Origin: the human T2T-CHM13v2.0 reference genome, Homo sapiens
NCBI RefSeq assembly: GCF_009914755.1
Contig: NC_060935.1
Direction: 5' to 3' (one strand)
DNA: 64,000 bases
The notes under the pieces are model-generated. The model ran no database searches. It was not told where the DNA came from and worked only from the letters and a program-made list of their open reading frames with translations. How positions within the stretch are numbered: position 1 is the stretch's first letter; every line of letters starts with the position of its first letter. Positions 1-64,000 of this stretch are shown here, in pieces. The translations under genes were made by a program, and so were the position numbers.

Positions 1-125
1 AGCCCGTCAACATGGAGAACCTTCCCATAAACAATGGGAGCGGCCAGTCCTACGGGCTTGTCCTGTATGAGAAGTCCATCTGCTCCGGAGGCCGCCTCCG
101 TGCCCACGCTCATGACATGGCACAG
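1..125 (+). CDS. GLB1L3: GLB1L3 coding exon, 5' end outside window (..PVNMENLPINNGSGQSYGLVLYEKSICSGGRLRAHAHDMAQ)
   Basis: GH35 motif; donor CAG|GTAGGG at 125/126; paralogous to GLB1L2 exon 13. Confidence 0.93.
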
Positions 126-451
126 GTAGGGCCAGCAGGCTGTCTGTGTGGGAAGCAAAGTGCATCACCTCCCCATGCTGTCGGGCAGGGTAGTTGACTG
201 AAGGATGCACGTTGCTGTTTGGTGACCTACTATATGGGAGGCATTGGGACTAAAAAGTCAGGCCAAATAGACTTGCTTTCTGCTTTATCACCACTGAGAG
301 TCTCTTGGGGCCTCCAGGCAGCTTCATGCCATCAGTGAGCACCACAGCTGGTCCCTGCCTTCATACTGACCTCCTTCTCCCGAAACCGCGGCCTCTCTTC
401 TCCCTTTCTTCGGGTGGGCCTAGCAGTCTGACGCCGGCTCTTCTTTTGCAG

Positions 452-523
452 GTGTTTTTGGATGAGACAATGATAGGGATTCTGAATGAGAATAATAAGG
501 ACCTGCACATTCCTGAACTCAGG
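452..523 (+). CDS. GLB1L3: GLB1L3 coding exon, 72 bp (VFLDETMIGILNENNKDLHIPELR)
   Basis: Acceptor ttcttttgcag, donor AGG|GTATGT; same length as GLB1L2 exon 14. Confidence 0.93.
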
Positions 524-1031
524 GTATGTAATTTGAGAGTCCAGGTGATGCCCTCGACCCCCCTCAAATGCAGACGGAGCCTGGTCCTGAGACAGTCGGC
601 CTCCCTTCTCCACCCCTGCTGCTGGTGCTGCTGCTCACCTGGGGCGGCGGCAGGAAGTGTGCAGGGCTGGAAGCCAAAGTGCCTCCCAGGCCCTGGCCCC
701 TCAGGAGCTACCGCATGTGTGCTGGAGGGGAGGGGATTTCCTCACCAAGTCCTGAGCCTGTCCTCAGCCCCTGGTTGGGTTTCTGTGCCTTTTGGAGTTG
801 GTTAAAGGTACAGCTGAGTCTCTCTGCCTTTCCTAGTAGGATCAGCAGAGGGGAAAGGGAAGATTGACTATAGGAACACAAGGCAGTCCTTAGGTGAAGG
901 GAAGACTGCTGGGCCCTGGAGCCTCCTGTTCTCCCATGTGTCTCTCCATGTGGGACTCAGTGAAAAAACGGGTTGTCGGGTAGACGCCCTCCATGGCTGC
1001 GTGGTCTCCATGACCTGGCCTGTCCCAGCAG

Positions 1032-1110
1032 GACTGCCGATACCTGAGGATCCTGGTGGAGAATCAAGGACGAGTCAATTTTTCATGGCAAATACAGAAT
1101 GAGCAGAAAG
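1032..1110 (+). CDS. GLB1L3: GLB1L3 coding exon, 79 bp (DCRYLRILVENQGRVNFSWQIQNEQK)
   Basis: LRILVENxGRVN GH35 motif; CAGCAG acceptor, AAG|GTGGGC donor. Confidence 0.93.
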
Positions 1111-1576
1111 GTGGGCTCTGGCTGTGGCTTCTCCTCAGTTGCTCAGAACCGAAGACCCGGGCTATGCACTGGAGTCGGGGGCGGGAGAGGGCGGGGAAAC
1201 CAGCCGCTCAGCAGTGGGCTACCCAGGCCCTGGGAGCAGAGATGCAAAATCGGCCCCTCGCCCTTGTCTTGCCTTCTCTGATCTCCAGGGCCAGAGGGTG
1301 GGGCCAGTGTGTTCGGTGCTGGCTTGTCCTCAAGCAGGGCCAGTCTCCTTTTGGGAATTTCAGGAAAAGTTCCAGTACTAAGTGGGGGAACTTTCTTGGT
1401 AGTGTGGAAACATACAGCTAGAACCCTTCAGTCACAGCAGGTCAGACAAATGTTTGCCCTCCTGGCTGTGCCCCTGTCCTAAGGCATGTACAAGTCTGCA
1501 TTGCTTTGTCCCAGATGCTAGAGAATATCCAGTCCTGGCTCATATTCTCTTTCCTGCCTCCCATCTGCATCTGCAG

Positions 1577-1664
1577 GAATAACTGGATCTGTCAGCATCA
1601 ATAACTCTTCCCTGGAGGGCTTTACCATCTATTCCCTGGAGATGAAAATGAGCTTCTTTGAGAG
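1577..1664 (+). CDS. GLB1L3: GLB1L3 coding exon, 88 bp (GITGSVSINNSSLEGFTIYSLEMKMSFFER)
   Basis: AG/GT boundaries keep frame; same length as GLB1L2 exon 16. Confidence 0.93.
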
Positions 1665-1965
1665 GTATGCTCCAGCTGGCCCCCAGTGCACACTTCAGTG
1701 ATCGGGGAACTCAGAGATTTCAGATTCCTCATTGCAGATAAAGAGTCCAAGATAGAGACTGAGTGATGTACTCCAGGCTGTTGGGTACTTCGGCGTCAGA
1801 ACTAGGGCCCTGGAACAAGTGTCCTGATTCTGATCTTAACGCATCTAGTCTACTCTATCTCATTGAAACAGAACCTTAGGCTTGGCCCACGCCACCTGGG
1901 GTGGGTACTGGGAACTGGGTTGGGAAGGGGACTTCTTCTCCCCCATGGCTTGGCCTTTCTTCCAG

Positions 1966-2077
1966 GCTCCGCTCTGCCACCTGGAAGCCTGTCCCAGACA
2001 GCCACCAGGGCCCGGCCTTCTACTGTGGGACCTTGAAGGCTGGCCCTTCTCCCAAGGACACCTTCCTGAGCCTGCTG
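1966..2077 (+). CDS. GLB1L3: GLB1L3 coding exon, 112 bp (LRSATWKPVPDSHQGPAFYCGTLKAGPSPKDTFLSLL)
   Basis: PAFY..DTFL GH35 C-terminal motif; AG/GT boundaries. Confidence 0.93.
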
Positions 2078-2499
2078 GTAGGTGATGCCCTCTGCTGCCC
2101 TGGTGTTCCAAACACCAATTTTATTTTTAAAGAGTCCTGAAGCAAAGCCAGCGTTCCTGGAGGAATACTTCCCTTTCTTCTTTTCCTCTTCTTCCTCATC
2201 TCCAACCAAGCCTTCCAACATTGATCAGTCTTCCTAATTTATCACTGTTCAGAGAATAACACATCAAAGCACAATTAAAAATTCAAACAATAACAAGAGG
2301 GAGAGAGCAAAGCATGAAGTTCGCCTTTGAACCCACCCCCATTCCAATTAGTCTCTGCTTCTCAGAACTCAACACTGCCAACAGTGGTACATTTTTATAT
2401 ATAACTTTGCCTGAACACACACGTACACAATTATTTTTACACTAATAGAATTGTACCATGTATTCTGAAGCTTGCCTTTTTTTTCTGTGTGGGGTGAGT

Positions 2500-5400
2500 T
2501 GGTAAGTTAGTTTTTACTTAGAATATCTTTTTCTGTATAAATACACATAGATAACATAAATGTACAAAATGTGAATGTACAGATCAACAAATGATCACAA
2601 AGTGAACACCATATAATTATCACTGAAAGTTAAAAATATTGTTGGCACCCCTCCCAACTGCTGCCTTGACTTCTAACACCCTAGGCCAGTGTCTCCTATT
2701 TTGACTTTATGTAAATGGAATCATACAGGGCATCTTTTTTAAATATGTTTTCTTTTGTTCAACATTGTGAGGTTCAGCCATTTATCGATGTTGCAGTGAT
2801 TTGTTCATTTTCACTGTTGTATTGGGTTCATTTAGTAAATACATTATAATAATTTATTTAACCATTTTACTTTTTCTGAACATTTGGATTATATCTAGGG
2901 CTTGTCTATGGTAAATAATTAAGACTTCGTTTGTGTTTATGTTCATAACTGAGATCTCTTTGTCAGGTTTTGGTGCCAATGTTTAGGGCTCTCATAAAGG
3001 ATTTAGGAAGGCGAATTTGTGTAAGACAAGTATCACTTCTTAAACATTTAATGGAGTTCATTAGTGAAGCCTTCTAGAGCTGGCATTTTCTTTTTGAAAA
3101 AGTGTGTGAGTGTGGATTCAATTATTGAAAGATTAAAGTACTATTCAGATTTTGTTTCTTTTAAAGTTAGCTTTGAGAAAATATATTTTTCTGGAAATTT
3201 TCCCATTTCATCTAAATTTTCAAATATATTGCCTTTAAAATATTCGTTTTTGATGTCTAGATCATTGGTAGTAACGTTCCCCTTGTCATTTGTTACAGGA
3301 TATCGATGCACTCTTTTTTCTTGATAATTCTCACCAGAACACTATCAATTTTATTAATTGTTCAAAGTACAGTGTTTGGCTATGACTCTTACTGTGTTAA
3401 GTATTTATTTTCTGATTCTGTCATTATCTTTATTATTTTGTTTATTCAATTTCTTAGTTTAGGATTAATTTGCTTTATTTTTATAATGTCTTGACATAGA
3501 TACTTAGATAATGGACTTTCAGTCTTTGTTCTTTTTAATTATATGAATTTAGGTTATTAATCATCATTTACGCATGGATTTGGTTGCATCCTCTAAGTTT
3601 TAAAAAGATTTTTTGAGGTAAAATTACATAACATAAAATTAGTTCTGTTAAAGTGAACGATTAAGTAGTCTTTCATGCCTTCACAATGCTATGCAGCCTC
3701 TATCTCCAGTTCCAGCACATTTTCATTATCCTATAAACATTGGGCAATTACTTCTCCATTTTCCCCTTCTCCCACCGCCTGGCAACAGCAATCTTTTTAT
3801 TATCTTTATGGATTTGCCTATATTGGAAATGACTCCCATACCTTTTTTTTTTTTACACGTAGAATAAGAATAAATTTAATGTATTTATTTTCATGACTGA
3901 AGAATTACATTCTTCAAAGCAAGAATTCAGAATGTACATAATTATAAGCCATATTTCATATCAGTGCATTATTTTTATATTATACTTTCTATTATATGGG
4001 TAATGGTTCATATTGAAATACAGAAAAAATAAGTTGTAAGACAAGCGATGTCTATATAGGAAGAGATGAATCATTTTAGTGTCTTATTAGTTGGATAATT
4101 GCTGCTTTAAGGTTGCCATGTTAGCCTAACAGTTTAATCATAACTATAAATTCTATCTAAAAAATAATAAAGGTTTCATAACAAACAGCTGATACTAAAG
4201 GTGAGCACTTCACCTGTAGGTGCTTCTCTGAAGGTGTCAAGTAGACTTCGGTATGTGCATTTTAGAATGTCTTAAAGATGATTTTGTAAGGAGCTGGCAG
4301 GCAAATTAAGCCCAACAAAAGAGAAGGTCTGCAAATTATCCTGCAGGTTAGGGCCAATCTTCTTGAGTCTGCTAGGAATTATAAAATACCTACTCTTGCT
4401 CTTTCACCTCTAAGTTTTAAGTTGGAATTTTACTTTTCCTTCATACGGCTGTGTGGATTGTTGAAGGTCACATGCTTCACAAGCACTTGCCCATAATGAC
4501 AACTTCCATGTTTTGGGGGACATTGAGAAGCTTCCCTGGGTCCAGAACTTTGCTATAGTAGGGCTGTGCTTTCTTCTCATATTAAGGCAAATAGTGTAGA
4601 CCGAAGGCGCCATTTGGCAGGTAGTATTCAACCTGAGGCACTGGATGTCCTGGAGGCAGTGTCCAGAAAGCTGCAGGCCACTCTGGGGGCCATGTTGTTG
4701 CCGGGGGGAAACTTGATGATCTTTACCAATCAGTTTATACTTTTTGTGGATTCTTGGTACTGTTTAAGTTCCTTTCTTTTCAAGTTGAAGGACTTCCTTT
4801 AGCACTTCTTGTAAAGCAGGTCTAGTGGCGATGAACTCCCTCAGTTTTTGTCTGGAAGTCTTTATCTCTTATTCATTTTTGAAAGACAGTTTTGCTGGAT
4901 GTAGTATTCTTGGTTGCCAGTTGATTTTTCTTTTAGCATTTTAAATATATCGGTCCATTCCACGCTAGCCTGCAAGGTTTCTGCTGAAAAATCTGCTGAT
5001 AGTCTTATACCCTACAAGTTTCTATCAATTTTATCATCATCATCAAAGAATTCAAATATTTTCCAACTTCCTTTGTCATTACTTGTTAGATTTATGGTTT
5101 ATTTAGAAGTGCTTTTCTTAATTTCCAAGAATTTGGATATTTTAGGGTTATCTTTTTTATCAGTTTCTTTCTTAAATGCATTATAGTCTGAGAAGTTTAT
5201 GTGAAGACTAGTTTAATACAGGATCAAGCTTGTAAATATTCTGAGGTATACTTGAAAGAATATGTGTATACTGTAGATGTTAGATCAATGTTCTATTATG
5301 TCAATTAGTTCAATTTTGTTAATCATCTTCTTTTAAATGTTTTATGTCTTTATTGATTGTTATTTGCTTTGCCTATTGACTATTGAAAGGTTGTATAAAA

Positions 5401-5800
5401 ATTTCCCGCTATGGTTGTAAATTTATTTATTTCTCTTCTGTCAATTTCGCTGATATGTTTTGAATCTCTGCTTTTATCTTTCTTATGTATGTTGTATATA
5501 CATTTTTGGTAAATTAAGAATTTTACCATCATGAAATGTCCCTCTTTATCTCTAATAATGCTTCTTGCCTTAAAGTATTATTTTTCTGAATATTAACAGA
5601 GCTATAGCAACTTCCTTTTGGTTAGGGTTTACATATCGTTATCCATTGTTTTTCTTTTATTTTTCCAATGCCTTATGTTTTTGATGCTTCTCTTATATGT
5701 AGCATATAACTACTTTATTTGAAATCAAGACCAGCAACCTTTGCCCTTTAATTTGAAGCATTTCAGAGACTCCAATTTTATGTGCTAGACTGTTTTGTTA
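2500..5800 (-). mobile_element. Old L1 (L1M-type) fragments, antisense, hosting the ATP4B retrocopy
   Basis: AT-rich sequence with recognisable antisense L1 ORF2 and 3'-end phrases; boundaries approximate. Confidence 0.7.
3843..4720 (-). pseudogene. ATP4B: 5'-truncated processed pseudogene of ATP4B (gastric H+/K+-ATPase beta subunit): exons 5-7, 3'UTR and poly(A)
   Basis: Minus strand, across frameshifts: [20 protein letters not shown] / [27 protein letters not shown] / [13 protein letters not shown] / HVTFNNPH / [11 protein letters not shown], matching the recalled ATP4B C-terminus; no introns; ATTAAA (3880-3875) and AATAAA (3889-3884); T12 at 3843-3854. Confidence 0.9.
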
Positions 5801-6266
5801 TATCCCAGAATAAGCAGGTGCCTCTAGTGGAAAAACTGCCTAGATGTCTCCTTGTCTCTCCATTTTCTTCTTCTAGATCTTGATCCTGTAATTCTTCATT
5901 ATATTGCAAGCAGATTTTTAAAAATGTGCAGCTTTTATATTAATAGCCACTGTCAGCAGTGGTGTTCATCACTATTACCTGATATTTATTTCTGGAAGTA
6001 GAAGATCTGCTTTTTAAAATATATAACATTATATATCACATAACAGGAACAATAGCAGCCTTACCATTAAAGGGTTGGTTCTATTTATGCTTTTCTCTTT
6101 CATTCCTAGACAGCAAGGTAGAAGTTCTATAACATATCCCACTCTAAACCCACCTCCATTTGAGTGCCATAAAGTATCTCAATCTTGCTCTCACTCTCCA
6201 AGTGCCTTAGGTTTTACCTTGCTAATGTGAACCAATTTCCAAATCTCAAGCCACCATTCCTTTCAG

Positions 6267-6383
6267 AACTGGAATTATGGATTCGTGTTCATCAATGGAC
6301 GTAACCTTGGGCGATATTGGAATATTGGGCCTCAGAAAACACTGTACCTTCCTGGAGTTTGGCTTCATCCAGAAGACAATGAG
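6267..6383 (+). CDS. GLB1L3: GLB1L3 coding exon, 117 bp ([39 protein letters not shown])
   Basis: INGxNLGRYWxIGPQxTLYLP GH35 motif; tttcag acceptor, GAG|GTATGT donor. Confidence 0.95.
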
Positions 6384-6512
6384 GTATGTCACTCCAGTCT
6401 CTGCCTTGAGATCTCATAAACTTTCAGATCAAAATGTGAGTTGCAGTGTCTTTTTCAACCTGTACTAAATAGGCTTCACCTTTCCCACTGTCAACCTTTC
6501 TTTTCTTCTCAG

Positions 6513-6890
<378 letters not shown>

Positions 6891-7179
6891 GTGAACATAT
6901 TTTTTGGGTTGCTGGAGTTCATCTATAAGTCATTTTTGAGGAATAAGATTTATGTTAAGACTATCAAACACAGTGTTGCCTACAATAGCAAAAATGTGAA
7001 AATAACAACAACAACAAAACAGCAGAGGAATTGTTATGTATTTTGTAGTCTATCTATATGATGCCTATTTTTAGGCTTTAAAAAGTCTTCAAAATCTTTA
7101 ATGACTGATTTATCTAGTTAAATGCTTAATCCTTAGCAGGCTCTTATTCTTTAATTAAACGTGCCTTTGAGTAGATGTG

Positions 7180-7190
7180 AATAAAATAAA
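7180..7190 (+). terminator. GLB1L3: Overlapping AATAAA poly(A) signals of GLB1L3
   Basis: aataaaataaa ~600 nt after the stop; ATTAAA also at 7154-7159. Confidence 0.7.
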
Positions 7191-7327
7191 AACAAGTTTC
7201 ATTTCTGCCTCCCATACTCAATTGAAGGGAAGGGAAAGGTCTGAAGCCTGGGGAAGAGTAAGGATACTGATTTCCTCATGCCAGAGAGAGTATTGCATGT
7301 ACTAATGGGCAAACTCACGGTCTCCCT

Positions 7328-7328
7328 C

Positions 7329-7393
<65 letters not shown>

Positions 7394-7411
7394 CATGTGT
7401 GTGTGTGTATG
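7328..7411. repeat. Compound microsatellite (CT)n(GT)n(GC)n(GT)n
   Basis: Directly visible. Confidence 0.95.
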
Positions 7412-9070
7412 TAGGAGTAGGGGAAAGGAGAGGGCAATGAACAATGTCTTTCATTTCCCTTCAACTATGTGTCTACAAGGTGACCCTGCATGTCACATCT
7501 AATCAGAGAAGGAACAGAAATTTGGTCATTTGCTTCAGACACGTGTGACAACAAAGCTAGCGCAGGGTTCTCTGTGTCTTCTTACTCCCTGTCTATCTGG
7601 CTATAGTCAAGGCTACTACTGATAGTGGGTAGGCATTAGTGAGATTAGCCACACACACATGAATATTCCAACCACTATGAAAAGCCAGTGGAGCCATTTG
7701 AAAAAAATGGCACCATTGGGAACCAAGCACTTTCTTATATACAAAACACAGCACTTGGCCTAAATTCAAACCAATGCACTATAAGCAAATCTTATCACCC
7801 TGTTAAATATAGTGCCTAGGGCTTTCAAGTAATTTAGTAAGTAATCTTGTGTCCAGAGGGAAGAGAACCCTCTGTTTGGATTGGAATGAAGATAAAGATG
7901 TCAGATTATCTTCTCTCCCACTAGTCTGAATGACTATTTCAATGGAGGAAACTTCTGTGAGATACCTCCACAATTCTACATAAAACTTTATTCTCTGGGG
8001 ATCTAGCCTCAAACCTATGAACTCTATAGAAACTGCAATGTAAAGGAGGGAAGCAGAACTAATAATCATAATGATCTTGAGTACATATTATATTTCAGGT
8101 GTAACATCTGCAACATCTAAACTTAACAACAACCATGCAACATATCCATTTTACAGATGAGAAACCAAGGTTCAAAGAGGTATTTGAAATCATGTCTCTC
8201 TGATTGGCACCTCCTCTTTCGCTACTACCTTAGTTCCACACGTATGCCAGTCTTTTCCAAATATGAATGCAAAAATGCTATTCAGAAGATATAATGCTTT
8301 CAGTGCACTTAGAGAAAAAGAGCTCACAACTTAGAATTCTTTACCCAGCAAAACTATTTTACAAGAAAAACAAAAAAAAAAAACAAAATATAGAACTTTC
8401 TGACAAACAAAAACCAAGAGAGTTATCATCAAAAGATCCCCACTAAATGATGTTCTGTAGCGGCCTTTCTCAATGTCCCATAAGAGAATTAAACACTGCA
8501 GAAAGTGTCTTCAGTGACTAGTTTCTCATTATATCATCTGGATGCATATTAGAGACGTTAACTCATTACATACTGTGGATGTCTTGGGGCATTACATCTT
8601 CACGCTCTCAGGGAACCACAGTTGAGAAGAAATTTCTAAAAGATATGCCACGAGCAGATGGAAAGTCTGACTTTTAAGAAAGAACGTGGAATCCAAGAAG
8701 GATGCTGACATATGTGAGAGTGAATATGGACAAACGTTAACTCCATAGAAATAGAGCCAATGTCTAACTTGAGGTAGCATCAGCATAAAACTCTAAGACC
8801 AGGCAAAAACACTGTGTAAAGCGAGAGGGATGTGATGGCCAAAAAGTGATCTAAGATTTCTGTAATTCTCAGATATTAACTTTAGACTTTGTTGAATATT
8901 CCTAGTTAATAAACTAAGCTTAATGTTTAAAGAATATACATAGAGCTTTTAACTTTCTAAAAAAATTAGGAGGATAAATAGAGTAAGAAAAAACAAACAA
9001 ACAAAATCCTCTAACCAATAAAAGACAAAAGATAGTAGAAGATAAAGAAGTAGAAAAATAAGTACAAGTA

Positions 9071-9560
9071 TAAATCATGCTGCTATAAAGACACATGCAC
9101 ACGTATGTTTATTGTGGCACTATTCACAGTAGCAAAGACTTGGAACCAACCCAAATGTCTATCAATGATAGACTGGATTAAGAAAATATGGCACATATAC
9201 TCCATGGAATACTATGCAGCCATAAAAAAGGAGGAGTTCATGTCCTTTGTAGGGACATGGATGAAGCTGGAAACCATCATTCTCAGCAAACTATCGCAAG
9301 GACAGAAAACCAGACCCTGCATGCTCTCACTCATAGGTGGGAATTGAACAATGAGAACACATGGACACAGGAAGGGGAACATCACACACTGGGGCCTGTC
9401 ATGGGGTGGGGGGAGTTGGGAGGGATAGCATTAGGACATACACCTAATGTAAATGAGGAGTTAATGGGTGCCGCACACCAACATGGCACATGTATACATA
9501 TGTAACAAACCTGCACGTTGTGCACATGTACCCTAGAACTTAAAGTATAATAAAAAAAAA
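9071..9560 (+). mobile_element. 5'-truncated primate L1PA 3' end with poly(A) and TSD, inside older L1 sequence
   Basis: ORF2 C-terminal remnant (ORF 9105-9347), L1PA 3'UTR, TSD aagtacaagta at 9060-9070 and 9561-9571. Confidence 0.93.
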
Positions 9561-10019
9561 AAGTACAAGTAGAAACACATATTAAGACAGTAGAATAAAT
9601 ACAGATATATCAGCAACCATAGTAAATTTTATAAATGCGCTAAACTCTAAACGGTAAAAATTGTCAGACATTATTTAAAGAAAACTATAAATATTTGAGT
9701 TTTACAAGAGATACACCTTTAACATAAAGATGCAATGATCGAAAGTCCAAGGATAAAAAATATGCTATGCAAATTCTAACTGAAGGAACTATAGTAACTG
9801 TATTAACATCAGGCAAGTAGACTTAAAGACAGAAGGTGTTACTAGGTATAGAGGGTTACCCATAGTAATGGAAATTCAATTCCTGAGAAAGATATACTAA
9901 TTTTGACTTGTTTTTGTCTGAAAATGTAGCTTCATAATATGTAAAGCAAACATTTCCAGATCTATATGTAGAAATAGAAAAATAAAAGTACCTTGAACTT
10001 GAGAAACGTTTGTTCTACT

Positions 10020-10795
10020 TAAAAAGTTGAGATACGATTCATATACCATAAAATTTTTCAAAATGAGTTGTAAACTCTTTTAAAGTCTACAATTCAGTAG
10101 TTTTTAGTAGGATATATTCACGAGATTGTACCAGCATCATCACCATCTGATCTAGAACATTTTCATCACTCCAGATAGCAGCCCTTAACCTGTCAGTAGT
10201 TACTCCTGATTCCCCTTTCCACCCAGCCCCTGGCAACTATGAATTTACTTTCTGTCTCTGTGGATTTGCCTATTCTGAACATTTTACGAAAGTGGAATCG
10301 AATATGTGACCCTTTGTGTTTGGCTTCTTTCATGTAGCTTAACGTTTTCAAGCTTCATGGATGCTGTAGCATGTATATTCTATCCTTTTTCATGGCTGAA
10401 TAATGTTCCATTGTATGGATACATAGCATTTTGTTTATCCATTCATCAGTGGATGATTATTTGAGTTGTTTCCACTTTTTGGATATTATGAATAATGCTA
10501 CTATGAATATTCATGCATAAGTTTTTGTGTGGTCGTATGTTTTCCATTCTCTTGGTTATATACCTGGAAGAGGAATTGCTGGGTCATACGGTAATTCTGT
10601 GTTTAACTTTTCCATAAAGCATTAAACTGTTTCCAAAGTGGCTGCAGCACTTTACAGTTCCCACCAACAAGGTATTAGGTTTCTAAGTTCGCCACATCCT
10701 CACCAACACTTGATTTTAAGCTCTCTTTTTGATTACAGCCATCCTAGTGAGTATGAAATGTTATCTCACTGTGGTTTTGATTTGCATTTCCCTAA
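10020..10795 (-). mobile_element. L1M (L1MB-like) 3' end, antisense
   Basis: Typical L1 3'-end phrases such as cccagcccctggcaac and gaattgctgggtcatacggtaattc. Confidence 0.8.
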
Positions 10796-10872
10796 AAACT
10801 TGTCCTCTTAAACATTGAATCCAAACATGTAACAATGAAGTCATGCAATTGGACTTTAAGATAACAAAAATT

Positions 10873-12120
<1,248 letters not shown>

Positions 12121-12876
12121 CTTTTAAAAGTGTTATTATAAATCTGTCTTTTGAAGTTGGATTAGTGAGAACATAATGTGCCTAATTTTTGCCGACCACT
12201 ATCGTTTTTTCTTTGTACCTTGTCTGTTCTTTGTTCTGTCTGAGCTGAAAATGATTTATCATAGATGTAGCTGCACATAATTTTGGAGATTTGCCTTCTC
12301 ATGAAATTTGAGGTGGCAAGAATCCCCAAAGAAGACTTTTTCTTCAAAGATTCATGGCCTGAATGATATTAAATAATAACAATAAATTTGGTATAAACCA
12401 CATTTTTATAAAAAACACATGCATGTTGTTTAGTGTAATAAATGGTACTCATCAAGCAATTCTAAAATGATAAAAATTGTGATATAACATAATCTTTATT
12501 GTGTTAATATATATTTATTACTTATACATTTAAATTTATAATTCATATGATATAAAATGTTTACATATTTTATACTACATTTTATATTTTAAAAACATAT
12601 TTTCTATACATTGTTGGCTTAAAGAGGATATCATATTCTTCCCAAAGTTATAAAGTTATAAAGCTAATATATGCTCTCCACATTCACATGAGCTGTCAAT
12701 CTGTTTCCTTAGGTGCTTCAACATTTGAAAATTCTTAATAATTGTTTTTGGACATTAAATCAACAGTTTTTATAATAATCAGTAATTGCTTTATTTCACT
12801 TTAACCTGCTGATAACATTTTAATGTTTCACTTTATGTTACATCTCAAATGCATACTTGCATTTCAAAGTGAGTAC

Positions 12877-13868
<992 letters not shown>

Positions 13869-14234
13869 TCTGATATTAACAACAAATTCCGGTGACACGC
13901 CTCACTCTCACATCTGGCAGGGTTACGACGTGGATTTGAAATTAACCTCAGTGATCACTCTGTTGTCAAGAGTTCAGTGAGGACTTAAACTATCTCATAT
14001 GCTCCAACCTAAAGCTAATCCCTTCACTTGGTCACCTTGTCCCTACACTTTACCTCCTCAAGGGTTTCACAACAGAAATTCTCTACGGTCTGTCCTACCT
14101 CACCAGTTTTGTCTGCTGATCAAGATCACTATCAGCATACAAGCATGCTGTAGTAGAAATGAAAATAGAACACAGCTCTTGATTCAGTTCCCTCTTCTGC
14201 CCCAGTTACCATCCCATTTATGTATTCCCTTTCT

Positions 14235-14536
<302 letters not shown>

Positions 14537-14539
14537 TAT

Positions 14540-16100
14540 GTGTCCCCTTTCTAGCCTATATTCTCAAAAGAGTCATCTACGTTAATGGTCTTAGATTTCT
14601 CTTCACCCTTCCTTCCCGAACCCATTCCAGTTGGCTTCCCAAATCCCATGACCCCCAACTCCACCCAAGCTGCCTGTGTCCAGTTCACCAACGTTTACCA
14701 CATACTAAATCCACGGGTCGATCCTCAGTGTTGCTTTAACCTCACCTGTTGGTGGCATGGTTCCTTGCCTTTTCTCAGTGTTAGGTGTGCCAGGGCTTGT
14801 CCCCATCCCCTTTCTCGGTCTGCACTTTGTTAATTGGTGCAGGTTCTTGCCTTTAAATACCAGCTCTCTGTCAACTCCTAAATTCGTATCTCCATCCCAA
14901 ACCTCTTTCTGGACCATCAGGATTGATGTTCAGCAGCCTGCGTGGTGTCTCCACTCCACTCCACTCAATGCAGCAGGTCCAAGCTGAGCTACTGATGTCT
15001 CCCAGAAACTTGCCCATGACCTTCCCCATCTCAGGTCACAGCGACCAGCACTTCTTGTTTCTCAGGCCCAGCCTGTGGGAGACATTCTTAAGCCCCCTTT
15101 ATTTCTCTCCCCCTACAAACAATCCACGAATTGCAACAACCCTCTCATGTCTGCTTTCCGAATACTCCCAAAAATTCAACACTTCTCACTACCTCCACCG
15201 CTGTCCCCTGAGCCAGCATCGTCTCCCATATGGATTACTGCATGGCACCAGTGATCCTTCTAAGTTATCATCACCGCCATGTTCAAACCATGCAGTGGCT
15301 CCCATTTCATTCAGAGTCAAAGCCCTGCTCTTAAAGGCCCTGCATGATCAGGCCCCTGTATCTCTCCGTCCTCATCTCCTGCCTTCTTGCCATCACCTCC
15401 CACGCTGTCCTCCTAGCCTTTCCTTGGACACCAGGGACACCAGGTCATGCTCCTTCCTGAGGGCCTTGGTACGAGCTGCTCTGTCTGCTTGGACAGTGCT
15501 TCCTCCAGGTTCTATCTTGGTTCGCTTGCATGGAGAACTCCCACTGTGTTCCGATCTTTGTTCAGCTAATGTCTTTCCGGGGAGACCGCCTCTCTGCAGA
15601 CCCCTCCCCACCACATTCCCAGTCCTCCTTCCCTTATTACTTTTTTTTTTTTTTTTTTTTTGAGATGGAGTCTCACTCTGTTGCCCGGGCTGGAGTGCAG
15701 TGGAATGATCTTGGCTCACTGCAACCTCCACTTTCAGGGTTCAAGCAATTTCTGGCTAATTTTTGTATTTTTAGTAGAGACGGGGTTTCACCATGTTGGC
15801 CAGACTGGTCTTGAACACCTGATCTCAAATGATCTGCCTGTCTCAGCCTCTCAAAGTGCTGGGATTACAGGCGTGAGTCACTGGGCCTGGCTCCCTTATT
15901 ACTTTTTAAATTTTTGCAATGGAGTTTACTACCTTTGAATATACTCTACAGTTTACTTATTCATTCTGTTAAGTTTTATTGTCTTTCTTCCCTAGCTAGA
16001 ACAGAAATTTCAAAGAGAAGAGATCTTTGTTCTGTCCACTGATACATCCCAAGCATGTGAAACAGTGTTCAGTATGTTGTTTATGGTCATTAAAATTTGT
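14540..16100. mobile_element. L2 remnant interrupted by an Alu
   Basis: L2-like phrases (aaggccctgcatgatc, gttctgtccactgatacatccc); boundaries approximate. Confidence 0.55.
15641..15890 (-). mobile_element. Alu with internal deletion
   Basis: caagcaatttctggctaattt junction removes ~50 nt; TSD cccttattac. Confidence 0.9.
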
Positions 16101-17011
16101 CATTTACTTTTTAATAAATACAATGCTGCAGAATTAGATCTTTGGCTATTAGGCCTTCAAAGGCTGAGCCTACAAAATGATAGTTAGGCTTGGTAAGGCC
16201 AAAGATCAAGTTCTGTGCATCCTTATCGGATGTGCACAGGCCCCTTCCAGTCCCACTCACATATCTTTGGGGCTGAAAAGCTTTGTCTACTTCCTTTATC
16301 TTAAATCTGCCTTCTCTTTTCTTTTTCCTAGGCCAAATCTCCATTCCAGGACTTTCTATTTTGTTTTGGCTAGGGTTGAAATGGCCCTCATTTATTCCCA
16401 GGAATTCTCCTGTGCTCTGAATTTCTTTGTTCAAGACCCCTGGCAACTTGACATCATAACTGGACTTTGCTTCTCCTGAGGGGAGGGTGGATGGGGGTTG
16501 CTGGACAGAGGTGTCTGTCCATAAGGAGGAGGTGGGGAGGAGAGGGTTATATCTTGGTCCAGGGGCCCAAGTGACTGTACTATCGTAGAAGCCACATTTT
16601 TCATCTTATTCTCATGACTAAAAGAAATTTTGCCAATGTTTTCCTAAAATTCAGATATCCTGTGTTTAAAGCATTAGCAGAGTGCCCTCAAAAATGAGTT
16701 ACGTGAATGAATAACTGATCTGTAAACCTGTTACCTATTAAAAATAAAAAGTGAAACAGCAAATGAGACTAGTTTGACATGATCGCTTTTCCCACGTGAC
16801 TTCACTGTACTGATTTTGAGCGAGTGTGGTTTTTATTCTCCTGTGTGTGCATTTTGTATGTGTTTCGGTTTCCCGCTGATTATCTGTGATACAGGAATTT
16901 TCAAGGAAGGAACTGTGCCCTCTGGGTCTGTTGGAGCTCTGACTTAGAGCAATGGAAATGGCACACCAACAAGATTTAACTTTTTTAAAAAGCATTTCTT
17001 GTATTTTCTAA

Positions 17012-17536
<525 letters not shown>

Positions 17537-17561
17537 TAATGTTTTAAAAAACAAAAGTCTC

Positions 17562-17865
<304 letters not shown>

Positions 17866-19199
17866 CTATGAGCAAGACGCATCTCGGGTTAGTGCTAACT
17901 TTGTAGCATTCTGTGGTATCATTAAGCCCAGATAAAGTAAAATTGTTCCTAGACTGTGAGCAGGGTGTGTCCCTAGTTCTGAACATCCCACAAGGTTAAG
18001 GGGAAATTTTTTTGAAAACACTCAGTTATGTATATTTTTCTCGCACAAATAAAAACGAAGGATACAAGGGTGGGCCAAGGAGTTCACGGTTTTCACAACC
18101 CATGTTAAGTTTTTGCTAACGTTTGAAGAAAAATGGAGATGCTTGTATTGCTTAAACCATTTGAGAATTCCCTTATATTTGATAGATTCTGCCACTGTTC
18201 AACGTGACCAGAAGTGAGAGGATGAATGTGGGGTGCATGTCTTTCGGATGGTCCCCTGCAGGCAAAGGGGCTAGCCTTTGACAATTTCTCCACACGCTTC
18301 GGGGCTAGCTGGTATATTCCAATTAAACCAACATGTTTCCATCACAGACTTCATAGCCATCAAGCAATCATAGCCTTACCCAATGGAGAAAAGGAGCGGG
18401 CTTGGAGCGCGTCCACGGGAGTGGGCCTCCCTCTGCGCGCCTCTGGGAATGTTTGCGGTGCTTAAGTCAGACCCGGATTGCTCCAAGCCCAGCTTATCCT
18501 CCCCAGTTCTGCCAGGGTTTTTTTCCTCTTGTTTGTTCGTTTGTTTTTGCCTCTCTTTGATTTAACTTTTGCTCCTTGACTAAATATGTGCTTAACGCTA
18601 GACAAAGGACACTTCATACCCAAGTCTGTGTCTTTGTTCCAAGATCTGCAATTTCATTTGGTTCCTGTCGGCTTTACAAGTTCAAAACTATGCCCCCGTT
18701 TAGGAAATGAATTCAAAGCATGCGGCAAGGGAGACATTCGACAAACCCGGATGCTCTGGAAAACGTTGCCCTTCCTCGAGTTTCTTTCAGTAAAATCTGA
18801 ATTTTGTTCCCGGGAGGAGTTGGGTTTGTGATTGCTACAGTGTAAGTTGCACCGAAATACTACATCATGTTCTTTGGGACATACATTCTGTTTCAGAATA
18901 AGAATGATATTCTTCCTTTCCTAAAATGTGAGAGTTTTATATGGACCTTTTTAAAATAAAAAATTGGAAGCCCTTGGAGTCAAGGCCAGAGTAAGACTCG
19001 CAGAAACCAAAGACAGAAAATATTTGGAACCCCCCCTCCTCAGACATGAACCACACTGAAATGTGTCCAGATACAATTCTTCAAAATCCTGGCTTTTCAC
19101 AGGATGATTTGTTATTGAAAAAGTTGTTTGCTTCAGAATCTGAATTGTTTTAAAAGATTCTGTTGGTTGCCCCTGCTTTGCGGACGCCTTTTGTACGTT

Positions 19200-20300
19200 C
19201 TTCCTGATGTAGCGCTGCGAGGGGCGACTTTACCTCGGCGTTTGACAGGTACGCAGCATTCCCGCACCCGCCTGCGCCTCGCGAGCAGAAAGACGGCGGA
19301 CTCTGCACCGCTCCACGACACTGGGGACCCGCCCCGGCCAGACCCCTCCCCTACCGAGACCTTGTCCCCGCCCCGCCCCTGGCCGGGGCCCCGCCCCGCC
19401 AGCCCCGCCCCCGCCAGCCCCCTCTCCTACCGAGACCTCGTCCCCGCCCACCAGCCCCGCCCCGCCCCCCCCCCCGACAGAGGCCCCGCCCCGGCCCCGG
19501 CCAGCCCCGCCCCCGCTTGCGCGAGGCCTAGGGCTGCAGGCGCGGAGCCGCGAGCCCCAGCCAATGAGCGCCGGCGGGCCGGTTGCCCAGGCGACCAGCG
19601 CGCGGCTCCGCCCCCCGCGGCGAGGCTCCCGCGCGCGGCTGAGTGCGGACTGGAGTGGGAACCCGGGTCCCCGCGCTTAGAGAACACGCGATGACCACGT
19701 GGAGCCTCCGGCGGAGGCCGGCCCGCACGCTGGGACTCCTGCTGCTGGTCGTCTTGGGCTTCCTGGTGCTCCGCAGGTGAGAGAGAGCTTCGCGCAGCAC
19801 CTGCCGGACCCCACATTCCCCAGCCCTCCGCACCTCGGGTTCTCTCCTCCCGCGACCCGCGAATCCCGAGTTCCCGGGGGGAGCAGCCCCAGCTGCTTCT
19901 TTCTGGGAGCTCCCCAATACCCCCGAGTTCCCCTGCGGCTGCAGGCACTCTACTCCTGCCGCGCGATCCAGGCCTCTGGGCGACACCCGGCGTGCCCTCG
20001 GGAGCCGGCGTCTGTGCCCCGAGCCGCCCACCCCGCCGCGCCTGTGACGCCGGGCTCTGCCCCCCGTGGACGCCCGCAGCCCTCCAGCCGTCAGAGCCCT
20101 CTCAGACGCACCCCATCGCGGCCCCGTCCCCACTGCTCCGCGGAGAGCTCCCTCTGCCCTTCCCCCAGGCCCCCCTTTTCCTCCCAAGCCTCTGGGAGGC
20201 GCCTTATTCCGCAGAGGCCGGCGCTTCAGCCTGGCAGGTATGGTCTAGCCAGCTGGCCTGGCAGGGTCGTAAGAACAGTGTCCGTGGGCCTCCAAGATCC
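19200..20300 (+). promoter_or_regulatory. GLB1L2: GLB1L2 CpG-island promoter with many GC boxes and a CCAAT box
   Basis: CpG-dense; repeated ccccgccc at 19327-19516; agccaatga at 19559-19567. Confidence 0.88.
19691..19776 (+). CDS. GLB1L2: GLB1L2 exon 1 ([28 protein letters not shown]..)
   Basis: ATG at 19691, hydrophobic signal/anchor, donor CAG|GTGAGA. Confidence 0.93.
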
Positions 20301-23300
20301 CGGGCCATGATTTATTTGCACAGTAGGACTGATAGGTCGTCTCTCTCCACTTTCCCACCATTCACCTGTTACCAGCTCACCCTTTCCTCTCCCCCTTTTC
20401 CAAATGTTGTTTATGGCAAAGGAGTGGCTTCAGTGATACTGTGATTTACCCACAGCCTGTGAAAAAGTTTTCTGGGTGCCCTAGCCCAGCATTTTTCTAA
20501 ACTGTGCTTATTTTAAGGATTCTACAGCCCTGACCCTATCTTTCAGGTCAGCACTTTCCATATTCAAAACCTCCAGTGGGAAGCCGACCGGCAGTATCGA
20601 ATGAACTGAACGGTTGGAAGTGGTGGCAGGCCCTACGCCGCTCGGCTTTGTCATTTGCTTCTTTTTTACTTAGAGAAACTAAGTTCTTAGTTTCTCTGCA
20701 CTTCCCCTGGGAGACAGGGAAGTTTTTGATGGAGATAAATATCTGGAAGTCCTTTGTGGCCAGAAGAACACACTGACAAACTCTATGTTTACACCTTGTC
20801 AAGACTGGATTCTTGTTTCTGAGATAGTGGGGACGTCATGATATTGTTTGGGAGAAGGACGGATTTTCTTCTCATTCTGGGGCCCAGAAAACTTCAGGCA
20901 TTTAACTTCTCCGGTTGTTCCCAAGATGTTTTCTGTCCTGCCTAAGATCTCTAAGCCATTCCTCTCTGAAGATTGGCCCTGGCTCCTGTGGGATGCTCAG
21001 CTTTCCTCCCTGTGCAAGGCTTACGCAAACCCCAGAAGAATTACTCAGAGCAGCGGCAGCAGATCCTCCTGCATACAGCAGGGTAGCAAGGCGTGCAAGC
21101 TGCCAAGAGAAAGGCTAGCGGCTGCAGGCCTGTTGTTGATCAGGGATACAGGAGTCCGTGCAGGGGACCCAGGCAGGTCACTATTTGGGGCAGCACTGTG
21201 GGCTTGAGATGGGCTGAGTGGTACACCCAAAAAGTCCCCAGGAAAAGGTATGCGAAGGAGGCTGAGGGTTTGCTATTGTTTGGTGGGACAGAGGTGAGGT
21301 GGCAGGGAGCTGACCTAGCTGGGAAGACGCCTGAGCTTCTTTGAGGTGAGGTAACTGTGTCCCCACCTAGGTGGGGTGACCGCACTAGGAGTCAGTCTTG
21401 GGCCATTGGAGCAGGTGGAATGGCAACAGAGAATAAAGAGCTGCAACCAAATTCTGTGAAAACAGTTTGGCATGCCTGGGAAGGATGTTTTTCTTGCCTC
21501 TCCATCCTTCTAGCAGGTAGAACAGAAGCTCAAGGAGCTCTGAACCAAGTTCAGGGCCGTGTCTTCAGATCCTGTGGAATACGTGTCTTTTTGGCATCTT
21601 TTTGATTTTTTCACCCTCATGGGTACATTCTGCCAGTTCCTCCTGTCTGACTTGGGCTGGACACCAGTGAGTATGAGTTGCTGTAATATCTCTGGAGGCA
21701 GGAGGAGAACATCCTCTTTGTCTTTCCCTCTTCCTGTCTTGCCCCAGCTCTGACTGGGTCATTAACTGAGTGGGAGGTGGGGCCTCTCCCAGCTGTTACT
21801 GGGCAGTGTTGAGGTGGCCAGTGGAATATAGGTCACGTGGAAACTGGCCACCAAGTTCACTCTTTGTGGAGCCGAGCTGTCAGGAGCAGCCCCTTTCCTG
21901 TAGCAGAAGGCAGGTATTTGGACAGTGGCTGGCATGGGCTGGGGGATGTTTGGCTATAGCTTTTCTTTTTTTTCATCAACTTTTCCTTGGGCTGGTTCAC
22001 GGTCAGTCATAGCTGGTGGGTTACATCATATCAAAAGACTAGGATGACCAGGTTGACTTTTGGGGAGGATTTCAGTCTTAGAATTTTTATTTTTATTTTT
22101 TTTAAGCGTAAACAGTGGTCTTTCTTAAAAATTACCTTTATTGGAGTTTAATTAATATGTACAATTTGATAAGCTTTGACACATATCTAAATCCAGCTGT
22201 GAATCTATCACCACAGTTAAGATTGTGAAAACAGCCACCAGCCCCCAAAGTTTCCATGTACCTCTCTGTCATCCCTCCCTCCTACTCCTCCCTGCTCCCC
22301 AGCCCCAAGCAACCACTGATCTGTTGCTTTCCGACACGATATATTGGTTTGCATTTTCTAGTGTTTTATAGAATTGTAATCTTAAAGCATGTTTTCCTTT
22401 TTGGTCTGGCTTCTTTCACTCAGAGTATTATTTTGAGGTCTGCGATGCACGTATCAGTGCGAACCGTGCCTTTGAGCCAGTTGCCTTTCATTCTCTTCCT
22501 ATTCGCACTCCATGAACACAAGAATGCCTGCTTGATATTATCTAAAGGCATGGTTCTCATTCATGATTTTTTCCTTAATATAAATGAATCACCGAGCAAG
22601 AATACAGGCAACGCTGCATCTCTCATACCTGAAATTTTAGCTGGGAAAGTTGGGAGAGGGGAAAGCCTTCATGTGGGCAGCCAGCATCATGCTCCTAAGA
22701 GGTAAGTTCATTTCTTCTCTGAGGTCCGTCTCACACACTGCCCTGCCCTGCTGTTTTCTTTATTCCAGACCCCAAATTCTTCCTATAGAAAGGAAAAGGA
22801 GGAGATGTATCAAACTCTTTCTCCTGAACAAGGTGGCTAACTTAGCAATGCAGGTCACTTTTTTTTTTTTTTTATGTGAATCATGGCCAGTCCTGTCTTC
22901 CAAGGGTATGTGGCCAAATCATGCCTCTCCTCTGGAGCTTCTGGGAGGTAATTGATTTTATGGGCCTTGCCTATTCTAGGACTCTTCTCTGCTTGAGGCC
23001 TGAGTCATATTTCATGGAATGTTCAAACTCTTTGAACAGTGTTCCTTTCATCTTGTAGTAGTAAAGTTTTCAGCATCGGGGAAGTGTCTCTTTCAGCAGG
23101 TGATCACCTGTTGGATACAGGTGTTGAGGGATGTCTGAATCACCCTGTGCTAGGAAGATCGAGTTGGCTCTGGGATTCTTACAGGACCATGCTAGCCACC
23201 AGCAGAAGGAGACCAGAGTTGTCTTGGAGCAGCCATAGTATTGGTATAGGTGTGATTCAAGGGAGGGACTGGGCTACCAAGAAGATTGGAGACAAAGAGC

Positions 23301-26300
23301 CTGGGCTGCAGAAATAGCAGAAAGTTGACCAAAGGGTTCTTCCCACCTTAAGGTAAGGAAGTGGCAAGTGAAATAAAAACATGTAGTCCTTGATGAAGTG
23401 GTGCAGAGTTCCACGAGGTCATGTCAGACGCTCTTCTGGGAAGAATTCAGGAGATGCTGTAGCTTGCGGAGAAAGGTTTGAGAACATTTGGACCTGAAAA
23501 GGACTCTGGGGTCTAGGCACGTCCTCCCTCCCTCCCTCTCCACCATCACCAGCAGGGGCAGGGTTTTTTGGTGTCAATGTTGGGATATTTGCTGCTTCCT
23601 CTCCACTCAGTTTTAGCTTTTGCTTAAATCTATTGCTCTGGATATTAAAGACCGTATTGAAAAAGAGTTCTCATGTGTGGATGTCTCCTGGGATAGAAAG
23701 GCAGCAGGTGTTTTTAGAGGCTCCTGCTAATGAGGTAGATATTTCTTGACTCGTGTCTGCCTGTTAGAGACTCCTTGTTGATACTCACAGCTTCTGTTCT
23801 TTGACACTCAGCGAAACAGTCAGTGGGCTTGTTCCTTTCAAGCACAGATTGTATTTTTTTCCCTTAAGAAGTTATTTTGTGAGTAGGCAATTAATGAACA
23901 TGGTAAGTATTCAGAGTGTGAAGGGGAATAAAGTGAAAAGAAACTCCCATTCCTGGCCCCTAGGCTAGGCACCCTTCCCTATCCCCTATTCATATCAGCT
24001 GTTACTACTGGTAATGGCTTCTTTCAGAAATATTCTATGCATATACAAGAAGATAGCTACACATATTATCCCACTTGTCCATTAGACACATAATTTATTT
24101 AAACAGCCTTCTACTGATGGACATCGATTGTTTGCAATCTTTTAGCTACTGTAAACAAAGCTGCTGCAGATATCTGTTGGATGTATTTCTATAAGTAGAA
24201 TTGCTGACCGTAGGATAGATTCATTTTAAATCTTGATAGACATTTCCAAATAGTACATTTTATTTCTGTTGGATCAATGTAAAGGAGATTCCGAGCCCAA
24301 CTCAATAGGGCCAAGTCGATTCTTGAGTCTTGTAAGAGCCAGTGCATCTCTTGTATATCTTCATAGATAAGTCCTATGTGGTGGATTAAAAAAAATTTAA
24401 CATAATAATGTTTTTCCGTATTTGTGATATCATTTCATTTAGAGTCTACAAGCATCTTGAAGATCAGGGGCTTGTTATCAAGAGTAGAGGCCTTGTGTTA
24501 TCTAACAGAGCTTTCTCTCTGGGTGAGACACAGCCCTTTTCCTGTTTATGATGCTGTCAATGGTCCCAAAGTACTGCAAAAGTACAGAGTAACAGAATGT
24601 TAGAACACTTTTTGTTGTTGTTATTGTTGTTATATGGTTGATTAGAGTGAGGGGTTTTTGTTACTTTACTATTGGATCTCAAGGTTTTGGTCTAGTAAAC
24701 TCTTCTTCATGTACTCACTTCCTACAGTCTTTAGGAAATAACTGCTCTCTGAACCACCAATATTGCTTCCGGGTCAGAGCCTGGATGTGAGGCCAGGGTT
24801 CCTGCCTTACCTGGGAGCCTTTTCAGAGGAAAAAGCAGAGGAGCTAGGATGGCAAGAGTGCTGTGGACCTCTTGCTGGGGACCTCACATCTCTGCAAGAT
24901 GCATATACTTGCCTTGGGAATGGCAGGCCAAAGCCCTTGGGCGTATTTAATGCCTCTCCCAGCAAACAGGAGTCCAACACCTTGGGCCCAGACCAAGGAG
25001 CACATATAGAAAGCTGGGCCAGAAACAGGGACCGACTTCCATTTCCCTGAGGCTGAAGTTCCTGGAGCCCGGGGATTGGTCCAAGAGGCAATATTTTGGA
25101 GTAGAGGCATTAAGGGCACCATCTGGGCCAAAGAGTGAATAGTTCCTTCTTCAGGCCCTCAAATTCTTTTGCTGAGGGTGGAGAGAACATGGCTGAAGGC
25201 TGCTGGGACCAAAATATCCCCAAACAGACAGTTTAGGGCAGCAGGATGTCCAAGGAAGTTGAGCCTCATGGGAGCCTAGAACCGAACCAGAATCCTGAGA
25301 GTGATGAAGTCTGCACTGAAGACACATCCAAGTGAGGAATTCCCATGTGTTTGATGTCTTTGTGGGCAGCTGAACACACTTGCCATCACATGGTGGCCTC
25401 TGGCATGGCCACTTGGAGGAGGGTGGAGGTGAGTGTTTTCTTGGTCAGGATCTTCATGGGATGCCCTGGATTTGGATTCAGTTGAACCTCTGTTTAGGAA
25501 GGCCCTAATAGGGCCACAGTGTACCTAAAAATTGAATTTGTAAGCTATCGTCTCAGATGAACAAGTATGTGAACACGTTATGTTATAGCATCAAAATAAC
25601 CAGCCTTTGGGGCCGGCAAGGACTTATGTTCTGGGAATCGAAGGACAATGATTGCAGTTCCTGACTCAGATACCAGCTTGCGTATGCTGGTGGCCAGCCT
25701 CGGACTGCGTGAGTGCTGCCTGGTCTCCACCGGCGGTCATCGTACTCCGGATGTTCACGGCACTCCGGATGTTCTGCTGTGCCCGGTTGCATGGATCCTG
25801 GCCTATCTGTGTCTGGTCATACTCTGCATGGCAGACCAGAAAGAGATGACTGTGACCCCAGTGAGGCCTCCCAGCTGTACCATGACCCCGGTTCCTGATG
25901 AGTGTTTGCAGGATTGACGGGTGATGCAGGGATGCCCGCTGGCATGGCAGGACGCATTTCAAGCCTGGCACACTTCACTCAAGGAGATCCTTTCTGGTGG
26001 TGACAGGATCTGGCTCACCTCCCACCCAGCCGCCCTGCAAGATCCCCTCTGAAACTTGACAGCCAGTCCCATTCCCAGAAAGAGGTGGTGACCTTGCCAC
26101 CTGCTCATCTGCCCTTTTCCATCCACTCACATCCGGGAGCACTTTTTACTACACCTGGAATCTCCTGCCTGCTGGGGCCTGCCCTGTACCCTTCATCCTC
26201 AGGACCCACCTCACCAGTCAAGGAAAAATTACTCCAGAGGGCTCCACCTCCCCCTGCTTCCTCACCACGGGGCACAGCAGAACTTGGTACCTATGTCCTC

Positions 26301-28291
26301 TGCTTCAGGTTTCCATTGCAACCAATTTTTGTGTCTGCAGCTTGCCCAGCCTTCAGCACGAATAGTGCATGCCCCTTTTCCACTTGCCAAAAGGGAACTG
26401 GTGAGGATGGGCTGTAGAGGTCTTGTTAGGTTGTGCGCGGCCCCATCAGAAGTCCTGATGTGCCTGCCTTCCTCCAGGAACCCCACCTTGGACCATGACC
26501 ACGGCCACCCTCTCCATCCAGGTGGAGGAGCGGAGCCTGACTCTGAGCAGAGCAGACCTGGGCACTGAGCACTGAGTTCAGGGTTTGCTGTCCGGACTCT
26601 TCTAAGGTGGAAAAATCGCTTTGGATAAATGAAGCCGAGATACACAGGCAACAGGAATCCTAGCAGAAAGTGTTAACATAAGCTCCAGTTCAAAAGAAGG
26701 CAGGTGTTCCTGGTTTCATCAGATAAAGGTCCATCGTGGATGAACTGCTCCCCAAGAAAAGTGACAGAAACACGCTGGGCTTCCTTAGGATTTGGTTAGC
26801 TGCTTGGTATCAAGCCTAATTTAGGAGTAAAGTCTTGCTGACCTTTAAACCAACCAACTCCAACCACACTGTTGATATTTCCTTTATTTTATTATTACTG
26901 AGTTACTCAGGAAATTATGGGGTTATTCTCCGTCTTATGATTATTAGTATTAATGATCATTATCAGTGTTAATAGCCATTTACATGATGCTTCGTTGTTT
27001 ATGAAGCTGTAACTCGCATGGTCTCATTTACTAGCAGTGAATTCCTTGGAGAAACCCAACACGTATCATCCTCATTTTCTTGGGGAATCCATCCCTTTTA
27101 ATAAGGTATTGACAACTTCTCTAGTAACCTACCAGAAAATTCCCATGAAGAAACAGTTGAATTCACCAGAATTTGGAATTGGATAACAGCTAGATTGTTT
27201 TTTATTCTTGTTGTTTATTTCATTCCTCTTGCTATGCACTGAGAAGAACGTTTCATTCTAAAAATATAGAAAATGGTGTGTTATAAAGACACTAGCAAAG
27301 ACAAGCTCTATCCAGGGAGGGAGTCTACGTAGTGTCCAAGGAGAAGACGCAGATTGGGCTTCTCGAGCTGTAACCTTGGGATTGGTTAGAATGCAGATTT
27401 TGATTCAGTAGGTCTCAAGTAAGGCTTAAGGTTTATGCATTTCTGACAAGCTGCGGATGAAGACCTGGAAATCTGGTTGGTGGATAGAAGTTGTTGAATT
27501 GGGATGCCTCTTTCCAGGTGTCTGCACTTTGAGTCAGGCGGCTGTGACCCTGAGGGAGTTCAGAGGTGTGGCTGTCTATAGACCACACCTGGAGAAGTCA
27601 GCCTAGAGGGAGGTTTCCTGATCCTTAGTCATCAACTAATCAAGGGGAGAGGTTAAAGGTGTTGGTTCCTAGCAGGGACTGTGTTGGAATGTCGGTCAGA
27701 GAGGCTTCTCCAACCCTGCCTACACCTCTGCATTTAGCAGGGTGGGGAGTGGAGGCTCTCGCACCCATAAGTAGATGTTAGGATAAGTAATGTGTGCTTT
27801 AATAAGAATTGGAGATTGTGCTTTTGAAGTTCTGGCTGGAGAATAAGGTTTGGTACCTGGTGGAATGATTGCTAAGTTGTATTGTCACTGTCTTTAAAAA
27901 CAGTGATATTTTGTGTGTGTGTGCATGTGCATGTGCATGTGTGTGTGTATTTTCACCACCAGGTTGTCAAAATGCCCCTGTTTTTAAGAAAATAATCTGT
28001 CCATCCAGTTCTTCCTCATTCTGGCCTGGGGTGAGCCCAGCATGTGCCTCTGAGGGAACCAGGGGGAGAACCTGTGTTGCGGCGGGCAGGTGAGTCTGGT
28101 GAGTACCTGAGGCAGGGAGGGCTGAGCAGGTGGCAGGGTGTGTGCTTTGGAGCAGGTGTGGCCTGAGCAGTTGTGAGCCTGTAGCCAAAGCAAAGCGCCT
28201 GGTGAGCAGAGCAGGGGGCACCAAAGGAAGGCCCGGACGGTGGCCCAGAGGGGCCGAGGCCTTGTCTTAGCACTCCAGGGCTTCATTTGCA

Positions 28292-28592
28292 AGGATGTGG
28301 GCCAGCAGAGTTTCTGGGAGAGGGCAGATCGCACATATTTTCAGCTTTGCAGGCCACGCAGTCTATCGCAAGTACTCAACTGCAAAAAGCCATTCGTAGA
28401 TGGCGTGGCTGTGTGCCAATACAATGATTTATGAACACTGAAGTTCATATAATTTTTTATGTGTCCCAAAATATTATGCTTTTGATTTTTTTCCAACCAC
28501 TTAAAAATGTGAAAGCTATCCTCAGCTTGCAGGCTGCACAAAGACAGATGGCAGGCTGGATTTGACCCGAGGCCCAAGTTGGCCCACCTCTG
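28292..28592. mobile_element. MER58-like hAT-Charlie MITE
   Basis: Resembles recalled MER58B consensus. Confidence 0.7.
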
Positions 28593-29379
28593 GCCTACAG
28601 GCTGTGTTGGTCTAATAGGATCTCAGTGTACAGAATCTTTCATTGTCAAATTTTAGAAATTGTCATAAGATGGCTTGGCACAAAGTCTAGCACATAAGCT
28701 ATATACCACCATGGGGAGAATGGAGAAGTTGGGATTATTCCACATTAGGGACATAAAACCCACTTGTGGCTATTCTCTCTAAAGCTTTCTCTTTGGAGAA
28801 AAAAGTGTGGTGAATAGGTTCCCATAACTCTCTAATACGCAAACACATGCTACAATAAATTGATTTCAGATAGAGATAAGACCCTTCGACTCACAGCAGA
28901 GAGTGTTGCATTTCTCCGGGACCCTCACAGCAGCCTTTCTGAGCAGTTGGGAGAGGCATTAGACTCGTTTTATAGAGGAAGAAGCTCCTGCCCACAGAAC
29001 TGGTGTCACTAACCCAAGGCGACAGTTCGACAGTTCTACCAAGCTGGGGGCCAGGATTCACATCCGGATCTTCCTATTCCAGCTAGCGTTTTTGCTGTCA
29101 CTGTCTCATACAGTCCTTTGGAAGAACTGTGTCCTAAAATGTCATTTGCAAGCCATTTACTAGAACATGGAAGTTTTCTCTTTAGAAAAAGAAAAATGTG
29201 GTGAACAGATTCCCAGGTTGCCCAAGATGAGATGACCCTTTCATCTGTAACACAGCAGAACCATAGTCCTGGAGCTTCGGTGTGAGTTCTAAGGCCCTGG
29301 GGCTGTGAGAAGTAGGAAGGAGTAGGTAAAAAAGCAAATTTCTTTGCCTGAGAGTGGCCCCAGACAAAATTCCCAAGAG

Positions 29380-30620
29380 GCTGGCGATGTCCGAGCTGTC
29401 TTCTGCCCTGTGGGCACCCTGCCCCCTCCCCGTCTCTGGCCATCTGGGCCCTCTCGCTTGTTCCCTCCCTCTGTGACACTCAGCTGAGGGGCGTCTTGTG
29501 CAGTGGGGCCCGGCTGGCCACCGCCTGCTAGTGTCAGGGCAGGAGCGAGCGCCGGTGGGGACGAAGGCACAGCCCACACCGGCTCCTGCCCCGGACTCAG
29601 CCACGCCCTTGTTTCATGCCTCCAGCTTTCCTGACCTTCCTGACTTGAAATGTGGGTCTCCCCAGCTTCTCGCACGGCTTTCGGGAGACAGGGTGGGAAG
29701 GAGACCCACCCGGCAGCACCGAGTCACTGGGACCCGGCTGAGGGGCTCCCTGGGGCCGACCCCGAGAGATGCCGAGAGGCGCTTTCTCGCGGACCGGAGC
29801 CTTCGACGGCCTTCCCGTGGGGGACTCTGCTCTAGCTGGGTCACCTCGTGGGGGGTGCGCGGTCTTCAGAAAATAATGAAGACCTGGAATCGGGTGGATG
29901 GGTGGACGCCGCCAACGCAGACCCTCTTTCCAGGTCTCTGCTCCTGCGGTCGGGCGGCTGCGACCGTGCCGGGGCTCGGAGGTACCGTGTGAAGTCGCTG
30001 TCGCGCGTGGCCGCGGGGCTGGCCACGGTGAAGCCCGTGCGGCGCCCGCCCCGCCCCGCCCCGGCCCCAGCAGCAGCCTCTCCCGTGGCGTGACGGCTGC
30101 CGTCTCTCCTTTCAGCCCGCCGGCCTCCATGCCGAGTGCTGTGCTTGCTGCCGGCTGCAGCCTCGGCCTGCCCTTCCCCTGCCGCGGGGCCCCGTGCTGA
30201 AGAAAGACCCCTTCCCAGGTCTGGCTGAGGCGGAGGGGAGCTTTTCCCAGCCACCTGGACGCAGGCGCCCTCGAGAGAGAAATGCCGAGGACCTGCGAAG
30301 GGGCGAGGAAGCCGATCTCTCTGCGGCCCGGAGCCTCCAGGCTCCAGAATGTCTTTGTCTTTCCAGGCTGGACTGGAGCACCCTGGTCCCTCTGCGGCTC
30401 CGCCATCGACAGCTGGGGCTGCAGGCCAAGGGCTGGAACTTCATGCTGGAGGATTCCACCTTCTGGATCTTCGGGGGCTCCATCCACTATTTCCGTGTGC
30501 CCAGGGAGTACTGGAGGGACCGCCTGCTGAAGATGAAGGCCTGTGGCTTGAACACCCTCACCACGTAGGTGCTGCCCCTGTCCCCCCGGAGCCTGGTTCC
30601 TAAGCAGGGCGCCTGGTGTC
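29380..30620. promoter_or_regulatory. Intragenic CpG island over the end of intron 1 and exon 2
   Basis: CpG-rich; GC boxes at 30044-30068. Confidence 0.75.
30367..30564 (+). CDS. GLB1L2: GLB1L2 exon 2, 198 bp (..[30 protein letters not shown])
   Basis: GH35 N-terminal motif; AG/GT boundaries. Confidence 0.96.
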
Positions 30621-31999
30621 TGCATGCGAAAAAATATAAGAGGAACCGGCCCAGGTCCTCTGCCCAGGGCGAGAGAGCCAGGGTCTCCCTCCTCCTCCCC
30701 ACCACAGAGCTCCTGACTCATGGGCGCCAAGGGACATGAAATGGATGTGAGGTCTAGAGGAACCGCAGTAGCAATGTCGCACAAAAGAGTATAGGGAAGG
30801 CGGTGAGTGCAGATTGAGGAGGTGATTCAGTGCTAGCGAATCTTTTTGTGTTACAAGCAGTCTTCCCACTTCCAGTTTATACAGCCAGTGAACGGAGTCT
30901 TCTTCAGGAGAGCTGCCTGAGAGGCTCTCTGGCCCCAGTTTTCAGCACTCCTCTTGGGCAGTGGTCTTAGAATGCTGTGGTTGCCATCCCAGCCTCTGCT
31001 GTGATGATTGGCACATGGTAGGCACGCACTAAAATGTCGAACTTGCAAATCATTTATAAAGTGTGCTCAGTTGTGAATAACCTGGATCTTTTCATGGGTT
31101 TTCCCCCCAAATTGCCAACTGATACTTGACGCTAAGTCTATGAAATAAAGGGGGTGATCAGGCTGGATTATTCCATGTTTAGGCAAAAATATGTGATTAC
31201 AAATCAAGGAGATGGCTTTTCATGGGTGGTTTATGAACTGATTTTGAAGACAGTTCCTTAAAGAGTTACAGAAACCTGCCGAGCCTTGACAACTTCCCCG
31301 AAAGGACTCCTGAAGGCTGTGGGAGTGCTGCAGGCTCAGCACTCTGACCCGCAGAAGCAGCACCGACGACACTTGCTGAAAGGCAGAGCTCGTGTGTCTG
31401 GGTTGGAAGCCAGGCAGGCTCTCCTCCTTCATCTGAGAATATTCTTTGTAGTGGGCAGAGGCTCTGCGAAAGCCAGCGATGGGGTGGGGCCGGGAGAAGA
31501 GCAGCTGCCATCACTGTGTCATCCATGAGTCGTCCCTTCCGCCTCTCGAGTTGAGCCTGTCCATGAGCCTGCTCCATCCCTTGTCCTGTCTTTCGAGTTG
31601 GAAGCTTCATTCTGTTGCCCGTTTTGGAATTCCGGGGCTTCAGTAAATATAGGATGATCACCGAGCTTTCCCCTTACTCCTTGTAGCTGTTTTTTTGATA
31701 AAGTTACATTTTCTTCTCCAATGGGGCGTGGGCATGGTAAGCTAACTGGGGTCAGAGCGCCTGACCTTTTACTCAGCCGGTCTTATGCTTCATCCAAATC
31801 TTGTTGATGCAGAGGGAAGAGGGCTTGCCCTCGATTCTGGTCCCTAGATCAGTTCACTTAGTTCTTGGTTCCAGTCCTAAAATCATGAAGAAACATATCT
31901 TTAGCCATCATATTGGATTTTTGGGCTAAAGAAGGTAATGTGAGAGGTGAAATGGAATGAATGACATGCTCTAGCCTATAATTATCATTTCTGTTGCAG

Positions 32000-32068
32000 C
32001 TATGTTCCGTGGAACCTGCATGAGCCAGAAAGAGGCAAATTTGACTTCTCTGGGAACCTGGACCTGGA
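32000..32068 (+). CDS. GLB1L2: GLB1L2 exon 3, 69 bp ([22 protein letters not shown])
   Basis: YVPWNLHEP motif; AG/GT boundaries. Confidence 0.96.
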
Positions 32069-32646
32069 GTATGTGGTGTTGCTGCTTCTGTGAACTGGTC
32101 AGGGGCAGGGCACAGAGGTGGCTACTGGGGTGGATTAGCAACCAAAGAGAACCAGGGAGGGACCTGGGTCTGGAGTCCTGTTCTAGGACTGTGAGAGGCC
32201 CTGCACCCAGGACCCAGACGCTCCCCAGTCGTGACCTGTCACCCAGAGGGACTGGGCCTGCAGCCTCCGGGCCCCACCTCTCCACTGCAGCCCAGAGGGG
32301 CAGAAGACCCTGGGAGCCGCCCGACTCTGCATGGGGTCCGGCGCCTGGGCTGGGGCAGGGCGGCCCCTCTAGGCTAGCAAGGCTATGGGGTCAGGTTCAC
32401 TGTTGAGACCACTGAGCCCTGGGTGTCACCCTTCCTCCTCAGGCCCCCGATGGGGCTGTGCAGAGGCTCTGAGGCTGGGAGCAGCTCAGGCCACCGACCT
32501 GGTGTGGGAGTCCCCGCGCTTTGGGGGTGGGGCCGAGCCGTCCCTTCGCCCCACCAGGCAGCTCCTCCACCCTGTGATGCGCGTGGCCCCCACCCGGCCT
32601 CATCCTGGGCCGTCGTGGGAGGGGCTGACGATGTGGACCTCCCTAG

Positions 32647-32742
32647 GGCCTTCGTCCTGATGGCCGCAGAGATCGGGCTGTGGGTGATTCTGCGTCCAGG
32701 CCCCTACATCTGCAGTGAGATGGACCTCGGGGGCTTGCCCAG
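32647..32742 (+). CDS. GLB1L2: GLB1L2 exon 4, 96 bp ([31 protein letters not shown])
   Basis: [10 protein letters not shown]..GGLP motif; TAG acceptor, GTAAGC donor. Confidence 0.96.
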
Positions 32743-33027
32743 GTAAGCGGGGTTGTGAAGGGTCCTGTGTGCTGTGGCAAAAAGCTCACAGACATAGGTC
32801 TGGTTTGTTTCTGTGTTCCAGTTCCCATTCTGTACTGAATTGTGTTCCAGTTCCCATTCTGTACTGAATTTCCTTTTCAGGAAAAGCAGCACCCAGAGGG
32901 GATCGCTTTCAGTGATGCTGCAGTGAGTGCCCTCACGTAGCCATGCATGGGCTGCTTGTGTGACAGGCAGCAGCAGGGCTGGCCCTCCTGGCATCTCATG
33001 CTTCAGGACTCTGCTGTGGAGCTGTGA

Positions 33028-33381
<354 letters not shown>

Positions 33382-34937
33382 TTCCCTATCTCTTTCTTAG
33401 GAATGTTACCAAGCATATTTTGAAAAGTCCAAGTATTTTGATAAAGTATAAGAGAAACAAATTCTTGTTATGGTTTTGTCTTCCTATCTCGGCCCACGTG
33501 TGTCATCTTCCCAGTGCTAGTCTTGGCTGAGTTTGGTGTTCTGTGGTTGGAGTGGAAATCTGGACAGGAATCAGCTGGGACTTCATTCATTCCTCATCCT
33601 CAACATTGTGGCCTTTAAGATTTTCTTGTTAACTGGTGTAACCTTTCTCAGCCTCCCAGTGTACCAGGTGGTTAGACCCAGACTGCCTCAGGGAAGAGGC
33701 TGATCCTTGTCCCCAAGCCGTCTCCCCTCCCCTGGTCCCTGGGGAGCCCTGGGCTTCTTTTCCTCCTGGTTTCCAGCATGACCCGCCCTTCCCTCGGGGG
33801 CATAGCTTCTGTCTCCACTACCCAGGGCCACTTCTCAGGCACTGATCCATCCAGCCTGGTAGGCTCACCCTAGTCACGAACACAGCCAGGGCAGCCTCTC
33901 CCATCCCTGTGGATTAGAAAGCTGTGTGCCACCGTCAGCGATTTCCTCGGCTCAGCCGGGGCCGGGCACAGGAGGACGAAGGGTTTAACAGTCTTAACTT
34001 AGAAGCAGTGGGGAGCTGTGGCACTCAGACTCCCCCTTCTCACCCCGCCCATGTGGCACCTGGCCATGCATGAGAGGGGCATGTGGGCACACCTGCGGAG
34101 GGGGCGTCCGGGCGTGAGTGAGAAGGCTAACCTGTCAGGTGGGGTTAGAATGTGGGGGTGTCGGTCTGGAGGAAACTGCTCTCTCCTCACCCCTTGTTTG
34201 ACCCACAGAAATGGGATAATTTCCTGACCCTGTTTAGGACTTCCAGACCAGGGCAAGAGGAGCCTCAGAGCCTTTTGTTAGAAAATATGTGTCTTCTCAG
34301 AACCTGAAGTGAGAAGGAAGAGCCCTGACTCCAGCTTTGGAACCAATCCACGCTGCTGTGTTCCTCTGGGGAGTTTGGGATCATAGCAACAGGGTGGAGG
34401 GAGAATTCAACTCTTGCTCACCTGCTGCTCTGGGCTGTGCGCCACTGATGCCAAGGCGTTAGCCACGTTGGCAAGGATGGGGACTGCCTCCTGCTCAGCC
34501 CCTCGCAGTCTCTGTCAGGCTTGTTTTTTGGGGTGACGCTAGAAGGTTGTGTCTCCTCCTTCCACAGCCTCAGTGATTCCTAACCCTTTTGACTTCACTT
34601 TTTGAAATGGGATCACAGAGCAAGTTGTTGAAAACTAGGCCTGGAGTCCTGTGAAAAGCTTTTCTCACTGCTGGCAGCCAGGCCCTGTAGCTGTGGAGCT
34701 GGAAATGAACTTCCACCAGGCTGTGTCCTTGGGGAGGGAAGCTGCAGGAGTGCGGGTGGGTGCTCGCCCCAGAATCGGTTTGCATTGTCTCCCCACTTCT
34801 GGGCTCAGTGGGGTGGAGGAGGGCACAGGTCATTCTGGAGCACTGGGGGGCCTCTCCCTTCTCACGCATCAACAGCCTGCTCACAGCAAACCCACTGTGA
34901 CACTAACATCCTTCCTTTCCCCCGTTTACACTTCAAG

Positions 34938-35046
34938 CTGGCTACTCCAAGACCCTGGCATGAGGCTGAGGACAACTTACAAGGGCTTCACCGAAGCAGT
35001 GGACCTTTATTTTGACCACCTGATGTCCAGGGTGGTGCCACTCCAG
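34938..35046 (+). CDS. GLB1L2: GLB1L2 exon 5, 109 bp ([36 protein letters not shown])
   Basis: AAG acceptor with CACTAAC branch point at 34901-34907; frame continuity. Confidence 0.95.
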
Positions 35047-35785
35047 GTACAAGCAAATGGGGTCTTCTTTGATCTTGGTCTGTCTTCCTCTAGGTCGTGG
35101 ATCATCCTTGGTTAGTTCTCAGACCAAGGGTCCTCCAGTGTTTTGAACACACGAGCAGGCTCTTCCTCACCGTCCGAGACTCGTAACTGAGGGGCTTGCA
35201 AGAGTTGTCTTTGGAAAGATCTGTGCATTTCAGTGTTGTCTCACTTGGGTGCGTTACTGAAAGGACAGACAGATGTAAGGGCTCACATTGCCACATACAG
35301 CACTGGAGAGACAGGGATGCTGTGATAGCCGGGAACACGCATCCACTGGCATCTCCATGGTTCCACAGAGACAGGGATGAGGTGATAGCCGGGAACACCC
35401 ATCTATCTACCAGTGTCCCAGTAGCACTGCGGCTCAGTTTTGCACAGGGTGGAGCACATGTGGATTAACCTTTGCCTATAAGACTGCAGGACTTTTTATA
35501 AATTATAAAATTCCTTTCGCTGACTTTACGAGATACTTCCCTCTGCTACCAAAAAGGTGCTGCATGGTACACACTTACTATTCAAAACATGCGTTAAAGT
35601 ACGTTTTGGGGGAGGAAGTACCTTAATATTTTATATAATAATTGGAAGCTTTGGAAAGCAGGAATGGGAAAAATCAACCCAGTTGCTGTGTAAAACCAGA
35701 AAGAACGGCATTGAGAAATTAGTACATCAATAAAAAATTAGTTCAAGTCAGTGGTATGGAATACTCACCACACACATAAATCAAA

Positions 35786-35970
35786 GGGAACTGCCAGATG
35801 AAACACAGGATGCTCAGTTATATTTGAGTTTCAGATAAGCAAGGAATAATTTTTTAGTGTAAATATATTCCAAATATTGCATGGGTCATACTTACACTAA
35901 AAAATTATTTGTTGTGAATTCAAATTTAACTTTATGTCTGGTATTTTTGTTTACTAAATCCGGCAGCCTT
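35786..35970. mobile_element. MER53-like palindromic hAT MITE
   Basis: Internal 18-bp perfect inverted repeat; resembles recalled MER53. Confidence 0.75.
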
Positions 35971-36309
35971 AACCATGACAGAAGCAAGGAACTAGGAAGT
36001 CATTAGCCTAGATCTTGCTGGGAAGCTGGGGATCAGCAGGTTGTAGGAGTCGGGTGGGCAGCAGGATGGCCGTCCTGGGAGCAGGCTCAGAGGCACTTGC
36101 AGACGTGCAGCGGGTCACCAATGCATCTTTTTGAAATAAACGATAACATAATTATTATTATTTAACATATTTAAATAATCACATAGTTATTTAATTTTTG
36201 TGACTATGGGATAGTATACATAACATAAACTTTGCCATTTTAACCATTTTGAAATGTACAGCTCAGCGGCATTGAGTCCACCCACACTGTTGTGTGCTCA
36301 TCTCCACAG

Positions 36310-36657
36310 CCTTAGTTCAGGCTGCCACAACCAAACACCTAGACTGAGTGGCTTACAGACAAAGAAATTCATTTCTCCCAGTTTTGGAGAGTGGGAAGTC
36401 CAAGAACAAAGCACTGGCAGATTCGGTGTCTGGAAGGGCCCCCTTCCAGGGCATATACGGCCATCTTCTTGATGCAACCTTACATGGCAGAGAGCGTCAG
36501 AGAGCTCCCTGAGGTCCCTCTTATAAGAGCACTAGCCCTGTTGGCAAGGACTCTATGCTCATAACTAATCACCACCCAAAAGTCCCACCTCTGAATACCG
36601 TCACAGTGGGGGTTAGGATTTCAACATGTAAATTTTGGGAGAACACAGTCTATTGCA
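36310..36657. mobile_element. MLT1A-like MaLR solo LTR
   Basis: Characteristic MLT1 phrases (gagtggcttacagac, ggggttaggatttcaacatg). Confidence 0.75.
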
Positions 36658-38945
36658 ACCACTGTCTATCTCCAGTCCTTTTCTGTCTTCCCCAATGTAA
36701 ACTCTGTGCCGTTAAACCCTCCATTCTTCCCTCTCTCAGCTCCTGACAGCCATTCTACTCTCTGTCTCCATGCATTTGATCATTTTAGCTACCAAATATA
36801 AGTGAAATCACATAGTATTGTGACTGGATTATTTCACTTAACAGCGCCCTCAAGGTTCATCTGTGTCATAGCCTGTGTCAGAATTTCCTTCCTTTTTAAG
36901 ACTGAATTATGTTCCATTGCATGTATATAACACGTTTGTTTATCCTTCATCCATTGACGAACGTTTGAGTTGCTTCTGCCTTTTGGCCACTGTAAATAAA
37001 GCTGCTGTGAGCATGGGTGTACAAATACCTTTCTGAGCCCCTGCTTTCGCTTCTTTTGGGTATATACCTAGAAGTGAAATTGCTGGATCAACTTGTCATT
37101 CTACATTCAGTTTTTTTTAGGAATTGCCATACCGTTTTCCACAGAAGTTGCACCAAATTACATTCCCACCAGCAATACACAAGCTTTGCAATTTCCCCAC
37201 ATCCTTGCCAACACTTGTTATTTCCTGTTTATCTGGGGAGAGCCATCAGTGGGTGTGAAGTGGTATCTCATGGTGGTTTTGATTTGCATTTCCCTGGTGA
37301 TGTTGAGCATCTTTCATGTGCTGATTGGTCTTTTGCATATCTTGGAAGAAATGTTTATTCAAGTCTTCTGCTCATTTTTGAATCTAGTTGTTTGTTTTTA
37401 TGTTGTTGATTATAGGAATTCTTTTTACTTTCTGGAGATCAATTCCTTAACAGGACCTGCCAGGACTGGGTCCTTCGCTTCAAGGCAGCAGGTTCCCTTT
37501 TGGCTCAGGGTATGTCTAGAAGTGTCTGGAAGCTAGGGCCTGGAACGAGGGCCTCTTGACTCTGCCGGCGCCCTTTCCTACTGTGGTTGAGCTGGATCCA
37601 AGATGCAAGACAAAGTCCTCTTTACTCTTTGCTCTCCTCTCCTTAAGCAGAAGGAAGGAGCCACTTTCGTTGCTGTGAGCTGCGCTACCTGGGCTTGGGG
37701 GAGGGATGTGCAAGAACTCCCTTAGCCATGCCAGCTGGTGGCTCCTTAGGCCATGCGCTGTGCTAGTACACTGGCTGTAAGCTCATCCTAGCTCCAGGAG
37801 TTGCATAGGAATTGCGGTCTTTGTGTCCTAGACTGCCTTTCATGTTTACCTAGGACTCCAGAGCACTTCAGCCCATGGTGGTGAGGCTTCCCAAGAAACT
37901 CAAGTTCCAATCACTAGGGTGGGCAGTTCCTCTCTGGCTAGGGCTGGTCCAAATGCTCCGTCTACGTGGATGCTGGCTGAGCTCAGCATGGCTTTATCCT
38001 GTGCTGTGACAAGGCAGCACTGAGTTCAATGTAAAGTTCCCCAGTCACTGTGCTCTCCCTTCCCCAAATGCACAGATCCTCTCTCCTCACCACTTGGCTG
38101 CCGCTGGGAGATGGGAGAGGGTGGCATCGGTGGTGTAAGGCTGTCTCTCTTGCCTGCCTTAATGCGTCTTTTGGTGATATGAAGTTAAAACCAGGTACTG
38201 TGACGGGTCACTTGAGTTTCGGTTTTTGTCATGGTGCTTTTCTGCGTGCAGATCACTGTTAAAATTTCGTGTTCCAGCAGGACGGATGAACGGTGCAGCC
38301 TTCTATTCCTCCATCTTGCTCCACTGTCTTTTATTTTCTTTTAGTATTTTGTTTGTAATGTACAATCAGTGTACAAATATTTCACCTCCTTGATTAAATG
38401 TATTCCCAAGTATTTTGTTGTTTTTGATGGTGTCGTAAATGGAATTGTCCCCTGATGGTGGATAAAAACAATGCATTTTTGCACATTGATTTTTTTTATC
38501 CTGCAAGCTTACTGAATTATTAGCTAGATAGTTTTTTTTAGGGGTGTGGGGATGTGCACTGTTTTCTGCATTTAAGATCATGTTGTCTGTGAACAGAGAT
38601 AACTTCTTCCTTTCCAACTTGGTTGCCTTTATTTTTTTCTTGACTAATTGCTCTGGCAGGACTTCCAGTACCGTGTTGAATAGAAGTGCTGAAAGCACGA
38701 ATGCTTGGTTTGTTCCTGATCGTAGAGGAAAAGTTTTCAGTCTTTCACCAGTGAATATGATGTTGACTGTGGGCTTTCTGTATGGGGCCTTTACTATGTT
38801 GAGGTAGTTTCCTTCTGTTCCTAGTTGACTGAGTGTTTTTTATCATGAAAGAATGTTGAATTTTATCACTTTTTTCTGCATCAATTGGGATCATCATGTG
38901 GTTTTTCCTCTTAATTTTGTTAATGCGGTATATTACATTGATTGA

Positions 38946-39353
<408 letters not shown>

Positions 39354-40260
39354 TAAGTTGGCTAACATGTTGTTGAGGGTTTTGGCATCAGTATTCATCA
39401 GGACTGTTAGTCCGTGTTTTCTTTTCTCATAGTGTCTTTTGTTTGTAATAAAAGAAAAAAGTGTCAACTTTTTTTGACACTTCTATATCCAGCAAAACTC
39501 AAAAATGAGGGAAAAATTAAGAAATTCCCAAAGAAAAGTGAAAAGAGTTTATTACTGTATTCTACCTTATAGAATAAGGTAGGAAGTGTTCCTTCCCTTT
39601 CAATTTTTGGGAAGGGTTTGAGGAAGACTGGCGTTAATTTTTCTTTAAATATTTGGTAGAATTTACCAGTGAAGCCATCTGGTCCTGGACTTTTCTTTGT
39701 TGGGAGGTTTTTAGTTACTGATTCAGTGTCCTTACTAGTTATAGGTCTGTTCAGATTTTATATTTCTTCATGATTTAGTTTTGGCATATTATATATTTCT
39801 AGGAATTTGTGTGTTTCATCTAGGTTATTTAATATTTAATTTGTTGGCGTACAATTTGTTCATATTCCTCTTCTGTAATCGTTTTTATTTCTGTAAAATC
39901 AGCAGTAATAGCCTCATGTTGTTTCTGATTTTAGTTGAGTCATATCTTTTTTCTTAGTTTAGCTGCAGTTTGTCAGTTTTGTTGATCTTTTCAAATAACC
40001 AACTCTTGGTTTCATTAATTTTTCTTTATTGTTTTTCTATTCTCTCATTGTCTATCTCTGCTCTAATCTTTATTATTTCCTTACTTCTGCTACCTTTTAG
40101 TTTGTTTCCCTTTTTCTGGTTTCTTAAGGTATAAAGTTAAGTTGTTGGTTTGAGACCTTTTGTCTTTTAAATGTATTTATAGCTATAAAATTTCCCTCTT
40201 TGCACTGCTTTCACTGTAATTCATAATTTTATTTCCATTTTCATTTTTCTCAATATGTCT

Positions 40261-40639
<379 letters not shown>

Positions 40640-40739
40640 TCAGGACTTTTTTGGTTATTGATTTCTAGTTTCATTCCATTGTGATTGGGAAAAATAAAAC
40701 TTTGTAAGATTTCAATTTTTTAAATTTATTAAAGCTTGA

Positions 40740-41063
<324 letters not shown>

Positions 41064-43442
41064 TTACTATATGGTTTATCCTGGAGAGTGTTTTATGTGC
41101 CCATGAGAAAAATGTGTATTGTGCTACTTTTGGGTGGAATGTTGTGTATATATATGTTTGGTCCAACTGGTCCATAATATTGTCTAGGTCCTCTATTTGG
41201 TTACTAATTTTCTGTCTGGTTACTCTATCCATTATTGATATTCAGATATTGAGTCTCCTACTATTATTGTCTATTTTTCCCTTTAATTTTGCCACTGTTT
41301 GGCTCATATACTTTGGAATTCTGGCATTTGGTGCATATATGTTTATAATTGTTATATCCTTTTGGTGAATTGACCCTTTTATCATTATATATATTTTATC
41401 ATGTCTTTGTCTCTTGTAACAGTTTTTGATATAAAGTCTATTTTGTTTGATATTAGCAAAGCCACCCCTCCTCTTTTGATTACTGTTTGCATAAAATATC
41501 TTTTTCCAGCCTTTCACTTCCAACCAATAAATATCCTTAGATCTGAAGTGAGTGTCTTGTAGATAGTATATAGTTGGATATCGGTTTGTTAAAAATCCAT
41601 TCTGCCAATGTATGTCTTTTGATTGGGGAGTTTAATGTGTTTACATTCAAAGTAATTACTGATAGAGAATCACTTGCTTTTGCCATTTTGTTGCTTTCTG
41701 TATGTCTTACAGCTTTTTGTCCCTCATTTCCTTTATGACTGCTTTACTTTGTATCTAGTTGATTTTTTTATAGTGACACTTTTTTATAACGATTCCCTTT
41801 ACCTTGGGATAAGGTAAAGGATATATAATATCCTAAAGTTGTGACATTCTGTTTTAAATTGATACCAACCTAACTTCAACTGCACACAAAAACTCCTTTA
41901 CAGTTCTGCCCTTCCACTTTATTTTATTGATGTCACAAATTATGTCTTCATATTGGGTGTACCCATTAACTTAAATTTATAATTATTTTATGTCTTTTAA
42001 AATCTTGTAGAAAATAAAAAGCCACATTGTAAAGAAAAATTATAATAATATTTTTATATTTTTTATGTGTCTATCTTTGCTGGAGAACTTTATATTTTCA
42101 TATAGCTTCAAATTACTCTCTAGCATTTTTTCATTTCAACTTTAGGTGTTTTTTTTCTAGGGAAGGTCTAGTGGTAATGAACTCTCTTAGCTTTACTTTG
42201 GGAATTTCTTAATTTTTCCCTCATTTTTGAGTTTTGCTGGATATAGAAGTGTCAAAAAAAAAGTTGACACTTTTTCCTTTCAGCACTTTGACTATATCAT
42301 CTCATTGCCTTCTGGCCTGAAAATTTTCTGGCTGAGATATCCTTTATAGTCTTATTGAGGATCCCTTGCCTGTGACCAAAACTTTTTCTGGCATTCAAGA
42401 ATCTCTCTTTGTCTTCAATGGTTTGATTATAGAGTGTCCCTGAGTGGTTCTCTGGAATTTTTTGAGCTCCTTAGATTTATATAATCTTGTCTTTCCTCAA
42501 ATTGGAGAAGTTTTCAGCTATTATTTTGTAAAAATAATCTCCCTGCCCTTTTATCTCTCTTTTTCTTCTAAGAAACCCATAATTCATATATTATTCTGCT
42601 TGAAGATGTTGTGTAAGCCCCTTAGGCTCTGTTCACTTTTCTTTATTCTTTTATCTCCTCAGACCTGATCATTTCTGATAACCTGTGTTTAAGTTTGCTT
42701 TTCTTTCTTCTACCTGTTTGAATCTGCCGTTGAACTCCTCTAGTGAATTTTTCAATTTATATATGGTATATTTCAGCCCCAGAAGTTCCTTTGGTTCTTT
42801 TAAAAATAATCTCTGTTTCTTTGTTGATATTCTCTTTTTCTTCATATATCATTTGCCTGGTTTCCTTTAGCTCCTTGAGCATATTTACGACAGCTGTTAT
42901 AGATCTTGCTCTACTGAGTCTGGTGTGTGTGTTTCTTCAGATACTGCTTTTGGAGATTTATTTTGTTCCTTTGATGAGTCATACTTCCCTGTTTCTTTTT
43001 ATGTTTGTGTTTTTTTGGTTGAACATTGGGCTTTTGAAAAAACAAACACCTATTTCAGTTTTTGCATGTTTTCAGGGGAACCCTCACTAATTAGTGGGCC
43101 CCTAAGCCCGGAGATCAGCCCAACATGAAGACTTAAGAGCTGATATTTTCTGGGCATGTGTTCTGTCTGTATCTGTGTGTGTGCTTCCCTCCCTACCTCC
43201 CCTCCCTGGTCGCTTTCAAGGGTCTTTAATTCCCAGAGTCTCACCCCAGCTTCTTCTTGTGGCCTTAGATGCTTTTCATTTTCTTTTGCTGTAATTCTTT
43301 TCCCCCAGGCATCCAAGGCTTTATAGTCCTCTGGCAGCTTTCATATGCTGCCATCTTTAGCTTCCAGCCTGAAGTCCAAACTATGTTGACGATTCCTGTT
43401 TGAGCTCCATGTCAGACAAGACAGAAACCAGTACGTTGGGCA

Positions 43443-43508
43443 GAACAAGTTAGAACATCGTGAACAAGTTAGAACATTGTAAACAAGTTAGAACATTATC
43501 AACAAGTT
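43443..43508. repeat. 19-bp tandem repeat, ~3.5 copies (aacaagttagaacatYRt core)
   Basis: Directly visible. Confidence 0.85.
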
Positions 43509-43913
43509 CCATTTTGCTTCTTCCCCATGAGGGAGCGGGGAGTTGGGACGCATCCTCCTGACCACACCATGCTACATTGGGGTGGGGCAAGAACTTGTGA
43601 AAACATCATACAATTTTGTACCATTTTGCATATGACTTTTTGTTTTGATTTGGTGGTCACTTGTTTGGTTAGACACTTAAATGGTTTCCAGAGCTCCTAT
43701 TAAGTTATTTTAGTCAGTCTGGAGTTGTTTTCTTGATGTTTTCATGGGAGAACAAGGGCCTAGTGCTTCTTCCACTGTCTTATTGATACTAATCTTTTGA
43801 GATTTTAGTTTTCAATGGGATCTTTTGCTAGTCACTGGTGATGGGCGTGGCAGGGTTGGATACTACAGTTCCCCTGCACACTCAGCTCCTGGTTTTCTGT
43901 CTTTTCTCCGCAG

Positions 43914-44006
43914 TACAAGCGTGGGGGACCTATCATTGCCGTGCAGGTGGAGAATGAATATGATTCCTATAATAAAGACCCCGCATACATGCCCTACGTC
44001 AAGAAG
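43914..44006 (+). CDS. GLB1L2: GLB1L2 exon 6, 93 bp ([31 protein letters not shown]); putative acid/base Glu201
   Basis: GGPIIxxQVENEY GH35 catalytic motif; AG/GT boundaries. Confidence 0.96.
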
Positions 44007-44309
44007 GTAAGAATCCTCTTAGTGCGTTTCTTTAGATTCCTTCCTCTGGAGTGTGCTATAGGCTGTGGTGTGACATGTGGGTCTAATATTTTTCTCATAT
44101 TAATACATCCTCCAACATCATGTATTAGTGAATTTTCTCTGTTGTTTTATTTCAACAGGGTTGTCACTTATTTACCCTTGATTGAGTTTCATCTGGGAAT
44201 TTCAGTACACACCTGGTATTGCAGGGGCTGGGAATAAAGGAATTGGCTTAATTGCGTGGTGATGATTAGGAAGGCTTCCTGGAGAGGCGGCTCCAATTCT
44301 AAAGTCTAA

Positions 44310-44700
44310 AGCAGTGGTTCCCAGCCCAGGCTGCACACTGGCTCTATCTGGGGAGTTTTAAGAAATCCCTGCGCCCAGGCCATGTACCATACCAAGCAAA
44401 GAAGAATCCTTGGGGTTCTCAGACATCTGGTTTCAGTGTGTAGGGAAGGCTGAGAGCCACTGACTCAATGCATGACTGACCAGCGAAGGGCAGAGCCACA
44501 CTTAAAATAACAGGCTACATTCAGATCTGCTTTCTGTCCCTTAGTAGCTGAGACCTTGAACAAATGCCTCGAGTTTTTTCTAAACCTCCTTTCTCTCTTC
44601 TATAAAGTGTGACTAATAGGAGTATTTACCTTTCCAAATTGTGAGTATGATGTGATATCCCGCAGCTCAGTACTGTTCTAGTAAGTCGTCAATAAATAAG
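44310..44700. mobile_element. MER5-like MITE followed by a MIR remnant
   Basis: cagtggttc...gagccactg termini, then MIR core phrases. Confidence 0.55.
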
Positions 44701-46672
44701 ACCTTGATGGAATCATTGGCATTTGCTGTGGAGTACCTTGGAGGTTCGGCCATGGTGTGAGCTGAGGAAGTGTAAGTGGCCGCAGTGACTCCACCTACCT
44801 GAAGGCCGGACGGCTTTGGGCCTTGATGCCTGGGCAGCATCCCTTCTGCTACGACGTGCAGAGCATTTTCCGTCTGGAAATTAATTCAGTCCCTCCACGT
44901 GGGAGACCGAGGCTCAGTCCCTTCAACTTGTGGGTTCATGCGTACTCTTCCCCCTTCTCACCTGCAGAAAGCCCTCTTAGGAGGAAGCAAGGCCGTGTCC
45001 AGGAAGGGTGGCATTCCTCAAGCTGGAAAGGGGCAAGGTCCATTCTGATGGCCATGCCCAGCCACGGCCTGGAGTAGGGCACTCCTTCAGCTTCCTACAG
45101 AAAGATCCCATCCCAGCACAGGACTTGAAGCGTCTCCTGCGATACCCCATTCCCGCAGACTGTCTCTTGGCCCTGGGGCCTCTCAGCGGTTGTTGACTCA
45201 GTTACTCAGCTGCAGAGAAGGAGAGCCCCACGAGAGGAGAGTGCAGCTCCCTCAGGGACGTCCTGCTCCACTCATGCTTCCCTGGTGTCGGGGCGGAGGC
45301 GCCCATGTGTGACTCAGGTGGGCAAAGAGAAGCAGCAGCGTCCAGCCTCTGTGGTCCGGAAGCTCTTGGGAGAATTCACCAGCCTCTCTCTGAGGCTGCT
45401 GGGAGAGTGGTGTGAGAGAACAGGTGCCTGCTCCCAGCCTAGCTCTGCAGATCTCTGGTGCTCAGGCGGGAGCAATTATCCCCTCTGGGGTGGAGTCGGT
45501 AAATGAATGCCCAGGAAATGTTAAGTGTGTGTGTATGTGGTAGGGACCTAAGTAAATGCTTGCTAAATATCAGTGAATGATAGTGTGAGGTGGTAGATAC
45601 AGGACTCTTGATTAATCCCACCTGGGCTCATGGATTGAACTCTGCAGCTCTCCTGTGCCTGAGACCAGAGCCCCCTCTGCTCTTTCCTTCCCCGCGTGTG
45701 GGACTGGACACGAGCCTTATTCGCCCAGCAGATGATCTCGCTGTCTATCCACTTCCAAAAGATTTCAGCGGAAATAAACAGTCTTGGCATAATATCTGCA
45801 GGGAAGATTACGAGAAGACACCTCTGTTGGGATTTTTGATCCAAAAGATCCTAGCACCTCAGCACAGAGCCTTTGGCTCTGGGTTCAGGCCCACGTTGCC
45901 ATGGGCCCTGTAACCTGCGATGCTTGACTTCACGCCTCCGAGGCGCGTCTCTACTGTGAAGACAGCAACTGCAAGGCTCGCGTAGGACAGTCTGTGTATG
46001 AGCGGAGGGCCTGGCGTGGCAGTGACTGCTCTGCGGATGTCAGGGGACGCTCTGAGTGGTGATTGTCGTCACTGCCCCTCAAGCACAGCGTTTCTTCCAC
46101 TTCACTCTCTGCTTTACAGCTGGGAGGATGCTTCCTGCTGTTCTGGGCATGGGCAGTGCACCGTGGGCACGTGACAGGGCATGGTGGGCCCTCCTGGGCC
46201 TTGCCATCCCCCAAACCCACACCGGCCAGCGTGGGGAAGGGACAGGCCTGTTGCTTGTGCTGTGAGAGAAGGGAAGGATGTAGGTGTCGTCCTGGAGGCC
46301 TGACCTACTCGCTGGAGCCCAGCAGACAGTGGCGGGTGACACGCGGCAGCAGGCTTCCCTGAGCTGGCCTCAGTGTAGACTCGCCTAGGCATGCTAGCTG
46401 GCCCACCGGGCACCTTCCAGATCCGGAGCAACCAGGGGCTGCCCTAGTTTGCCAGCCCTGCCCCTGCTGTGATGGGAATTCATGCTGATTGGAGCTGTGC
46501 TGAGCATGGCCGGTGCAGATGGCAGGAGACTTTTCTGTTTTTGGCAGAGAAATAAACGCTTTATTTGTCATCTCTCCTTCTAGCTCTTCAGGCTACCCAA
46601 CTGCAGCTGTGTGTCACTGCAGAAGCTCTAAGGAGCCAGGGCAGACGAGGGCTTGTCTCATTTCCCCCACAG

Positions 46673-46754
46673 GCACTGGAGGACCGTGGCATTGTGGAAC
46701 TGCTCCTGACTTCAGACAACAAGGATGGGCTGAGCAAGGGGATTGTCCAGGGAG
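46673..46754 (+). CDS. GLB1L2: GLB1L2 exon 7, 82 bp ([27 protein letters not shown])
   Basis: AG/GT boundaries, frame continuity. Confidence 0.95.
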
Positions 46755-48486
46755 GTAACTGCACTTGTGTTGGGCCGTGGGGGCTGGCGGCGGCCCTGGG
46801 CTGGCTGTGCACGCTCCCGCTGTGGGACTGCGACCCAAGTAGGAGTTTCTCTGGTGCCTGTTATTCTCCCGTGCATATGGCACTGGGCTGCAGACACCCT
46901 TGGGTTCCATGAGTGGGGAGGGTCTGTGTGAGAGATTGTGGTGCGTGGCTGGCTGGGTGGCTGTTCTCCTGCCCTGCTGGGCACTCGGGCTCCAAGGGCA
47001 CTCTGCAGATGACTGCTTCACGTGCGGGCTTCCTGTTTTCAGAACATCGCAGCTCCGTTCTTCCCAGCTGCATGGGCCCCGAACCTGGTAGTGACTGTGA
47101 GCTCCTCTCCATTCCGCCTGGCACCTAAGCCATTGTTTGCTTTATCTCCCAGTGCTCCTGGAATCCCTACAGGCCTAAGCAGTTGCCTGCTAGCAGCACC
47201 CCTGGCCTGCATTGCTGCAGTAGCATTTTCACTGTTGACTCCATAATGTGTTCTCAGCATATCAGCCTCCGTGTGCCTCTGAAAATGTCGTCCAGATTAC
47301 CCTATCCTGCTGAACGCCAGGCATCTCTGTCACACTCAGAGTGAAGCGCAGGTTCTGGGAATGACCTCGAAAGGCCTCTCCACTTGGCCTCCAGGACCTA
47401 GCTGAGCTCACCTCCTGCTCCTTCCCTTTGCTCACACCGTTTCACCCTCTTTACTGTTCCTCCAACATCCAGATCCCCAGCCTGGGGGGCTTTGCTCTTC
47501 TTCCAGAGAGCTACATGGCTGTTCTCCGAAGTTAGCGAGGCTTTCTGTAGCACCACACTTGAAATTGAACTTCTTCCTTCGTGGGGCTCACTCAATCCTT
47601 CTCCCTGCTTTCTTTTCGCCCTCTCACCTTCCAGGTAGTTTATTTATGTCATTCATCTGTTTCACCCAGCAGTACTCTTGGCGGGGCTTGGGCTTTGGCT
47701 GGTTCAGGCTGTGCTCAGGGGCCCAGGCGTGGTTTGTGGCCTTGGTGAGCATAGCGCCCTCCCATCGTTGCAGCGGGGCCCTTCCTGTGGCCTCCTGCAC
47801 CCGTGCTTGTGTCTGCTCTGGCACATTCCACGCTTTCTTTTCTTTCTTTTGCATTTCCTTCCACAGACCGAGCTGCTGGAAGATCTCTCTATATCCCTGC
47901 AGCAGCGCCTAGCTGGCACCCAGGGAGTGAAGGTCCATGAATGGCGAGGAAAAGGCTTTTGTCCCCAGGCAGAGTCAGTCAAGGACCCAGACCTCGTGTC
48001 TCCGGCATGGGGAGGACCAGCAGTGATCCCCACGGCTTCCACGCGGTGGCGCCGTCTCCCCACGGCTGCTTCCAAGGCCTGCTCCGGGCTCCGCAGGGCT
48101 GTGGCTGTGTTGGGAGACTCCTGGTGCTGGAGCACGTTTTAGCGCTTGGCGGCCTCCCGGTTTCAGGCCTTGCAAGGAAGCCCGGGAGCCGCCACTGCTT
48201 TTCCCTGTGGCCCTCCCACCTCCAGGCACCCACCTGCGTGCCCCTGTTGCCACCTGCTGCCCGGAATAACTTCTTTTTTTTTTTTTTAATTAAAAAAATT
48301 AAATGGTCTAAAAGTGAAATAATCGAAAATGTTGGTAGAGAAATACAGTGTTGCCTACTCTTCGTTACATTCTCCAGAAATGACCATTTTCAACTCTTTG
48401 ACTTTTTCTTTGGATATTTTCCTTCTTATTTCCAAATACTGTGAACATACAGCCCTGCATCGTTTGCTTTAAAAGTTCTGCCTATT

Positions 48487-49114
<628 letters not shown>

Positions 49115-51485
49115 TCAGGGTGCCAGCCGGCTCTGCAGTGTGCTTAGTTTTCAGTGTAATTATTCTGTTTGTTTTTCTTTTCATTTCAATTCTCTTTCCT
49201 CCCCTCAACTCCCCTGGTGCCGCTTTCTCTTTTAAACAAATGCTTTGCCAGAGATGTCGCAGATGCCTGTCGATGGTGTTCCTCAGGTCCTGTGCCTGTC
49301 CGGTTCTGCCTGGGTCTGATCCGGCTCGTGTGGAGGCCTCGCTCTCATTGTTCTGGCCTGCATGGTGGGGGGTCTGCTGCTTGGCTGCATCCCGCGTGGA
49401 ATCCTGCTTCCTGGAGTTCCAGGAAACAGGATGTTTCTTGGTGCTCCGTGGCTTCCCGGCACCTGCTGTTGCTGCTTCGGCACAGGGGACTCCGGCTCCC
49501 GAGCGTTTCCTGGGTCTTCTTCCTCCTCGCCCCCGGCCAAGTTCCTCAGGGAGCCCGCCCTCCCCTTCTCGTGCTGCTGCGCATCCGGGGAGCGGCCCAG
49601 TTACGCTCACCATGGTGGGCCGTGCGGGTTGTGCGTGTCTTTCGTGGTGCTCCACCCTCTCGTCCTCGGGTCTTTCGGTCATCCTTGTGTTTGTGTATTG
49701 GGTGCTTCTGTAGATTGTCTACGTCTTTTCTGTTCTTTATCTCTGTGCCTTTCAGCTCTTCTTTCTGGGTGACTTCCTGAGCTTTTATCTTCCAGTCCTC
49801 CCGTCATTTCCTGGGTCACGTTTTTCTTGAATGTATTTCTCTTCTCATAGCATACTTTAGAAATGGATACTACCTTTCTTATTTCTCTCCGAGGGTAGTT
49901 TGCTTTTTACAAAAGCGCTGCCCGCGTTCCCTTCCCCGGCGCTGCCCGCGTTCCTTCCCCGGCGCTGCCCGCGTGTTTTTCTGCTGGCTGTTCCACTCCA
50001 TCTCCTGCGCGAGGGGATGCTCTGGATCAGCCGCTACCCAGCAGCTTAGGAAAGAGGCTCTCGGCTGCCACTCGGAGCGCCGGGTGTGGGAGAGGCTGTT
50101 GACAGGAGTTCTTCCCCCTGGGATGACTGGGCCGTGGGGCTTTTTCAAGAAGGGACACTCACTTGTCGGAGTGTGGGGCTGTGTCTGCCACTGTTGAGTG
50201 TTTCTGGAGAAGTCCTGGGTTCTTGCCGCAGCTGTTCTGGGCCAGGCCGGCGGTGGACAGGAATGTGCTGTGGACACTGCCTTTCTTCCTCTTCCCGCCC
50301 TCCCCTCCACCTGCCACACACGCCCACTCCCGCAGCAGCTCGGGCCCAGGGTTCTCAGGCAGGATGGCCCCCGAGGAGGGGATGGGCCCAGGTGGGAATG
50401 AGGATGAAGGCTGAGGACAGGGCATCCTCCCATCTCATGGTGACCAGGTCCTGGGGCTGGGAGTGGGGTGAGGCCTTGGGCTGGAGCTGGAGCCGACTGT
50501 CACCCCTTCCGCACTCCTAGACCATTTACTGTCCCTGTGTCCTTCTCAGTGTTCCAGGATTTGCCAGTGTCTCTTCTTGTTGCTGTTCCTCATGGCCGTC
50601 TACCTGTCCACTCTCCGCTTGTATTTGTGAGACGTATCAGGAAGGACAGGACAGAGATGCTTGTGTTCACTTAGCCCTGTGCATCCTGCGGACTTTGAGT
50701 TCAGCCTGCTCAGTTTCAGACTGGCCTCCTGTCTTCAAAGGGCTTCTGGCTTGAGGGGAGGGGTCTGGGTGGAGGGTCCCACCCAGTGGGCTGCTGGAGG
50801 GCAGGGACAGGGCAGAGCTATGGTATGGTGTCAGGGAGACCCAGGTGTGCAGTCCCGCTCTGCCGCTACCTGAGGCCAATTATTGTGACCTAGAGGCAAG
50901 TTATTTCACTTCCCCGGAGCCCCAGCTGTCGCTTGCGTTCCTTCACTGGCAATCAGAGGCTTTCGTCCTGCAGCAGAGCATCAGGGTGGCCTGGCTTGCC
51001 AGGCTGGCTCAGCCTCTCTGGTGTGTGCCTAGGCTGTGCCTGTGAACTGACTGTTAGGCAGATAGCAGGCAGGTGAGGGGCCCCAGGATAAGGCTGTGCC
51101 ACTGGGGTGGGCGTGGGCATGCCCGGGTGTCAGCCAAACAGAGCGCACCTTTCTTGAGCATATGTTTCACTGATAGAAAGCCACTGAAAATAGCATTTTA
51201 AATTTTAAACGGAACATGTTATGGGGTAGAATACAGAATTAGCCCTTATCAAGAAATCAGAGAGGAATCTTTGTTTACATCATTACCTTGGACCGGATGC
51301 TTGGGGTGCCAAGGAAGGATCAGGCTCTGGTTCGTACAAAAGAACAAGGAACAGAGTGCATGCTCGGCTTGTAGAAGTCACAGTTGATTGAGATCAGGTG
51401 CACAGCGAGTGACTGCCTCTCAGCTCTGTGCTGCTGTGGCGGAGTCTCCAAGACAACAAGATAAGTCTCCTGGCGTCCTGGCTGA

Positions 51486-51790
<305 letters not shown>

Positions 51791-51940
51791 ACTGTGGCTG
51801 ACTTCTAACTGGAGGTGGGAAACGGTGTCAGGGCCGCTTACTTTATTGTGCTGGTGGATTGAGAAGGGTCTGGGGTCACCTAGAAGGTCCCTGGCTTTGA
51901 GACAGTGCTTTGTCTCTCTCTCTCCTCTTCCCTTTAACAG

Positions 51941-52011
51941 TCTTGGCCACCATCAACTTGCAGTCAACACACGAGCTGCAGCTACTGACCACCTTTCTCT
52001 TCAACGTCCAG
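51941..52011 (+). CDS. GLB1L2: GLB1L2 exon 8, 71 bp ([24 protein letters not shown])
   Basis: Strong acceptor; CAG|GTAAGT donor. Confidence 0.95.
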
Positions 52012-53064
52012 GTAAGTCCAGCCCCAGGGAAGCTGCGGCCCGCCCTGCTCAGCGGCCTATGGGAATTCTGAATGCCTGTCAGCGTGCTCAGCTTCCCCAG
52101 CGCAGGGAGCTGGACTCAGGGCTGTTGGCCTCTGGCCCCCCGCCCATGCCACTGTGTGCCTGCAAGGCCCGCTGCCCAGAAACACCTCTGAGGGCTGCTG
52201 TGTAGGCTGATGCAGTGTGGACATCACCCACTGCCCTGAGAGAGGGGCCCTTTTGGTGCACTCCTAGAGGACTCGACTTTTGTGGCCTCAACTAGCTCCA
52301 GACTTGCTCCCAGGGATTGAGGGGGGAAGGAAAAACTTCCCTGTCCTATACTACACAGGCATCCGACCTTAACCTGTGAGGCCCCTGCAATCCTAGAAAG
52401 ATTATTGTCATCAGCAAGGCAGAAAGCCTGGTCCACTCCAGGTGCGGAGAGAGGGAGGAGTTTCCAGATGTCCCTCAATATCTGTCAGACTGATGGGCAT
52501 TTATGCCACCCTGTAGTTCTGACTGGCCTCTTTCTCGAGCTCGCGTGCCCCTCCGAAGCAGGTGGATGGACAGGGCCATGCTGCAGCCCTCTGCAGACCT
52601 GAGAGGCCCCAGCTGTCCCCTGGCTCACTGAGGGGCGTGGATGCTCCAGACTGCCCCCACGCTGCATCGTCACACTGGTCCTGGGCCTGGAGTGGAGTTG
52701 TGCTTGGATGGACAGGCATGGATGGCTGTGGAGACGCTGGGCTGCTTTCCATTCCGGCTGATGGCCTTTCAGAGCAGGGGCTGTGTCCTCAGGCACATCT
52801 GCGTGGAGCCACCACAGCCGTGTGGGGCCGTGTGTGTGTTTGATGTGGCTTCTCCTGGAGTTCAGCTGCCAGAGTAGGCGAGGAGGCTCCCAGGAGGAGG
52901 TGGGAGGGCTGGCCCCGCTCCCAGGCAGGCTCCTGTGACGCAGATCAGGCGCGATCCAGCTGGGTCTCTGCCTTCCTTTCTTGGCATTTCCTGAGTGCCT
53001 GCCCATGTGTGCAGTGGAGTGGGGGGTGCCTCTCATACTTGTGACTGAGATGACAGGGTCTCCT

Positions 53065-53240
53065 GCCCTGTGCTGTGTGACCTTGGGCAAGTTACTTAAC
53101 CTCTCTGTGCGTCTCTCTTCTTCTAAGTGGGGATGATGAGAGTACATTTCCTTATGGTGTCAACTCACAGGGTTGTTTGAAGATTAAATGAGGTAATATT
53201 TGGAAAGTGCCTAGCACAGCAGCTGATACAGCAGAATGCC
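53065..53240. mobile_element. MIR
   Basis: gtgaccttgggcaagttacttaacctctctgtgc MIR core. Confidence 0.8.
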
Positions 53241-54869
53241 TTATGTTTAGCCTTCAAGGTCATCCTTAGAGGGGTAGCCACGCGCGAGCCTTCCCAGGCC
53301 AGCTGTCCTGCTAACAGAATGGCCCTGCTGAAGGGCTTTATGTGCGCAGTCCAGAGATGTCTGTTTTCCTGAAGGAAGGGGACTTGGACACCTCCCTGTT
53401 TAAATCAAGGGCTCTCTGAATGCACAGCACAGGCCTCCAGGTGTGCTCCATGTGGCGATGTCCGATAGCACCTCACTCGTCCTCTGTGTCCATGACCCGT
53501 GATGGACAGAACTATGCAAGTGTTTCTTGAGCACCTCCTACCTGCCAGGAACAGTGTGCTAAGGGTGTTATGTGCACTCTCCCGTTTAATTCTCCCAATA
53601 GTCATATGAGCCAGTGAAGGAGACAGCTATAGAGTGTATAAGACACCCTGTAAGTAGTGGCTTGGGGACTGCAGAACAGTCTCACTACAGAGCTCCAGCT
53701 CTTAGCCAGTTGTGCAGTGCAGTGGCCTGGCCCATGGGTGGACACCCACCTCCGCAGCTCTGGTACCCTCAAGCCAACAACCTTGCTTCTGGCATGGGAG
53801 ATTTCTGACTTGTGGGACTTTGAATCTGCTTCTCCCTTTTTAGTGATTTAAACGTGGTATGGTATGTCTCCTTCTTGGAAGGTAGGTGGCTTGTAAAGAA
53901 AACCAAGCCGCCAGTCTTGCTAGAAGAATTCTTGTAACTACTTTGGCTTTAACCCGGGTATGGCTGGTACCTTCTACTCAATGGACCGTGAGTTTGTCCC
54001 ATCCCCCTGGATCAGATTTTGTTGCTGTGTATGCGGTATCCCTCTAAACATAAGGCTATCACTGACCTAGAGATACTTGACAAGCTGTCACTGAATAAGT
54101 GAGGAAGGCTCTCTCATGCAGAGCCTGAAATACTAGCGTGTTAGTCTTTACACCTCCCCCAGGTGCTCTGGGCTTCTGCAAACGTGGCAGAGTGGAGCAT
54201 GGTCCCAGGAATGATCTTGGCCTCCTTGGGGCCGTCCTATGCCAAAGTCAGTATTCAGAAAGAAGATTTAAGATTTGTTGAGTGGCCCAGCCAAGGTATA
54301 AATCCAAACTGTCAGTGCAGAACCTGCACCATGAATAGCTGTGCTGTAAGGCCCTGATTTTCTGGTTCAGAAAATGCTGCAAACTGCTGTTTAAACTGAG
54401 TTGGACCTTGAAGAGGGCCCACTCTGCAGCGTCTGATTTTTCTGCTAATGGAGCCAGTACCCAGGGTGGGGGGGAGGGATCTGCATCCACAGTATCCCTC
54501 TCAGATATGGAGTTGTCCTGGGTAAAACATCCCCCTTCCCTGGAAGAGGACAGGCAAAGCTTGGCTTGATCCTGGACCAGTGTCTTCTTGCTAACACGTA
54601 TGCAACATTAAAACCATCAGGGTTTGCCATATCGACTTTGGGAGCTTTATCTGCTCTATACCTGCAGGAGGCCACATGTGGCAGGAGAACTGGTGTGCAG
54701 GCGAATTTGGCCCTCACCTATGCCCCACCTCCAAAGACCTCTAAGGCAGTGGGTATGCAGACAGGGAAGAGTAGAGAGGGCAGAGATCCTGGGGCTCCCC
54801 TCCATGAAGAGCTTCCCTCTTTTTTGTCTGGCCAGCCTGCTTGTCTAACTCTCATTTTGTGGTGTCCAG

Positions 54870-54954
54870 GGGACTCAGCCCAAGATGGTGATGGAGTACT
54901 GGACGGGGTGGTTTGACTCGTGGGGAGGCCCTCACAATATCTTGGATTCTTCTG
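54870..54954 (+). CDS. GLB1L2: GLB1L2 exon 9, 85 bp ([28 protein letters not shown]); putative nucleophile Glu277 at 54894-54896
   Basis: [14 protein letters not shown]35 motif. Confidence 0.96.
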
Positions 54955-56256
54955 GTGAGTGCTTGCGGTGACTACATCCAGAATGTGTGCTACTTAAGAA
55001 GTGAGGATGAGTTTCAGTCACCTGCTAACTAATGTAAGCCATAGGGGGTGCAAGGCTGCTGGGATTATCTGTGTGCAGAAGTTGGCTTTGGATATTCCTG
55101 AGTCATTTGTCTTGACACTTGGATGAATGGGAGGGCTTTTAACATTGCTTGTTCGTGTTTTTGTAATTAGAAGGGTAATGCATGCCTATTGCAAACATCC
55201 AGAAAATACAGAAAAAGTATAGAGAAGAAATAAAATTCCCAGAGCACAGAGAAAACACTTAGCTGTTTACCACGCAGGCAGTTCTCTCTGTATCTCTGCC
55301 GACAGCTCTATACGCACACACAGATAGAGACAGATGCCATCACACTCCGCTGCATGTCACCTGCTTGTGCCAGTTAATGCACATACGGACAGCTTTCTGT
55401 ATGACCAAATACAGATTTACATGACTGTTTTAAAGAATGTGAAGAGCCCCATTCTAAACCACACTTTGTGGACACAGTCTCCCGGGTTGTTTCTGGTGGT
55501 TCTGTTAAGCGCACGCCATCCCGGCGAGCATCCCGGTGAGCATCCCGGAGCCTGCGCTCTGCGCACCCGGCTTTCCCTGGGATGAGCGGCACAGGGGCTC
55601 CTCGGCACCGTGTAGATGTGCATGCTCGCCCCTCAGCCCCCGGAAAGACGGCAGCTTCAGCCGCTGCTGCTGAATGGGTGCACCCATTTCCCACAGATTC
55701 AGCAACACCGAGTATTAAAATAACTTTTAATATTTGTCTACTCAGTACATCATTGTTTAGTCTGCATTTCTTTGATTTATATTGATAAAATATATATTTA
55801 TTAACCATTTGTTTTTCTCCTTTGCTATGATCTTGTTATGTCATGGTTCATTTCCTAACAAAGGTAGAATAGGAGGTGTCAGAGTTTTCTCTCTAAGGAT
55901 GCATCCCATCTTTGTGCACTTGATACACCTGGTCAGGCAGACTCACATGGAGACTGTGCTGGCTGGAAGGCCCTGGCCGACCTGGGCTGCAGGTGGTCCA
56001 CATGGAGCTCAGAGACTTGACCAGGATTGACAGACAACTGGAGGCTCGAGCTCTGGGGCCATGATTCTGGCCCACACTTCCTCCTCCACCCCTAATCTTC
56101 TGTGATTGGGGTTTTATGAGAGCTAGAAGGACAGAGTGACAAAGTTGGCCTTGAGGTTTTGAGGTGGGACTGGGAAAGAGGAGAGTAGTGAAGGGACCCC
56201 GGCTCATCTCAGACTTTAACTCACTCTGCACATCCCCTTTCTCCCTCCTCCGGCAG

Positions 56257-56394
56257 AGGTTTTGAAAACCGTGTCTGCCATTGTGGACGCCGGCTCCTCC
56301 ATCAACCTCTACATGTTCCACGGAGGCACCAACTTTGGCTTCATGAATGGAGCCATGCACTTCCATGACTACAAGTCAGATGTCACCAGCTATG
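56257..56394 (+). CDS. GLB1L2: GLB1L2 exon 10, 138 bp (..[24 protein letters not shown]); GC donor
   Basis: [10 protein letters not shown] motif; TSY|DYDA continuity requires donor ATG|GCAAGT. Confidence 0.93.
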
Positions 56395-56809
56395 GCAAGT
56401 ATTCATCAGCACTGCTCTCCCTGGTCTGCCCTGCATGGGCATGGCTGGGACTTGCTATGGAGAGGCCCTCAGGGTCAACTTCTGGCACCTTCGTGTCTTT
56501 GGCAATAGAGTACCTGGAGAAGGTACTTGCCTGGACAGTCATGTTACACTCCCAGAGGAGGGAAGCCTCAAGGGAGGTGGTGTGCCTGTGAGCTGGTCAC
56601 TCTACAGAGAGGCCTCTTTGGCAAAGGTTGGCCTGAGGAAGTGGAAGGAGACCGCCCTAGGGGGACAGGGAGGGACGGTGGCCTCCCCTCCCTGCCCAGG
56701 CCCTTGAGGAGGTGTGATCCTGCCTCCTTTAGGTTGAGAGTCCCAGAAAGTAGAAATTACACCTGCAGCTAGAAATTTAGGGCCATGCTGTGATCATGGA
56801 CAGTTTGTG

Positions 56810-57227
56810 TTTTTTTGAATTTGTGAGAGAGTTATCACTCTGACACCCAGGCTGGAGTGTAGTAGTGTGATCATAGCTCACTGCAGCCTCAAATACCTGG
56901 GCTCAAGTGATCCTCCTGCTTCGGCCTCCTGAGTAGCTGGGACTACAGGTGTGCACCCCCACCTCTGGCTAATTTTTAAAATTTTTTGTAGAGGTGGGGG
57001 TCTCGCTATGTTGCCCAGGCTGGTCTGGAACTCCTGGCCTCGAGCGATCCTCCTGCCTTGGCCTCCCAAAGTGCTGGGATTACAGGTGCGAGCTGCTGCA
57101 CAAGCGATCCTCTTGCCTTGGCCTCCCAAAGTGCTGGGATTACAGGTGTGAGCCACTGCACAAGCGATCCTCCTGCCTTGGCCTCCCAAAGTGCTGGGAT
57201 TGCAGGTGTGAGCCGCTGCACCTGGCC
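56810..57227 (-). mobile_element. AluJ-like element with an internal 60-bp triplication
   Basis: Three 60-bp units at 57041-57220. Confidence 0.9.
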
Positions 57228-57417
57228 TTATGGACGCTTGTTGTAGTTGCCTGGTCTTTCATGTTTACAGTATTTTGACTGAATGGCTCAAAAGTGTCTT
57301 GCCTCCCCAATGGCTGAGATGAAGACCTGTGGCCCTTCCAAGCTTCTCCCTGTTCTTCGTGCTACATGTGCTGTGCTGGGGACAGGAATGACCATGACAG
57401 GGCCCGGTGTCTTGCAG

Positions 57418-57498
57418 ACTATGATGCTGTGCTGACAGAAGCCGGCGATTACACGGCCAAGTACATGAAGCTTCGAGACTTCTTCGGCTCCATCTCAG
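57418..57498 (+). CDS. GLB1L2: GLB1L2 exon 11, 81 bp ([27 protein letters not shown])
   Basis: YDYDA..E.G motif; AG/GT boundaries. Confidence 0.95.
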
Positions 57499-57905
57499 GT
57501 ACCCAGCAGACAGCAGACTCAAGTTCCAACTCAGGCCCTCGCTTCTGCTCTCAGACCCCTAAAGAGTTACTTCCTTACTGTCCCACCTCGACCCCAGTTG
57601 ATCTGCGTGCAAGAATATCCTAGACAAGGACAGGGAGGTGTGTGAGGCTGTTTCCATCTTGCCGGCTTCACCTGTTACAGGTGTTAACGCTCCTTATCTC
57701 CTGTGGAGGACGGGAGAACGCCCTGGCTTTCCCCCAGGCCTGGCCTTCCTCCCTGGCCTCAGCAGGTGCTGAGAGCTAGCCTGTTGTTCCTCTTGGTGCT
57801 GGGACGCAGGAGCACATCGGGTCTGTGGATGGGAGCCGGGTGGGGAGGACGAGCAGGCAGTGACATTTGGGTCCGTTGGGGGTGACCCTGTTTTCTGTGT
57901 TGCAG

Positions 57906-58012
57906 GCATCCCTCTCCCTCCCCCACCTGACCTTCTTCCCAAGATGCCGTATGAGCCCTTAACGCCAGTCTTGTACCTGTCTCTGTGGGACGCCCTCAAG
58001 TACCTGGGGGAG
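57906..58012 (+). CDS. GLB1L2: GLB1L2 exon 12, 107 bp ([36 protein letters not shown])
   Basis: AG/GT boundaries, frame continuity. Confidence 0.94.
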
Positions 58013-58620
58013 GTGAGTGCTGTGGGCAGTCATCGGGAGGTGAGTGAGTGCCGGGGGCAGTCGTTGGCAGGGAGGTGAGTGCTGGGGGCAGTCGTCGGCG
58101 GGAGGTGAGAGTCGTCGGGGCAGCAGGGCCTGGAGCCCCTCCAGACAGGGAGTGTGGGGGGAGGCAGGCCAGTGCCTGGTGGCTCTGGGGTCTGCTCTCC
58201 GGCCTTGGAGCTCAGAGGGAAGAGGACAGACTCATGCTGGAGTGTGAAGTGGGAGAAACAGAGGTCCCTGAGGAACAGCGGCTGGCCCCGTGGGCCTTTC
58301 CTTCCTCCAGCCTCAGAGAGGAGAGTGAGGGGCAGAGGAACAGGCCGTCCCCTCCCCAAGAAGGGGGTGCCTCCTCCGGCGGACTGAGGCTGTGATGTGT
58401 GTCCCCTGCCTGCGGACTGCACTCTGCTGGTGCACACCCCTTTGCCCCACTCCTCTTCCCCGTCACCCTGGAGAGTTGTATGTTTAGTGCAATGAGAAGT
58501 CAAAGTAGAAAACACCCACCAAACCTCCGCTTCCACCCCATGTGCCAGCCCCCAGGCAGAGTCTGTCTGTGACCCCACTCCTCCTGAGCCTGCCCACCCC
58601 TCCATCTCTTCTGTACGCAG

Positions 58621-58761
58621 CCAATCAAGTCTGAAAAGCCCATCAACATGGAGAACCTGCCAGTCAATGGGGGAAATGGACAGTCCTTCGGGTACATTCT
58701 CTATGAGACCAGCATCACCTCGTCTGGCATCCTCAGTGGCCACGTGCATGATCGGGGGCAG
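58621..58761 (+). CDS. GLB1L2: GLB1L2 exon 13, 141 bp ([34 protein letters not shown])
   Basis: Paralogous to the GLB1L3 exon at 1-125. Confidence 0.95.
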
Positions 58762-59033
58762 GTAGGAGCTTCTCTTCTAAATTCCTGTGACCTTCTGGTG
58801 AGCAGCTCTGCAATAGGCGTCTCATGCCCTCCCCTCAGAATCAGCTCTTACCAGTGTGTGACAATGGCCCTTCTGAGTCAGCTCTGTGAGCCTTCAGGGG
58901 GCATTCATGTCTGCTCTGCCCACTGGCCCCTCGTCTGCCTACAGGCACGCGTGCTGCCCTTCTTGGCCTGGAGGAGGTCCCGCTTACCCTCCTCCTGTTG
59001 GTCATGGATGTTCCTGCCTGTTCCCTTTGGCAG

Positions 59034-59105
59034 GTGTTTGTGAACACAGTATCCATAGGATTCTTGGACTACAAGACAACGAAGATTGCTGTCCCCCTGA
59101 TCCAG
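59034..59105 (+). CDS. GLB1L2: GLB1L2 exon 14, 72 bp ([24 protein letters not shown])
   Basis: AG/GT boundaries. Confidence 0.94.
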
Positions 59106-59364
59106 GTTCGTTGTTTTTGGGAGCTGGGTGATGGCTAGCCCCCGCTGCTTCGAGGAAGTCTGGGGGCAGTCACTGAGGAAAACCTGGGAGACCCGTGGCT
59201 CCTTACCCACAAGCTGTAGGTGGAGAGGGCGAGTGTGGCTTTCTGCCCAGCTGGGATGTACACTCCCATCCCCAGAGCGTAGGGAAGAACTGGGGTCCAC
59301 AAGCAAATTCTGAGGGGCAGCTGTGGCCTTCTGACAGTCATCGTTAGCCCCGTGTTCCCGGCAG

Positions 59365-59443
59365 GGTTACACCGTGCTGAGGATCTTGGTGGAGAATCGT
59401 GGGCGAGTCAACTATGGGGAGAATATTGATGACCAGCGCAAAG
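59365..59443 (+). CDS. GLB1L2: GLB1L2 exon 15, 79 bp ([26 protein letters not shown])
   Basis: LVENxGRVNYG motif. Confidence 0.95.
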
Positions 59444-59992
59444 GTGGGTCCCAGAATGTGTCAAAAGAAGAGTGGCCATGCTGGACACACAGGTGGCTAT
59501 TGCTTCTCTATGCTAGCAGGCCACCAGGCCATGGAGGCCTCTTGCAGGGAGGTGGAGGCTGGGTTGTCCCATACATGAGGCCAGTTCTGAGTGGGCCAGA
59601 GAAACTCCGCTGGGCTGTGGCCCCTGTCCTGTTAGCACTGCACGCGTGCATCGTCTGCGTGCTCGTGATAAACACTGTGAACACTGAGCTGGCCTCTTGT
59701 CTCCCCTGGGCTGCAGTCGGTTTCTGCAAGGATGTCTGCTTGGGGGGGCGGCAGTGAGGAGCAATGAATGTGATTTCCAGGAATCCAAGGAAAGGCACAA
59801 GACCCCTGCCTTCTTGGGCCTCCACACTGAAGTTCTCTTCTTGATCCATCTTGGGAAAGCTTATCTCAGATGTTGGGGGAGGAGGATGCGGGACATACAG
59901 CAAACAAAACACCTGTTGGTAGCGTACCCCTCTGGGAATAGGCCGCCAATTTGCTTTATGTTTCCTGGCCTACTAAATCTTTTATGCTTTAA

Positions 59993-60163
<171 letters not shown>

Positions 60164-61165
60164 TAGCCCTTCCTTTTTAAAAAAAATCTAGCTAAATGTG
60201 GGTGGTTTCAGGTAAGTTATAAAAAAAGAACTCAGAACAAAATGAATGCGACTGTGGTGAGCAGCACCGGTGACCTCCCAGCTCTCTCACGGTGTCTGCG
60301 TTTGTGACGGAGGAAACTTGAAGAGCTCTTATTGGTCCACATTTCCTCCGAGAGCCGTCTGGTGGCCTGCCAGGAAAGCCACGTGGCCCAGACACTGGGG
60401 CCTGGATCCTGGGGATCAGGGCCCTTCTAGATGGGCCTCAGAGCGGCATCTAGCACCACCCAGGCCCACACTCCTTTACCCTAGACAGCTCCCTCTCTGG
60501 GCCTGTCCTCACTTCTGTTGTTCTCCTGGGAGTTGGAAGGAGCACCAGCCTGACCATTGTTCCTAACTTTGCTTCCCTGAGCCCTTGTTGAGGGTCCCCT
60601 GGGCCCACACTGTGGAGTCCTGTCCTCTGGATCACAGTTCAATGTTTATAAGTCACAGACCTCCCTTGAGAAATGCGCGTGCCCACATAGACCCGCACCT
60701 GCCATTTCGGAGTCTGTAGGCCCTGCAAAGCCTCTCCACAGTCCTCGGCCTCCAAATTCCCAAGCTAGCCACTCAGCAGCTCTGTAATCTGAGACTGGCA
60801 GGGCTGGCCCGGCCCCGGGACACTGATGAGTGGCTCCTCAAGAGGACACATCTCTTCCCTGTTGGATGCCCGAGGGAGGGTGCCATCTGCTCACAGTCCA
60901 AACACTCCTAATGCACAGCTTTAATCCTAGGTGGCAGAGATGATTCTGGCTGAGTTATTAGGTCTGTGTAGCTTGGGCCCCACTGAAACTGGCCCTGCAG
61001 CTAGGCCAGAACCCTCTCGGTCATCTGGAACTTCCTTCAGAGAGAGGCCAGAGGTTGTTCTCGCCCTGTAACACCTCAGCTCTATATCCTTCCCATGGCA
61101 AATCTTAGGGTCTTCCTCCTTCCCGTCCCCCACAGAATTGCTAGGGAGCTTTGCTTGCAAGCGAA

Positions 61166-61256
61166 CGGCTTCCCAGGGAGCGTACACTTCAGTACCCCTC
61201 ACCCCAGCTTCTCAGGGAGCGTACACTTCAGCACCCCTCACCCCAGCTTCCCAGGG
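61166..61256. repeat. 39-bp tandem duplication, ~2.3 copies
   Basis: cagggagcgtacacttcagYacccctcaccccagctt repeated. Confidence 0.85.
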
Positions 61257-61333
61257 CTTCCCCTCGTGGCCCCGGCCCAGCTGACTCGGCCCCTGCCTTT
61301 GGGCTACCCACGTGTCCTGCCTCCCTCCCACAG

Positions 61334-61421
61334 GCTTAATTGGAAATCTCTATCTGAATGATTCACCCCTGAAAAACTTCAGAATCTATAGCCTGGATAT
61401 GAAGAAGAGCTTCTTTCAGAG
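61334..61421 (+). CDS. GLB1L2: GLB1L2 exon 16, 88 bp ([30 protein letters not shown])
   Basis: AG/GT boundaries. Confidence 0.95.
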
Positions 61422-61757
61422 GTGGGTCCCTGCCCAGCACCAGCCCTTGCACTCACAGGTATAGTGCTGTGTGGTGGGGCCCAGGGGTCCCTGGTGCACC
61501 GTGGCCTGGCCCGCACCCAGGTGTGAACGCCTCCAGGGGCCAGATCGGCTGGCCGAGGTGAGGGGTGGCACCCGCACTAGAAGCCGCATTTGCAGACTAG
61601 GAATTCCCAGCATCCTACCGTGCTGCCATTCTGTGTCCTGGTTAAGAGGCGGGGGGCCTTGGATGGGGAAACGGTGTCAGGGCCTTTTATTTTGCTTTAT
61701 TGTGCTGGTGGATTGAGAAGGGCCTCCTCCCTCTCCTTCTCTGTGTTCTGTCCTTAG

Positions 61758-61869
61758 GTTCGGCCTGGACAAATGGAGTTCCCTCCCAGAAACACCCACA
61801 TTACCTGCTTTCTTCTTGGGTAGCTTGTCCATCAGCTCCACCCCTTGTGACACCTTTCTGAAGCTGGAG
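61758..61869 (+). CDS. GLB1L2: GLB1L2 exon 17, 112 bp ([37 protein letters not shown])
   Basis: AG/GT boundaries; DTFL motif. Confidence 0.95.
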
Positions 61870-62214
61870 GTTGGTAACGCCCTTTTCCCTGCCAGTTTCT
61901 CCCACCTGCCTCCCGCCTTGGAGGGCTCTGAGCCAAAGCCACGAGCTTGGCGAGAGTCGTTGGTGGCTTCTGTGCCCAGAGGGTCTGAGAGGGCCGCTGG
62001 GGCCTCCCTGGGCCAGAGGAGTGGGTTCCCAGCAGAAGAAACACCTCATGCACTAGGGGGACAGGAAATAGAGCATCCCACCTGCCCACCCTCATGGCTG
62101 TCCAGACACAGCTCGCTTTGGTCTCCTGGACCTGAGAGAAGCACGCATGCATGTCTCCCTCCACTTTTGCTGTGGCTCTCGTGGTAGATGAACACCCTTC
62201 CCCTCTGTTTCAAG

Positions 62215-62331
62215 GGCTGGGAGAAGGGGGTTGTATTCATCAATGGCCAGAACCTTGGACGTTACTGGAACATTGGACCCCAGAAGACGCTTTACCTCCC
62301 AGGTCCCTGGTTGAGCAGCGGAATCAACCAG
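62215..62331 (+). CDS. GLB1L2: GLB1L2 exon 18, 117 bp ([39 protein letters not shown])
   Basis: GH35 C-terminal motif; AAG acceptor. Confidence 0.95.
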
Positions 62332-62584
62332 GTGGGAGCTTCCAGCCCCTTCCTGTTCCCCATGACGCCCTGCCCACCTGCCGTCCCAGGGAGCCTTCGG
62401 TCAGGGTGGAGGGGCGTGTCAGCGGGTTCTTCCTCCCTCCTCCTCGCTGCAGACGAGTTGTTGGTCCCTGTCCCTTCCAGCCTGGTTCCCAAACCCTTTC
62501 CTTCTGACCCTGCCACCTCTCAGCACCTCCCCTGGCTCCAGGACAGACGTCAGCTGCCCTCCCAGCCGGGCCCTCTCTCCACAG

Positions 62585-62671
62585 GTCATCGTTTTTGAGG
62601 AGACGATGGCGGGCCCTGCATTACAGTTCACGGAAACCCCCCACCTGGGCAGGAACCAGTACATTAAGTGA
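62585..62671 (+). CDS. GLB1L2: GLB1L2 exon 19 CDS ([28 protein letters not shown])
   Basis: TGA at 62669-62671; total CDS 1911 nt. Confidence 0.95.
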
Positions 62672-63353
62672 GCGGTGGCACCCCCTCCTGCTGGTGCCAG
62701 TGGGAGACTGCCGCCTCCTCTTGACCTGAAGCCTGGTGGCTGCTGCCCCACCCCTCACTGCAAAAGCATCTCCTTAAGTAGCAACCTCAGGGACTGGGGG
62801 CTACAGTCTGCCCCTGTCTCAGCTCAAAACCCTAAGCCTGCAGGGAAAGGTGGGATGGCTCTGGGCCTGGCTTTGTTGATGATGGCTTTCCTACAGCCCT
62901 GCTCTTGTGCCGAGGCTGTCGGGCTGTCTCTAGGGTGGGAGCAGCTAATCAGATCGCCCAGCCTTTGGCCCTCAGAAAAAGTGCTGAAACGTGCCCTTGC
63001 ACTGGACGTCACAGCCCTGCGAGCATCTGCTGGACTCAGGCGTGCTCTTTGCTGGTTCCTGGGAGGCTTGGCCACATCCCTCATGGCCCCATTTTATCCC
63101 CGAAATCCTGGGTGTGTCACCAGTGTAGAGGGTGGGGAAGGGGTGTCTCACCTGAGCTGACTTTGTTCTTCCTTCACAACCTTCTGAGCCTTCTTTGGGA
63201 TTCTGGAAGGAACTCGGCGTGAGAAACATGTGACTTCCCCTTTCCCTTCCCACTCGCTGCTTCCCACAGGGTGACAGGCTGGGCTGGAGAAACAGAAATC
63301 CTCACCCTGCGTCTTCCCAAGTTAGCAGGTGTCTCTGGTGTTCAGTGAGGAGG

Positions 63354-63773
63354 ACATGTGAGTCCTGGCAGAAGCCATGGCCCATGTCTGCACATCCAGG
63401 GAGGAGGACAGAAGGCCCAGCTCACATGTGAGTCCTGGCAGAAGCCATGGCCCATGTCTGCACATCCAGGGAGGAGGACAGAAGGCCCAGCTCACATGTG
63501 AGTCCTGGCAGAAGCCATGGCCCATGTCTGCACATCCAGGGAGGAGGACAGAAGGCCCAGCTCACATGTGAGTCCTGGCAGAAGCCATGGCCCATGTCTG
63601 CACATCCAGGGAGGAGGACAGAAGGCCCAGCTCACATGTGAGTCCTGGCAGAAGCCATGGCCCATGTCTGCACATCCAGGGAGGAGGACAGAAGGCCCAG
63701 CTCACATGTGAGTCCTGGCAGAAGCCATGGCCCATGTCTGCACATCCAGGGAGGAGGACAGAAGGCCCAGCTC
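63354..63773. repeat. 70-bp minisatellite, 6 identical copies, in GLB1L2 3'UTR
   Basis: Unit acatgtgagtcctggcagaagccatggcccatgtctgcacatccagggaggaggacagaaggcccagctc. Confidence 0.97.
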
Positions 63774-63912
63774 AGTGGCCCCCGCCCCCCACCCCCCACG
63801 CCCGAACAGCAGGGGCAGAGCAGCCCTCCTTCGAAGTGTGTCCAAGTCCGCATTTGAGCCTTGTTCTGGGGCCCAGCCCAACACCTGGCTTGGGCTCACT
63901 GTCCTGAGTTGC

Positions 63913-63918
63913 AGTAAA
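63913..63918 (+). terminator. GLB1L2: Candidate variant poly(A) signal AGTAAA for GLB1L2
   Basis: No AATAAA noticed between the stop codon and window end; GU-rich sequence downstream. Confidence 0.55.
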
Positions 63919-64000
63919 GCTATAACCTTGAATCACACCCCCTCTGGTGATAGTCTCTGGTCATGTGTGCCACTCTTGCCAGAAGGGAAGGCTGTCTGAG

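What the first reader, a model, noticed from the sequence alone, without database searches (positions are those of the whole stretch)
3843..4720. Hidden ATP4B (gastric proton-pump beta subunit) retrocopy in a GLB1L3 intron
Seen: the minus strand, read across frameshifts and stops, gives [79 protein letters not shown]. The orthologous TGA is at 4406-4404, followed by ~550 nt of UTR-like sequence, AATAAA/ATTAAA and A12. Knowledge (recalled): ATP4B ends [85 protein letters not shown]. Inference: an old processed pseudogene that the ORF track misses. Heritable retrocopies need germline or early-embryo RNA, which is unexpected for a gene chiefly expressed in parietal cells.
Basis: partly seen in the sequence, partly recalled or inferred. 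Interest (0 to 1): 0.8.

Follow-up and report, generated by a model that had tools for sequence, protein, structure and literature searches.

The report
ATP4B pseudogene fused to L1 by splicing
This is an old, dead, already-annotated copy of the last three exons of the stomach proton-pump beta-subunit gene, and its front end shows it was copied from an RNA in which a LINE-1 element had been spliced onto exon 5.

Summary
Window 4720-3843 (minus strand) is an intron-less, disabled copy of ATP4B exons 5-7, the 549-nt 3'UTR and an A12 tail. The only related locus in this genome is ATP4B on contig 13. It is not hidden: RefSeq already lists it as LOC100421417.

Three points are new here.
1. ATP4B homology starts exactly at the first base of exon 5. 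It does not reach 4908 as the RefSeq span implies; 4723-4908 is L1 ORF1 sequence.
2. The L1 ORF1 fragment (5009-4721) ends exactly where 13 of 16 related L1 copies continue with GT. The commonest form is AAG|GTAAAT, a near-consensus splice donor. A donor-to-acceptor join is the mark of a spliced L1-to-ATP4B chimeric RNA, so I read the locus as a retrocopy of that RNA (about 0.8).
3. A 241-nt L1 3' end follows A12 directly. The whole 1.4-kb block sits in an older L1 ORF2 and is flanked by one 7-14-nt target-site duplication. This fits either a single template-switch event or a nested insertion, and I cannot tell which.

The copy is old (K2P 0.37-0.48 to the parent) and shows no sign of function. 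The germline-expression puzzle is weak, because the source RNA was L1-associated. Interest is low to moderate.

The parts
5010..5661 (-). Left arm of an older host L1 (ORF2 5' part) into which the block was inserted
   Evidence: Aligns to ORF2 regions of long L1 reference copies: 5661-5057 to L055 and 5589-5016 to L054, at 57-59% identity. A genome search found L1 copies only.
5007..5021 (-). Left copy of the target-site duplication (AAACTTGTAGGGTAT). Its last 3 nt are ambiguous with the start of the L1 ORF1 fragment.
   Evidence: The left flank ends, and the right flank starts, at the same AAAACTT.. segment in L054. In all 3 references the right flank starts at that segment. Sequence read.
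4721..5009 (-). L1 ORF1 C-terminal / ORF1-end fragment, sense to ATP4B, ending at an L1 splice-donor position
   Evidence: Pfam Tnp_22_dsRBD hits in two frames, E 3e-5 and 5.8e-5. 19 of 19 genomic L1 copies align from 5010-5003, and 16 of 19 alignments end at 4719-4724. 13 of 16 alignable copies have GT right after the break.
4664..4720 (-). ATP4B exon 5 (57 nt), beginning at the first exon base
   Evidence: 80% identity to the parent exon, whose genomic context is ..TTCTAG|ATCGTC.. ..TTCCTG|GTGAGT.
4564..4663 (-). ATP4B exon 6 (parent 102 nt, here 100 nt; 2-nt deletion near 4647/4646; TAA at 4584-4582)
   Evidence: Joined to exon 5 and exon 7 without intron sequence.
4404..4563 (-). ATP4B exon 7 coding part. 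Two 1-nt deletions (near 4487 and 4449) and TAG at 4412-4410; the original TGA is kept at 4406-4404.
   Evidence: Codon-wise alignment to the parent.
3855..4403 (-). ATP4B 3'UTR, with the ATTAAA signal at 3880-3875
   Evidence: Aligns to the parent 3'UTR up to the cleavage site. 66.1% identity over 501 aligned positions, K2P 0.476.
3843..3854 (-). A12 tract at the ATP4B poly(A) site
   Evidence: The parent genome also has AAAAAAAGAAA at this point, so part of the tract could be templated.
3602..3842 (-). 5'-truncated L1 3' end (ORF2 tail / 3'UTR / A-T-rich terminus), same strand, starting directly after A12
   Evidence: Genome search. 9 of 14 fetched L1 copies align from 3867-3821, 5 only from 3779-3688, and all 14 run on to 3613-3576. 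Four copies read GTATGAT[GT]C[CT]A[CT]T in their flank just 5' of the aligned part, matching window 3841-3828.
3588..3601 (-). Right copy of the target-site duplication (AAAACTTAGAGGAT)
   Evidence: The right flank aligns with at most one gap from the reference segment AAAACTTATG.GATGC in L054 and L056, and with several gaps in L055, so it starts there in 3 of 3 references.
3041..3601 (-). Right arm of the host L1 (ORF2 continues)
   Evidence: 3497-3041 aligns to L056 and 3247-3061 to L054, downstream of the left-arm positions. The 3601.. continuation is.

Best explanation
Window 5009-3843 (minus strand) is one L1-mediated retrocopy of a spliced chimeric RNA. A sense-strand L1 exon ended at a cryptic 5' splice site at the end of ORF1 (family form AAG|GTAAAT). 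It was spliced to the normal acceptor of ATP4B exon 5. The RNA then ran through exons 6 and 7 and the 3'UTR to the ATP4B poly(A) site.

Reverse transcription stopped, or the cDNA was joined, inside L1 ORF1, so only 289 nt of L1 remain. The copy landed in the ORF2 of an older L1 in what is now a GLB1L3 intron, antisense to GLB1L3. It has since decayed as neutral DNA: two stops, one 2-nt deletion and two 1-nt deletions.

Shown:
- the identity of the parent
- the loss of two introns
- the 3'UTR and A tract
- both junction positions
- the outer target-site duplication

Inferred:
- that the junction was made by splicing
- that the L1 lay in cis, for instance in intron 4 of the ancestral gene, either driving the transcript from its own promoter or exonised within ATP4B pre-mRNA
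- that the adjoining 241-nt L1 3' end entered in the same event by reverse-transcriptase template switching (about even odds against a nested insertion)
For: 1. Parent. The only DNA relatives in the genome are three exon pieces of one contig-13 locus. Its last exon is gastric H+/K+-ATPase beta at E 1.6e-27. Window frames hit only that protein in PDB, 6 of 6 sequences each.

2. Processed. Exons 5, 6 and 7 are joined base-for-base where the parent has GT..AG introns of about 1.2 and 0.9 kb. The UTR aligns to the cleavage site, followed by A12.

3. ATP4B side of the junction. Homology begins at the first base of exon 5 (parent ..TTCTAG|ATCGTC). Exon 4 does not match the upstream 186 nt: local score 9.0, against a shuffle mean of 9.4, and 189 of 300 shuffles reach it. 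L1 copies score 91-98 on the same stretch.

4. L1 side of the junction. 16 of 19 L1 copies stop aligning at 4719-4724. Right after the break, 13 of 16 alignable copies read GT and 11 of 16 read GTAA[AG]. AAG|GTAAAT matches 8 of 9 positions of MAG|GTRAGT (textbook consensus, recalled), and one copy has 9 of 9. Such sites occur at 27 of 86,731 positions in the L1-bearing loci.

5. Both parts lie on the same strand.

6. A 7-14-nt duplication of host L1 sequence flanks the block.

7. The kind is known in mirror polarity. Law et al. (PMC13174262, passages read) report 17 gene-exon/L1 chimeric insertions, six of which end precisely at splice donors.
Against: - No sense-oriented L1 ORF1 sequence is present today in the 14-kb human ATP4B locus. 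Only an antisense L1 ORF2 piece upstream of exon 1 and about 300-bp repeats in intron 6 were found. The supposed source L1 is therefore not seen, and trans-splicing or later loss must be invoked.
- The G at 4721 could come from either partner, so the junction is defined only to +/-1 nt.
- The coincidence argument is post hoc.
- L1 subfamilies were not assigned, because no Dfam or RepeatMasker was available. The donor is inferred from present-day copies, not from a curated consensus.
- No orthologous loci could be examined.
Confidence: 0.8

Rival explanations
1. Ordinary 5'-truncated ATP4B retrocopy whose 5' end abuts unrelated L1 ORF1 DNA by chance. Either it was inserted next to or into an L1 fragment, or the reverse transcriptase jumped from ATP4B mRNA to an L1 RNA at an arbitrary point. 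No splicing was involved.
For: 5' truncation and template jumps are both common in L1-mediated insertion (general knowledge; template switching is described in PMC13174262). No source L1 is seen in the modern parent locus.
Against: It needs two independent coincidences. The ATP4B break must fall on the first base of an exon: my arithmetic gives about 6 junctions x 2 positions in about 1,400 nt. The L1 break must fall directly before a near-consensus GT donor: 27 of 86,731 positions for >=8/9 matches, or 4,152 of 86,731 for any GT. As target DNA, an L1 piece that has ORF1 but stops at the ORF1 end with no 3' part is also atypical.
Confidence: 0.15
2. Formation of the block, version A (nested). 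A 241-nt 5'-truncated L1 3' end inserted first into the host L1, making the outer duplication. The L1-ATP4B retrocopy later inserted at the very 5' edge of that fragment with its own short duplication.
For: GGTAT occurs in exact duplication register at both ends of the retrocopy: 5011-5007 just before the L1 ORF1 part, and 3842-3838 just after A12. The G at 3842 differs from the T or C seen before GTATG in L1 3' copies.
Against: Five bases is a very short duplication, and each half is also explained otherwise. Host GG plus ORF1 TAT is seen in 7 of 19 L1 copies whose alignment begins at 5009 or 5010. GTATG is also the L1 3'-end sequence. The implied cleavage site is a poor match to the TTTT/AA preference (recalled). 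A second hit within about 5 nt of the first element's edge is unlikely a priori.
Confidence: 0.45
3. Formation of the block, version B (single event). Target-primed reverse transcription began on an L1 RNA and copied its last 241 nt. It then switched to the A tail of the L1-ATP4B chimeric RNA and copied 1,167 nt, giving one insertion with one duplication.
For: One 7-14-nt duplication flanks the whole block. It begins with AAAA preceded by TATC in the L1 references, which gives TTTT|GATA on the other strand, close to the L1 endonuclease preference (the preference is recalled). A12 abuts the first L1 3'-end base, and the left duplication copy abuts the first L1 ORF1 base. All parts are on the same strand. 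Bi- and tripartite template-switch chimeras with a 5'-truncated L1 as the 3' part are a described kind (PMC13174262 passages; PMC2104539 title and abstract only).
Against: The GGTAT 5-mer noted under version A. The star-tree branch lengths differ (L1 ORF1 part about 0.15, L1 3' part about 0.23), but on 289 and 241 nt with biased copy sets this is not decisive.
Confidence: 0.55
4. The RefSeq span is right: ATP4B-derived sequence extends to 4908, which would cover roughly residues 125-291.
For: The hub's annotation gives the LOC100421417 span as 4407..4908.
Against: 4908-4722 shows no similarity to exon 4 or to any of the 10.2 kb upstream of exon 5 in the parent. Scores are 9.0 and 14.5, both below the shuffle means of 9.4 and 16.5. 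The same stretch aligns at about 75% to 19 of 19 L1 copies and hits the L1 ORF1 dsRBD Pfam model.
Confidence: 0.03
5. It derives from an ATP1B (Na+/K+-ATPase beta) paralog, or from a DNA-level duplication of ATP4B.
For: None found. ATP1B-family intron-less copies do exist elsewhere in the genome.
Against: PDB hits are only gastric H+/K+ beta. DNA homology, including 501 aligned UTR positions, is only to the contig-13 locus. The introns are absent and homology stops at the poly(A) site.
Confidence: 0.01

Closest known systems
RefSeq pseudogene LOC100421417 (ATPase H+/K+ transporting subunit beta pseudogene); L1-mediated processed pseudogenes in general
   Same: Same locus and same parent. It is intron-less, has a poly(A) signal and an A tract, carries a disabled frame, and was inserted by the L1 machinery with a target-site duplication.
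   Different: The annotated span (4407..4908) leaves out the 549-nt 3'UTR and the tail. It also includes 186 nt that are L1 ORF1 sequence. The copy is not of the normal mRNA but of an L1-exon-5 fusion RNA.
Spliced mRNA/LINE-1 chimeric insertions (Law et al., Cell Genomics 2026, PMC13174262; passages read)
   Same: Gene exons and L1 sequence are fused in the same orientation exactly at splice sites and then retrotransposed. Cis- or trans-splicing is proposed as the cause.
   Different: There, 5' gene exons (donor) are joined to L1 (acceptor or 5' end), and the L1 supplies the 3' end and coding capacity. Here, L1 is the donor and the gene supplies the acceptor, the 3' exons and the poly(A) site. 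This case is also much older. ATP4B and GLB1L3 do not occur in the 4 supplementary files held.
Template-switch chimeric retrogenes (U6/L1 and related; a tripartite case in PMC2104539, title and abstract only)
   Same: Copies of different RNAs lie head-to-tail on one strand, with a 5'-truncated L1 3' end as the 3' part and one duplication around the whole.
   Different: The 5' partner here is itself a spliced L1-mRNA fusion that carries its own A tract. A single event is not proven.
L1 sense-strand splice sites and spliced L1 copies (Belancio et al. 2006, seen only as a citation in PMC2176070, paper not held; SpIREs, Larson et al. 2018, seen only as cited in PMC13174262)
   Same: GT donors inside L1 sense RNA are used by the spliceosome and can join L1 to downstream exons.
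   Different: Those sites are described for young human or mouse L1s. This donor lies at the ORF1 end of an old L1 family, and I could not check whether it has been described.

Membership tests
Processed pseudogene of ATP4B | Specific homology to the ATP4B mRNA rather than to paralogs | tested here: met
   only gastric H+/K+ beta in PDB; only the contig-13 locus; parent exon 7 at E 1.6e-27 to H+/K+ beta, against 3e-4 to Na+/K+ beta.
Processed pseudogene of ATP4B | Introns absent at exact exon-exon joins | tested here: met
   Exons 5/6 and 6/7 are joined; the parent has GT..AG introns there.
Processed pseudogene of ATP4B | 3'UTR up to the poly(A) site, followed by an A tract | tested here: met
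   The alignment runs to the cleavage site. ATTAAA is kept and A12 follows. Caveat: the parent genome has an 11-nt A-rich run at the same point.
Processed pseudogene of ATP4B | Target-site duplication | tested here: met
   A 7-14-nt duplication of host L1 sequence lies at 5021-5007 and 3601-3588, but it encloses the extra L1 3' end as well.
Processed pseudogene of ATP4B | Loss of coding capacity | tested here: met
   Two in-frame stops, one 2-nt deletion and two 1-nt deletions; only residues 186-291 are represented.
Retrocopy of a spliced L1-gene chimeric transcript | The gene part starts at an exon's first base (acceptor side) | tested here: met
Retrocopy of a spliced L1-gene chimeric transcript | The L1 part ends directly before a GT donor in the L1 family | tested here: met
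   13 of 16 alignable copies have GT, and 11 of 16 have GTAA[AG]. 3 of the 19 copies did not align across the point.
Retrocopy of a spliced L1-gene chimeric transcript | A source L1 in sense orientation upstream of the acceptor in the parent gene | tested here: not met
   None is found in the modern human 14-kb locus. The ancestral state cannot be tested here. In Law et al., 15 of 17 gene loci likewise lacked an intronic L1 (bioRxiv version).
Template-switch chimeric retrogene | One duplication around all parts, and none around the parts singly | tested here: inconclusive
   The outer duplication is present. A 5-nt GGTAT match at the inner borders can be read as a second duplication or as chance.
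Template-switch chimeric retrogene | The 3' part is a 5'-truncated L1 ending in its own A-rich tail, on the same strand as the 5' part | tested here: met

The most novel reading that the evidence does not exclude
The locus is a fossil of L1-driven exon capture. A sense L1 sat in an intron of ancestral ATP4B and was transcribed in the germline from its own promoter. It skipped its own poly(A) signal and spliced from a donor at the ORF1 end into exon 5. The resulting RNA, with ORF1 kept and ORF2 replaced by ATP4B exons 5-7, was mobilised in trans in a single template-switch event that also copied the helper L1's 3' end. That would explain how exons of a parietal-cell gene reached the germline genome. 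It would also be an ancient natural example of exon shuffling by L1 read-through plus splicing.
Probability: 0.3. Interest if true: 0.45.

Novelty: new member of a known kind. Interest (0 to 1): 0.3.

Why it matters

The analysis does three things:
- It corrects the boundaries. The true ATP4B-derived stretch is 4720-3843, not 4407-4908.
- It gives a base-level explanation of the odd exon-5 start: a donor-to-acceptor join with L1.
- It removes most of the supposed paradox about germline expression of a stomach-specific gene.

It is one more case for catalogues of L1-RNA recombination, and an unusually old and reverse-polarity one. It also hints that donors at the ORF1 end of old L1 families were used by the spliceosome.

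Tried and rejected
- Pfam on the five ATP4B-bearing frames gave 0 families. The family HMM PF00287 run over the genome gave 39 matches, none on contig 11. The copy is too broken for profile detection, so this is no evidence against it.
- Exon 4 homology upstream of 4721, as the RefSeq span implies, was tested and rejected.
- Homology beyond the poly(A) site: an 8-mer, TATGGGAG, is shared by the parent's downstream flank and window 3840-3833. No alignment was found there by blastn at word size 7 and E<=1, so I treat it as chance.
- A splice acceptor at the 5' end of the L1 ORF1 fragment: in 19 of 19 L1 copies the ORF1 sequence simply continues upstream, and no shared AG is present. I read 5009 as a truncation or joining point.
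- A source L1 in the modern ATP4B locus was not found.
- Papers: 'LOC100421417' gave 0 papers. 'ATP4BP1', 'ATP4B pseudogene' and 'ATP4B retrocopy' gave 0. 'ATP4B' with 'processed pseudogene' gave 1 unrelated paper. Belancio et al. 2006 could not be read because it is not held.
- Dating by branch lengths is rough. The copy sets are the best hits to the window and so are biased.
Full report
**Observation.** A DNA search of the window's own genome with 3843-4730 found only the window itself and three pieces of a single locus on contig 13.

**Identity of the parent.** I fetched 14 kb of the contig-13 locus and aligned it to the window.
- Window 4722-4663, 4635-4564 and 4566-3844 match three separate exons. 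These exons are bounded in the parent by ..TTCTAG| and |GTGAGT, ..CCCCAG| and |GTAGGT, and ..CTTCAG|.
- The family HMM PF00287 marks six other exon-sized matches in the same locus.
- The translated last exon matches the C-terminus of pig gastric H+/K+-ATPase beta at E 1.6e-27. The best Na+/K+-ATPase beta match is 3e-4.
- Two window frames searched against PDB hit only gastric beta chains, 6 of 6 distinct sequences each, even at a cut-off of E 10.

The parent is ATP4B, and the ATP1B alternative is excluded.

**Processed copy.**
- A global alignment to the parent's exons 5+6+7 (joined in a script) gives 71.6% identity over 317 coding positions (K2P 0.371) and 66.1% over 501 UTR positions (K2P 0.476).
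- Both exon-exon joins are exact.
- The copy represents residues 186-291 only.
- It is disabled by a 2-nt deletion near 4647/4646, TAA at 4584-4582, 1-nt deletions near 4487 and 4449, and TAG at 4412-4410. The original TGA is kept.
- The alignment ends at the parent's cleavage site.
- One caveat: the parent genome itself reads AAAAAAAGAAA at that point, so the A12 tract may be partly templated.

**Not hidden, but mis-bounded.** The hub's table shows RefSeq LOC100421417, an ATP4B pseudogene, at 4407..4908. That span omits the UTR and tail. It also extends 186 nt upstream of where I find ATP4B homology.
- I tested the extension. Window 4908-4722 against exon 4 scores 9.0; the shuffle mean is 9.4 and 189 of 300 shuffles reach the observed score. 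Against all 10.2 kb upstream of exon 5 it scores 14.5; the shuffle mean is 16.5.
- The same stretch scores 91-98 against L1 copies.
- It hits the Pfam L1 ORF1 dsRBD model in two frames.
- It aligns at 72-78% to 19 of 19 fetched L1 copies.

**The junction.**
- On the ATP4B side, homology begins at the first base of exon 5 (4720). The G at 4721 is shared by both partners.
- On the L1 side, 16 of 19 copies stop aligning at 4719-4724. The other three stop earlier, at 4770, 4758 and 4734.
- I read each copy from the base aligned to 4727. Of the 16 alignable copies, 13 have GT directly after the break and 11 have GTAA[AG]. Typical forms are GGTAAAG|GTAAAT and GGTAAAA|GTAAAT, and one copy has AAG|GTAAGT.
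- AAG|GTAAAT matches 8 of 9 positions of the textbook donor MAG|GTRAGT (recalled).
- In the L1-bearing loci held, such sites occur at 27 of 86,731 positions, and any GT at 4,152 of 86,731.
- About 6 internal exon starts in about 1,400 nt of mRNA gives roughly 1% for the ATP4B side (my arithmetic).

The chance of both coincidences together is very small, although the argument is post hoc. A donor-to-acceptor join on one strand is what splicing produces. I therefore read 5009-3843 as the retrocopy of an RNA in which an L1 exon was spliced to ATP4B exon 5.

The L1 part starts at 5009/5008 within ORF1. L1 copies simply continue upstream there, with no shared AG, so this end is a 5' truncation or joining point.

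**Where the L1 was.** The modern human ATP4B locus holds no sense L1 ORF1 sequence. I found only an antisense L1 ORF2 piece about 2.7 kb upstream of exon 1 and about 300-bp repeats in intron 6. The source L1 is thus inferred, not seen. It may have been lost since, or the join may have been made in trans. Law et al. discuss the trans option for their mirror-image cases, in which 15 of 17 gene loci lack an intronic L1 (bioRxiv version; journal version PMC13174262). Whether the L1 promoter drove the RNA, or the L1 was exonised inside an ATP4B pre-mRNA, cannot be told, because the copy is truncated within the L1 exon.

**Surroundings.**
- Directly after A12 comes a 241-nt L1 3' end on the same strand (3842-3602). 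Its first bases, GTATGGGAGTCATTT, correspond to the GTATGATTCCATTT-type motif (GTATGAT[GT]C[CT]A[CT]T) read in four L1 copies just 5' of their aligned part. Its end..CCTCAAAAAATCTTTTTAAAA, corresponds to L1 termini.
- Outside the block, 5661-5010 and 3601-3041 are the two halves of an older, more diverged L1 ORF2 (57-62% identity to the same references).
- In 3 of 3 long L1 references the right flank begins at the reference's AAAACTTATG.GATGC, and it runs with at most one gap in L054 and L056. In L054 this is the very segment on which the left flank ends.
- The host sequence AAAACTT(..)GGAT is therefore present twice, at 5021-5007 and 3601-3588. This is a 7-14-nt target-site duplication around the whole 1.4-kb block.

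**One event or two.**
- A single event would be reverse transcription starting on an L1 RNA and then switching to the A tail of the chimeric RNA. It explains the single duplication, the direct abutments and the good endonuclease-type site.
- A nested history would be the L1 3' end first, with the retrocopy later landing at its 5' edge. It is suggested by a GGTAT 5-mer in duplication register at 5011-5007 and 3842-3838. Each half of that 5-mer also has its own explanation.
- I put this at about 55:45 for the single event.

**Age.**
- The K2P distance to the modern parent is 0.37-0.48.
- A star-tree estimate gives about 0.15 substitutions per site on the window's L1 ORF1 branch and about 0.23 on its L1 3'-end branch. 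The copy sets are biased and the sequences short.
- With a recalled human-lineage neutral rate of about 2e-9 per site per year, this suggests several tens of millions to roughly 100 million years. It is an inference, not a measurement.

**Function.** Nothing points to one. The frame is broken, the copy lies antisense in a GLB1L3 intron, and it has drifted from 49% to 37.5% G+C relative to the parent segment.

**Prior art.**
- No paper in the searched library names LOC100421417.
- None names an ATP4B pseudogene or retrocopy.
- ATP4B and GLB1L3 are absent from the four held supplements of Law et al..
- Supplements I could not see, and papers not held (Belancio et al. 2006), may bear on whether this donor or this locus has been described.

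**Verdict.** This is a real, old, already-annotated ATP4B processed pseudogene. Its added interest is the splice-type L1-exon 5 junction and the composite, duplication-flanked architecture.

Noticed in passing
G000 contig 2: 60740722-60741520 (minus strand), outside the window: An intron-less Na+/K+-ATPase beta-family copy covers HMM positions 2-284 in two adjoining frames with no stop codons (E 7e-59 and 3e-18). It is either a well-preserved retrocopy or a retrogene of an ATP1B paralog. Further broken intron-less copies lie on contigs 4, 14 and 5.
   Followed up: no
window 2950-5661: The whole stretch is made of old L1 pieces (host ORF2, an ORF1 fragment and a 3' end). None of it appears in the hub's list of NCBI-masked repeats, so the soft mask misses old L1s here.
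   Followed up: partly
L005/L006 (contig 13, ATP4B poly(A) site) and window 3854-3833: The parent genome carries an 11-nt A-rich run exactly at the cleavage site. An 8-mer, TATGGGAG, lies 13 nt further on in the parent and 2 nt after A12 in the window. No alignment supports homology there, so it is probably chance.
   Followed up: partly
L006/L005, about 2.7-3.8 kb upstream of ATP4B exon 1: An antisense L1 ORF2 fragment of about 1 kb lies upstream of the parent gene, and intron 6 holds repeats of about 300 bp.
   Followed up: no

What the first reader, a model, noticed from the sequence alone, without database searches (positions are those of the whole stretch)
4700..5008. ATP4B retrocopy appears to derive from an L1-to-ATP4B spliced chimeric transcript
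Seen: on the minus strand, L1 sequence (5008 to 4721, homologous to the L1 at ~42075-42350) ends ...ttggtaaag and is joined directly to atcatcaagttt (IIKF). Knowledge (recalled): the ATP4B exon 4/5 boundary falls at KMNR|IVKF, and old L1 consensus reads ggtaaag|gtaaat here, a donor-like site. Inference: the 5' end is a splice junction rather than random truncation. An L1-driven transcript would have spliced into ATP4B exons 5-7 and then retrotransposed, which would explain germline mobilisation of a stomach gene.
Basis: partly seen in the sequence, partly recalled or inferred. Interest (0 to 1): 0.8.

Follow-up and report, generated by a model that had tools for sequence, protein, structure and literature searches.

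The report
Fossil L1-to-ATP4B spliced retrocopy
An old, dead copy of the stomach proton-pump gene ATP4B begins exactly where an L1 retrotransposon splice-donor site meets the start of ATP4B exon 5, so it is most likely a reverse-transcribed fossil of a hybrid L1-ATP4B messenger RNA.

Summary
On the minus strand, 5008-4721 is L1 (the end of ORF1 plus 43 nt of inter-ORF spacer). It abuts 4720-3855, an intron-less copy of ATP4B exons 5-7, followed by A12 (3854-3843).

- **ATP4B side.** In this genome's own ATP4B gene (chr13), the exon starts at ...cccttctAG|ATCGTCAAGTTC, exactly where the copy starts. The previous exon ends ...AAAATGAACAGG|GTGAGT (KMNR|IVKF).
- **L1 side.** Among 29 L1 relatives aligned across the break, 20 have GT as the next two bases. 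Twelve match MAG|GTRAGT at 8 or more of 9 positions, and AAG|GTAAAT is the commonest form. Sites that good occur at 33 of 94,168 positions in the same loci.

Two splice sites meeting by chance is roughly a 1-in-100,000 event or rarer.

- A complete L1 3' end (3842-3602) follows the A12.
- The whole 1.4 kb block sits inside an older L1 ORF2 and is flanked by a 13-15 bp target-site duplication that starts AAAA.
- Human ATP4B has no same-orientation L1 in the 20 kb examined; intron 4 is 1,145 bp.

Three questions stay open: whether the 3' L1 piece arrived in the same event by template switching or was already there, whether splicing was cis or trans, and whether an L1 promoter drove the transcript. 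This is a new variant of known chimeric retrocopies, of moderate interest.

The parts
5009..5021 (-). 5' copy of the target-site duplication (aaacttgtagggt). It is the end of the upstream part of the host L1 ORF2.
   Evidence: The upstream and downstream host-L1 flanks overlap by about 13-18 bp on reference L1 copies. On L053 the subject coordinates are 1673-1500 and 1514-1158.
4721..5008 (-). L1 fragment: the C-terminal part of ORF1 (stop codon TAA at 4766-4764) plus 43 nt of inter-ORF spacer, ending ...ttggtaaag at a donor-like site.
   Evidence: A stop codon is aligned at 4766-4764 in 22 of 29 relatives. GT follows the break in 20 of 29.
4664..4720 (-). Part derived from ATP4B exon 5 (57 nt), starting exactly at the parental acceptor site.
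4564..4663 (-). Part derived from ATP4B exon 6 (100 nt; 102 nt in the parent).
   Evidence: the exon 5/6 and 6/7 joints are exact and the introns are absent.
3855..4563 (-). Part derived from ATP4B exon 7 (end of the coding sequence and the 3' UTR). It ends at the parental poly(A) site, and the ATTAAA signal is retained.
   Evidence: Over the whole copy, 588 of 807 aligned bases are identical to the spliced parent (72.9%; K2P distance 0.35).
3843..3854 (-). A12 tract between the ATP4B part and the L1 3' end. It is the poly(A) tail of the chimeric mRNA. The parent genome has A7GA3 at this point, so part of the tract could be templated.
3602..3842 (-). L1 3' end fragment in the same orientation, 5'-truncated and complete to the family's natural 3' terminus.
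   Evidence: All 19 fetched relatives align; 14 of them span about 3830 to about 3600.
3588..3600 (-). 3' copy of the target-site duplication (aaacttagaggat; with base 3601 it starts AAAA). The host L1 ORF2 resumes here.
5022..5770 (-). Upstream part of the older host L1 (ORF2 endonuclease region).
   Evidence: 5330-5009 aligned to L1 ORF2 copies. The upper limit of about 5770 was judged by eye.
2560..3587 (-). Downstream part of the host L1 (ORF2 continues).
   Evidence: 3601-3250 aligned to the same L1 ORF2 copies. The lower limit of about 2560 was judged by eye.

Best explanation
Window 5008-3843 (minus strand) is a reverse-transcribed copy of a hybrid mRNA. In that mRNA a sense-strand L1 transcript was spliced from a donor in the L1 inter-ORF spacer to the natural acceptor of ATP4B exon 5. 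The donor reads AAG|GTAAAT or AAG|GTAAGT and lies about 45 nt after the ORF1 stop codon. The mRNA then ran through exons 6 and 7 and was polyadenylated at the ATP4B site.

If it started at the L1 5' end, such an RNA carries ORF1 but no ORF2. It therefore had to be copied by ORF2 protein supplied by another L1. The cDNA was integrated by target-primed reverse transcription into an older L1 in an intron of GLB1L3. It was truncated 288 nt into the L1 part.

Shown:
- both sides of the junction sit at splice sites;
- the introns are removed;
- the copy ends at the natural poly(A) site;
- the target-site duplication lies outside the L1 piece.

Inferred:
- Splicing was in cis from an L1 then lying in or upstream of ATP4B intron 4. 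About 3:1 over trans-splicing, as a judgement.
- The L1 promoter drove the transcript.
- The event is roughly 60-100 Myr old.
- The L1 3' end after the A12 was added in the same event, when the reverse transcriptase began on an L1 RNA and switched to the poly(A) tail of the hybrid mRNA. I put this only slightly above even odds.
For: - **L1 side.** GT follows the break in 20 of 29 relatives, and 12 of 29 match the donor consensus at 8 or more of 9 positions. The background rate for such sites is 33 of 94,168 positions.
- **ATP4B side.** The copy starts at CTTTTCCCTTCTAG|ATC, after a 1,145 bp intron. The preceding exon ends AACAGG|GTGAGT.
- **Cryptic acceptor excluded.** A processed ATP4B copy would read ...ACAGG|ATC, with GG rather than AG before the junction. 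The substrate must therefore have been the real gene.
- **Processed copy.** Introns 5 and 6 are removed exactly, and the copy ends at the parental poly(A) site with ATTAAA retained.
- **No exon 4.** Exon 4 has no similarity to 4700-5010; the hits are 7-10 nt long with E above 1.
- **Target-site duplication.** A 13-15 bp duplication starting AAAA flanks 5008-3602, shown by overlap of the host-L1 flanks on reference copies.
- **Position of the donor.** It lies 43-45 nt after the ORF1 stop codon.
- **Age match.** The L1 piece is 17% diverged from its relatives' majority (238 of 287 identical). The ATP4B K2P distance of 0.35 is split over two lineages. The two pieces are therefore of similar age.
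- **Uniqueness.** The ATP4B part matches only itself and the parent gene in this genome.
- **Precedent for the kind.** Chimeric retrocopies with an L1 3' part made by template switching are described in Gogvadze 2007 (PMC2104539; outline (abstract) and sections 3 and 8 read). Retrocopied splice junctions between gene exons and L1 are described in Law and Burns (Cell Genomics 2026, PMC13174262; passages read).
Against: - **No source L1.** No sense-strand L1 was found in the 20 kb around human ATP4B. The only L1 there is antisense, upstream of exon 1.
- **Donor inferred from relatives.** The donor's intron side was removed by the splice, so it is known only from relatives, and 9 of 29 lack GT at that point.
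- **One ambiguous base.** The G before ATC could be the last base of exon 4.
- **Points against a single event for the 3' L1 piece.**
  - A 5-nt repeat GGTAT (5011-5007 and 3842-3838) directly flanks the inner L1-ATP4B-A12 block, as a short target-site duplication would.
  - The 3' piece is 25% diverged from its relatives' majority (171 of 228 identical). That is lower identity than all 14 relatives show, whereas the ORF1 piece is 17% diverged.
- **Attempt to link the two L1 pieces failed.** It found nothing.
- **Weak Pfam support.** The match for the ORF1 piece is just below the curated cut-off.
Confidence: 0.8

Rival explanations
1. Same spliced L1-ATP4B retrocopy, but built in two steps. 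A short 5'-truncated L1 3' end (3842-3602) first inserted into the host L1 and made the 13-15 bp duplication. Later the L1-ATP4B-A12 cDNA landed exactly at its 5' edge and made a 5 bp duplication, GGTAT.
For: - GGTAT is present at 5011-5007 and at 3842-3838, directly flanking the inner block.
- The 3' piece looks more diverged than the ORF1 piece (75.0% against 82.9% identity to the relatives' majority).
- My own estimate, which rests on no call: chance abutment to one of the genome's roughly 1e6 L1 fragments is about as likely a priori as an mRNA-L1 template-switch chimera.
Against: - The site GTA|GGTAT offers no A-run for priming on poly(A), unlike the outer duplication, which starts AAAA.
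- Five bases is short for an L1 target-site duplication.
- The last two bases (AT) also fit the L1 ORF1 sequence (codon ATA of IRLSADFS), so only GGT is surely repeated.
- The divergence comparison is weak. The 3' relatives came from only 79 first-look candidates, and they differ more among themselves.
Confidence: 0.4
2. The junction is a splice junction made in trans: an L1 RNA from elsewhere was joined to ATP4B pre-mRNA at exon 5. No L1 ever lay in the ATP4B gene.
For: - No sense L1 is present in the human ATP4B region.
- Law and Burns report 17 mRNA/L1 chimeras. For 15 of them the gene locus has no intronic L1, and the authors propose trans-splicing (PMC13174262, passages).
Against: - It needs ATP4B pre-mRNA to be present in germline or early-embryo cells.
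- Trans-splicing is rare in mammals.
- A sense L1 in a 1.1 kb intron that hijacks splicing would probably be harmful. It could easily have been lost or never fixed, so its absence today says little.
Confidence: 0.2
3. No splicing occurred. An ordinary ATP4B cDNA happened to stop at the exon 5 start, and the reverse transcriptase then jumped to an L1 RNA at a point that happens to precede GT (a double template switch).
For: - Double template switches and tripartite chimeras are documented (PMC2104539, section 8).
- All three parts are in the same orientation within one duplication.
Against: - The joint chance of both break points falling at splice sites is about 1e-6 to 2e-5 (and the exon count).
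- In the described chimeras the 5' parts are full-length RNA copies (PMC2104539, section 3). Here the ATP4B part lacks exons 1-4.
Confidence: 0.04
4. A long L1 running from the end of ORF1 to its 3' end first inserted into the host L1. A 5'-truncated ATP4B retrocopy then inserted into it and deleted about 4 kb of ORF2.
For: - Both L1 pieces are in the same orientation and in the right order.
- The outer duplication would belong to that L1.
Against: - It needs the same double coincidence at splice sites.
- It also needs a large target deletion.
- The two L1 pieces do not look equally diverged.
Confidence: 0.03

Closest known systems
Chimeric retrogenes made by L1 template switching (Buzdin and colleagues; Gogvadze et al. 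2007, PMC2104539)
   Same: A cellular RNA copy is joined in the same orientation to a 5'-truncated L1 3' end. The whole is flanked by a 10-20 bp duplication at an A-rich site, and tripartite forms exist.
   Different: - Here the 5' member is itself a spliced L1-gene hybrid, and it is 5'-truncated rather than a full-length RNA copy.
- The paper says that no flanking repeats could be identified for the two human tripartite elements known at the time. This one has them.
- Co-insertion of the 3' L1 piece is not proven here.
mRNA/LINE-1 chimeric insertions with splice-site junctions (Law and Burns, Cell Genomics 2026, PMC13174262)
   Same: Retrocopied junctions between a gene exon and L1 that fall exactly at splice sites, explained by cis- or trans-splicing before retrotransposition.
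   Different: - The polarity is opposite. In their cases a gene's first exons (donor) are joined to an L1 acceptor, with near full-length L1 downstream. Here an L1 donor is joined to a gene's last three exons.
- ATP4B and GLB1L3 do not occur in the main text of the preprint (ATP4B only) or in the 6 supplementary files held.
Spliced integrated retrotransposed elements, SpIREs (Larson et al. 2018, PMC5860796), and L1 splice sites (Belancio et al. 2006, 2008)
   Same: L1 RNA carries working splice donors, and spliced L1 RNAs have been retrotransposed.
   Different: - In SpIREs both splice sites lie inside L1 (5' UTR or ORF1 of primate L1PA). Here the acceptor lies in a host gene, and the donor is in the inter-ORF spacer of a much older L1.
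- The Belancio papers could not be read. From recall, they describe L1-gene hybrid ESTs, not their retrocopies.
Ordinary processed pseudogene (RefSeq LOC100421417)
   Same: Intron-less, ends at the parental poly(A) site, and decayed, with several stop codons (translation).
   Different: - It starts at an internal exon boundary fused to L1, rather than at a random truncation point or at the mRNA 5' end.
- The annotated span 4407-4908 runs 188 nt into L1-derived sequence and omits the 3' UTR.

Membership tests
Processed pseudogene / retrocopy of ATP4B | The parent's introns are removed exactly. | tested here: met
   The exon 5/6 and 6/7 joints are exact.
Processed pseudogene / retrocopy of ATP4B | Ends at the parental poly(A) site with an A tract. 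| tested here: met
   ATTAAA is retained. A12 lies at 3854-3843. The parent has A7GA3 there, so the tract may be partly templated.
Processed pseudogene / retrocopy of ATP4B | Flanking target-site duplication. | tested here: met
   A 13-15 bp duplication, but it flanks the whole 5008-3602 composite and not the ATP4B part alone.
L1 (the 5008-4721 piece) | Homology to L1 ORF1 and the inter-ORF region. | tested here: met
   All 40 scored hits had E of 1e-38 or better. Relatives read ...RPALQEMLKGVLQ...KGH*.
L1 (the 5008-4721 piece) | Pfam L1 ORF1p domain at or above the curated cut-off. | tested here: inconclusive
   Tnp_22_dsRBD scores 21.6 bits against a cut-off of 22.2. Only profile positions 1-21 of 65 align, because of frameshifts.
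Splice junction (spliceosomal, GT-AG) | The upstream partner ends immediately before GT in a donor consensus. | tested here: met
   Inferred from relatives: 20 of 29 have GT and 12 of 29 match at 8 or more of 9 positions. The source element itself cannot be seen.
Splice junction (spliceosomal, GT-AG) | The downstream partner starts immediately after a polypyrimidine tract and AG. | tested here: met
   CTTTTCCCTTCTAG|ATCGTC in the parent gene.
Template-switch chimeric retrogene (Buzdin type) | The 3' part is a 5'-truncated L1, in the same orientation and directly joined. | tested here: met
   The A12 lies between the two parts.
Template-switch chimeric retrogene (Buzdin type) | The 5' part is a full-length copy of a cellular RNA. 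| tested here: not met
   The 5' part is truncated 288 nt into its L1 portion.
Template-switch chimeric retrogene (Buzdin type) | All parts arrived in one event. | not testable with these tools
   This needs a multi-species alignment. The GGTAT repeat and the divergence gap leave a two-step origin open.
mRNA/LINE-1 splice chimeras (Law and Burns) | A gene's 5' exons end at a donor and are joined to L1 downstream. | tested here: not met
   The polarity is opposite: an L1 donor is joined to a gene acceptor.
SpIRE | Both the donor and the acceptor lie inside L1. | tested here: not met
   The acceptor is ATP4B exon 5.

The most novel reading that the evidence does not exclude
The whole 1.4 kb block is one retrotransposition event. 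An L1 reverse transcriptase began on its own L1 RNA, copied 240 nt, and then switched to the poly(A) tail of a neighbouring mRNA that encoded ORF1 but lacked ORF2. That mRNA was made by splicing the L1 inter-ORF donor to ATP4B exon 5.

If so, this would be a human tripartite chimera bounded by a clear target-site duplication. It would also suggest a general route by which L1 donors capture the 3' exons of host genes, make them visible to the L1 machinery through ORF1 protein bound in cis, and so mobilise genes that are silent in the germline.
Probability: 0.4. Interest if true: 0.6.

Novelty: new variant of a known kind. Interest (0 to 1): 0.5.

Why it matters
Retrocopies normally report which genes were expressed in the germline. 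ATP4B is a stomach gene (my own knowledge), so a retrocopy of it is odd. A fossil splice junction from L1 into ATP4B offers an explanation: the retrotransposon, not the gene's own promoter, may have supplied the transcript. This also adds the missing polarity to the recently catalogued exon-to-L1 chimeras. Here L1 is the donor and the gene's 3' exons are the acceptor side.

It has a practical use as well. Retrocopies that start exactly at an internal exon boundary, preceded by transposon sequence ending at a donor site, could be screened for genome-wide.

It also shows that the RefSeq span of LOC100421417 includes 188 nt of L1-derived sequence.

Tried and rejected
- **PDB search.** A search with the L1 piece failed because the translation contains stop codons. 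I used Pfam with X at the stops instead. That gave only the weak ORF1 hit. Nothing was found for the ATP4B piece or the host-L1 pieces, which are all frameshifted.
- **Papers not held.** Belancio 2006 and 2008 could not be read, so what they say about L1-gene hybrid transcripts is recalled only.
- **Linking the two L1 pieces.**
  - I tried to show that they belong to one subfamily by fetching the presumed 3' ends of ORF1 relatives.
  - A smaller one, 5 regions of 3 kb, was granted. None of the 5 matched the 3' piece.
  - My windows probably missed the element ends, so this is uninformative.
- **Divergence from a leave-one-out majority.** This is suggestive only, because the 3' relatives are few and heterogeneous.
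- **Read-through idea.** The parent has TATGGGAG 22 nt past its A-run, and the copy has the same 8-mer 2 nt after the A12. I considered whether the copy runs past the ATP4B poly(A) site. I rejected this as likely chance, because L1 relatives carry a similar string at that point and nothing else aligns.
- **Cryptic acceptor inside an earlier ATP4B retrocopy.** Rejected: exon 4 ends AGG, so no AG precedes the junction.
- **Exon 4 remnant.** Tested because the RefSeq span reaches 4908. Exon 4 has no similarity there.
- **Literature.** Searches for this locus or this polarity of chimera and the Law and Burns supplements found nothing. These cover open-access papers only.
Full report
**What is there.** Everything below is read on the minus strand. 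The interval lies in the GLB1L3 intron between exons 1966-2077 and 6267-6383, antisense to that gene (hub table). From 5' to 3' it contains:
- An older L1 ORF2 (the host L1), running from about 5770 to 5009.
- An L1 fragment, 5008-4721, ending ...ctgattggtaaag.
- An intron-less ATP4B copy, 4720-3855, beginning atcatcaagttt.
- A12, 3854-3843.
- An L1 3' end, 3842-3602.
- The host L1 ORF2 resuming at 3601/3600.

**The ATP4B side.**
- The window's own genome could be searched. The ATP4B part matched only itself and three blocks on contig C13.
- I fetched 20 kb there and read the gene. Translation of open stretches showed four exons: the one starting MAALQEKK, a VWISLYY exon, a GYSP...KMNR exon, and one in between (VTLRPD..., seen). 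Three more exons follow, which makes seven coding exons.
- The KMNR exon ends ...ATTATTAAAATGAACAGG|GTGAGT. After 1,145 bp of GC-rich intron the next exon starts CTTTTCCCTTCTAG|ATCGTCAAGTTC. The copy starts at that base.
- The last three exons are 57, 102 and 667 nt long. The copy joins them exactly (TTTCTG|GA..., GCACAG|CCCTAC...). It ends where the parent is cleaved, with ATTAAA about 20 nt upstream.
- Identity to the spliced parent is 588 of 807 aligned bases (72.9%), with 76 gap positions and a K2P distance of 0.35. At about 2.2e-9 substitutions per site per year (a recalled rate) that is roughly 80 Myr. I give 60-100 Myr as an inference.
- Exon 4 has no similarity to 4700-5010. The RefSeq pseudogene span 4407-4908 therefore overshoots by 188 nt into L1 sequence.

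**The L1 side.**
- 5008-4721 gave 3,259 first-look candidates in the genome. Forty were scored, and the non-self hits were 73-79% identical.
- I aligned the 29 relatives that were fetched, each with 160 nt beyond the break.
- The next two bases are GT in 20 of 29. The 9-mer is AAG|GTAAAT in 8, AAA|GTAAAT in 3 and AAG|GTAAGT in 2. Twelve of 29 match the textbook consensus MAG|GTRAGT at 8 or more of 9 positions. Nine have no GT or a gap.
- In the same 29 loci, read in the L1 sense orientation, such sites occur at 33 of 94,168 positions. Sites matching 7 or more of 9 number 225, and any GT numbers 3,505.
- A stop codon (TAA in 19, TAG in 3, so 22 of 29) aligns with the window's TAA at 4766-4764. 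Read in that frame, relatives give the ORF1p C-terminus, for example ...KQKLRKFITTRTALHEMLKGVLQGEKKGH* in L026.
- The donor therefore sits 43 nt (window) or 45 nt (most relatives) past the ORF1 stop, in the inter-ORF spacer.
- Pfam gives only a sub-threshold Tnp_22_dsRBD hit, because of frameshifts.

**Is the junction more than chance?**
- A random L1 break at a donor this good has a probability of about 3.5e-4, or 2.4e-3 by the laxer criterion.
- A random ATP4B truncation at one of six internal exon starts in an mRNA of about 1.4 kb has a probability of about 4e-3. This doubles because of one ambiguous base: the G before ATC could be the last G of exon 4.
- The joint probability is about 1e-6 to 2e-5. 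It is post hoc, but far below what a single observation could explain away.
- A cryptic acceptor in an already processed ATP4B copy is excluded, because exon 4 ends AGG and no AG would precede the junction. The splicing substrate was the real gene.

**How it got here.**
- The host L1 flanks were aligned to independent L1 ORF2 copies.
- On L053 the upstream flank (5182-5008) covers subject 1673-1500, and the downstream flank (3601-3250) covers 1514-1158, a 15 bp overlap. Four other references give 13-18 bp by extrapolation.
- The two copies read aaacttgtagggt (5021-5009) and aaacttagaggat (3600-3588). With base 3601 the duplication starts AAAA, as expected for L1 endonuclease sites.
- The duplication therefore encloses the L1 piece, the ATP4B piece and the L1 3' end. 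None directly flanks 3843-4720.

**The L1 3' end.**
- 3842-3602 aligns with all 19 fetched relatives, and 14 of them span about 3830 to about 3600. It runs to the family's natural terminus (...ttttacctcaa[t]aaa...ttttt).
- Two readings remain.
  - **(a) One event.** Reverse transcription started on an L1 RNA and switched to the poly(A) tail of the hybrid mRNA. This is the mechanism described for chimeric retrogenes, including tripartite ones (PMC2104539; outline (abstract) and sections 3 and 8 read). It fits an RNA that carries ORF1 but needs ORF2 protein from another L1.
  - **(b) Two events.** The hybrid cDNA landed at the 5' edge of an older L1 fragment.
- For (b): a GGTAT repeat at 5011-5007 and 3842-3838 directly flanks the inner block. 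The 3' piece is also further from its relatives' majority than the ORF1 piece is (171 of 228, 75.0%, against 238 of 287, 82.9%).
- Against (b): GTA|GGTAT is a poor priming site; five bases is short for a duplication; the AT of GGTAT also fits L1 ORF1 (IRL...); and the 3' relatives are a small, heterogeneous sample.
- I put (a) slightly ahead, at about 50-55% against 40%.
- An attempt to tie the two L1 pieces to one subfamily found nothing.

**Source of the hybrid RNA.**
- The 20 kb around human ATP4B (8.7 kb upstream to 2 kb downstream) has no sense-strand L1.
- The only L1 there, upstream of exon 1, is antisense. This was shown by strand in two independent searches and by eye.
- That fits either an L1 insertion in intron 4 that was later lost or never fixed (a sense L1 that captures splicing would be harmful), or trans-splicing as proposed for other mRNA/L1 chimeras (PMC13174262, passages).
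- The copy is truncated inside L1, so it cannot be seen whether transcription started at the L1 promoter. The idea that this explains germline mobilisation of a stomach gene is reasonable but untested.

**Comparison with what is known.**
- Processed pseudogenes, L1 splice sites and spliced L1 retrocopies (SpIREs; PMC5860796, passages read), and template-switch chimeras are all established.
- Law and Burns list 17 mRNA/L1 chimeras in which a gene's first exons end at donors and join L1. The present case has the opposite polarity.
- ATP4B and GLB1L3 are absent from their text (ATP4B only, in the preprint) and from the 6 supplementary files held.
- Five literature searches found no report of this locus or of a retrocopied junction from an L1 donor to a gene acceptor. 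They cover open-access papers only, and Belancio 2006 and 2008 could not be read.

**Verdict.**
- The splice-junction reading is well supported, at about 0.8 to 0.85.
- Cis against trans splicing, promoter use, and single against two-step assembly remain open.
- This is a new variant of a known kind. Interest is moderate (0.5).

Noticed in passing
window 4407-4908 (RefSeq LOC100421417): The annotated pseudogene span runs 188 nt past the ATP4B homology into L1 ORF1-derived sequence (4721-4908). It also leaves out the 3' UTR part (4406-3855). Exon 4 has no similarity to this stretch.
   Followed up: yes
window 5011-5007 and 3842-3838: A 5-nt direct repeat GGTAT flanks the inner L1-ATP4B-A12 block. 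It could be a short target-site duplication from a second insertion. It could also be a microhomology at which the cDNA paused before a template switch.
   Followed up: partly
window 3840-3833; parent locus L005 (C13), about 22 nt past the A-run at the ATP4B poly(A) site: The 8-mer TATGGGAG occurs just after the A12 in the copy and just downstream of the poly(A) site in the parent. L1 relatives have a similar string at this point, so it is probably chance.
   Followed up: partly
window about 2560-3000, minus strand: By eye, the host L1 seems to jump from mid-ORF2 to its own 3' end (ggcagcagttgggaggggtgcc...), which suggests an internal deletion.
   Followed up: no
L005/L006 (C13), about 2.5-6 kb upstream of ATP4B exon 1: An L1 lies in antisense orientation relative to ATP4B. 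Further upstream there is a long array of short GC-rich tandem repeats (CACCTGGG-like units).
   Followed up: partly
window 42164-42355, minus strand: A second, more diverged L1 ORF1 fragment lies in a GLB1L2 intron (66.8% identical to 5008-4818).
   Followed up: partly
L1 relatives L008-L036: The inter-ORF spacer of this old L1 family carries two overlapping donor-like sites (TGG|GTAAAG and AAG|GTAAAT). Only the second was used here.
   Followed up: no
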